IMG/VR virus record: IMGVR_UViG_3300022670_001835
Coordinates: 1-39,163 of that record
Origin: a virus
Lineage: Duplodnaviria; Caudoviricetes
DNA: 39,163 nt
Reading direction: 5' to 3' (one strand)
Both the position numbers and the translations under genes were made by a program. The notes beneath the pieces are model-generated. The model saw nothing but the letters and a program-made list of their open reading frames with translations, made no database searches and was not told where the DNA came from. Positions 1 through 39,163 of the stretch are shown in pieces; position 1 is the first letter of the stretch, and every line of letters starts with the position of its first letter.

Positions 1-2862
1 TCAGGTATCATCTGCAATTATTTTTTCGGTTCCATTATCAAATTTTACTCTAAATGACTGTGCTCCAGCTATATTAATTATATAAAAACTAGTAAATCCA
101 TTTGGAGGTGTAGGCGGTGAACTGGGTCTATCACTTATTTGAGTCTCTTGTGAAAGAACAAAAATAGATGCACCGTCAAATTTCCATTTAGATAATGTAT
201 TTTCAAATGAGGCTATAGGTGCACCATTATCTGTAATAAAAAAATCTGTATTTGACTCTAATCTAATTTCTAGGATATCTTGGATATCATCTATAGTATT
301 AATAGATGCAACTGCTGCACCCAAAATTGTTGTAAAATCAATTTTGAATACGTCAATAATACTATTGTTATCGAAACTGGAGGCACCTCCAATAAATCTA
401 AATCCATCAGCAGAAATAAACTCCATATCTAATCCTAAAGCAAATGTAATCTGTTTATTATTTAGATTCATTCCTAGTATAGTGGCATCTTTTCCAATGG
501 TTAACAGATTACTAGTTGTACTAAGATAAAATAATGGTGAACCGACATTACCGTTTTCTATAATAATAAAATCGTCATTTGTTGGAATATTTATAATAGA
601 TGTACTTGTACCTGCCACATCAACTCTGCCTAACATGTGAGTATTTGTAGTAACAGAAGTATCAAAAGGAAATCTTATCTTACCTGCATAGATGTTATCA
701 ACTATATCTACTCCATCTCCAATGTCTCCAACATCTAAAATATCGTGTCCGTCAAGATCTAAATCCACACCAAGCAATTTCAGTCTGTCTATGTTCAAAT
801 CCAGTTGTGGTGAATTATTAATTGTCCATGAGAACAAAGCGGAAGTAGGAATATTAAAAATCATGCTGTCAGGAGAGTTAGTTCTTAATATCATATACTC
901 TGTTCCTACTGTAGAGGTACTTTGTGGAAATCTTAATCTTCTAACGTAGATGTTAGACCATTCATCTCCCAAAGTTGAAGATCCGAAATTTCCACCGCTT
1001 GTTGTATTTGGTAATATATCACGATTCATCCTTACTACATCAACTAGATTATCTAGTTGTAAGTTAGCACCACTGGTACCACCCCCAACTACATCAACAT
1101 TAACTCCATTTTCTTTAGTCCTGAATTTATTAGTGGTCAAATTATACCATAAATCCCCATCAGCAGTAATACTAGGATCAGTAGATACAAGTCCAATATT
1201 TACTCCAGCATTTGCTGTATCTGGATTGAAAACTGTTTGTAGTCCGTCAGCGTATGTAATAAGAGTAGGAGATATCTCCATAAGTTTTACATTATTTGAT
1301 GTAAAAAGATGTGAGCCTGATATGGGTGCATTATATCTAAATTCATTAGAGCCACCGTCATATCCAATTACGGGGACTCCACCAGATCCAGAAAATGAAG
1401 CAGCTACATCCCATGAAATATCTTTTGCATCTTGAATTGAATGGTCTAACATGTTTAGTCTGTACACATTAGTAGCCGATTCTTCAAATCTTGCTATTTC
1501 AACTGTACCTGCTTTAAAAATATGAGATTGTAAATTATTAACATCATAGAGTAATCCACCATCAGGGTCTGCTTTATTTCGAATAAATTGACCAGCTTGG
1601 AAAAAATCAATTTCTTCAACATCAAAAATATTAGATATAAATAAATTATTTCCATAAATATTATCCCACGGAGCAGCAATAGTGCCCAAATCATCGGTTG
1701 TTCCTGCAGGGAGAAATGTTACTGATGCAACTGTTGTTGCACCTATTTCAAATGAATGCTCAGGATTACCACCTATATGAAAAGTGTACACACCACCAAC
1801 AGGAATGTTGAATTCCATGAGACCATTTTCCATAGTAATGCCTGCATCACTAGCTCCCAATGATCCGCCTACACCTGTATCAAATAGTAGACGGTCTATA
1901 TTTTTAGAATCAAATGTGGCATGGTCTACATCTGATACTGCTGGAAAGTTTGCCCATAATGTAGAGTCATTAGATCCACCATTTACAATATTACCAGTTT
2001 TTAAAAATGCATAAAATACACCAAATGCATATTCTATTAGAATCCCAGTTTCATTATCTGGGTCTAAAAGTATTCCCGCCTCTACTATCTCTTTGTTTAT
2101 TGTTCCTACAGGTAATGTTACTGTATGACCTCCTGTACCATCTTGAAGAATAAAGATACTAGAAATTGCAGTTTTGTTTGATGGCGGCACACTAAATGCT
2201 AATTGTATATCTCCAGAGATTATCATGTATACTGAATGTCTAGTTTCTGCAGAAAATAGAATCGCTTGAGTTGATGCACCGACTGTTCCCCTGTCATCTT
2301 CGGGGAAGTCTATTGGAAATGATATTCCTCCACCACCTCCTGAACTAACCCATACAACAACCCATGCTGACAATAACTGAGAGTAAATTAATTTTGCATA
2401 GTCTCCTACTTCTAAAATTACATCTACACTGTTTGGTGTTAGAATTGATGTGATTTCTTTTATTGTGATGATTTGTGCAGCAGCCTGTACTATTAGTTCA
2501 CGATTAGATGGTACAGTCTCGCCAGGTATTATTGTAGATAAAGTGTCATCTGCACCACCTTCACCATTTAATATTAGAACAGGGGTAAAGTTTCCACTTG
2601 TAACATCCACTTGGATAGTATCATTTATAATTTCTAAAATTTTAAACTGGTTTCCCATTGCACCTTCTCGTGTATCACCATCCTTTAGTAGATAATTTCC
2701 TGCACCTGTTGTTATATTAGCAAGACCTGTACTGTTTAATCCATCTTCGCTAGTTTCTTTGAAAATTTTCTCAGATTCTATTTGAATACGATCTGCATCT
2801 AATATGGAATCGCTAACTCTACTATCTGTAGAACGTTGACGTCTGATACCTGTGGATGCCAT
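1..2862 (-). CDS. Large tail fibre / receptor-binding-like structural protein (953 aa)
   Basis: Long Gly/Thr/Asn/Ile-rich beta-type ORF at the distal end of the tail module. Contains the fibre-like motifs 'ILQDGTGGHTVTLP', 'ADGDLWYN' and 'DLGTIAAPWDNIYG', plus polyGly hinges. Its stop codon is bases 1-3. Confidence 0.65.
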   Translation of the reverse strand: MASTGIRRQRSTDSRVSDSILDADRIQIESEKIFKETSEDGLNSTGLANITTGAGNYLLKDGDTREGAMGNQFKILEIINDTIQVDVTSGNFTPVLILNGEGGADDTLSTIIPGETVPSNRELIVQAAAQIITIKEITSILTPNSVDVILEVGDYAKLIYSQLLSAWVVVWVSSGGGGGISFPIDFPEDDRGTVGASTQAILFSAETRHSVYMIISGDIQLAFSVPPSNKTAISSIFILQDGTGGHTVTLPVGTINKEIVEAGILLDPDNETGILIEYAFGVFYAFLKTGNIVNGGSNDSTLWANFPAVSDVDHATFDSKNIDRLLFDTGVGGSLGASDAGITMENGLMEFNIPVGGVYTFHIGGNPEHSFEIGATTVASVTFLPAGTTDDLGTIAAPWDNIYGNNLFISNIFDVEEIDFFQAGQFIRNKADPDGGLLYDVNNLQSHIFKAGTVEIARFEESATNVYRLNMLDHSIQDAKDISWDVAASFSGSGGVPVIGYDGGSNEFRYNAPISGSHLFTSNNVKLMEISPTLITYADGLQTVFNPDTANAGVNIGLVSTDPSITADGDLWYNLTTNKFRTKENGVNVDVVGGGTSGANLQLDNLVDVVRMNRDILPNTTSGGNFGSSTLGDEWSNIYVRRLRFPQSTSTVGTEYMILRTNSPDSMIFNIPTSALFSWTINNSPQLDLNIDRLKLLGVDLDLDGHDILDVGDIGDGVDIVDNIYAGKIRFPFDTSVTTNTHMLGRVDVAGTSTSIINIPTNDDFIIIENGNVGSPLFYLSTTSNLLTIGKDATILGMNLNNKQITFALGLDMEFISADGFRFIGGASSFDNNSIIDVFKIDFTTILGAAVASINTIDDIQDILEIRLESNTDFFITDNGAPIASFENTLSKWKFDGASIFVLSQETQISDRPSSPPTPPNGFTSFYIINIAGAQSFRVKFDNGTEKIIADDT

Positions 2863-5800
2863 TATACACCATTCTCAGGATATAATCTAGTTATTAGTGA
2901 ACCTTTCGAGGTGAATCCTGCGGGCCCATCAAGTGTTTTTGTGAGTTTGTATACTATTTTATCATTAACCATTTTTAGTGTGTGGGGTATTGCATCTGTC
3001 GTCTCATCAATTTCTTCTGTATCTGTATAGTATATACAGTCACCATGTGAAATATCACACCTGCCCTCAAAATCAATTTCGAATCTTTGCTGTGCAAATC
3101 CAAATAGTCTAGCCAACCCAAGTATTAAATTTTTTGCTGTTTGATAGTTTGAAAGGTCGGTTTTTTTCTGGTCTACCATGTCAATATTTTTTGATGGAAG
3201 TGCGTTTGGTTCATCCACATTTGTAACATATAGTGGTTTTACATATCGAAACGCGTCTATTGCCATTTCTAGTTGTGATGCTGCACCGAATCTATTAACT
3301 TTACCGCCAATAAGTTGTGATAGATGTGCAGCAGGTGAGCCTGACTTGTATCTACCTTGTGAATCAAAAGAGTCTCTTGTGTATATTCCACCAAATAGAA
3401 TATTATTTTTATCAAACGCGTCTGTTGGCTCTGGCTCTCGTGCGTTAAAAGTAGCAGAAGCACCTGGAACACCTGAATAAAATTCTCCTGGTAGTTTTCC
3501 TTCTTGTGGTGTAATGTCATTATTTTTACCTTGTGTGAATGGCAAGATTCTCGTATTATCTCTAATATCAATTAAGAAAATTCCAATCTCATAATCTCCC
3601 TCACTTTGTAGCGTATCACTTCCAAGATAAGTGTCAATAAACTCAAACCACATTGCAATGGATTGAATTGGTCTGTACTGTTCTGATTTTGCACCAAACC
3701 AAGAGATAGAGCCATCAGCAGTTCTAGTCATGTTATCCAAATCAAATGTAGACGTGTTGATTATTTCACCTGCATTGACTGTACCATAGGGTATTGCATT
3801 TGATGATACAGGAAATAGTCCTGGAAAGAAATTAAATCCCACATAGAATGGATTTTGTTCGTCACTTGGTGCAGAGTTTGCATTAGATTTTATGAACACT
3901 GCAGAGTTATCGTTAATGTCGTCAGATGATAATCCACCTTTGTTTCCAACTTCTACATGTCCTGAATCTGAATCATACTTTACAGAATGTGCACACTCAA
4001 ATTGTTTTATTTCCAGTGGTGAACCTTCACCATAAAATACTGCATTCTGTCCAATAAATGGAATTTCATAGATAGCGTATGAGCCTTTTCTCCAGTTATT
4101 TGCTCTAGTTGCAGCACCGCCAAGATTAAACACAAAATCACCTGCAGAGTTTACATAACTATCAGGTATTCCAATAAAAAATGTAGGTACTCCTGGATTT
4201 TTTACCCAAGGTAACCCCTCATCGTGATCAAACACTTCTTGATCTTGTAATGTTTGTTTTGCTAAAAATACTATCCATTCACCTACGCCGTCTAGATTAA
4301 AGTCTTCATATTCTACAACATTTCCAGCATATGGGATTCCATTTCTATCAATACCTACAAATTCTCCAACTCCTAACTCACTTCCATCTGTTGGGTCAAT
4401 TACAAGCATACGATAATGATTAGGAATTAATGAATTTACCAGATGGTCAGATGGTATTGCTGCAGGTGATGTGCCGATACTTCTTACCATGGTTCTTGGG
4501 TGTAGTTTGTCTTTTACTATTACATTAGGATCAATCATTGCACATTGATTGTGTTTTGTGGCATCTGCAGCATATTTTGCACCTCCAAGTGCATTAATCC
4601 AATATTGAGCCTTTTGTTTTGTTTTTGGAGAGTAATCATTTGATGGTACATATGATATTCTTCTCCATAATGTAATGTCAGTTCCAGGTTCTATCGGGTC
4701 TCCACCACCAATTAGTTTCTTATACGCAATACCTTGGAATACAACTAGTGCATCTTGTGAATAACTTGCGACATTAGTCCAATCAGCTGGTCTTGTGAAT
4801 GTCCTTACAATCCAAAATGAATTATTGGGAGGAATCTCATTTGTGGATTGTGTGATTGCTTCATATCTTGCTCCTTCATGTACAATTAGTGAACCTCTTT
4901 TGAATGTGGTTGTACTATTCCATGTTCGTGCGTTTTGGAATGTTTGTTTTGAACCAAAATATTTGGTAAAGGCACCAAGAAAATCACCTCCTTTTTGACT
5001 TCCGACTAGGTGAATGTTTGTAGCAAGTTCTGGGTCTTCATCAGAATCATTTTCTAATGTATTAGTTGTTGTATCACTTGTAACTCCATGTTTTAGAGTG
5101 ATGTTTGGAATATTACCAAACACCCCTGTATTACTTACAAATCCTTGGGGATATGCCTGAATAGATACTTGGTCAAGTAAAGTGTCTGTGCTGTGTATAT
5201 AGTCAGACTTGAATCTAATGTAGAATGGCTCAAAAGAACCTCCGCCTTCTGGTGGTTGTGCTTCAATGTCTATTATTTTATCAAATGCTTCTTGTAGTTT
5301 TTTCTTTTCAAATATGTAATTATTTGATGTTCCTCTATCTAATGCGATTCCTTTCTTTGTAATTGGATCAAATGTTGTATTGGTATTTATGACAGGATCA
5401 TTAACTCCTTTATTTGCTGGGTTGTTTAGTTGTTCAATTATTTGCTCAACTGCTTCTGCACCTGAAATTCTTCTTGAGAAAAGAGAGATGTTGCGTTTCC
5501 ACAAATACTCACTTTGATGGGGACATATTAGAACAAGTTTCTTTCCCTTTCCACCTTTTCTAGAACGTTTTAATTTTCTTACATGGAAAACATCTTTGAA
5601 GATGTTTCCTCGAACATCAGTAATTTGCAGATATATTCTGTCACCTTTTTGTATTTTGGCTCCTCTAGTTAGAAATTCACCAAACGCTGCAGACAGTGTA
5701 ATTTTAATTGACTGGGGTATACCATCTTCTACTTCTATAACACTCCATGCAGAGGATAAATCAACATCTGTTCCATGGTCTTTTAAGATTAATAGAACAT

Positions 5801-6116
5801 TTCCAGTTGTTGTGAATGACCCAGCAATAGGAATAGTTGTTACTAATGTAGATGATGCACCTGTTTCTGTTGGGTTTTTTGCAGATATACGAAAATCATA
5901 AGATTCACCATTAACTAAATTATTTACAAACCCGTGCGGCTTTGGTGAAGTTCGTCCATCATTAAATGACATCCAAGTGCTAGAACTAGTAGTTTTAAAC
6001 TCTATTAAATAATCAGTGATTGGTGTTTCATTGTCATTTGGAATATCCCATGTTAGAAATACTTCACCGCTTCTAGGTGATACTTTTAGTCCTGTAACTT
6101 GAGATGGTGCAGTCAT
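2862..6116 (-). CDS. Baseplate hub / tail tip protein with N-terminal FN3 domain and two CBM5/12-like modules (1084 aa)
   Basis: N-terminus 'APSQVTGLKV...LTWDIP...PITDYLIEFK...NLVNGESYDFRISAKN' is a classic FN3 domain. 'WNSTTTFKRGSLIVHEGARYEA...FW' and 'WTNVASYSQDALVVFQGIAYK...PGTDITLW' match the CBM5/12 pattern. C-terminal 'FEGRCDISHGDCIYY' is hub-like. Position follows the tail genes. Confidence 0.65.
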   Translation of the reverse strand: MTAPSQVTGLKVSPRSGEVFLTWDIPNDNETPITDYLIEFKTTSSSTWMSFNDGRTSPKPHGFVNNLVNGESYDFRISAKNPTETGASSTLVTTIPIAGSFTTTGNVLLILKDHGTDVDLSSAWSVIEVEDGIPQSIKITLSAAFGEFLTRGAKIQKGDRIYLQITDVRGNIFKDVFHVRKLKRSRKGGKGKKLVLICPHQSEYLWKRNISLFSRRISGAEAVEQIIEQLNNPANKGVNDPVINTNTTFDPITKKGIALDRGTSNNYIFEKKKLQEAFDKIIDIEAQPPEGGGSFEPFYIRFKSDYIHSTDTLLDQVSIQAYPQGFVSNTGVFGNIPNITLKHGVTSDTTTNTLENDSDEDPELATNIHLVGSQKGGDFLGAFTKYFGSKQTFQNARTWNSTTTFKRGSLIVHEGARYEAITQSTNEIPPNNSFWIVRTFTRPADWTNVASYSQDALVVFQGIAYKKLIGGGDPIEPGTDITLWRRISYVPSNDYSPKTKQKAQYWINALGGAKYAADATKHNQCAMIDPNVIVKDKLHPRTMVRSIGTSPAAIPSDHLVNSLIPNHYRMLVIDPTDGSELGVGEFVGIDRNGIPYAGNVVEYEDFNLDGVGEWIVFLAKQTLQDQEVFDHDEGLPWVKNPGVPTFFIGIPDSYVNSAGDFVFNLGGAATRANNWRKGSYAIYEIPFIGQNAVFYGEGSPLEIKQFECAHSVKYDSDSGHVEVGNKGGLSSDDINDNSAVFIKSNANSAPSDEQNPFYVGFNFFPGLFPVSSNAIPYGTVNAGEIINTSTFDLDNMTRTADGSISWFGAKSEQYRPIQSIAMWFEFIDTYLGSDTLQSEGDYEIGIFLIDIRDNTRILPFTQGKNNDITPQEGKLPGEFYSGVPGASATFNAREPEPTDAFDKNNILFGGIYTRDSFDSQGRYKSGSPAAHLSQLIGGKVNRFGAASQLEMAIDAFRYVKPLYVTNVDEPNALPSKNIDMVDQKKTDLSNYQTAKNLILGLARLFGFAQQRFEIDFEGRCDISHGDCIYYTDTEEIDETTDAIPHTLKMVNDKIVYKLTKTLDGPAGFTSKGSLITRLYPENGV

Positions 6117-6673
6117 GTATCTAACCCTCGTGATCTCCTAAACCTTAAAATGAAATCAGAGCGATTTTTTACATAATCATTATTCTTTTCATAATATGAG
6201 AATATCAATGCGGGACCGCCTGATGTTCCCCCTGCACCAAACTTGATTGGTAATAGAGTATTTGTAGAATCATTCAGGTCTTCTATACCATATACCCCTG
6301 CTTCCCATGAATCTTTAATTTGTTGTTCTGGGTCTTCTTTCCACGAATCAAGTTTGCTAAGAAATGCGTTTGCACCATTACCAGAGTTCCCATCAATTTT
6401 TGTAATCCACCCTATAATTTCGTAAAATGAACTAATAATACCTAATGGTTGTATGTTACCATCTGGCTTTTCTGCAGTTTGATTGTTTCCGATTCCTTCT
6501 GGTTTGACTAGTTTAATTGATAAAATGTATGCTCCTTCTTTGTTATTTTTTTTAAAATTATCAGGTGAGCTTTGGTCTACACTGTTAAACTCTATCTTAT
6601 CTGATGAGATAGTTGCAGATGGATCTCCTGCTACAAGTTTGAAAATTGTTATTTTTTTTGCCTCTACCATCAC
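6113..6673 (-). CDS. Putative distal tail (Dit-like) protein (186 aa)
   Basis: Lies between the tape-measure-like gene and the hub; coupled to both neighbours by 4-nt overlaps. Function inferred from synteny only. Confidence 0.4.
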   Translation of the reverse strand: MMVEAKKITIFKLVAGDPSATISSDKIEFNSVDQSSPDNFKKNNKEGAYILSIKLVKPEGIGNNQTAEKPDGNIQPLGIISSFYEIIGWITKIDGNSGNGANAFLSKLDSWKEDPEQQIKDSWEAGVYGIEDLNDSTNTLLPIKFGAGGTSGGPALIFSYYEKNNDYVKNRSDFILRFRRSRGLDT

Positions 6674-7308
6674 TCTATCCCCTGCGTTGATCTTATGAGA
6701 TAATCTGTCTCTATTCTTGGTTGATTGGTATTAAATTCATCATTTGTGTTGTATGTATCTCTAGGATCAGTCATACCTGGTCCCGCTGAAAATATCTCTT
6801 GTGCTATACCTGCCTGTATTCTAGCAGTTGTTTCGTTATCTCTCTCTGCATTTAGTTTTGTACGTATGTCATCTGTAAATCTTTTTTCTAGAGAATCAAA
6901 TTTTTTTAGAATTTTACCTATAACAGCAGTTGCTGCAACTGCTGCACCAAATCCAGGTATTCCCTTTGTGAATAAACCGCCCATGAATCCTTGTGGGTTT
7001 AATCCAAATCCAACAATATTTTTACCAATACCACCTTTACTAAAATCAAAATTACCAAATAGTTTCTTCTTTAGAGTATCTTTGCCTTTACCGTTAACAA
7101 GATCAAATTCTAATTGTTTTTTGAGTTTTGCATATATTTTATCTGTCTTCTCATCGCTTCTTTGAAATTCATTTAGACTAGTTTTCTTTGTACGTTTACC
7201 TGATTTTTCTAAGTTTGATACAATTTCTTGTTTAACTTTGATTAGTTCTCCTAGACCTTTCTCAGTAAGAGCATTTAGATCAATCTTGATTATTTTATCA
7301 GTAGGCAT
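6670..7308 (-). CDS. Short tape-measure-like protein (212 aa)
   Basis: Helical Lys-rich N-terminus, Gly/Ala hydrophobic stretch 'GFMGGLFTKGIPGFGAAVAATAVIG', and tape-measure position in the tail module. Confidence 0.45.
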   Translation of the reverse strand: MPTDKIIKIDLNALTEKGLGELIKVKQEIVSNLEKSGKRTKKTSLNEFQRSDEKTDKIYAKLKKQLEFDLVNGKGKDTLKKKLFGNFDFSKGGIGKNIVGFGLNPQGFMGGLFTKGIPGFGAAVAATAVIGKILKKFDSLEKRFTDDIRTKLNAERDNETTARIQAGIAQEIFSAGPGMTDPRDTYNTNDEFNTNQPRIETDYLIRSTQGIE

Positions 7309-7311
7309 ATT

Positions 7312-7830
7312 TTATACTCCTAATGCTTGCGTATAAGCTGAACTAATACTATTGAAATAACTGTCTGCAAATTTTGATTGATTTTTTTGTATTGTTTGCT
7401 CAACTATTAACAACCTTGGAAGTCCATTTACCATGTGACCTTTGGATGACAGTAATTTTCCAGTGTTTGGTGAAATCCACCATATTTTTCCTGTCTTGTT
7501 GCTTGATTTTGGTTTTATCATGTGGTCTCGTGTACCCTCTTCTCTAGCCTCGCCAACATCAAATCCACTATCAGATATGTAATCAGATATTATGTGAACT
7601 CTAACAACTACTCCATTAATAATTTCAGTCTTGCCAACATATGTTCTTTCTATAATTTTTTTAGAGATACCTTTTGATTCCATCTCTCTATGTATCTCAG
7701 TTAGGATTGTTTCATCTGCTGCTCTCTCTAATGCAGTCTTTTGGATAGATGGCATCAATCTTTGTAATGATTTCATTTTTTGGATTAATTGTTTTAGATC
7801 AGAGACAGATTTGATTGTAATGGTTGTCAT
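7312..7830 (-). CDS. HK97 gp10-like tail completion / neck protein (172 aa)
   Basis: 'EEGTRDHMIKPK...KIWW...KGHMVNG' matches the gp10-like pattern E-x-G-T-x-x-H-x-I-x-P-K. Confidence 0.65.
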   Translation of the reverse strand: MTTITIKSVSDLKQLIQKMKSLQRLMPSIQKTALERAADETILTEIHREMESKGISKKIIERTYVGKTEIINGVVVRVHIISDYISDSGFDVGEAREEGTRDHMIKPKSSNKTGKIWWISPNTGKLLSSKGHMVNGLPRLLIVEQTIQKNQSKFADSYFNSISSAYTQALGV

Positions 7831-7833
7831 GTA

Positions 7834-8337
7834 TCAAGTTTTTGGAGTAAGATCCACCTTGTTTATCCCAGTTATCTCCCCTCTAACTTCTAACTCGTGT
7901 ACACCGCTATCTCTGGTTCTGTTAATAGGGGTAGTCATTATTCTGCCTGTAAATTGATATGTTACAGTTGAGTTTGTTGTACCACCATCTTTAGGTGCTG
8001 TTAGAATTGTAATAAATGTAATTGATACTGGCTCTCCTTTGGCTATACCTTCCATCCATGTTGTTGCTTTTAGAATGTCTGTGGAGCCCGTACCAGCATA
8101 GATATCTGTGGTGTTTTTTGTAGTGAAGAAAAATGTACCAATAACATCAGATTTTTTAGTAAATATTGGTTCACCAGTGTCTATTTTATCTATATCAAAA
8201 TCATCCATGGATGGTGCAAATTCCCAATCTTGGATAAATTGGAGAGTATCAATGTCTCCACCACCATTAATTTGATAGAAAGAATCTTCGTAAACGAATG
8301 TGCGTGTCTCTTGTTGAGTTACAGTTTCATTTGCCAT
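7834..8337 (-). CDS. Major tail tube protein (167 aa)
   Basis: Size, Thr-rich beta composition, C-terminal 'YQFTGRIMTTPINRTRDSGVHELEVRGEITG' and position in the tail module. Confidence 0.6.
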   Translation of the reverse strand: MANETVTQQETRTFVYEDSFYQINGGGDIDTLQFIQDWEFAPSMDDFDIDKIDTGEPIFTKKSDVIGTFFFTTKNTTDIYAGTGSTDILKATTWMEGIAKGEPVSITFITILTAPKDGGTTNSTVTYQFTGRIMTTPINRTRDSGVHELEVRGEITGINKVDLTPKT

Positions 8338-8386
8338 ATTACCTCATAAAAGTATACTTTAACCTATTCTTGTACTTTACTCAAAC

Positions 8387-8398
8387 CTTAACAAGATT
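8387..8398 (-). promoter_or_regulatory. AATCTTGTTAAG motif, copy 1
   Basis: Exact 12-mer upstream of the tail tube gene, overlapping the stop codon of the preceding gene. Confidence 0.6.
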
Positions 8399-9164
8399 AA
8401 GGCTTTACATTCATACTAATAAGAGTCTGTTGTACCGTTTTCCTAGTGCTACTGTTCACTCTAGTAATCAAGTTTACAGTCTTTACAAATTCAACTCCAC
8501 CTTTGGTTAGTGTGATTGAAATATCATCACCTGCAGATAGTAAAACATCTAGGTCTGATTCTTGTGTAGGGGTAATTACTACATTGACATCTAATATGCC
8601 TGAGAGATATTTATTTGAAAATATTTGTTCGGCATCTGTTGTTATATCTACATCTTTTTCTGCAGTCAGTCCATCAGTGATTAGATTAACCACATCAAGT
8701 ATTCCAAGTGGAACAGGAAATGTTATTGTTATATTATCTCCTACTACTCCTCCTATATCTGAGGATATCTCGTCAGTTACAATACGTAGAGTAGAATGTA
8801 TGTGAGGTGTTGGGTCTGTTGGGTGTTCTCTACTCCAAGACTCTGTAATAGATATTTTTGTGGATGTGTCTTGTAGTGAGTCAATTATGTTGAATATTTC
8901 ATCCTCTAATAGTTTTACATTTGGTTCATCAGCATCACCAAATCCAGATATCCTATAATACAAATGAATGAGATATGTTTGTTTATTGTTTGTAGTTGGA
9001 ACGTCTTTAGTTTTTTCTTGTCCTGTAATATTTTCAACATCTATTGATGGATATTCTCTTCGGGCAGCATCTAATACAACATATGGGTTGAATGAATTTA
9101 GCGGTTCTGTAAATACACCATCTTCTAATACACTAGCAATTTGGGCTGCAGTTAGTTGTACCAT
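8397..9164 (-). CDS. Tail terminator-like protein with extra C-terminal domain (255 aa)
   Basis: N-terminal half 'YPSIDV...TYLIHLYY...KLLEDEIFNII' follows the lambda gpU/SPP1 gp17-like pattern. Directly upstream of the tube gene. Confidence 0.45.
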   Translation of the reverse strand: MVQLTAAQIASVLEDGVFTEPLNSFNPYVVLDAARREYPSIDVENITGQEKTKDVPTTNNKQTYLIHLYYRISGFGDADEPNVKLLEDEIFNIIDSLQDTSTKISITESWSREHPTDPTPHIHSTLRIVTDEISSDIGGVVGDNITITFPVPLGILDVVNLITDGLTAEKDVDITTDAEQIFSNKYLSGILDVNVVITPTQESDLDVLLSAGDDISITLTKGGVEFVKTVNLITRVNSSTRKTVQQTLISMNVKP

Positions 9165-9520
9165 TATCTTATATCTCTCACAGGCAAGGTTAATTTCAAG
9201 TGTGCTTCTAGGGATTTATCTATATTTGGAATGTTTCCATTTGTTTTGTGTTCTTTGATTTTTTTGATGGTTGTATTTTTTAATGAAATTTGAAATGACA
9301 TGTATTTATCTATAGACTTGATGCTATGATTAGTTTTCGGTCTTCCTCTTTTGGGGTTATTTACTATACTTGTGATGTTATTTTTAATTAAATTTAGAAT
9401 AAATGTTTCTACCATCTTATTGAAAAGATTCGAGGGTGTTGTTAATTTAAAATACCTAATATCCTGACATAATTTTAATTGAAAAGAGAAGGAATAAGAT
9501 TTGTATAAATTATGTTGCAT
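9164..9520 (-). CDS. Hypothetical basic protein (118 aa, contains an AT-hook-like PKRGRPK)
   Basis: ORF overlaps both neighbours within the structural operon. Confidence 0.55.
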   Translation of the reverse strand: MQHNLYKSYSFSFQLKLCQDIRYFKLTTPSNLFNKMVETFILNLIKNNITSIVNNPKRGRPKTNHSIKSIDKYMSFQISLKNTTIKKIKEHKTNGNIPNIDKSLEAHLKLTLPVRDIR

Positions 9521-10106
9521 TCACTTTGTCTTTCTTTTGTTTTTCTATTTTAATTTGATGTTTATGATTACTCATTATGTTAGATACAGTTTGTTCAAAA
9601 AATGATTCTTGTGTAACTGCAACAGGAGGCTCATTTCCTGCAACAACTTGAAAGGTTGTACTTTTATTTACAGTAATAGGTCCAATCAGAGTTTTAATTT
9701 TCTTTGTGTTTTCTTCATTTACAGGAAGTGTAAAGTCATAGATAGTTCTACCTTTTGCTAATACTTTTTGTTTCTTCTCATTTCCTTTAGAATCTATTAT
9801 GATTATATCATCCATTTTAGGAGGAAATGAGATTCTTTCTCCAAACGTTTTAGAATCAGGATCTCTATCAGGTCCCATAGTTCCGACATATTTTTTCTTT
9901 CTACCTATCCAAACAAATTCTTTACTTGTATCTCCAATGTCGTATTCAAATGTATCATGTGTTTTACCATAAAAACGAACTAGTCTTGCAAAGTAATAGT
10001 CCTTATTCATTCTTTGTTCTTTTGATATGATAAGTGCACGCCATTCTTCCCCCCATTTAAAATCTTTAAAATCAGAGATTTCGGTTTGTTCTATTTGCAT
10101 AGACAT
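9510..10106 (-). CDS. Hypothetical protein downstream of the major capsid protein (198 aa)
   Basis: Clean ORF with its own TATA-like box about 30 nt upstream. Confidence 0.7.
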   Translation of the reverse strand: MSMQIEQTEISDFKDFKWGEEWRALIISKEQRMNKDYYFARLVRFYGKTHDTFEYDIGDTSKEFVWIGRKKKYVGTMGPDRDPDSKTFGERISFPPKMDDIIIIDSKGNEKKQKVLAKGRTIYDFTLPVNEENTKKIKTLIGPITVNKSTTFQVVAGNEPPVAVTQESFFEQTVSNIMSNHKHQIKIEKQKKDKVNAT

Positions 10107-10111
10107 GTTAA

Positions 10112-10123
10112 AATCTTGTTAAG
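10112..10123 (+). promoter_or_regulatory. AATCTTGTTAAG motif, copy 2
   Basis: Exact 12-mer between a TATA-like box and the ATG at 10106. Confidence 0.6.
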
Positions 10124-10152
10124 AGTAGTATTAATATTTTTACTATATTTCT

Positions 10153-11331
10153 CTAAGTGGCTGGTGCTAGTGGAGTGTATACTCCAGTCATTTTAATTCC
10201 TGTATCTTTGTTGATTACTTTAGCCAAGTGATAAGATAATGCTACGTACGTTCTTGTTTTAATCAAGTCAACATCTGTTCCCACAGTTGTAGGTCCTTCG
10301 AGTAAAACACATGCTGCATCTTCTGCACTAGCATCTATCAAATAAACATCTCCTTGAGGAATAAATTGATCACTCACCATAGTTACATTTGGAAGATTCT
10401 TTGCTTCTCGTGTTCCTGGTACAAATATAGTAGGATCTGCTGGTGCTAGAGCACCTCTGTTGAAAGAGTTGTTGTCATATAATTTTCCTCCAATACCATT
10501 AATTCCCATGTGAGTAAATTGTCCTCCAATGTTAGTTCCCTCAATGGTTGATTGAACTACTCTGAGTATGTCTATTGCGGGGTCATTCTCAGACCTATCG
10601 GTTCCTGCAACAAAGTTATCCCAAGTTACACCAGGTATTACATCTAGCGCTGCATCAAGTTCAGTTATAACATCATAAGATTTTCTTTGGGCTTCTTTAG
10701 TAGAAGCAACTTGGATAGCATCCTCATAAGGGTTGTGGATGTTCTTTCTTGTTGCTTCATCTGTTATTCGTATAGTCAGACCATATTTTCTAGTCTCAAG
10801 GTTTACTCGTTCATATTTGATGTCTTTTCCTCTTGGGAGTTGTCCTTCTCGTATTTCTTCATAACCGCCCATTTTAATTAATTTATCAATATTAGTAATT
10901 AGTTCCTCAGTTGGGATAGTTCTTGCAAGTTCTCTTCCTGCATATCGTCTATCTTTTCTACCATATAGATGAGATTCAATCTTTACAATATTTACAACTG
11001 GATTATCTGTAGATAGTAATGCTGCTTCTTTGAATCTACCTTTTGATAATAATGAAGCATGTTCTGCAATGGCTTGTTCTAATTCTGGTTCTAATGCAGG
11101 ATTGGCAAGTGAGTCTATTAGATTAGTATTTAGATTGCCCTCATGCTTTGCTGATGTAATTAATCTTAGATTTGTATTGTATATTGTACTATCATATACT
11201 GGTGTTGCATCAATCTCACTAGTGAATCCATGATCAGGTTTTCCCGTTGTTTCCATTATAATTTTTGTAACTGGATTAAACCAATATTCTCTGCCTTCAT
11301 TCGTTTGCATTGGTTTTATGAATTTCACCAT
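10153..11331 (-). CDS. Major capsid protein, HK97 fold (392 aa)
   Basis: 'EEIREGQLP...YERVNLETRKYGLTIRITDEA' is the HK97 E-loop/spine motif; 'SDQFIPQGDVYLID' is the A-domain motif. Follows protease, scaffold and decoration genes. Confidence 0.88.
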   Translation of the reverse strand: MVKFIKPMQTNEGREYWFNPVTKIIMETTGKPDHGFTSEIDATPVYDSTIYNTNLRLITSAKHEGNLNTNLIDSLANPALEPELEQAIAEHASLLSKGRFKEAALLSTDNPVVNIVKIESHLYGRKDRRYAGRELARTIPTEELITNIDKLIKMGGYEEIREGQLPRGKDIKYERVNLETRKYGLTIRITDEATRKNIHNPYEDAIQVASTKEAQRKSYDVITELDAALDVIPGVTWDNFVAGTDRSENDPAIDILRVVQSTIEGTNIGGQFTHMGINGIGGKLYDNNSFNRGALAPADPTIFVPGTREAKNLPNVTMVSDQFIPQGDVYLIDASAEDAACVLLEGPTTVGTDVDLIKTRTYVALSYHLAKVINKDTGIKMTGVYTPLAPAT

Positions 11332-11885
11332 TATAATGCACTCTCCACTAGTTGGAACCAGCCAACTTCACCAACACCCAAGTTTACATCAGGAACTATA
11401 CCTACAGACAAATTTTCTGCAAATGGTGTTGAACCGTCTCTTGAAAAAACTGCTGCTTCCGTACCCATGTAACGGGCATATTTTCTAATAGAATTGACTA
11501 AAGATTGAGATAAAGCACTAATTTCATCAGTATCCGTAATTGCTACGTATTGACCTACAGTACAATTTGTAGTCCCATTAGTTAATGCAACTATTTGACC
11601 TGGTAGCATAACTCTAATTTGTTTATCTCCTACTGCTCCCGTACTATTATCTACAGATTCAGTTGGAACACAGGGAGTTAATGGAAAAGTATTGTTTAAT
11701 GCAATAGGTAAATTAGTATCTGCTATGGTTACAAATCCATCGATAATAAAACATTTAGTCCCTTTAAGAATATTTTGATTACTCATTGATACAGATACAG
11801 CATAATCATCTAAAATATTTGGTGTATCTCCTTGTTCGATTGGACGAGTACCGTCATTTCCTGATGTAAATTCAGATTGAGACAT
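11331..11885 (-). CDS. Head decoration / cement protein (184 aa)
   Basis: Lies between scaffold and major capsid protein; beta-rich with 'VGEVGWFQL' and 'IRVMLPG' motifs. Confidence 0.55.
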   Translation of the reverse strand: MSQSEFTSGNDGTRPIEQGDTPNILDDYAVSVSMSNQNILKGTKCFIIDGFVTIADTNLPIALNNTFPLTPCVPTESVDNSTGAVGDKQIRVMLPGQIVALTNGTTNCTVGQYVAITDTDEISALSQSLVNSIRKYARYMGTEAAVFSRDGSTPFAENLSVGIVPDVNLGVGEVGWFQLVESAL

Positions 11886-12524
11886 CTAGATTTTTCCTCC
11901 AGTGTCTATAGTGTTAGTTGGTTTATCTAAATCTTCAAAATTAAATACAGAGCCATCCTCTTGTGCAATTTTCTGTGCAGTTTGTTTTCCTAGTATGGTA
12001 CTTGCTTCATCTAATCTTGCTTCAAGTAAGGAAACTGATTCCTTATGAGACAAGAAGGCATCATACATTGCAGTTCTCATTGCCATAGGATATAATCTTG
12101 AATATCTTTGTGCTAGTTTAATTGCGGTCTTTTCTGCTTTCATAGCATCAAGTTCTTTTCTCATTTCTTTAATTTCATTTTTATCTTCATCTTTATTATC
12201 ATCTTGGGCGGTAGTTAATTTTTTATCTTCATCTTTATTATCCTCTTGTGCAGTGTTTAATTTTTTATCTGGATCTTCAATAACTGGAATATCTGTGGAT
12301 ATTTGTTCTGGGGGAACTACTCCTTCTCCTGGTGTTCCCATATCAGTTATACCTCCACCTTCTACTGATTCAACTGCAACAGTAACTAGTTCATCAGCTA
12401 GAGCAATAATTTGTTCTGCCATTTGTTCTTTTTCTTGTCCTGGCATGGACAAGTTATCTTGAGCTGTTTTGTATGCTATCTTTGCTTTGTTGAAAGCGAT
12501 TTGTGTAGTTTTGAGTGTTGGCAT
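11886..12524 (-). CDS. Capsid scaffolding protein; probable start MPTLK at 12524 (ORF track starts it at 12551)
   Basis: Acidic, coiled-coil sequence with an internal 14-aa duplication (KKLxTAQxDNKDED). Lies between protease and capsid genes. A TATA-like CTTATATG about 30 nt before the ATG at 12524 overlaps the longer start. Confidence 0.7.
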   Translation of the reverse strand: MPTLKTTQIAFNKAKIAYKTAQDNLSMPGQEKEQMAEQIIALADELVTVAVESVEGGGITDMGTPGEGVVPPEQISTDIPVIEDPDKKLNTAQEDNKDEDKKLTTAQDDNKDEDKNEIKEMRKELDAMKAEKTAIKLAQRYSRLYPMAMRTAMYDAFLSHKESVSLLEARLDEASTILGKQTAQKIAQEDGSVFNFEDLDKPTNTIDTGGKI

Positions 12525-12568
12525 GTAGTATGTTTGAGAGATTATTAGCATATAAGGTGTATGATTTT

Positions 12569-12580
12569 CTTAACAAGATT
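12569..12580 (-). promoter_or_regulatory. AATCTTGTTAAG motif, copy 3
   Basis: Exact 12-mer upstream of the scaffold/capsid genes. Confidence 0.6.
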
Positions 12581-12583
12581 TTG

Positions 12584-13387
12584 TTAAAAATACTTTTTTC
12601 TTTTTTTGTATACTGGAACTACATTTGTAACAGTATTATCGGTGGATAGCAATGTTGCTATCTTACCTCGGGTTAGTTTTAGTTCTGTCTCAAAAAGAGA
12701 TTTTGTATCCGAAAATTTCTTTGTACAACTAGATAGTGTTCCAGTACAAGAGCCTTCATAGATTGCTTGTGAGCCATATGCAGGTCTGTCTTTTAATCCT
12801 ACAAGGTGTACCCCTTGCCAACCAGTTATGTTTTTGTCGTTTTCATATTTGTTATCTTTGAATATTCCAGGAGAGGCGAATGGTGGAAACACCATATGTT
12901 CATACTCGGGTAATGGTTGTATTATTGCCTTCCAGTAATCATCTTCTTCATCGTACAGAACTTTTTTGATATCGCCTACCTTCCAGTTATCTTGAAATTT
13001 GAGAACATCTTCTAGTTTTTCTGGATCTAGTCCTGCAACTAGTTCTGGTTTATAATTTTTAAAATGCTCAATATTTGGATGCATCCAAGTATGTTTGTAA
13101 GGAGAATTTTCAATAAACTCGTCTGCAGTTACTAAGAATGGTCTACCTTCAAAAGATTGTATGTTCTTATCTATTGAATCATTAGGGACACTCCACTCGT
13201 TTCCATTTATTTCCTTACCTTTGATTAGAAAATACGCATGAAACTTGTCTTCCTCTATTGGAAAATCATAAGATTCATCAAGGGAGGCAGTTTTTAGGGA
13301 TTTTAAAGTTGAATGGTTAAAGACATTGTTATGTATTTGAGCAGTTAGTAATTTTGATTCTTGGATTAGTTTTGTTATTTGGTCCAT
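12584..13387 (-). CDS. Prohead maturation protease (267 aa)
   Basis: 'NGNEWS...IQSFEGRP...H...VGDI...FASPGI...HLVGLKDRPAYG' resembles HK97/Mu-type (herpes-fold) proteases. Canonical position. Confidence 0.75.
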   Translation of the reverse strand: MDQITKLIQESKLLTAQIHNNVFNHSTLKSLKTASLDESYDFPIEEDKFHAYFLIKGKEINGNEWSVPNDSIDKNIQSFEGRPFLVTADEFIENSPYKHTWMHPNIEHFKNYKPELVAGLDPEKLEDVLKFQDNWKVGDIKKVLYDEEDDYWKAIIQPLPEYEHMVFPPFASPGIFKDNKYENDKNITGWQGVHLVGLKDRPAYGSQAIYEGSCTGTLSSCTKKFSDTKSLFETELKLTRGKIATLLSTDNTVTNVVPVYKKRKKYF

Positions 13388-13391
13388 ATTG

Positions 13392-13431
13392 AGTTAGTAT
13401 TATAGTTAGTATTATAGTTAGTATAATAGTT
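13392..13431. repeat. 3.3 x 12-bp tandem repeat (AGTTAGTATWAT) upstream of the protease gene
   Basis: Units at 13392, 13404 and 13416, plus a partial unit at 13428, read directly from the sequence. Confidence 0.85.
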
Positions 13432-13443
13432 GTTAAAAATAGT

Positions 13444-13704
13444 TTATTTTGCGTTTGTTGTTTTTAGTTTTGTTGGTTTGTCCATAAATTGTTTTTTGGT
13501 TTTTGTAATTTCAGACCAGTATGCAATGTTTGGTTGTTTTTTGGTTTTTGAGGGTAATTTCTGTATCTTGTTATATTTTTGTGTGTTTCCACCGCTTCTA
13601 ACTATGGTTAATGTAAGCATATTTTCTGGAAAAGTTTTGAATACTGTTCCAATATGTTCCTCATTAGTAGCAGTAATTAGATTTACTGTATCACCGATTT
13701 TCAT
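13444..13704 (-). CDS. Hypothetical basic protein (86 aa)
   Basis: ORF on the coding strand with an SH3/KOW-like start 'MKIGDTV'. Confidence 0.55.
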   Translation of the reverse strand: MKIGDTVNLITATNEEHIGTVFKTFPENMLTLTIVRSGGNTQKYNKIQKLPSKTKKQPNIAYWSEITKTKKQFMDKPTKLKTTNAK

Positions 13705-13782
13705 AGTTATTTTATAACTTGTAAATACTTAAACTTTTTCAAATAATTTGCTTCAAGTTATAATTACTAGTTTAAAAAAAAA

Positions 13783-14004
13783 TTAGCATGTTAAATGACC
13801 CACATAAATCTGTTGATCACATTCAGGGCATGAACTGTAATATACTCTAGTTGTAGTTATTTCACCCTCAAATGTACATAACTTGCATTTCACCTCTACT
13901 TTTTGAGAGATTGTTTTGATGACTGGATCCATGTGATATATTGGATAATATGGTATTATGTTAAGGGTAATTATGATATGCTTTCTGTACTCTTGTACAT
14001 TCAC
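13783..14004 (-). CDS. Zinc-ribbon microprotein (true start may be the internal ATG of MDPVI)
   Basis: CKLC...CPEC. Confidence 0.55.
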   Translation of the reverse strand: MNVQEYRKHIIITLNIIPYYPIYHMDPVIKTISQKVEVKCKLCTFEGEITTTRVYYSSCPECDQQIYVGHLTC

Positions 14005-14138
14005 TCGATTTTTAAATTATTTGCAAACTCATCAATACTATTGTAAATTTTTGCTGGTGTTATTGTTCCGTTTTTCATCTTTTGAGCTGTCTCAAATATA
14101 TTTCGCATTTCTTCTTCTCTACTGATTACTTTTGACAT
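14001..14138 (-). CDS. Small hypothetical protein (45 aa, MSKVISREEEMRNIFETAQ...), not in the ORF track
   Basis: Translated by hand; TATA-like TTTATTA about 25-30 nt upstream. Confidence 0.5.
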   Translation of the reverse strand: MSKVISREEEMRNIFETAQKMKNGTITPAKIYNSIDEFANNLKIE

Positions 14139-14224
14139 GTATTTTTACAAAATACACTGCTAATAAATATGATATCAAATTTCTCAGCCGATTAGTACAC
14201 AGGACCCTTTCTTAATTGGTTGTT

Positions 14225-15502
14225 TTAAAACTGACCTAAGTTGCGTCCAGTTATTGGGTCTTGCCAATTACAACGACAATTACTTAGTATTATGCCATTG
14301 CCAGTGTATAATGTGGATTTAGTTTGAAGGTCGTACACGTACCCAGAATAGGATTTTACATTGATGTTGATAATCTCATCAAGTTGTATAATGGAGGAAA
14401 ATCTGTCAATACACTTGCTGATATTTTTGAGTGTAGTAGAGGATACATCACTAAACATCTCTTGGCAAATGGTATTACCCCCAGAGGAAAAAGTACCTCC
14501 ATGTATTTGCGTATGTCTCAAACGTCCGCTAAAGAGAGAGCTCGTCTTTCTAGTGCCGCTCATGATGCGGTCAGAGGGCGAAAGCGTAGTTTCAAGGAAT
14601 TGTGTAATAGTTCTCTGTCTAGAGAGAGGAACCAAACAGGAATTACACCTGTTGAGAAAATGTGTAAAGACATGCTTGAAGAAAGAGGGTTTACATGTAT
14701 TGCTCAAAAAGCTATTGGTGCTTACAATGTCGATATTGCCATGACTAAACCTCGCATCGTCGTGGAGATATTTGGGGGCGGATGGCACGGTAGTGGTACT
14801 CATGCTAAACGATTTAGAAAGAGAGTCAAATATCTGCTTGATAATGGTTGGCTTCCTGTTATTATTTGGGTTGATGGGAAACATTTTCCTTTTAGTATTA
14901 GAGCTATTGATTATTTGGTCGCCCTTTCTAAGAAAATCAGCAGCAACAAATCCCTTAGGAGTAAGGAGAAGATGATTCGGGGTGACGGTAAGACTACTGC
15001 CATTGGAAGTAAGAATATCTATAACAGGACCATAGTATACACTTCTAATTCCTGCAAGGATGCCATCGCAACCCTCGATTAGAGTATCAGGTAACACACA
15101 GTTCGGATGCAATGAACTTGGTATACGTGGTCTTTGAGGATCGTCTTTTGCCCAAACCTCTCCTTGTTTAGGTAGGCATATCTTATCATCAACTTTAGAG
15201 TCTTGTTTGGTCATGAATAGTAGAGGTGTTTTTCCTGCTAGGATTAGTCTAACTACTTCTTCATCATCCGATAGTATTTGTGATATTCCACTTGCTATTA
15301 CACTAGAAAATCCTGCTAGAATTAATGCATTAATGAATCCATCAGATTTTGGCTCGGGTTTTGATTGTATGGTTTCTTCTGTAATTTGTTTTACTAGTTC
15401 TTCTTGTTGTTGTATAGTTGATGATATGTAGATGCCTTCTGCTTCTGATTTAGTAAGTCCCGATTTAACCATCAAAGAGATAAAATCACTTTCACTTGAC
15501 AT
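14225..15502 (-). CDS. MuF/SPP1 gp7-like minor head protein interrupted by an intein (425-aa precursor, 151 aa spliced)
   Basis: 'DSKVDDKIC...G.VW...P.IP..LHPN|CRC': the conserved HPNCRC motif is restored when residues 135-408 are removed. Directly downstream of portal. Confidence 0.88.
   Translation of the reverse strand: MSSESDFISLMVKSGLTKSEAEGIYISSTIQQQEELVKQITEETIQSKPEPKSDGFINALILAGFSSVIASGISQILSDDEEVVRLILAGKTPLLFMTKQDSKVDDKICLPKQGEVWAKDDPQRPRIPSSLHPNCVLPDTLIEGCDGILAGIRSVYYGPVIDILTSNGSSLTVTPNHLLLTPKGFVAADFLRKGDQIINSSNTKRKMFPINPNNNRKPTIIKQIFDSLSKSFSMSTTTVPSAPKYLHDDARFSHGNIDIVSTNSFLSNTCKPSFFKHVFTHFLNRCNSCLVPLSRQRTITQFLETTLSPSDRIMSGTRKTSSLFSGRLRHTQIHGGTFSSGGNTICQEMFSDVSSTTLKNISKCIDRFSSIIQLDEIININVKSYSGYVYDLQTKSTLYTGNGIILSNCRCNWQDPITGRNLGQF
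14279..15100 (-). mobile_element. Intein (274 aa, Cys1...Ser-Asn, +1 Cys)
   Basis: Block A CVLPDTLI, block B LTVTPNH (TxxH), block F SGYVYDLQT, block G NGIILSN followed by C. Confidence 0.92.
14324..15082 (+). CDS. Antisense-encoded homing endonuclease: HTH + Vsr/DUF559-like PD-(D/E)xK nuclease (252 aa)
   Basis: HTH 'LIKLYNGGKSVNTLADIFECSRGYITKHLLANGI' and nuclease 'TPVE...L...G....Q..IGAYNVDIA.....VVEIFGGGWH...KR..YL...GW..IIW'. Entirely nested in the intein on the opposite strand. Confidence 0.85.
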   Translation: MKVVHVPRIGFYIDVDNLIKLYNGGKSVNTLADIFECSRGYITKHLLANGITPRGKSTSMYLRMSQTSAKERARLSSAAHDAVRGRKRSFKELCNSSLSRERNQTGITPVEKMCKDMLEERGFTCIAQKAIGAYNVDIAMTKPRIVVEIFGGGWHGSGTHAKRFRKRVKYLLDNGWLPVIIWVDGKHFPFSIRAIDYLVALSKKISSNKSLRSKEKMIRGDGKTTAIGSKNIYNRTIVYTSNSCKDAIATLD

Positions 15503-17333
15503 TACTCTTTAGTTTTTCAAACTTTAGTTGATCATTTGCAAGTTTGAGTTTATCCTTATCAAGTTTGGAAGTTAGTTGTTGTTCTTTTAGTTTAAAGTCT
15601 CTCTCCATCTTTTTTCTTGTCTTGTCAAGATTCTTTTCACCGTTAATTTTTTTGTTGATATTTGCTATGAGGTCTCCTTTTTGTTTGGTAATTTCATTTA
15701 TACTATCATGTTGATGTATCATAAAATTTTTCTTTAGTGGTCTGCTTCGAAGATTACCATTTATCTTTTCCCAAGATGGATGTTTTCTTCTATAGTTAGG
15801 ATCAAATGTTTTAGTTGCGGGAGTTGTATCAGTTCCCATATCTGGAGAATTAGTCATCATGTGACGCAAGCCGAATTCCTCCATAACCTGCTCCATTGTT
15901 GTGTAATTGTTATCTACCAAAAACATCATAATATTCCACTCATCAGTTGTTATTGGAACCGATATATTTGGTTTTTCAAAGTTGTGTATTACTTTAATTG
16001 GTAGTTCATCAACATCTTCGGGTTCTAGATCAAAGAGAATTGCTAATATTCTATCGTAAAATTGGTCCTCTGCAATGTGTTCTAGCAGTTCTTGTTGTGG
16101 TTTTATTTTTGTATTTTGAAATGCGTTAACTTCTTCTCTATTGGCGTTTCCTCCAAGATTACCCGATTCTCCATGCCCTACCATGTATGGTGGAATATTA
16201 TCAAAGCCGATGATGATTTTAACTGCTTCGTTTAATATTTCATTAATTCCTGAGATATCGCCAGAGTCGGTTCCTGATGGGTTTAGTAGTTCTACATTGT
16301 TAGTTACGGAAACTGTTTTGTTTTGTGATTGCTCCATTTTAGAATTAAAATCATCTAGTAATACTTTTACTTCTGACCAGTCTTTTGATGGTAATGTATG
16401 TTTGAAGATTGGTTTAGTGTGCCATGTTTGTAGTATCGCCTCATTCCAATCTCTTCCTAAAATTAACAGTACAGCTTTTCCAACATCAATCAATGAACGT
16501 ATTGGTATTCGTCCATAGAAATCTCCATATAGTTCTAGATTTTTAGAGAAATTAAAATAGATACATCTTTTACTATTCAGTACAGCACCATTTGTTGTAA
16601 GATTTGATACCTCCACTCCTGCCATTTCTCCAGTGTCTAGATTAACAATAGGTCGCCTCAAAAATTCTGGTCTAATTATTTTTAATGCTTGTGGGAGTTG
16701 TAGTTTCCCATTACTTTTTCTATCAAGTGGAAACATTCCAATACATGCTCTTCCTTGTGTACGCATAAACAAATACACATCAAACAGTAATGAATCAAAA
16801 TCTAACGTCTTAGCATAACCGTCTAACCATTTTAGAATATTTTTTGGTGTTACTTCTTTATCCCAGTATGGGACGTATATCGGTTTGTTCTCCCATTGGT
16901 CTAGTGTACCTTCTGGTAATTCTATTTCACCTCTTGGTTGGATAGAACGTGTTGAATTCGTAACTACAAGTTGTTGTAATATTTCACTGCCTGCTAGTAT
17001 TATGGGATTTTCTTCCATTAACAGATCACACATTGCTCTAATATCAGGAGAGTATGGATCTATGGATGGATAGATGATTAAATCTTTGAATGGTTTTAGT
17101 TTTCCTTGTTTGTCTTTTTTAAATGGAGCAAGTTTTCTATATGCTAGCTGTTTTGTTGTGTCTAATCCTTTTTTAAAATCAGGTTTAGTTAATCCTCTTT
17201 TATGCCATTCAGGTATTTGTGCGAATCTTTGTGGGCCACTAGTATATTTTTTAGTGTTTAAATCTATTTGAAATAATTCATGGTTACTAGATACAATTCT
17301 AGAAAATATATCCATTACTGTTTTTTTAGCCAA
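15492..17333 (-). CDS. Portal protein (613 aa, TTG start)
   Basis: Lies between terminase and minor head protein. Portal motifs 'DFYGRIPI', 'IIIGFDNIPPYMVG...NANREEVNAFQNTKIKPQQ'. Confidence 0.88.
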   Translation of the reverse strand: MAKKTVMDIFSRIVSSNHELFQIDLNTKKYTSGPQRFAQIPEWHKRGLTKPDFKKGLDTTKQLAYRKLAPFKKDKQGKLKPFKDLIIYPSIDPYSPDIRAMCDLLMEENPIILAGSEILQQLVVTNSTRSIQPRGEIELPEGTLDQWENKPIYVPYWDKEVTPKNILKWLDGYAKTLDFDSLLFDVYLFMRTQGRACIGMFPLDRKSNGKLQLPQALKIIRPEFLRRPIVNLDTGEMAGVEVSNLTTNGAVLNSKRCIYFNFSKNLELYGDFYGRIPIRSLIDVGKAVLLILGRDWNEAILQTWHTKPIFKHTLPSKDWSEVKVLLDDFNSKMEQSQNKTVSVTNNVELLNPSGTDSGDISGINEILNEAVKIIIGFDNIPPYMVGHGESGNLGGNANREEVNAFQNTKIKPQQELLEHIAEDQFYDRILAILFDLEPEDVDELPIKVIHNFEKPNISVPITTDEWNIMMFLVDNNYTTMEQVMEEFGLRHMMTNSPDMGTDTTPATKTFDPNYRRKHPSWEKINGNLRSRPLKKNFMIHQHDSINEITKQKGDLIANINKKINGEKNLDKTRKKMERDFKLKEQQLTSKLDKDKLKLANDQLKFEKLKSNVK

Positions 17334-17370
17334 TACTATGGGTTAATTGTAATTGTTAATAGATTTTTGG

Positions 17371-18060
17371 TTATGGGTTTAAGATGCCAGAAGTGCTGTT
17401 AGATAGTGTATTTATTGTCTTTTTCCCCAACATACGATTTATTGTATCTTGAGCATTCAAATATTGTGATTTTTTAGGCTCTCCAACTACAATCATAAAC
17501 GGCATTTGTGCTTTTTCTAGTAAGGTTCTTCCAGCAAAACAACATATCATTAGTGCTTTAATTAGACAGTCTAGTTCATCGCCTGGTGCATAATATGATA
17601 CTGTTCCCTGCTCTGTGGTATTTTCTTTAAACATCTCTGTTTGGGTTATTAGATTAGACATGTATTTTGATAGTTTTTTTGGGAATTGGATTTTGTGAGT
17701 TAGTTTGAGTGATAGGAAAAACTGTACCATTTCTGTCTGATCCATTCTTTTCATACCTTCTTCCTCTTCTGGCTCTTTGATGTTTTTTTGAGTGTTAATA
17801 GCAAATATGTTCAATCCTGATTGATACTCTATATCTTTGAGTAAGTGTTGTCCCACTAGTTGGTCAGCATATGTGGAATCCCATTGTATTTTTTTAGACA
17901 GTATTTCGACGTCAGATGCAATGTGTTCCATGTCTGCTCGCTTCCATGTTTTGGCTAGTCTTACATAGACAATTCTCTTTTCATCGTCAATTTCTACTCC
18001 AACTATTCCAATATCAGTTCTTTTCTTTGTTTGTGAAAATGCAACTATTGTCTCATTCAT
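17371..18060 (-). CDS. Degenerate paralog of the terminase nuclease domain (229 aa)
   Basis: Aligns by eye along its length with the 18073-18636 protein (YVRLAK/YIRLAK; HKIQFP...MSNLITQT/HIIQYP...MQELINQT; GTVSY/GHTSY; LDCLIKALMICC/HDDLFMSLLIGC) but lacks the first catalytic Asp and the HDD motif. Confidence 0.75.
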   Translation of the reverse strand: MNETIVAFSQTKKRTDIGIVGVEIDDEKRIVYVRLAKTWKRADMEHIASDVEILSKKIQWDSTYADQLVGQHLLKDIEYQSGLNIFAINTQKNIKEPEEEEGMKRMDQTEMVQFFLSLKLTHKIQFPKKLSKYMSNLITQTEMFKENTTEQGTVSYYAPGDELDCLIKALMICCFAGRTLLEKAQMPFMIVVGEPKKSQYLNAQDTINRMLGKKTINTLSNSTSGILNP

Positions 18061-18072
18061 CGTATAATTCTA

Positions 18073-18636
18073 TTACTGGTGGTATTTGTTGTTATTGCAA
18101 TCTTCCCAGAATAGTTTTACAACATTACAGCCTATTAACAAACTCATAAACAAATCATCATGGCGGCTACGGAGTCTCTTGTATGATGTATGACCAGAAA
18201 CAGAAGTAAACCCAGAGATTTCGTTAGTTTGATTGATTAATTCTTGCATGTCAGAGTTTGGGTGTGATGGATATTGGATGATGTGGTTTTTGTATTGTTG
18301 TTTTAACCAGCTTATCATGTATGGTTTATCTACTGTTGTTCCTTTATCTCTTGTCTGCTCTGTTAGTCCTGCGCCTGTTGTGATGTATTTTATAGGTAGA
18401 TTAGTAAATGCTTTTTTTACATTATCATAGTCAAAGTTTTTTTCTAATAGTATTATGTGTGGTTTTATCTGTTGTTGTATCTTTGTGTAGTATTGTGCAA
18501 CTTTGAGGTATGGTACTTTTTTGTGTTGTTTTGCTAGTCGGATGTAGATTTTCTTTTCAGGATAAGTTGCTTCTAGTCCTATAGTTCCAAATGAGTCACC
18601 AGCTTTTGCGGGATCACCTGAAATTACTCTTAACAG
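18073..18636 (-). CDS. terL: Terminase large subunit nuclease (RNase H-like) domain as a separate ORF; frame open to 18645, probable non-canonical start (CTG at 18636)
   Basis: Hand translation upstream of the 81-aa call gives LLRVISGDPAKAGDSFGTIGLE...IILLEKN...DKPYMISWL...RHDDLFMS, with all TerL nuclease acidic motifs. No ATG/GTG/TTG precedes the GDPA motif. Confidence 0.85.
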   Translation of the reverse strand: MLRVISGDPAKAGDSFGTIGLEATYPEKKIYIRLAKQHKKVPYLKVAQYYTKIQQQIKPHIILLEKNFDYDNVKKAFTNLPIKYITTGAGLTEQTRDKGTTVDKPYMISWLKQQYKNHIIQYPSHPNSDMQELINQTNEISGFTSVSGHTSYKRLRSRHDDLFMSLLIGCNVVKLFWEDCNNNKYHQ

Positions 18637-18641
18637 AACCG

Positions 18642-19742
18642 TTATTTATCACCAGAAGTGTAAATATCTGCATCATTAGAAAGGTTTTCAACATATTCAT
18701 CATCTTCGTTATCATCTACCAGCCATTCTGTTTTTCCTTGCTGATCCTCATCAGATATTGTGCCAAATATACTGTCTCTGCCTGATTTGTATTTACACAT
18801 GTATTCTTGGTCTGGATCTTCAGTTGAGGATGCTATTAGAGAATCTACTTCTTGTTGTGTGTTTAGATTACCTAGCGTATGCATAATATCATATACTAAA
18901 AAAACATATTCTTTGGTATCATGTTTCATATCTATTTCATGGAACATCTTTACTGGTCCTTTTGGGGTAGATACTAGAAACAAATCTGCACCGTTAGTTC
19001 TAACAATAGGCATAAAACTATTAAATACAGGTGAATCATCAATTAATTTCCATTTTGTAGTTTCATCTACGAATACACACTTGTAACCTGTATCACCAGT
19101 CATGGCTTCTTCTGTTGCTGAGAATGCTTCTATTTCTGTACCGTTTACAATTTCTAGTGTATTTCTTCTATTGATTACCCCTTCTAGTGTAGCTCGTTCT
19201 CGCCTAAGCCATAATTTTATAACTGGACTTATGGCACGAAAAAGCCTTGCCAGTCTTCTTAGGTTTTTTCGTGCAAGAGAACCACTAGTTCCTGCAATTA
19301 TTGCTATTTTACGTCCTTTATACCGAGTAAAGGACAAGTATAAAATTAGCCTTAAAACAATTTCTGTAAATCCCATTTGTCGGGCTTTTTTTATGTGAAT
19401 TTTTAGGGCTTTTCTTTGTTGTTCAAGTTTGTTACCAAATTTCTCTCTACCATGTATTATTTTATCTGCCATATCCACCTGATATGGAGTTAATGGCATT
19501 TCCTCACCTGTTGCTGAGTGTCGCGGTAGACCTATAATGTGATTTATGCAACATTTGGCTGTATGTTGATAGTTAATGTTTCTTTTATGTAGTGTGTCAT
19601 CGTTACACCAAAACGGTAGTTTTGCAAGTTCTTCGCATAGTTCTAGTCCTTCTTCATCACCTATGATTTTATTTACTGGCTCTGGTTTTGTGTATAACCC
19701 AGCAAGTATAGCCTCGTTAAGTAATTGTTGGGATTTTACCAA
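18642..19742 (-). CDS. terL: Terminase large subunit ATPase domain (366 aa)
   Basis: Adenine-binding LTPYQ, Walker A KKARQMGFT, Walker B VFVDE, coupling motif VSTPKG, and linker 'QEYMCKY...SIF' followed by a stop. Confidence 0.92.
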   Translation of the reverse strand: MVKSQQLLNEAILAGLYTKPEPVNKIIGDEEGLELCEELAKLPFWCNDDTLHKRNINYQHTAKCCINHIIGLPRHSATGEEMPLTPYQVDMADKIIHGREKFGNKLEQQRKALKIHIKKARQMGFTEIVLRLILYLSFTRYKGRKIAIIAGTSGSLARKNLRRLARLFRAISPVIKLWLRRERATLEGVINRRNTLEIVNGTEIEAFSATEEAMTGDTGYKCVFVDETTKWKLIDDSPVFNSFMPIVRTNGADLFLVSTPKGPVKMFHEIDMKHDTKEYVFLVYDIMHTLGNLNTQQEVDSLIASSTEDPDQEYMCKYKSGRDSIFGTISDEDQQGKTEWLVDDNEDDEYVENLSNDADIYTSGDK

Positions 19743-20151
19743 CTCTCATCATCTTAATTACTTCTCTAACTTCACCATTCCCTACATCATCACATAGTTT
19801 GGTGAGTATATCACTTTGAATTTTTGTTAGTTGTCCTTTTTCCATACCTGATAATGGAATTGTTGTTATTTCTTTGTCAACTATAATCATTTTTCTTCCA
19901 TTTTCTTTGTATTCTTCTATTTGTGTAACATATTTTAGGAATAATTCGGCTGCTAGTGAGTAATATTTTATCCATTTCCCTGCTACTATACTAACAAATT
20001 CTGAATCATACTTTAGATTAATCTCTTTTCTGTACTTGGCTACTGTTGGTCTAGAGAGTTTTAATTTATTACATATTTTTTCGTCGGTATATAGTGGATA
20101 TCTGGTTATAATGTCTCTTAATTCTGTTTTCTTTTTTGGGGATAATATCAT
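19717..20151 (-). CDS. terS: Terminase small subunit (144 aa)
   Basis: N-terminal HTH 'DEKICNKLKLSRPTVAKYRK' followed by helices; immediately upstream of and overlapping terL. Confidence 0.7.
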   Translation of the reverse strand: MILSPKKKTELRDIITRYPLYTDEKICNKLKLSRPTVAKYRKEINLKYDSEFVSIVAGKWIKYYSLAAELFLKYVTQIEEYKENGRKMIIVDKEITTIPLSGMEKGQLTKIQSDILTKLCDDVGNGEVREVIKMMRVGKIPTIT

Positions 20152-20186
20152 TGTGCCTATAATGTTAGTACCGTACTAGGTTAAAA

Positions 20187-20198
20187 AATCTTGTTAAG
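20187..20198 (+). promoter_or_regulatory. AATCTTGTTAAG motif, copy 4
   Basis: Exact 12-mer abutting a TTTTTAAC box upstream of terS. Confidence 0.6.
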
Positions 20199-20297
20199 GT
20201 TTACATGCCTAGATTCTTCTATTGTTTCACCTAACTTTGTCATTTGGCGAATTAGTAGTTAGTTTAACTGGTTCTTCTATAGGAGTTTTAACATTAA

Positions 20298-22478
20298 CTA
20301 TTGCAGTAATGCTCTAAAATTACAATTATTTCTTGTGGGTACATTTATCTCATCAAGTAGTGGATCAGTGCACCTGTATGGTTCTGGTAGTGAAATTCTA
20401 GTAAATTCATCATTTGATGCTTTGTGATATTCTACTCCTGTTCCATCAGTCCAAATATTATTGACTTTGTCGGTTCTGTATAAAACTATAGTAAGATTTT
20501 CTGTTTGTTGTGCTGTATGTTTATTGTTCATGATATAATATGGTGTTGGGTTTTGTGATTGACCAAGTACCTGTATTCCATCATTAAAGTAAGAGTTTTG
20601 TGTGTTACGGTTTTTGTCAGTTATATTAATTAACATGATATGATTAAGAGTATTTTCCCGATACGAGTACACTAGAATTACTTTGGTGCAATTTTCTAAT
20701 TCATCAGTATCTTGGCATTTTACAACACTAGCAGTAGCGTTTACTGACTGGTTATTTATGAGGTTATTCTTATCAGTTATTATTATCTCGCCTGTTTTAA
20801 TTCCTGTTGTAGTATTATCCGTAATTAATTCAACATCAATTAAGACCTCGGCATTATTCAACGGCGTGCCTATCTCTTTTACACCTAAACCAAACTGTAC
20901 ACTTTGCATGTTGTGTATTCCACCATTTTCATATACAACAATCTCTACTTTGTTTATCTCTCCTACTGTTGCGTTGATTAACGAGAATTCTGTATGGTAA
21001 TTATCTACTTGTACAGTATTACCGTTATATGAAAATCCATTATCAACTAACCTTATACCGTTATTATCTACTCCCAAAGTTGGTGGAGTACAGTCATTAC
21101 AAATGCTTCTTGGTTTAGGTACTGTTTCTATTTCTGTTTCTATGATTGTTTCTATAGTAACCATGGGTTCTTCAATGGTTATTACTTTGTCAACTATTGT
21201 TTCTATAGATTCTATTTCTTTAGTTTCTATAATAAATGATTCTGTAGTGGGACCAAATAATACTGCTTCCATAAATGCTATATCTGAATCCATCCATTCT
21301 TGTACAACTATTACTAATGTTATTAATATGGCTTCAGTATTAGATGGTGTCGCTGGGTATTCTGGTATTTCATCTTCTATTGATTCTATAAAGTCTAATG
21401 TGTTTTCTACTGACCAGTTATCTAGGTTAAAATCACTAGTCAATTGTATAAGATCATACAATGCTTCTTCGTGCGATAATTCGCATAATCTATAAGGTAA
21501 TTCATCATATAGTTCACCATATATATCGGCTTGCCATAATTCACACCATTCATCATCGAGCCATTCATCATATAATGCATCATGTAATGCATAAAATAAT
21601 TCATCATGTGCTGAATTATACCATTCATCATACCATGGTTGATGCCATTCAAAGAACCATGCTTGACCCCATTCATCATGCCAGTATTCATACGATTCAT
21701 CATGCCATTCATCAGCTACATTATCCGATTCATCATGCCATTCCTCATGCCAGTATTCATATGATTCATCATGCCATTCATCATGCCAGTATTCATATGA
21801 TTCATCATGCCATTCATCATATTGTTCATTATACCATAATTCGTATATTTCTAAAACTCGTGCAAATTCGATTTGTTCTGTTTCCTGCCATGTGGATATG
21901 GATAATTCTACTGATTCTATTTCTATTCTCAAATTAGATACGGCATCGTGTAATTCATCATTAATTGATTGCCAATCTAGTATCGTATCTTCTACTTGGC
22001 ATAGTTTATTCGTCCATTCTATTATTATCGTAATAATTGACGCAGTATTTGTTTCAGTTTCTATTAACGGTGATAGAATATCTTTTAATTCCAAGTATTC
22101 ATGTGCTACATCTGCGGCTTCGTACATTGCTGCATCTTCTGCAGATTGTGCTTCGGATACAGAAGTTTCAGACAAAGTTAACATTTCATACCCCATTAAT
22201 TCTTCTTCTAGTATTATAGAAGCAGAATCAATTATAGAAATGTAGTTATCTATGGCATCAGATAATTCATCTGCATAGACATTAGAAGGAATGCAAATTA
22301 GTGATACACTAAATAATAAGAGTAATAATGTATAATGATTTTTAAATCTTTTATCTACAAAAGAAGCATCATGTATCATTTTATTACATGACAAACATTG
22401 TACTGAATTCTTAGAAGTGAATGTAGTATAGTCACAATTTTTGCATTTTAATATTTTTTTCAACTGTGCAATATACAT
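20298..22478 (-). CDS. Large exported/membrane-anchored acidic protein with W-H-D-E repeats and a thaumarchaeal-type C-terminal domain (726 aa)
   Basis: N-terminal CxxC..CxxC, hydrophobic signal 'LLLLLFSVSLICIPSNVYA', coiled coil, WHDE repeats, and 'CNDCTPPTLGVD...GFSYNG...VYENGG' recalled from Nitrosopumilus surface proteins. Confidence 0.7.
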   Translation of the reverse strand: MYIAQLKKILKCKNCDYTTFTSKNSVQCLSCNKMIHDASFVDKRFKNHYTLLLLLFSVSLICIPSNVYADELSDAIDNYISIIDSASIILEEELMGYEMLTLSETSVSEAQSAEDAAMYEAADVAHEYLELKDILSPLIETETNTASIITIIIEWTNKLCQVEDTILDWQSINDELHDAVSNLRIEIESVELSISTWQETEQIEFARVLEIYELWYNEQYDEWHDESYEYWHDEWHDESYEYWHEEWHDESDNVADEWHDESYEYWHDEWGQAWFFEWHQPWYDEWYNSAHDELFYALHDALYDEWLDDEWCELWQADIYGELYDELPYRLCELSHEEALYDLIQLTSDFNLDNWSVENTLDFIESIEDEIPEYPATPSNTEAILITLVIVVQEWMDSDIAFMEAVLFGPTTESFIIETKEIESIETIVDKVITIEEPMVTIETIIETEIETVPKPRSICNDCTPPTLGVDNNGIRLVDNGFSYNGNTVQVDNYHTEFSLINATVGEINKVEIVVYENGGIHNMQSVQFGLGVKEIGTPLNNAEVLIDVELITDNTTTGIKTGEIIITDKNNLINNQSVNATASVVKCQDTDELENCTKVILVYSYRENTLNHIMLINITDKNRNTQNSYFNDGIQVLGQSQNPTPYYIMNNKHTAQQTENLTIVLYRTDKVNNIWTDGTGVEYHKASNDEFTRISLPEPYRCTDPLLDEINVPTRNNCNFRALLQ
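21540..21840. repeat. Degenerate 12-nt coding repeats encoding WHDE/SYEY tetrapeptides
   Basis: TCATCATGCCA(T/G) and TATTCATATGAT recur on the + strand. Confidence 0.8.
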
Positions 22479-22603
22479 TGTTACAATAATATATAGTTTT
22501 ACTATATTATATAATTAGTATCTTACAAATAATGATTTTGATAACCCCAGTTAAAAAATAATTGTAAACATTTTTAATATATACTTCTGAAATTAAATAA
22601 ATC

Positions 22604-22792
22604 ATGCAAATAACATATAAAATTGAAAAATTAAAAACTGGTGGGTTTATGGCATATTGTCCAGCAATGAAACCTGTAATTGTAGAAGAAGATACAGAAG
22701 AAGAAGCCACTAAAAAATTATTAATATCTGCTAAAATGTATGTTACAAAACATCCTGAGATTAGGGTTCTGTCGGGTTATCTGCCCAAATAA
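22604..22792 (+). CDS. hicB: HicB-like antitoxin-fold protein (62 aa)
   Basis: 'ITYKIEKLKTGGFMAYCPAMKPVIVEEDTEEEATKKL' follows the HicB partial RNase H fold pattern. No hicA seen. Confidence 0.7.
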   Translation: MQITYKIEKLKTGGFMAYCPAMKPVIVEEDTEEEATKKLLISAKMYVTKHPEIRVLSGYLPK

Positions 22793-23070
22793 CGTAAAGT
22801 ACGGGTTAATTTTCTTATATCTCTGCCCATTGTTCTAGAGTCTGGGGATGTGTTGAGTTTTCTGACAAAGTAATCAAATGATACTATATCAGAAGCATTT
22901 TCTATACCATTTACTACTAGTGTATTTCTTTCCTCTCTGGTTATTTTATATAATGTTGGTTTATAGCCTATTTTTATGGTATCTTTTACTTGTGGTCTAA
23001 GATGAGGTAATGCCTCAAAGTTTGACAAAAAAGTTCTTGATTGTACATCTAAAAAGACCCTATAATTCAT
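22777..23070 (-). CDS. Hypothetical protein (97 aa), possibly head-closure-like
   Basis: 'PQVKDTIKIGYKPTLYKITR' is loosely gp16-like; next to the adaptor-like gene. Confidence 0.45.
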   Translation of the reverse strand: MNYRVFLDVQSRTFLSNFEALPHLRPQVKDTIKIGYKPTLYKITREERNTLVVNGIENASDIVSFDYFVRKLNTSPDSRTMGRDIRKLTRTLRYLGR

Positions 23071-23125
23071 TAATTGTTAATTTATGCTGTGTATATTTAA
23101 GGTTCTGTGTACTAATCGGTAGTTA

Positions 23126-23764
23126 TTAGCGGTATTCGGTTGGATGAAACCTTGCCTCTCGTATTTGTTTGGAATCAGATATGATATCTTTTACTGCCTG
23201 TAATTGTTCTGAAGATCCATTGGATTTTGCCCAAAATATGGCAGTGGTTAGTTTTGTACTCAAGTCTATAAACCAAGATGGTAAATCATCAAAATCTACT
23301 AAATTTAGAAATACTGCCTGTAATTCTGAGGATGCGTCTTCATCAGACCTTACTACTAGATTGTCTCGGTTATCATTTGAGCCTCGTGTTTTTCCCATAT
23401 CTTTGTATACTCTGTCTGTGTCTGCAAATTTTGATATAGTTACAGTTGATTCGTCATATGTTACAGATGAATTGTCACTTGTATTAATCACTTGTACTCC
23501 CGCTTCTGCTGTAAGATTGGAGAAATCTATTGTAAATGGTACTATTCCTTCTGTATCTTCTGCTTTTGCCTTTCTAAATGCGGTCCATTCGTTATTAGTT
23601 GTGTTAGTTATAGAATCTGCAGAGTTTCCGTTAATTGTAACTATGGGGATTGATATGGGTTGATCTGCGGTGAATTTTAGAATAATATCGTCAAATTTTC
23701 CCGCTATAGTTCCGTTTGAGTTGTTTGATAGTATGGATATTGTAGTTAGAATAGGTGTAGTCAT
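23126..23764 (-). CDS. Ig-like domain fused to a putative head-tail adaptor-like helical domain (212 aa)
   Basis: Residues 1-105 match a bacterial Ig-like repeat (SNN...DDIILKFTAD..I..P.VTING...W.A...DTEGIVPFTIDF). C-terminus 'KFADTDRV...EDASSEL...PSWFIDLSTKLTTAIFW' resembles gp15/gp6/Mu gp36 connectors. Confidence 0.55.
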   Translation of the reverse strand: MTTPILTTISILSNNSNGTIAGKFDDIILKFTADQPISIPIVTINGNSADSITNTTNNEWTAFRKAKAEDTEGIVPFTIDFSNLTAEAGVQVINTSDNSSVTYDESTVTISKFADTDRVYKDMGKTRGSNDNRDNLVVRSDEDASSELQAVFLNLVDFDDLPSWFIDLSTKLTTAIFWAKSNGSSEQLQAVKDIISDSKQIREARFHPTEYR

Positions 23765-23903
23765 GTATAAGATAACACTCCATCAATTATAAATTTACTA
23801 TAATTAGGACACCTTTTAGTAGGACAAAATGGTAAACTAGAAGGCTGTAGAATTCTAATCATCCCACACTTTTTACATTTACCTTCTCTGTTATCGTATT
23901 TAC

Positions 23904-24086
23904 TCATAGCCTGTGATTTTCCATGTGGTTTTTAAGTTGAACGTTTAACCCAAATATTTCATCGCAGACTTTGCAGGGATATTGTTTGTTAATTTTCATT
24001 AGAGTTTTGGACTGTAGATATGCTTTTCGTTTAGCTTTGTTTTCTGGAGTATCTCTGATTGCTTTAGTCTTAATTTTAAAATCCAT
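23904..24086 (-). CDS. C2H2 zinc-finger protein (60 aa)
   Basis: YPCKVCDEIFGLNVQLKNHMENH. Confidence 0.8.
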   Translation of the reverse strand: MDFKIKTKAIRDTPENKAKRKAYLQSKTLMKINKQYPCKVCDEIFGLNVQLKNHMENHRL

Positions 24087-24160
24087 AATTACATTTTATT
24101 GATGAATAGAAGTATAATTGTATTTTCAATATTGCATGTATTTAGTATGGGTAAATCCAT

Positions 24161-24277
24161 TCAATATTCATTTTCCTTTACTTCGAATTGTTTGCCACAT
24201 ACCCCACATTGAGTTACTAGGTTCTTTTTAGTATTAAATGAATACTTGCAGAAAGGGCATTTTACGAGTATTTTCAT
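24161..24277 (-). CDS. Zinc-ribbon microprotein (38 aa, MKILVKCPFC...CGVCGKQF), not in the ORF track
   Basis: Hand translation; ATGA overlap with the upstream gene. Confidence 0.7.
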   Translation of the reverse strand: MKILVKCPFCKYSFNTKKNLVTQCGVCGKQFEVKENEY

Positions 24278-25245
24278 TTTTTTGCCAGCAACTCTAAGAG
24301 TTTATCTGTAATGCTTAAAACTGCTGTGTCCCATGCGGCTGACCTTGCGGCTGACCTTGAGGCTGACCATGCGACTGACCTTGCGGCGGCTTCTGCGGCT
24401 TCTGCGGCTGACCTTGCGGCTGACCATGCGACTGACCTTGCGGCGGACCTTGCGGCGGCTTCTGCGGCTGACCTTGCGGCTGACCTTGCGGCGGCTTCTG
24501 CGGTGGCTTCTGCGGCTGACCTTGCGACTGACCTTGCGGCGGACCATGCGACTGACCTTGCGGCGACTGACCTTGCGGCGACTTCTGCGGCTGACCATGC
24601 GACTGACCATGCGACTGGCCTTGCGACGGACCATGCGGCTGACCATGCGGCTGACCTTGCGGCGGCTTCTGCGGCTGACCTTGCGGCTGACCTTGCGGCG
24701 GCTTCTGCGGCTGACCATGCGACTGACCATGCGACTGACCTTGCGGCGGACCTTGCGGCTGACCTTGCGGCTGACCATGCGGCTGACCTTGCGGCTGACC
24801 TTTGCATGTTTGAGATTATCTCACCTTTTGCCGCTTTCATGTGTAGAGTTATGATGTCTTTTACTGCTTTGATTACTTTTTTGTCACTTTCAGTATTGAT
24901 AATATCCGTGAGTAAATATACACAAAATTCGTGATATACTCTAGTCCAATTAGAGAATCCTACTGGGATTGCTTTGATGAGTTTTAAAGGAAATTCTTTT
25001 GCTTTCTTATTTGGAAGACTCTCAAATAGATAGTCTTCTAGTCTGGCTAACCATTCAGGTATTCCTAATTCTATTTCATAACATTTAAGATTACTAGAAT
25101 GTATGGTGCAACCAATCGCACAACCTTTACCATTTTCCCAGTATGTGCCTTTGACAATTTCATCTGCTTTATAATGAGATTGTAGTTGAGAAATAATACT
25201 CTCTTTTAATGAAGGTGTATTTTGGAATGCTTGTAATTGTTTCAT
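24274..25245 (-). CDS. Phage protein of the 'KGCA(I/V)GC' type with a long SAA(R/W) repeat tract (323 aa)
   Basis: Globular N-terminus paralogous to 25598-26221, followed by about 155 aa of tetrapeptide repeats. Confidence 0.8.
   Translation of the reverse strand: MKQLQAFQNTPSLKESIISQLQSHYKADEIVKGTYWENGKGCAIGCTIHSSNLKCYEIELGIPEWLARLEDYLFESLPNKKAKEFPLKLIKAIPVGFSNWTRVYHEFCVYLLTDIINTESDKKVIKAVKDIITLHMKAAKGEIISNMQRSAARSAAWSAARSAARSAARSVAWSVAWSAAEAAARSAARSAAEAAARSAAWSAAWSVARPVAWSVAWSAAEVAARSVAARSVAWSAARSVARSAAEATAEAAARSAARSAAEAAARSAARSVAWSAARSAAEAAEAAARSVAWSASRSAARSAAWDTAVLSITDKLLELLAKK
24331..24801. repeat. GC-rich tandem array of about 40 units of 12/9 nt (coding strand TCAGYCGCAWGG / GAAGCCGCA)
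   Basis: Directly visible; strongly GC-rich against the AT-rich background. Confidence 0.95.
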
Positions 25246-25316
25246 GTTAGTTGATTAATATTGGTATATTTATGTGTATAATTATGGGTGTAAAATCATA
25301 ATCTTCTTATAGCCTG

Positions 25317-25445
25317 TTATTTATACCATTTAGAATTTGTGTATGCTTGTGAACATAAAAGTGAGCAAAATATTCTTTTATCTTTGATTTTCACTCTGAA
25401 TGTTTCGATACATAATTTACAGGTTCTAGTTTCTTTAATGTTCAT
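25317..25445 (-). CDS. Zinc-finger microprotein (42 aa, CKLC...FCSLLC), not in the ORF track
   Basis: Hand translation; TRASH-like CxxC...FCSxxC pattern. Confidence 0.65.
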   Translation of the reverse strand: MNIKETRTCKLCIETFRVKIKDKRIFCSLLCSQAYTNSKWYK

Positions 25446-25466
25446 TAGGTTAAAGACCTTGTTTAC

Positions 25467-25601
25467 TCATTTCTTATCTCTTAGATATTCTGTTAAAACA
25501 ACTCGCATCATTCTTGAAAAATCTCCCTTGTGTTGTTGGTTAGCAAGGATTTGGATATTTTCAATTTGTGACTCTTCTAAAGTTATTGTTTTTTGTTTCA
25601 T
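25467..25601 (-). CDS. Ribbon-helix-helix (CopG-like) regulator (44 aa), not in the ORF track
   Basis: MKQKTITLEESQIENIQILANQQHKGDFSRMMRVVLTEYL; ATGA overlap with the upstream gene. Confidence 0.75.
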   Translation of the reverse strand: MKQKTITLEESQIENIQILANQQHKGDFSRMMRVVLTEYLRDKK

Positions 25602-26221
25602 TTTATCTCATTAAATAATTCAATCAACTTGTTACTAATCTTCAACATAACTTTTTGTTTGGAAACGTAAGCGTAAGCAGAAACGTAAGCAGAAGCAGAA
25701 GCGTAAGCAGAAGCGTAAGCGTAAGTAGCAACAAATTGATATTTCTTAGGTATGTTGTCTGTAACTTTTTCCCACTGTTCTTTCGTTATGATTACACCCT
25801 CTATGGATTGTTTGAATAGATTAATGATTGCTACAATTTTTTTATATTTTTGAAATTTGGGTGGAATTGTACGAGTTAATATAAAATAGAATAGTTTCAG
25901 TCTAACCATATCTGATTGTTGTATAGTCATTCCAATTGGAATTGAATTTAGAAAATCAATATTGAATTTTGCTATGTGTTTAACATTGATGTCTTCATGT
26001 ATGGAATCATATATTTGTGCAATCCAAATGTCTACACCTAGAGTGTCTGCAAAGGACTGGTGGTCATAGCAGTTAATTGAGCATCCAACAGCACAACCTT
26101 TTCCTGAAAATTTATCATAACCTTCACCTTGAACTAACTGGCCTAGTTCTATGTGTTCTTTCATTCTAGATATAATTTCTTGTTTTAGTGATTCTTTGTT
26201 GTGGAATGCTTGTTGTGACAT
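25598..26221 (-). CDS. Paralog of 24274-25245 with a short (A/V)(Y/S) repeat tract (207 aa)
   Basis: Shares AF.N..SLK..IIS....H......V.G...KGCA.GC.I...LG...W.A and the C-terminal I..KL.EL. Confidence 0.8.
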   Translation of the reverse strand: MSQQAFHNKESLKQEIISRMKEHIELGQLVQGEGYDKFSGKGCAVGCSINCYDHQSFADTLGVDIWIAQIYDSIHEDINVKHIAKFNIDFLNSIPIGMTIQQSDMVRLKLFYFILTRTIPPKFQKYKKIVAIINLFKQSIEGVIITKEQWEKVTDNIPKKYQFVATYAYASAYASASAYVSAYAYVSKQKVMLKISNKLIELFNEIK

Positions 26222-26313
26222 TATTTTTCTACCTCAAAGTCAGGACATCCACAATCACACACATTCAGATCAGTAGGCTCAAATATTTCATCGCAATCAT
26301 TACAGATATTCAT
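26221..26313 (-). CDS. Zinc-ribbon microprotein (30 aa, MNICNDCDEIF...CDCGCPDF), not in the ORF track
   Basis: Hand translation; stop/start overlaps on both sides. Confidence 0.6.
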   Translation of the reverse strand: MNICNDCDEIFEPTDLNVCDCGCPDFEVEK

Positions 26314-26438
26314 TTCTGATCTCCTGAATACACATGGTGACATTTAGGGCATTGAAATGCTGTTCTTGTTTTACGTGGTTGATATATGTGTGAACATTTT
26401 GGACATTTTTCTTTTATTGTGTTAACAGTTACTTTCAT
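26310..26438 (-). CDS. Zinc-ribbon microprotein (42 aa, CPKC...CPKC), not in the ORF track
   Basis: Hand translation; TATA-like TATATTAA about 25-30 nt upstream. Confidence 0.7.
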   Translation of the reverse strand: MKVTVNTIKEKCPKCSHIYQPRKTRTAFQCPKCHHVYSGDQK

Positions 26439-26549
26439 AATATAGTTAGTTATTTTCTTTAGTTAATATACTTTGAGTTTACTGTACCAACTAACATTTC
26501 TAATGTTGGGAGTGACATTATAATTGATATGATTTGTAACTATACAGGA

Positions 26550-26993
26550 TTAGGCAACTATTTGAAAGCGATCACGATAGAGTCCTCTTTCTCCCGTGGC
26601 TTTATTCCAAAACCATAGATGTAATTCATAGGTTCCTAATGGAAGATTGTAATTGAATAGTCTGAATCGTCTGTGTTTTAGTTTGAAATTTATGGTTTCA
26701 CCATCATTATCTTCATCTCGAGAATGTGATTGGTCTATCATTAGTAGTTGGCCTTTGTATGATAGTTTTCCAGTTACGGTTTCTGCACCTCTGATTCTTA
26801 CCAATAGTTCTGTACCTGTTTTGATCCCATTTCCATATCTGGTTTTGACAAAGTTAGTTTGGTATTTGGTTCCATCAGATATGATAGCATCTATTTTTTG
26901 TGGTGTGAGTACATGATTTGATTTTGATTCTATTGTGGTTAGTCGTATGTCTTGTTCAAAGACTTTTTGTTCTAATTTTTGGAATCGATTCAA
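26550..26993 (-). CDS. Hypothetical protein (147 aa; coiled coil followed by an Ig-like beta domain)
   Basis: 'LPLGTYELHLW' beta-sandwich motif; coupled to the upstream membrane gene. Confidence 0.65.
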   Translation of the reverse strand: MNRFQKLEQKVFEQDIRLTTIESKSNHVLTPQKIDAIISDGTKYQTNFVKTRYGNGIKTGTELLVRIRGAETVTGKLSYKGQLLMIDQSHSRDEDNDGETINFKLKHRRFRLFNYNLPLGTYELHLWFWNKATGERGLYRDRFQIVA

Positions 26994-27175
26994 TTATGTC
27001 TCCATTTGTTAAGTGATTTATTGGCTATACTACTACCTATGGTAATTGACATGAAAGCCCAGATATGACTTGGGTCTAGTGTGAAGTTTATGGATTCAGT
27101 TCCGATTAATACAAGTAAGAGAAACCCCCCGATAGTTCCTACAAGAGGTAAGAGTTGAGATATTTTTAGTTTCAT
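26990..27175 (-). CDS. Small two-TM membrane protein (61 aa, holin-like)
   Basis: Two hydrophobic segments and a basic C-terminus. Confidence 0.55.
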   Translation of the reverse strand: MKLKISQLLPLVGTIGGFLLLVLIGTESINFTLDPSHIWAFMSITIGSSIANKSLNKWRHN

Positions 27176-27546
27176 GTTTTTGAAGAATTATTACAATAGA
27201 TAAACATAGCTAATTATGGTGCTGTTCGATTGATGGGACATAATTCTCTGTGTTTTGGGTCGGGACATGAGTACTCAAAAAGGTTCAGGTTTGAAATAGT
27301 GTTTATGACAATAATCACAAACTATTTGATTTTTTCTTTTGGTTCTTTTTCTTACATGACCATATCCACTTCTATTTACAAAGAACTGAAGTATTCTTTT
27401 TTGCCATTCATTTGTACTGAGTTTCACAATATTTTCAAAGCAATCTAGTATATAAATACGCAAGTTATGACGTAATACCTAGCTATTAAGCTCATTTTTA
27501 CTAACTTGAATGCCAAATATTATATAATATAATTAATTATTATTTA

Positions 27547-27888
27547 ATGATTATGAGTACAAGACAAACAAAAAGTGAGGGTGTGGGGATGCTTCCATTA
27601 AGCAGAATCTTTACTATCCCATCAGCATCAAGAGTGTTGGATTTCTTATTGACAAATCAGGATTTTGATTATTCTGAATCTGACCTTGCAAGATTAACAA
27701 GTATTTCACCTAGAAGTATTCAAAGAACACTCCCATACCTACTTGATGAACATTTGATAATCCGTACTGGAAAAAGTGGAAAAGCTTTCATGTATAAAGC
27801 TGATCTTGGTTCTTCTAGAACTAATGCACTTTTAGAATATATTAAATCAACACAAAAAGAAATACTTCAACAACAAAGACCAGCATAA
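27547..27888 (+). CDS. Winged-helix transcriptional regulator, archaeal type (113 aa)
   Basis: 'SRVLDFLLTNQDFDYSESDLARLTSISPRSIQRTLPYLLDEHLIIRTGKSGKAFMY'. Confidence 0.8.
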   Translation: MIMSTRQTKSEGVGMLPLSRIFTIPSASRVLDFLLTNQDFDYSESDLARLTSISPRSIQRTLPYLLDEHLIIRTGKSGKAFMYKADLGSSRTNALLEYIKSTQKEILQQQRPA

Positions 27889-27894
27889 ATTCAA

Positions 27895-28019
27895 ACTTTC
27901 TTTTTTAATTCTGTTTTTAATGCTTCAGTTAAAAAATTGGCAGTAGTCATTCCACGATTTATCGCTTCTATTTTTGCTCGTTTCCAAACATCTTCGTCTA
28001 TCTTAATTGAGGTTACGAG
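27895..28019 (-). pseudogene. 5'-truncated ribbon-helix-helix gene
   Basis: Minus-strand translation LVTSIKIDEDVWKRAKIEAINRGMTTANFLTEALKTELKK, preceded by in-frame stops and no start codon. Confidence 0.6.
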
Positions 28020-28167
28020 AGTTTACTATAATTTCACAAAAAAACATGGAGGTCTAAATGGTGATACACCAGCCGATAGATCAGGCATTCTCATACAAGG
28101 AAATAACAAATGGTTAACAATAATTCAGAATGCTAGTAAGAAGCAAAAAAAGATTATGGATTTTTAA
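28018..28167 (+). pseudogene. C-terminal remnant of a DDE (IS6-like) transposase
   Basis: RVYYNFTKKHGGLNGDTPADRSGILIQGNNKWLTIIQNAS matches the YN..R.H..L.G.TPA tail of DDE transposases, and the 'G.NKW.T.IQNA' ending is recalled from thaumarchaeal ones. Confidence 0.75.
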
Positions 28168-28480
28168 ACTTCTCTTGTATTTCTTCGGGAGATAAAATAG
28201 TACCAAATAACATTTCATATCTTTTTAACTCTCTATCAAATAACAATGCCCAACTCTTTAGATTTACTGGTGATAAATTTATCGTGCATTCAATTTCTCT
28301 ATTTATTGTTGTTTTAGATACTTTGATTTTATCTCCTGTTACCGCATTTGAAAGGTTTAGTGAATCATGTAGAATAGTTAATTTTAATCCATCATAAGTT
28401 AGATTTGCAACTTGAGCAGTTACGCTAATTTCTTTAAATGTCTCGCTTTGAGTAACTTGAATATCTGGTGTTTCAGACAT
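28154..28480 (-). CDS. Hypothetical protein (108 aa)
   Basis: Clean ORF with a TATA-like box upstream; C-terminal 'YEMLFGTI' is reminiscent of DUF3467-like proteins. Confidence 0.65.
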   Translation of the reverse strand: MSETPDIQVTQSETFKEISVTAQVANLTYDGLKLTILHDSLNLSNAVTGDKIKVSKTTINREIECTINLSPVNLKSWALLFDRELKRYEMLFGTILSPEEIQEKFKNP

Positions 28481-28583
28481 AATACTTTTTTATAAAAACT
28501 GTATATAACCTTTCGAATCCAAAATGCTTCAAATCACTCTACACTTAACAGATAGAATTATCACTTGATAACTTAACAGAACC

Positions 28584-28922
28584 CTAGTAAACAAATACTA
28601 AAACATATGCAATAATTGTAATCACAATTCCAACAATGCCTATTATTGTACTATTCTTAAAGTGGTTAGAGTGGTATGCAAAATAGTTTTTTTGCCTACA
28701 TTCACGATAAAAGAAGGTTGCACCCATAGCAAGTAATCCATAAGATAGTGCAGAGGAGTATTCAAACATAATAAATGCAATTATCCAAAGTGGAGTCAGA
28801 AGGTGATAATGCTCAATTACTTCATAGCCTTTTTCTATCTTTTTGTGATCAACGTCAAACCATACTCTATCAAGGACGGTAACTATGATGAATCCTATAA
28901 ATGCAGATAGAAATGATTCCAA
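28584..28922 (-). CDS. Multi-pass membrane protein (112 aa, TTG start)
   Basis: About four hydrophobic helices; EHYH motif. Confidence 0.7.
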   Translation of the reverse strand: MESFLSAFIGFIIVTVLDRVWFDVDHKKIEKGYEVIEHYHLLTPLWIIAFIMFEYSSALSYGLLAMGATFFYRECRQKNYFAYHSNHFKNSTIIGIVGIVITIIAYVLVFVY

Positions 28923-28955
28923 TAATTATGATGAATTGTATAAGGTATAAAAGTA

Positions 28956-29243
28956 TTAGTTTGCCATGTGTTTACTTTTATTATTTATGTCAAAGTGATT
29001 TATGACTAGGTCAATTTTTGATTCTAACGCGGTGGTTCTATTTTCTATGCCATTCATTGTGTTTTTTAATATTTCATAATTTGTAGAATCAAGTTTATCT
29101 TGATCAGATACTTCATTGATTTTTTGTTGCATTAATGTGAAACATTTTTCTTTCTTCCAAAAATATCGAATTACAAATATTATGCCCCCAATAGATGGGA
29201 TTAGTACACCAATTATTATTTCTGGTAGTAGTGTGTCTATCAT
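28956..29243 (-). CDS. Single-TM coiled-coil protein (95 aa, holin/hemolysin-like)
   Basis: N-terminal TM helix followed by heptad repeats 'IENRTTALESKIDLVI'. Confidence 0.6.
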   Translation of the reverse strand: MIDTLLPEIIIGVLIPSIGGIIFVIRYFWKKEKCFTLMQQKINEVSDQDKLDSTNYEILKNTMNGIENRTTALESKIDLVINHFDINNKSKHMAN

Positions 29244-29246
29244 TAG

Positions 29247-30815
29247 TTACACTCCTAAACTATATGATATGTTTGCCTGTGATACAGCAATATTAGCGGT
29301 TCCATCAAAGTTCACCACAGCAAGGTCACAGGTATCCAACTCTGCAAGAGTAAAGTCTCTTGTTGCTGATATTTGAATAATACCAGAATTTACAGAATGT
29401 GGTATCTCAAATGTATCTAAAAGTGTAAGAGATCCATTCTTGACTAGCAATAACCCGATATCAGTAGCCCCACCACCCACTTTTTCAATTAGTGCGGAAA
29501 ATGTGATAGGATATTTTTTAGTAGCTTTTGTAAGATTTGTTATTTGACCTGCGGTAGTTGCAGTAGCTCTCTCTAATCCATCAGATAGATATTGTGCCCC
29601 GCCAATTATTACAGGCACATCTTGTGATATTATAGTAACTTCAATTGCTGCTGCAATATTTGTAAACCCAACTTGTGCACTAGCCATTGAATTCGGTCTT
29701 GCTCCATTACTGTTTGCAATTACTATTGGGGTTGTTTGGTCTAATCCACCACTAGTAGTATCAAAATAATCAGTAGATACTTCATTGTCAGGAGTATCTT
29801 TTATGGATATTTTTGCATTGACTAGAGACCCATCTAATCTTATTGGGTATTGAAGGGGGTCACTTAGATTTAATTTTGAATTACTAATTAGTATATCTTT
29901 AATTTTTGAGCCTATAAATTTTAACATTGCAGGAGTACCTCCAGCATAAAACACTGATTGTATTAGTGATTCATTTAATGTTGTACTAGTACAATCTTCA
30001 AATGTAAAACCTTCATTTAACGGGAAAAGTTGTCCTCTACTACCTACACTAGATTTTGCGTTTCTTATTGTACCTAATGATAAAAATCCTACTGCAAGAA
30101 ATGAGTCATATGAGAATAATGTATCAATTTCTTCTGATGCATCAACATCAAATAAGTTTGGTGCTGTAGTATCACATTTAACTGACATGAAATCAAGACC
30201 AAGCCCATTAAATCCTGTATTAAAGAAACCCGTTGCATCTGAGAAAAATGGTAATTCTACATCTAATTCATCAGAAACAGTCTCGGCATTTGAGATTAAT
30301 AATCTTGAATTAATATCGTCGTATTCATCTATACCTGTACCTGAAATGTTAATGTGTTGACCATTGAATAAACCATGTGGAGCAGACAATTTAAGTCGGA
30401 TGAATCCTGTTGTTGGTTCTGAAATTGATAGTATAATACCAGATATGTGTAGTGTATTGAATAATGATTTTCCAGCCATATTTGTAGCCAGAAAATTACT
30501 ATTTACGGGTGGGTTACTACTTCTAATAAATCCGTTATACCCTGCAGGGATTATGATTGGAAATTCATCTAGGACTATTGGTTCAACAACATAATACCCT
30601 TTGTACTCTAATGTTCTAAATCCATTAATTACTGGTGGCATCTGTGATATATCATCTATAACTTTAATCCCACCACCATGAGCTAGATTTGCTAATTCAT
30701 TTTCGATGTTTCTTTTCGTTAATCCTAATTCATTATCAAATATTCCTTTAGATTTAGTTGTAATTTTTTCTTGGAGTAATTCCGATATGGATGTAGTGAT
30801 GAAATCGTTGGTCAT
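29247..30815 (-). CDS. Putative virion fibre/spike protein (522 aa)
   Basis: Beta-rich; 'APHGLFNGQHINISGTG' module typical of phage structural proteins; C-terminal C1q/BclA-like beta sandwich. Confidence 0.5.
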   Translation of the reverse strand: MTNDFITTSISELLQEKITTKSKGIFDNELGLTKRNIENELANLAHGGGIKVIDDISQMPPVINGFRTLEYKGYYVVEPIVLDEFPIIIPAGYNGFIRSSNPPVNSNFLATNMAGKSLFNTLHISGIILSISEPTTGFIRLKLSAPHGLFNGQHINISGTGIDEYDDINSRLLISNAETVSDELDVELPFFSDATGFFNTGFNGLGLDFMSVKCDTTAPNLFDVDASEEIDTLFSYDSFLAVGFLSLGTIRNAKSSVGSRGQLFPLNEGFTFEDCTSTTLNESLIQSVFYAGGTPAMLKFIGSKIKDILISNSKLNLSDPLQYPIRLDGSLVNAKISIKDTPDNEVSTDYFDTTSGGLDQTTPIVIANSNGARPNSMASAQVGFTNIAAAIEVTIISQDVPVIIGGAQYLSDGLERATATTAGQITNLTKATKKYPITFSALIEKVGGGATDIGLLLVKNGSLTLLDTFEIPHSVNSGIIQISATRDFTLAELDTCDLAVVNFDGTANIAVSQANISYSLGV

Positions 30816-30824
30816 GATATATTA

Positions 30825-33113
30825 CTAGTTTTTCACCTCGATTACTTTTAATTCTTCTTGAGGTAATGGATTCAAAAATTCACTAGGGTTATTTTGATTA
30901 TTGAAGTTTGTAGTTATGCGGTCTTGTAATAGTTCTACATTAGGCATATGTATTTCATCTATTTTTCCTTCATAACTATTTTGAGTTAATGGCCAATCCC
31001 CACCGATACCAAGTAATCCACCTGGATTTGACCCGTCAATTGTATTTGTAAGTATTGCATCAACGTATACTTTTGTAGTAGTACCATTATGAGAAAGTAC
31101 AACCTGATGAAATTTATCAGTAGCATTAATTCCTGTATCATGCCAAATATTATTCGAAAAAGCCCAAAAATTATCGTTAACTCTAACTGCTATTATTGTT
31201 CTATCAGTCTGAAAGTCAATCATGAATACACTAGTGCTACTACCTTCTTTAATTCCCCATACAGATATCGTCCAATTGTTTGGATTTTCAAATATAGATG
31301 TTGGTCGTATTTCATCATTATTTCCATCAAAAAATAACCCTCTACCAACCTTCCCTTCTGTATCTATTGCATTAAACACATTACCATCATTTCCATTGAT
31401 TGTAGAATCTTTAACTTGATTACCAACAAGGTTCATGTGATAAACTAGATTATAATCATCACCCCATACAGCACTTTTATTTTGTGCATCTACTGCGTTT
31501 GGATTATCAGCGTAAATGTATATAATATCACCATCAGAGAGTAATGGTTTTTTTGCCCATGCAACTATTGTTCCAGTTGTATTGTCAAACTCTGTAATTT
31601 CATACTCTAATGGTATTCTGTCAATTCCTACAAATCTTATTTCTGCTTTTGTCTTGCCAATTAGTTCAGTGTATGTGCCACTAATTAATAACGGAAAATC
31701 AGTCTGTGGTGATGGTACTTTTCCATCATTAACTTTTAGTGGGATTCTAAACTTCCAGTCGGCATCAAACCAATATGGATGATTTACTAGAATAGTTGGA
31801 GTGTCTTTTGTGAGTAATGGTGAATTTTCTGTTAGTAGTGTTTCACCTGATGTGATTACAGTTGAGCCATTAGTAGCTGATGGATTTCCAAAGCTAAGGT
31901 GGAAAAAGTCAAAGTCTTTACCGTTTGGAATTGTTACATCTACTGTAAATTTCCCAGTTATTGTATCCACGGATATTACATTGTATAATAACTCAGTGCT
32001 AGGTATATGTAATTCTGTTATTTTATTTTGTGTTCTTCCCGATAACCAAATTCTTGATTCATCATCAGAGATTGTAATTCCTCTAATGCTAGAATCAACA
32101 CTGGTTAAATCAACAGATGATTCAGGTAATTTATTTACTATAGGTATGACATAATTTTCATCAAGTTCATATTTTGAGATTTGATTGGGTGAATCTGAAA
32201 CGATATACATGTGATTTCCATTATCACTTGTTCTCACATTACCATTCGTGCTAATAATTGGTGGATTATATGGGAAAATTCTATCTGGTGCAGTAAATGG
32301 TGCAGGGAAAGTGTATGGTGGTACTTGCCATTGTACAATTTGACCTAAATCAATTATCATTGCATTAAAAAATTTACCATCATTTGTAAATTCACAGGAT
32401 GCAACAGTGCCAAGAAATGACATATCAAAAGAAGCGACTAAAGTATCTCCGCCTTTTAGGGTGTAAGGTGTGGTGAGTGTGGATAATTCTGCGGTGTTTT
32501 GTGAAACACCACAAATCATAAAGTAATTACCATCTTTTGAAATCCAAATGTCACGACCATTTGCTTCTGATGGGTTGGTGACATGTTCAGGAGCAGTACC
32601 ATCATTTGGAAATGTTCCAGGAATAATTGTAGGATCAAAACCCAAAATGCCCCATTCTTTTAGAAATGGTCCGTTATCTTCCCATCCAAAAAAGTGAAGT
32701 AAATCATGTGACATTTGAAATACGTTATAAGTTTCAGCCCCTAGCGGAGAAAATGAATTATCTACAGCTACAGCCCCTTGTAAATCTCGTTCTTCTCCGT
32801 GAAATGCTCTAATATCAAAGCCTGAGGGTTCTAAGAATTTACCAGAACCTATTGTATCTTCGATTCTTATTATTACATCACCATTTGGTTGTATAATTTG
32901 TCCTTTGCTAATTTGATAGAATTTGTAATTGTTGTAATCTATATTTCCATGGGACGGATATGTTACTTTGAGTAGATTTTCTATTACTGGTTCAGGTGGT
33001 ATTACTTCACCGCCTTCATATCCTTGTGGAGGAACAAACTCATTTAGATGTTCGAGAATAGTTTGTGCATTACCATAACTACCATCTGGTCGCTCATAAT
33101 GTAATCTTGTCAT
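30825..33113 (-). CDS. Adhesin-like protein with beta-propeller, DUF2341 and LamG/ConA domains (762 aa)
   Basis: 'WFDADWKFRIPLKV...TDFPLLI...EIRF...LEYEI...AWAK.P...IYIY.DNP...VW...Y.LVYHMN' is DUF2341; 'GKVGRGLFFDG...WTISVW...YEGKIDEI' is LamG. Confidence 0.75.
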   Translation of the reverse strand: MTRLHYERPDGSYGNAQTILEHLNEFVPPQGYEGGEVIPPEPVIENLLKVTYPSHGNIDYNNYKFYQISKGQIIQPNGDVIIRIEDTIGSGKFLEPSGFDIRAFHGEERDLQGAVAVDNSFSPLGAETYNVFQMSHDLLHFFGWEDNGPFLKEWGILGFDPTIIPGTFPNDGTAPEHVTNPSEANGRDIWISKDGNYFMICGVSQNTAELSTLTTPYTLKGGDTLVASFDMSFLGTVASCEFTNDGKFFNAMIIDLGQIVQWQVPPYTFPAPFTAPDRIFPYNPPIISTNGNVRTSDNGNHMYIVSDSPNQISKYELDENYVIPIVNKLPESSVDLTSVDSSIRGITISDDESRIWLSGRTQNKITELHIPSTELLYNVISVDTITGKFTVDVTIPNGKDFDFFHLSFGNPSATNGSTVITSGETLLTENSPLLTKDTPTILVNHPYWFDADWKFRIPLKVNDGKVPSPQTDFPLLISGTYTELIGKTKAEIRFVGIDRIPLEYEITEFDNTTGTIVAWAKKPLLSDGDIIYIYADNPNAVDAQNKSAVWGDDYNLVYHMNLVGNQVKDSTINGNDGNVFNAIDTEGKVGRGLFFDGNNDEIRPTSIFENPNNWTISVWGIKEGSSTSVFMIDFQTDRTIIAVRVNDNFWAFSNNIWHDTGINATDKFHQVVLSHNGTTTKVYVDAILTNTIDGSNPGGLLGIGGDWPLTQNSYEGKIDEIHMPNVELLQDRITTNFNNQNNPSEFLNPLPQEELKVIEVKN

Positions 33114-33427
33114 TTCTCCAGAGATAGTGTGAATTGTAAGTTAGTTTGTGTAACATCACATTGAATATTAATTTCATCTCCTTTTGAAATAGGTATACTT
33201 CGATACATTACACCAATAAATTCTACATCAGAGTTTAGCACATAGGGAATACCATTTCTAATGATAGACACTTTGGATGTTTCAGTTAGATTAGCATTAA
33301 GATGGATAAATGTTTGGAGATTTTCAGGATAATCAGAAGGTAAAGTATAATTTCCCGATAGCCAGTCAGTTGTAGTATTTTTTCCACCACTAAACTTTTC
33401 TATTATTGAATATCCACTATTTCCCAT
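33110..33427 (-). CDS. Hypothetical beta-rich protein (105 aa)
   Basis: First gene of the adhesin operon; ATGA overlap with the next gene. Confidence 0.65.
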   Translation of the reverse strand: MGNSGYSIIEKFSGGKNTTTDWLSGNYTLPSDYPENLQTFIHLNANLTETSKVSIIRNGIPYVLNSDVEFIGVMYRSIPISKGDEINIQCDVTQTNLQFTLSLEK

Positions 33428-33468
33428 TTTACTGTATAGTCATTTCACTTGTTAAAAAGACTTGTTTT

Positions 33469-33480
33469 AATCTTGTTAAG
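33469..33480 (+). promoter_or_regulatory. AATCTTGTTAAG motif, copy 5
   Basis: Exact 12-mer upstream of the TTTTTAAC box of the adhesin operon. Confidence 0.6.
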
Positions 33481-33552
33481 ATGTTAGTTTGGATGAAATC
33501 TCATTTAGATAATGGAGAAGATAATACTATCTATTTAGTTACAGATTCAAAA

Positions 33553-34065
33553 TTAGAGGTATAATTTTCCTAACAAACAAGCAATCCCAACCTCTGATTG
33601 CGAATACCAGTTGTTTTTGTTTTCAAATAGTGTGGCACATTCTGATTCTCTAAGGTCAATTATAGAATGTTTACCATGATATCTCTGGATTAGTCTCTTT
33701 TGAACCAGATCAGCTTGTTGTAATACGGTACCTTTTTGATGTCTAGAATCTTGTACTCTAAATACTATCCAGTGATTTTTGTAAATTATCAATACATCAA
33801 CTGTCTCTTTTATTTGTCTCTGAGAAAATTCTTGTACTTCTTCTTTTGGAACTAGATATTTTAGGTGAATTTGGGCATATATTCTGACATTAGGTAATTT
33901 TTCTTTTAGTATTTCAACAAGTGTATTTTCTCCACGTCCTATTATGGTGCCTTTATCTTGAATAATATCATCTCTATGGCTTTTTCCCATGTGAATGATA
34001 AATCCTTTGATAATACAAGATGTGAAATTACATAAATTACAGGAAAATATCTCTATGTCATTCAT
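33553..34065 (-). CDS. C2H2 zinc finger fused to a DUF2726/Vsr-like nuclease fold (170 aa)
   Basis: CNLC...HMGKSH, then 'GENTLVEIL...IYAQIHL...TVDVLI...FRVQDSRH...ADLVQK'. Confidence 0.6.
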   Translation of the reverse strand: MNDIEIFSCNLCNFTSCIIKGFIIHMGKSHRDDIIQDKGTIIGRGENTLVEILKEKLPNVRIYAQIHLKYLVPKEEVQEFSQRQIKETVDVLIIYKNHWIVFRVQDSRHQKGTVLQQADLVQKRLIQRYHGKHSIIDLRESECATLFENKNNWYSQSEVGIACLLGKLYL

Positions 34066-34157
34066 TCTTCTCTCCCATATGTTGAATTTTTAATTTTTAA
34101 ATGCCATGTTTCATATTTTCAGTCCGCTCTTTTGGGATGTTTATAGAAATTTGTTCT

Positions 34158-34742
34158 CTAGGCATTAGTGAATGCCTCCAATGGTTGATTATTTAATTTT
34201 TCATCATTCCCCCAAGTGTCCCAATTATGTATTCTTGTTCTTGCAAAAAGTTCAATTCTTGGTAAGTCCCCGCAGAGTTGAACAATTTTCTGTCTTACAA
34301 TATCGGGTTTTTTGGAATGTTTTTGTATAGAACTGTGTATGATACTAGATATTTTATTATTGATTATTGTAGTTTTACCTTTTGTTGCAATTAAACAAAA
34401 CTCAGAATTAGATTTAGTGTAATGTCCCATACCAAAAAAACATTTAGCATTAGTAGGGTTGGTTTTAATCCAATTAAACCCAATAGTTTTGTATTTGAAT
34501 CCCCATGCTTTGATCACGTCTAGACATTCTTGAAGATTAGGCCATGTTCCCCATAAAAACAAAATACAATCATCATCTGTGATTTTTTGAATAGGTAATT
34601 TTTTAATTTCGTCTATATTTAATGTATCATAATGTTTGTTAGCTGTACTTCCCGAATCTTGTTTTTTATATAGAAAATATTCCCAAGGAGGATCTGCAAG
34701 AATAATCTTGTACTTTTTATTCGGGAAAGGTGTTATAGTCAT
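34158..34742 (-). CDS. MT-A70 family adenine methyltransferase (194 aa)
   Basis: IILADPPW, LFLW, WGFKYKT..F.W.K, HSKKP, RIELFAR, WDTWGN. Confidence 0.93.
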   Translation of the reverse strand: MTITPFPNKKYKIILADPPWEYFLYKKQDSGSTANKHYDTLNIDEIKKLPIQKITDDDCILFLWGTWPNLQECLDVIKAWGFKYKTIGFNWIKTNPTNAKCFFGMGHYTKSNSEFCLIATKGKTTIINNKISSIIHSSIQKHSKKPDIVRQKIVQLCGDLPRIELFARTRIHNWDTWGNDEKLNNQPLEAFTNA

Positions 34743-34812
34743 CTATGAACTGCCGCCATGGTTAAAATAACAGTCATATAATATTGAAAAATTCTGCACA
34801 TTTTACATGGTA

Positions 34813-35052
34813 TCATTTTCTTCTCAACACTCCTGCTCGAATAAAATTTGGTTTCTCTTTATCATCTCTTCTTCGATTTTTATTTAGACATATACTACAC
34901 AACCATCTAACTTCTTTACCAGATATTGGATATTTTTTTGCATCATCTCTAGGACATTGTGAGCATTTATGTTTTATAGTATGAAATTGTGATGGTAGTT
35001 TTACTTTTGTAGATGTTTGTATTCCTCCATGTGATGCTCTTTTAGGATTCAA
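34813..35052 (-). CDS. Zinc-finger protein (79 aa)
   Basis: CSQC...LCSIC; overlaps the MTase stop codon. Confidence 0.65.
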   Translation of the reverse strand: MNPKRASHGGIQTSTKVKLPSQFHTIKHKCSQCPRDDAKKYPISGKEVRWLCSICLNKNRRRDDKEKPNFIRAGVLRRK

Positions 35053-36254
35053 GATAATCTCTCCAAAATATATTCAATAACTGGAACTGTCACTGCATTT
35101 CCTAAACATTTGTATCTCTGTGTATCGCTCAGTCCTTTTGTATAATCATCTGGGAATCCTTGTAGTCTTTCACATTCGATAGGAGTTAATCTTCTGATTT
35201 TTTCACCATCAAAGATTCCGTGTTTGTCTTGAGCTGTTAACGTAAATGATTCATCACCATCTTCTTTGAAACGTCTTCCGTTTTGTCTTTTTTTGGGTCT
35301 GTCAGGAGTAAGAATAGGTATGGTAATTAATTTCTTACCACCAGTTAATGTAGGAGATAAGTCAGAAGAGTCATGTACACTTGTTCCCATTTCGTGGGTC
35401 ATTGTATCGTCAACATACTCTGTCATTATCTCGTCAAATTTATCATCAAAGTGTAATGCTTGTTTTAGTTCTAACCATTCTTCTTTGTTTGGTAATGCAC
35501 CTGATGAATCAGTTCTAAAGTAATGCTCTAACTGTGTTTTTTTAATTTTAGAGATTTCTGATAACTGTGATAATGTTATTGTTTTATTTTCTCCAATATA
35601 TTCTGCAATCTCTTTTTGATTTGGTTCTTCTTTTCTTCTTTGAAATTGAATTGGAAATGAACCTAATGATTTAATTTTTGGTTCTTTGATTTGTGGTTTG
35701 TGTCGTGAGCTAGTATTTCCTTCAATGCTTTCTCTGATAGGAAATACTTTTGGTCTGGGTGTTCCTCTAAGATATGATATAATGAAGATACGTTCCCTAT
35801 TTTGTGGAACAAAGTATTTACTATTGAGCACCTGCCATTCTGCATCGTACCCGATTTCATCCAGTGTTGCGAGAATGGTTGCAAAGGTTTTCCCTCTATC
35901 GTGAGATAATAATCCTTTAACGTTTTCAAGTAGCAATAGTCTAGGTCTTTTTTGTTCTGCAATCCTAGCAATTTCAAAAAACAACGTGCCTCTTGACTCT
36001 TCAAATCCGAGCCGTTTTCCAGCAATAGAGAAAGTTTGACAAGGGAATCCTGCACAGAGTAACTCAAAGTCTGGGAGTTCTGATGGTTTGATTTTTGTTG
36101 CGTCTTCATATATTGTGACTTTTGGAAAGTGTCTAGAGTAGATTGTTCTTGCATATTTATCAATTTCACAGGCTCCAATAATTTCATGTCCTTTTCTAAC
36201 AAGAGCTAAATCAAAACCCCCAATTCCTGAAAATAAAGATAGACATTTCATCAT
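35049..36254 (-). CDS. dcm: DNA (cytosine-5) methyltransferase with an inserted HTH-like domain (401 aa)
   Basis: Motifs I LFSGIGG, IV GFPCQ, VI ENVKG, VIII QNRER, IX RRLTPIECERLQGFP and X LGNAV. Confidence 0.95.
   Translation of the reverse strand: MMKCLSLFSGIGGFDLALVRKGHEIIGACEIDKYARTIYSRHFPKVTIYEDATKIKPSELPDFELLCAGFPCQTFSIAGKRLGFEESRGTLFFEIARIAEQKRPRLLLLENVKGLLSHDRGKTFATILATLDEIGYDAEWQVLNSKYFVPQNRERIFIISYLRGTPRPKVFPIRESIEGNTSSRHKPQIKEPKIKSLGSFPIQFQRRKEEPNQKEIAEYIGENKTITLSQLSEISKIKKTQLEHYFRTDSSGALPNKEEWLELKQALHFDDKFDEIMTEYVDDTMTHEMGTSVHDSSDLSPTLTGGKKLITIPILTPDRPKKRQNGRRFKEDGDESFTLTAQDKHGIFDGEKIRRLTPIECERLQGFPDDYTKGLSDTQRYKCLGNAVTVPVIEYILERLS
35663..36202 (-). CDS. Alternative-frame ORF nested in the C5 MTase (up to 179 aa)
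   Basis: Same strand, different frame; ends in 'SSLYHILEEHPDQKYFLSEKALKEIL', an MTase-associated L..ILE....KY.LS motif. Confidence 0.55.
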   Translation of the reverse strand: MLEKDMKLLEPVKLINMQEQSTLDTFQKSQYMKTQQKSNHQNSQTLSYSVQDSLVKLSLLLENGSDLKSQEARCFLKLLGLQNKKDLDYCYLKTLKDYYLTIEGKPLQPFSQHWMKSGTMQNGRCSIVNTLFHKIGNVSSLYHILEEHPDQKYFLSEKALKEILAHDTNHKSKNQKLNH

Positions 36255-36739
36255 ACGCTATTGTAGCACCCTGGTTTCGATTCGTAAATAGCCCCCTCTC
36301 TCAATATTTGTGTTATGTATTCAGATGATTCATTGTATTCAAATCCAGTTTCTTTTAATTTTACTTCAAGTTTTTCTATAGGCACTGGTTCTCTGTTTAC
36401 TCCCTCAAGTGATTTTATTACATCCATGAATAATTGCATTTTTGTAAATTTATTCTCATAGTTAGAAATATTATTCCAATCAAATATAGGATGATGTTTT
36501 TCATCATGGTGTTCTCTACATAATGGTTGTAATCTTCTAAAAGCTTCTTCTTGATGTTCTATATACCAACCATAAATTTTCTCAGAAGGGCCATATTTGG
36601 TTCGTTCGTCTGCTCCATCATCATATATGTGATCAATTTGTAAATGTTTGATAGTATCCATTTTACACATTCTACATCTACCGCCTAAAACTTTGAGAAG
36701 TTTGAATCTATTAGTAATAGGTAATGTATCTAATTCCAT
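36251..36739 (-). CDS. HNH endonuclease-like domain fused to an archaeal MCM C-terminal winged-helix (162 aa)
   Basis: LGGRC..C...LQIDHI..DG...LQPLC..HH, then KMQLFMDVIKSLEG...LREGAIYESKPGCYNSV. Confidence 0.8.
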   Translation of the reverse strand: MELDTLPITNRFKLLKVLGGRCRMCKMDTIKHLQIDHIYDDGADERTKYGPSEKIYGWYIEHQEEAFRRLQPLCREHHDEKHHPIFDWNNISNYENKFTKMQLFMDVIKSLEGVNREPVPIEKLEVKLKETGFEYNESSEYITQILREGAIYESKPGCYNSV

Positions 36740-37194
36740 TAGGAAAACCTCACATGTGTTGTGCCGTGTTTATTTTTTCTCAGATCTATAATATCATCAA
36801 AAATTTTTCTAATTTCAAGTAAAAGTGTTGTTAAAATATCATATTCTTTTCTATTTATTATTCTATAAAGTTCATTGAGAGAAGCCTTATTTTTCAACAT
36901 TTTAAAAAACAAGTCGGGTTGAACGTCATCAATATTTACTGATAATTGTTTTAAAAGCATAATGGGTAAATGATGTTTTTCTTCATGATGTTTTTTACAT
37001 AATAATTGTAATCTTTGTTTTGATTTTACAGGATTGTTTAGATATTTTTGGTTTAGATGTGTGTAAAATTGTCTTTCATTATTACCATCCCCATAAATGT
37101 GATCTATCTCTAATGAATTGAAATTTTCATCATTACACACAATACATTTACCGCCTAAAACATGCATTAATTCCCATGTTTTACTATATGCCAA
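36739..37194 (-). CDS. HNH endonuclease-like protein (151 aa), paralog of the neighbouring gene
   Basis: LGGKCIVC...LEIDHIYGDG..ER...RLQLLCKKHHEEKHH. Confidence 0.8.
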   Translation of the reverse strand: MAYSKTWELMHVLGGKCIVCNDENFNSLEIDHIYGDGNNERQFYTHLNQKYLNNPVKSKQRLQLLCKKHHEEKHHLPIMLLKQLSVNIDDVQPDLFFKMLKNKASLNELYRIINRKEYDILTTLLLEIRKIFDDIIDLRKNKHGTTHVRFS

Positions 37195-37537
37195 ATCCTT
37201 TTCTCTCTAGTTGGGTAGACCATTCTTGTAGGTGCCAAAATAACGATTTGAATTCTTTTTTTGTACGTATGTTTGAATTCATCCATTGTTTCTTTTTATC
37301 TAGACTTACTGCCATTCCAGCAAATCCTTCAAAACTTACATCATCTTGCCATGATGTTAGTAAATGTTGTGAATTTCCATCTTTATGTGTTTTAATATAA
37401 TCGTCAACCAGTTGAGATAATACGTCTTTTATCGAATCACCATCACGTGCAAGTATTATTGCTAGTTCTTTCTTTTTTTCTATATCATAATTAAATAAAA
37501 TAGGTTTCTCAGACATAATCAATAGTACTGTAATCAA
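37184..37537 (-). CDS. RHH-like DNA-binding protein (likely start at MSEKP)
   Basis: 'ILFNYDIEKKKELAIILARDGDSIKDVLSQLVDDYI'. Confidence 0.6.
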   Translation of the reverse strand: MITVLLIMSEKPILFNYDIEKKKELAIILARDGDSIKDVLSQLVDDYIKTHKDGNSQHLLTSWQDDVSFEGFAGMAVSLDKKKQWMNSNIRTKKEFKSLFWHLQEWSTQLERKGFGI

Positions 37538-37674
37538 TATATATATAAATATTTATTAATTCATTTTTTTATTTTTTTTAATAAAATGTTAACTGATAGT
37601 AAAGGTGTGTGGGTTGAAACTTTTGTGACTGGGTAAGTAATGAAGGTGTTTGATTTATGATTGAATAAAAATTC

Positions 37675-37860
37675 TTAAAGAGTTTTTTTGAATTTTCTTA
37701 TATTTTTGGAAGATAATTTACGTAATTCTTCTAGTTTAATTATGTCTAGTTTTCCTACTATGATTGCCTTTGCTACGACTGCTCTAAGAGCGGCTTGTTT
37801 GCATACTCCTGTCATATCTGACATATTTTTAATTATGTTTAGTGCTTCTTCTGAATTCAT
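37675..37860 (-). CDS. Hypothetical protein (61 aa)
   Basis: ATGA-coupled ORF. Confidence 0.55.
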   Translation of the reverse strand: MNSEEALNIIKNMSDMTGVCKQAALRAVVAKAIIVGKLDIIKLEELRKLSSKNIRKFKKTL

Positions 37861-38084
37861 TGTATAGGAAATCTATTATTTATGAAATTTATTATTTCGT
37901 TAATTTTCTGCAGATCTACGTCTTGGTCAGATATTGCCGCTATAGGAATTGGGAGTATTTGTTTGCCTTTTTTCTTGGTTATTTGCCTTTCTAGTAAAGA
38001 AATTAGTGTGTGAATCTCAATAATGGCTTTTGGTTTATTTCCAAGTTCAAGTAATTTCATTACTTTGTCAAGAAATAACACCAT
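37857..38084 (-). CDS. Hypothetical protein (75 aa)
   Basis: ORF in the coupled early operon. Confidence 0.55.
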   Translation of the reverse strand: MVLFLDKVMKLLELGNKPKAIIEIHTLISLLERQITKKKGKQILPIPIAAISDQDVDLQKINEIINFINNRFPIQ

Positions 38085-38095
38085 ATTAGAATCAT

Positions 38096-38251
38096 CTATA
38101 CTTTTTCACCTACAATGTAGCTTTTTAAAATGACAAATTTTTCAGGAATGTACACTATTTTTTCGGCGAGTTTTTGTAATTGTAGACTTTGTTGTTGCAT
38201 ATAAGGACTAAAATAATCATTAATTTCTTTCTCAAAATTTAATTTATTCAT
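38096..38251 (-). CDS. Hypothetical protein (51 aa, MNKLNFEKEIND...), not in the ORF track
   Basis: Hand translation; ATGA overlap with the upstream gene. Confidence 0.5.
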   Translation of the reverse strand: MNKLNFEKEINDYFSPYMQQQSLQLQKLAEKIVYIPEKFVILKSYIVGEKV

Positions 38252-38685
38252 TGTATCACCCAATCCATAATTGCAAGTTGCTTCTCGTATTTTTTATTCA
38301 GAGTTTTTTCATCTGCACCTAACTCAGAATGGTTCTCAACCACCTTACGTTTACAACGTAAAATGCTTTCAGGGTCAGTAAGTTTACTGTATGTAGGAAT
38401 ATCTAAGATCATGCCTGGAGTCCATCCAAAGTGATAATGCCAAAATGAAAAGACTAATTCTTTGTTAGTTAAATTTCTAAATGCTGGAATCTCTTCTAGT
38501 AGATATTTTACCTTATCATAGATGTTATCGTATGATTCAAGGATTTGCTGATAGTGTGATATTGACTTTGTTTCTAATTGTGGTTGAAATTTAGTTATAT
38601 CACACATACACTCTAAGAGAGTACATATTTTCGTGTCGTTATCAGACCTATGCAAGTGTCCACATGTAGTGCATTTATTATTCAT
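38248..38685 (-). CDS. Hypothetical phage protein with Cys/His-rich N-terminus (145 aa)
   Basis: CTTCGHLH...C...C.C, then 'KVKYLLEEIPAFR...LTDPESILRCKRKV'. Confidence 0.7.
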   Translation of the reverse strand: MNNKCTTCGHLHRSDNDTKICTLLECMCDITKFQPQLETKSISHYQQILESYDNIYDKVKYLLEEIPAFRNLTNKELVFSFWHYHFGWTPGMILDIPTYSKLTDPESILRCKRKVVENHSELGADEKTLNKKYEKQLAIMDWVIQ

Positions 38686-39163
38686 CTTCTTCTCCTAATG
38701 TCTTCTTACAATTCTGACAAACACCTAGATTAACTGCACTTGGAATCGATTCATCACAATTACAGTATTCACTTACCGTCTTTGATTCTTGTGCATTATT
38801 CTTTAAATCCTCAATTATCTTTGAGGCTATCGGTTTAGTTTCTGGTTTAGATCCAGTATATCCTAATGATTTGAGATAATCTAATTGTGCTTGAGATGGA
38901 GCGTTTGAACTTTGTAGAGTATTGTTATTAGAATTATCTGTTTGTAATTGCTGTATATCTTTAGGATCAATAGAATTAAGCATTGAGATCAGTTCAATTT
39001 CGGGGATTTGTTTTCTAAAGGCGTTTCTTTCAGATTTGGATAATGCCTTTGTACGTCCAAAGGGGTCATATTGACCGTTAGTATTGTAAGGTGATTCAGA
39101 AGCACCTACTGTTGATAACTTTGTTTTTCTATTTTGTACCTTTATCGTAGCATACCAAACCCA
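38678..39163 (-). CDS. 5'-partial single-strand annealing protein (Rad52/Sak-like); frame open to the window edge
   Basis: Hand extension WVWYATIKVQNRKTKLSTVGASE...RTKALSKSERNAFRKQIP, plus C-terminal 'APSQAQLDYLKSLG'. Confidence 0.55.
   Translation of the reverse strand, partial: WVWYATIKVQNRKTKLSTVGASESPYNTNGQYDPFGRTKALSKSERNAFRKQIPEIELISMLNSIDPKDIQQLQTDNSNNNTLQSSNAPSQAQLDYLKSLGYTGSKPETKPIASKIIEDLKNNAQESKTVSEYCNCDESIPSAVNLGVCQNCKKTLGEEDE

Follow-up and report, generated by a model that had tools for sequence, protein, structure and literature searches.

A viral large terminase encoded as three separate proteins, one of them a nuclease paralog lacking the full catalytic set

The large terminase, TerL, is normally a single ATPase-nuclease protein. 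In the 39,163-nt stretch of DNA analysed here (the window; IMG/VR record IMGVR_UViG_3300022670_001835), whose tailed-virus record is classified as a provirus and which carries nearly all of its long ORFs on the minus strand, the large terminase is instead encoded as three separate proteins: an ATPase, a nuclease whose catalytic set is complete (NUC), and a paralog of this nuclease without that set (PAR). These genes constitute the only terminase of the genome and reside within the head module, where the order is TerS-like gene, ATPase, NUC, PAR, portal, and further head genes. The candidate small terminase (19717..20151, minus strand; 144 aa) is named by position only; it has an N-terminal HTH-like segment and only weak matches to DNA-binding families. 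Its gene lies directly upstream of the ATPase gene, which it overlaps, and homologs are found upstream of the ATPase in five related loci (L001, L002, L007, L012, and L013). At the other end, directly downstream of PAR, is a putative portal gene (15492..17333, minus strand; 613 aa), assigned from its position and from a match to the Pfam Phage_portal family that falls below the cut-off (E 0.0014), the portal and capsid matches both lying under the curated cut-offs. Portal homologs likewise come after PAR in related loci.

The ATPase (18642..19742, minus strand; 366 aa) matches the TerL family phrog_2 over residues 78-332 (E 1.9e-15) and has the N-terminal ASCE P-loop ATPase characteristic of TerL proteins, including a P-loop (K119-A-R-Q-M-G-F-T), a Walker B motif (CVFVDE, with D226 and E227), and an STP coupling motif. 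Residues K119, R121, G124, E227, and T259 are invariant across 49 ATPase sequences. The P-loop does not carry the usual GK lysine, reading KGRQMGFT in 117 of 120 homologs and KARQMGFT in the other 3, and K119 can be read as a deviant Walker A lysine of the lambda type. A sequence-only reading of this DNA had proposed that the ORF stops after a QEY...SIF linker and an acidic tail, and this is what we observe: QEY (312-314) and SIF (324-326) are followed by a 40-aa acidic tail (residues 327-366, with a conserved Trp340; 18645..18764, minus strand) and a TAA stop codon. Homologs of the ATPase are similarly short, measuring 313-378 aa among the best 120 of 320 matches, even though proteins of up to 657 aa were allowed.

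The nuclease resides in a different frame (18073-18645, minus strand), as the same reading had noted, with 190 open codons that include the motifs GDPA, LLEKN, and HDD. No ATG, GTG, or TTG codon occurs in this frame upstream of the first catalytic aspartate in the window. In 22 of 32 loci, the codon nine before this aspartate is a standard start (15 ATG, 6 TTG, and 1 GTG); L021 has ATA at this place, and the window has ACG, which shares bases with the ATPase stop codon (TAACG). NUC therefore likely begins at ACG 18642, giving a protein of 189 aa (18073..18642, minus strand), or alternatively at ATA 18645. Its predicted catalytic set (D10, D16, E67, H161, D162, and D163) is intact. The NUC structural model (pLDDT 83) matches the nuclease of G20c TerL (Z 13.6, rmsd 3.0, 145 residues aligned), and the top 14 structure matches of the NUC model and of the PAR model are all terminase nucleases, with RuvC at Z ~10. 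By motif order and spacing, as distinct from atomic superposition, the NUC residues correspond to G20c D294, D300, D347, and H427-D428-D429, of which D294, D347, and D429 are described as indispensable in a passage of PMC5389553. In a residue census of proteins of at least 160 aa, each sorted by its best-matching profile, the catalytic acids of NUC are well preserved (D10 in 35/39, E67 in 39/39, and D163 in 37/39), and NUC is thus predicted to cut DNA.

The third protein, PAR (17371..18060, minus strand; 229 aa), is related to NUC both by direct alignment (25% identity over 179 columns, E 4e-10) and by profile-profile comparison (probability 99.45, E 4.2e-22, 178 columns). The latter reproduces the replacements that had been recognized from the sequence, AFSQ standing in for SGDP and LDC for HDD. 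Specifically, PAR has S9 for D10, T15 for D16, L163 for H161, and C165 for D163, and it keeps D66 and D164. The PAR model has a pLDDT of 76, with residues 184-229 below 50; this C-terminal tail (17374..17511, minus strand), a candidate portal-binding segment, varies in sequence among PAR proteins. The model nevertheless matches the nuclease of D6E TerL (Z 14.1, rmsd 2.9, 152 aligned) and, by Foldseek, G20c TerL (E 8.1e-7). Searching the sequences of solved structures with profiles of NUC and PAR was uninformative, and the link to these nucleases came from the folds only. Nor do NUC and PAR of the window have a meaningful match in Pfam, PHROGs, or NCBIfam. The anticipated kinship with Terminase_6C emerges among their relatives: 22 of the 49 members of one nuclease alignment (A6), mostly single nucleases, match this family (best E 9.6e-14).

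The loss of catalytic residues is a property of PAR proteins as a group. The first catalytic aspartate is present in 0 of 129 PAR proteins (17 of which are gapped at this column), as compared with 35/39 NUC proteins and 72/76 nucleases of the single type; PAR proteins have S, A, T, or G in its place. The last catalytic aspartate occurs in 6/129, 37/39, and 76/76, respectively, and no PAR has both. Together with the fold match, these counts dispose of the concern that the 229-aa protein might adopt another fold or possess a complete active site, and they suggest that PAR is catalytically inactive. At the same time, D164 is present in 129/129 PAR proteins, an acidic residue occupies position 66 in 124/129, and E162 is invariant in 49, and because D66, E162, and D164 are retained, a residual metal site is possible. 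Purifying selection acts on PAR (dN/dS 0.042-0.107, 10 pairs), with corresponding values of 0.093-0.201 for NUC and 0.052-0.138 for the ATPase (9 pairs each), although synonymous sites are near saturation in several of these pairs.

We considered whether the split might be only apparent, the ATPase and nuclease forming one chain that was broken by faulty assembly or is restored through programmed frameshifting, intron removal, or a split intein. Some features of the locus would fit such a reading: the NUC frame of the window lacks a standard start and adjoins the ATPase stop codon, the gap between ATPase and NUC is 60 nt or less in 19 of 32 loci (those scorable among 34 examined), and a single frame relation accounts for 20 of these 32. 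However, the gap exceeds 300 nt in the other 13, some of which have other ORFs within it, all three frame relations occur (20, 7, and 5 loci), and the start codon found at one position in 22 loci indicates that NUC has its own initiation site. No X-XXY-YYZ slippery site occurs in 18601-18760, and neither the ATPase nor NUC has an intein match. In addition, a separately assembled contig (run X1, depth 26) is identical to window positions 17000-20300, with no mismatches and no gaps, though X1 is possibly the source sample. Neither a splicing domain nor a constant recoding site is therefore found at the break, and we reject assembly error, frameshifting, and intein splicing on the basis of the gaps, frames, and starts and the lack of a slippery site or intein. 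We consider it extremely improbable that any mechanism of this kind restores a single chain.

The distribution of the genes among related viruses leads to the same view. All three ORFs were kept in 13/13 loci of a first scan, with the ATPase of one (L013) itself in two frames. Among 48 loci on viral and metagenome contigs, with each contig counted once, 30 have all three genes and none has a fused gene, which bears out the expectation that relatives would share the three-gene layout and speaks against an indel error that hides a fused ATPase-nuclease gene; most loci without the full set lie on short contigs or break off ahead of the absent gene. Where the sequence reaches the portal, NUC and PAR precede it in 21/21 loci. 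Each of five long records, four of which have direct terminal repeats, contains one ATPase and two nuclease-fold genes, and the four terminally repeated genomes have one ATPase, one NUC, and one PAR apiece. Matches to the NUC profile do not exceed 364 aa among the best 150 of 195, with no length limit imposed, and no longer, fused form of NUC was present among 7,991 candidates, which is weak evidence. In these viruses, the single ATPase-nuclease polypeptide that defines TerL is not observed.

The NUC profile also recovers proteins that are nearer to PAR and carry the whole catalytic set. These come into view in a sister group of loci (L119-L163), whose terminase consists of an ATPase of ~300 aa and one nuclease of ~225 aa, followed by the portal. 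The sister group shares with the three-gene form a free ATPase with an acidic tail, a free Terminase_6C nuclease, and the gene neighbourhood; it differs in that its one nuclease has both active site and tail, and in the length of its ATPase tail. Among 53 such loci, an ATPase with one nuclease is found in 41, two nucleases in none, and a gene of fused length in 3, and five records searched in full, two of them rated 100% complete, have one ATPase and one nuclease each. The ATPase tail has a median length of 37 aa in the three-gene type (n=113) versus 15 aa in the two-gene type (n=31). All 113 three-gene tails possess a first tryptophan, and 78 have a second, terminal one that is missing in the window. 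The tail thus appears to have lengthened from 15 to 37 aa, with gain of the second tryptophan in 78 of 113.

Phylogenetic analysis permits the relationship between these forms to be placed in order. In a tree of 42 nuclease rows, selected from 104 and excluding ten long branches, NUC (support 100/100) and PAR (98/99) each form a group within the free nucleases (87/96), and the nuclease domains of fused proteins fall outside; a quick tree of all 104 rows agrees. A single clade uniting NUC with PAR is neither rejected nor shown (p-AU 0.0885). The ATPase tree places 28 proteins of the three-gene type in a single group (SH-aLRT 100) within the two-gene ATPases; it contains no fused outgroup, since 15 of 58 locus rows, including all 10 fused ones, failed the motif filter. 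The three-gene form hence nests inside the two-gene form, a relationship that is new here. These trees suggest that a fused TerL gave rise to an ATPase with one long-tailed free nuclease, in a larger two-gene group, and that this nuclease gene was duplicated later.

If so, the traits of the single nuclease can be followed into each copy. Across 18 single nucleases, 95 columns are conserved; NUC alone retains 12 of these, PAR alone 24, both copies 15, and neither copy 44. The NUC-only columns are chiefly those of the active site (D10, D16, E67, N69, H161, and D163 among them), and the PAR-only columns include K12, R14, W39, G70, H72, K95, D96, F144, E146, T149, E150, G160, E162, and F175, of which F144, E146, T149, and E150 are positions of the beta-hairpin. 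Positions kept by PAR include loops L0 and L2 and this hairpin, which in G20c correspond to modelled contacts with DNA, not with the portal. The tail following the HDD column has a median length of 60 aa in PAR and 59 aa in single nucleases, versus 23 aa in NUC, and the median charge of the core is +3 in single nucleases, -2 in PAR, and +9 in NUC. As judged from these sequence comparisons, PAR kept the ancestral non-catalytic surface and C-terminal tail after duplication, and NUC kept the active site. The tasks of the C-terminal domain of TerL are likely to have been divided between the two copies.

These observations lead us to propose that PAR serves as the structural half of the motor, facing the portal, and that NUC is recruited separately to cut, a reading to which we assign a probability of about 55%. 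PAR is the likely structural half because it kept the tail and non-catalytic surface, and NUC, being short, basic, and equipped with an active site, is likely the free cutter. TerS would mark the genome, and NUC would make the first cut. The ATPase and PAR might then form a translocating ring on the portal, in which PAR would join the ATPase ring to the portal and line the DNA path, in the manner of the vestigial gp16 nuclease domain of phi29, and NUC would come back for the last cut. Under this scheme, cutting during translocation would be prevented by keeping the cutter outside the ring, not folded away, and, more speculatively, the ATPase may use its longer acidic tail as a tether for the basic NUC. 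All interactions among ATPase, NUC, PAR, and portal that this scheme invokes are predicted from the data above. Several observations count against it, namely the modelled DNA contacts of the loops and hairpin that PAR retains, the possible residual metal site, the sequence variability of PAR tails, and the existence of chromosomal PAR and ATPase copies outside any intact head module. The complete picture, with a non-cutting translocase of ATPase ring and dead copy, a free nuclease tethered by the acidic tail and used only for the first and last cuts, and fused, two-gene, and three-gene stages all alive in one archaeal virus lineage, is more tentative, and we judge it slightly short of even odds.

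The sequence-only reading had envisaged a modular packaging motor with a dissociable active nuclease and a dead nuclease copy as portal-docking adaptor or cleavage regulator. Its modular part stands, in that there are three chains, one intact nuclease, and a copy of the same fold without the catalytic set. The adaptor role has indirect support, from the retained surface and tail and from a divergence of PAR that tracks that of the portal, which is confounded with gene order; PAR may alternatively regulate cleavage. Partial correlations of distances over 20 loci, which partly follow gene order (PAR adjoins the portal), use non-independent pairs, carry no significance test, and include one locus (L104) whose PAR protein was also placed in the NUC slot, are 0.68 for PAR-portal, 0.64 for NUC-PAR, 0.35 for ATPase-PAR, 0.11 for ATPase-NUC, and -0.22 for NUC-portal. 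These values amount to no more than a hint.

The NUC-PAR correlation of 0.64 could equally be accommodated if PAR were the pseudo-enzyme partner in a NUC-PAR heterodimer, binding DNA, positioning NUC, and switching it on or off, for which XPF-ERCC1 and Mus81-Eme1 are the comparison pairs. PAR follows NUC in nearly all loci, and it keeps basic residues (K12, R14, and K95) along with the beta-hairpin on what is modelled in G20c as the DNA-facing side. We nevertheless regard a heterodimer as unlikely, though it is the least unlikely of these alternatives, as the surface that PAR kept is already conserved in single nucleases, which have no such partner, and was lost by NUC, and the retained tail of PAR would be left unexplained; a heterodimer can also coexist with a structural role for PAR. 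A larger departure would place PAR outside the motor, where it might cap DNA ends, close the head, or decoy host sensors of terminase. Extra copies of PAR lend this some weight, with two in L084 and two flanking an active nuclease in a chromosomal locus (L101) that has no portal or capsid match within 20 kb. However, PAR is present in every locus that reaches the portal, its low dN/dS is unlike that of an arms-race decoy, and because NUC is without the tail and surface, another protein would have to provide them, all of which make a role outside the motor rather improbable. The alternative that PAR still cuts DNA, through a rebuilt site (D66, E162, D164, K12, and R14), such that two nucleases split the first and last cuts, draws on the strong conservation of D164, E162, and the acidic residue at position 66. 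Since D164 and E162 are also conserved in active single nucleases, their conservation in PAR calls for no new role, and every PAR protein that could be scored has lost the aspartate bridging the two metals; we think a rebuilt site most doubtful. We therefore favor PAR as the structural, portal-facing half of the motor.

Comparison with known terminases clarifies what is shared and what is distinct. One-chain TerL proteins (G20c/P74-26, D6E, SPP1 G2P, T4 gp17, HK97, Sf6, and P22; PHROG 2; Terminase_6C, PF17289) likewise combine an ASCE ATPase with an RNase H-like nuclease bearing the terminase beta-hairpin. The order of catalytic residues matches that of G20c, and the genes occupy the same place between a TerS-like gene and the portal, but here they are separate, there are two nuclease-fold proteins, and one of these, PAR, is without the first and usually the last catalytic aspartate. 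The sole ATPase match among 50,697 annotated phage records, in which PAR has none, is TerL of Nvie-Pro1, a Nitrososphaera provirus (FR725450.1, CBX88946.1; 24.5% identity) whose host belongs to the same archaeal class. Unlike the split form, it is annotated as one CDS (2263-3633) and is of fused length (456 aa). The herpesvirus terminase (pUL15/pUL28/pUL33) also has three subunits, and NUC and PAR match the pUL15/pUL89 fold (Z 12-13). There, however, a single chain carries both ATPase and nuclease, the remaining subunits are not known to be copies of the nuclease, and the shared number of three is a coincidence. The C-terminal domain of phi29 gp16 is characterized in two reports as a vestigial nuclease that has lost catalysis, keeps DNA binding, and faces the portal (PMC7672431, PMC13595956). 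This domain provides a working model for PAR, with fold kept and catalytic residues lost, but in phi29 it remains part of the ATPase chain and packaging requires no cutting, whereas PAR is free and has an intact NUC beside it.

Several lines of evidence indicate that the three-gene viruses likely infect ammonia-oxidising archaea, the host of the window being read from its relatives. A Nitrosopumilus bin contains PAR next to a broken portal, two members of the ATPase cluster (WOV93179.1 and WOV93172.1) derive from Ca. Nitrosoabyssus spongiisocia, and a binned contig (L104) has the ATPase, a divergent nuclease, PAR, and the portal in a head module. The ATPase profile matched 40 of 401 genomes of that archaeal class, a tally that includes two unpublished genomes; the strongest matches are mostly frames of 290-385 aa, and frames of 485-614 aa score far lower. 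Some archaeal chromosomes that lack an intact head module also carry copies of PAR and the ATPase (L101, L099, and L203).

Our literature searches yielded no report that TerL of these viruses is split or made of three parts, although gene tables of work on marine thaumarchaeal viruses may annotate such a split, and no description in print of the two-gene terminase of the sister group. The terminase passages of PMC6563490, PMC11849493, PMC11705971, PMC7824862, PMC4158269, PMC7689252, and PMC9855967, and those of 10.1101/2021.07.29.453957 and 10.64898/2026.08.12.739948, mention no split TerL, and PMC4981710 yielded nothing pertinent.

The most notable features are the conservation of the third gene and the survival of a series of stages. 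Because NUC and PAR have no Pfam match, these viruses seem to carry a truncated terminase, which is a matter of annotation. How TerL restrains and fires its nuclease, and which domain meets the portal, have been unsettled because both activities are on one chain. In the three-gene viruses, the parts have been separated and kept under selection, and the motor, the structural C-terminal domain, and the cutter could be added one by one. The 24 PAR-only and 12 NUC-only positions provide a list of residues that are likely to serve each job.

A split TerL is also found in a large sister virus group (loci L119-L163), where it comprises two genes, an ATPase and one active nuclease, that are often separated by small unrelated genes. 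Terminase genes also reside in archaeal genomes of the same class as the presumed hosts. A cluster on the chromosome of one such genome, G009 (L101:7641-13056), contains a TerS-like gene, an ATPase, a gene resembling the nuclease paralog that lacks key catalytic residues, an active nuclease, another paralog-like gene, and a further ATPase. Neither a portal nor a capsid match was found in 20 kb, and the cluster is either a relic or domesticated. At further loci in G009 (L102, L203) and in G177 (L099, L100), large membrane-anchored proteins encoded in repeat arrays come between the terminase genes, and ATPase copies and nuclease fragments recur within these arrays. Five other loci (L107-L110, L117) carry a free ATPase of 286-379 aa plus a TerS-like gene, with no nuclease near the ATPase. 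Genomes G313, G202, and G167 each encode a free nuclease at another site, next to a portal-like gene in two of the three.

Sequence comparison reveals that residues 43-75 of the ATPase (window ~19518-19616, minus strand) carry the motif PFWC...CC..H..GLP.H, which is near-invariant across split ATPases, is also present in fused relatives of the same archaeal class, and is possibly a metal site.

The head gene that follows the portal (14225-15502, minus strand) bears an insert spanning approximately residues 135-407 that matches Pfam Intein_splicing (E 4.6e-10). Antisense to it lies a 252-aa open frame (14324-15082, plus strand) with HTH and REase/DUF559 matches, and a related locus, L023, retains the head-gene and antisense frames at 55% and 59%, respectively. 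The insert thus seems to be an intein whose endonuclease is encoded antisense. Also on the minus strand are neighboring genes for MT-A70 and C5 cytosine methyltransferases (34158-36254) and, immediately upstream of the packaging module, a 726-aa ORF (20298-22478) that includes a run of short acidic and Trp-rich repeats (DEWHDESYEYWH).

The stand-alone nuclease of the window likely initiates at an ACG overlapping the ATPase stop codon (TAACG; 18638-18645, minus strand). Among relatives, the nuclease begins with TTG in 6 of 32 loci and with ATA in L021. Such start codons may keep the nuclease scarce.
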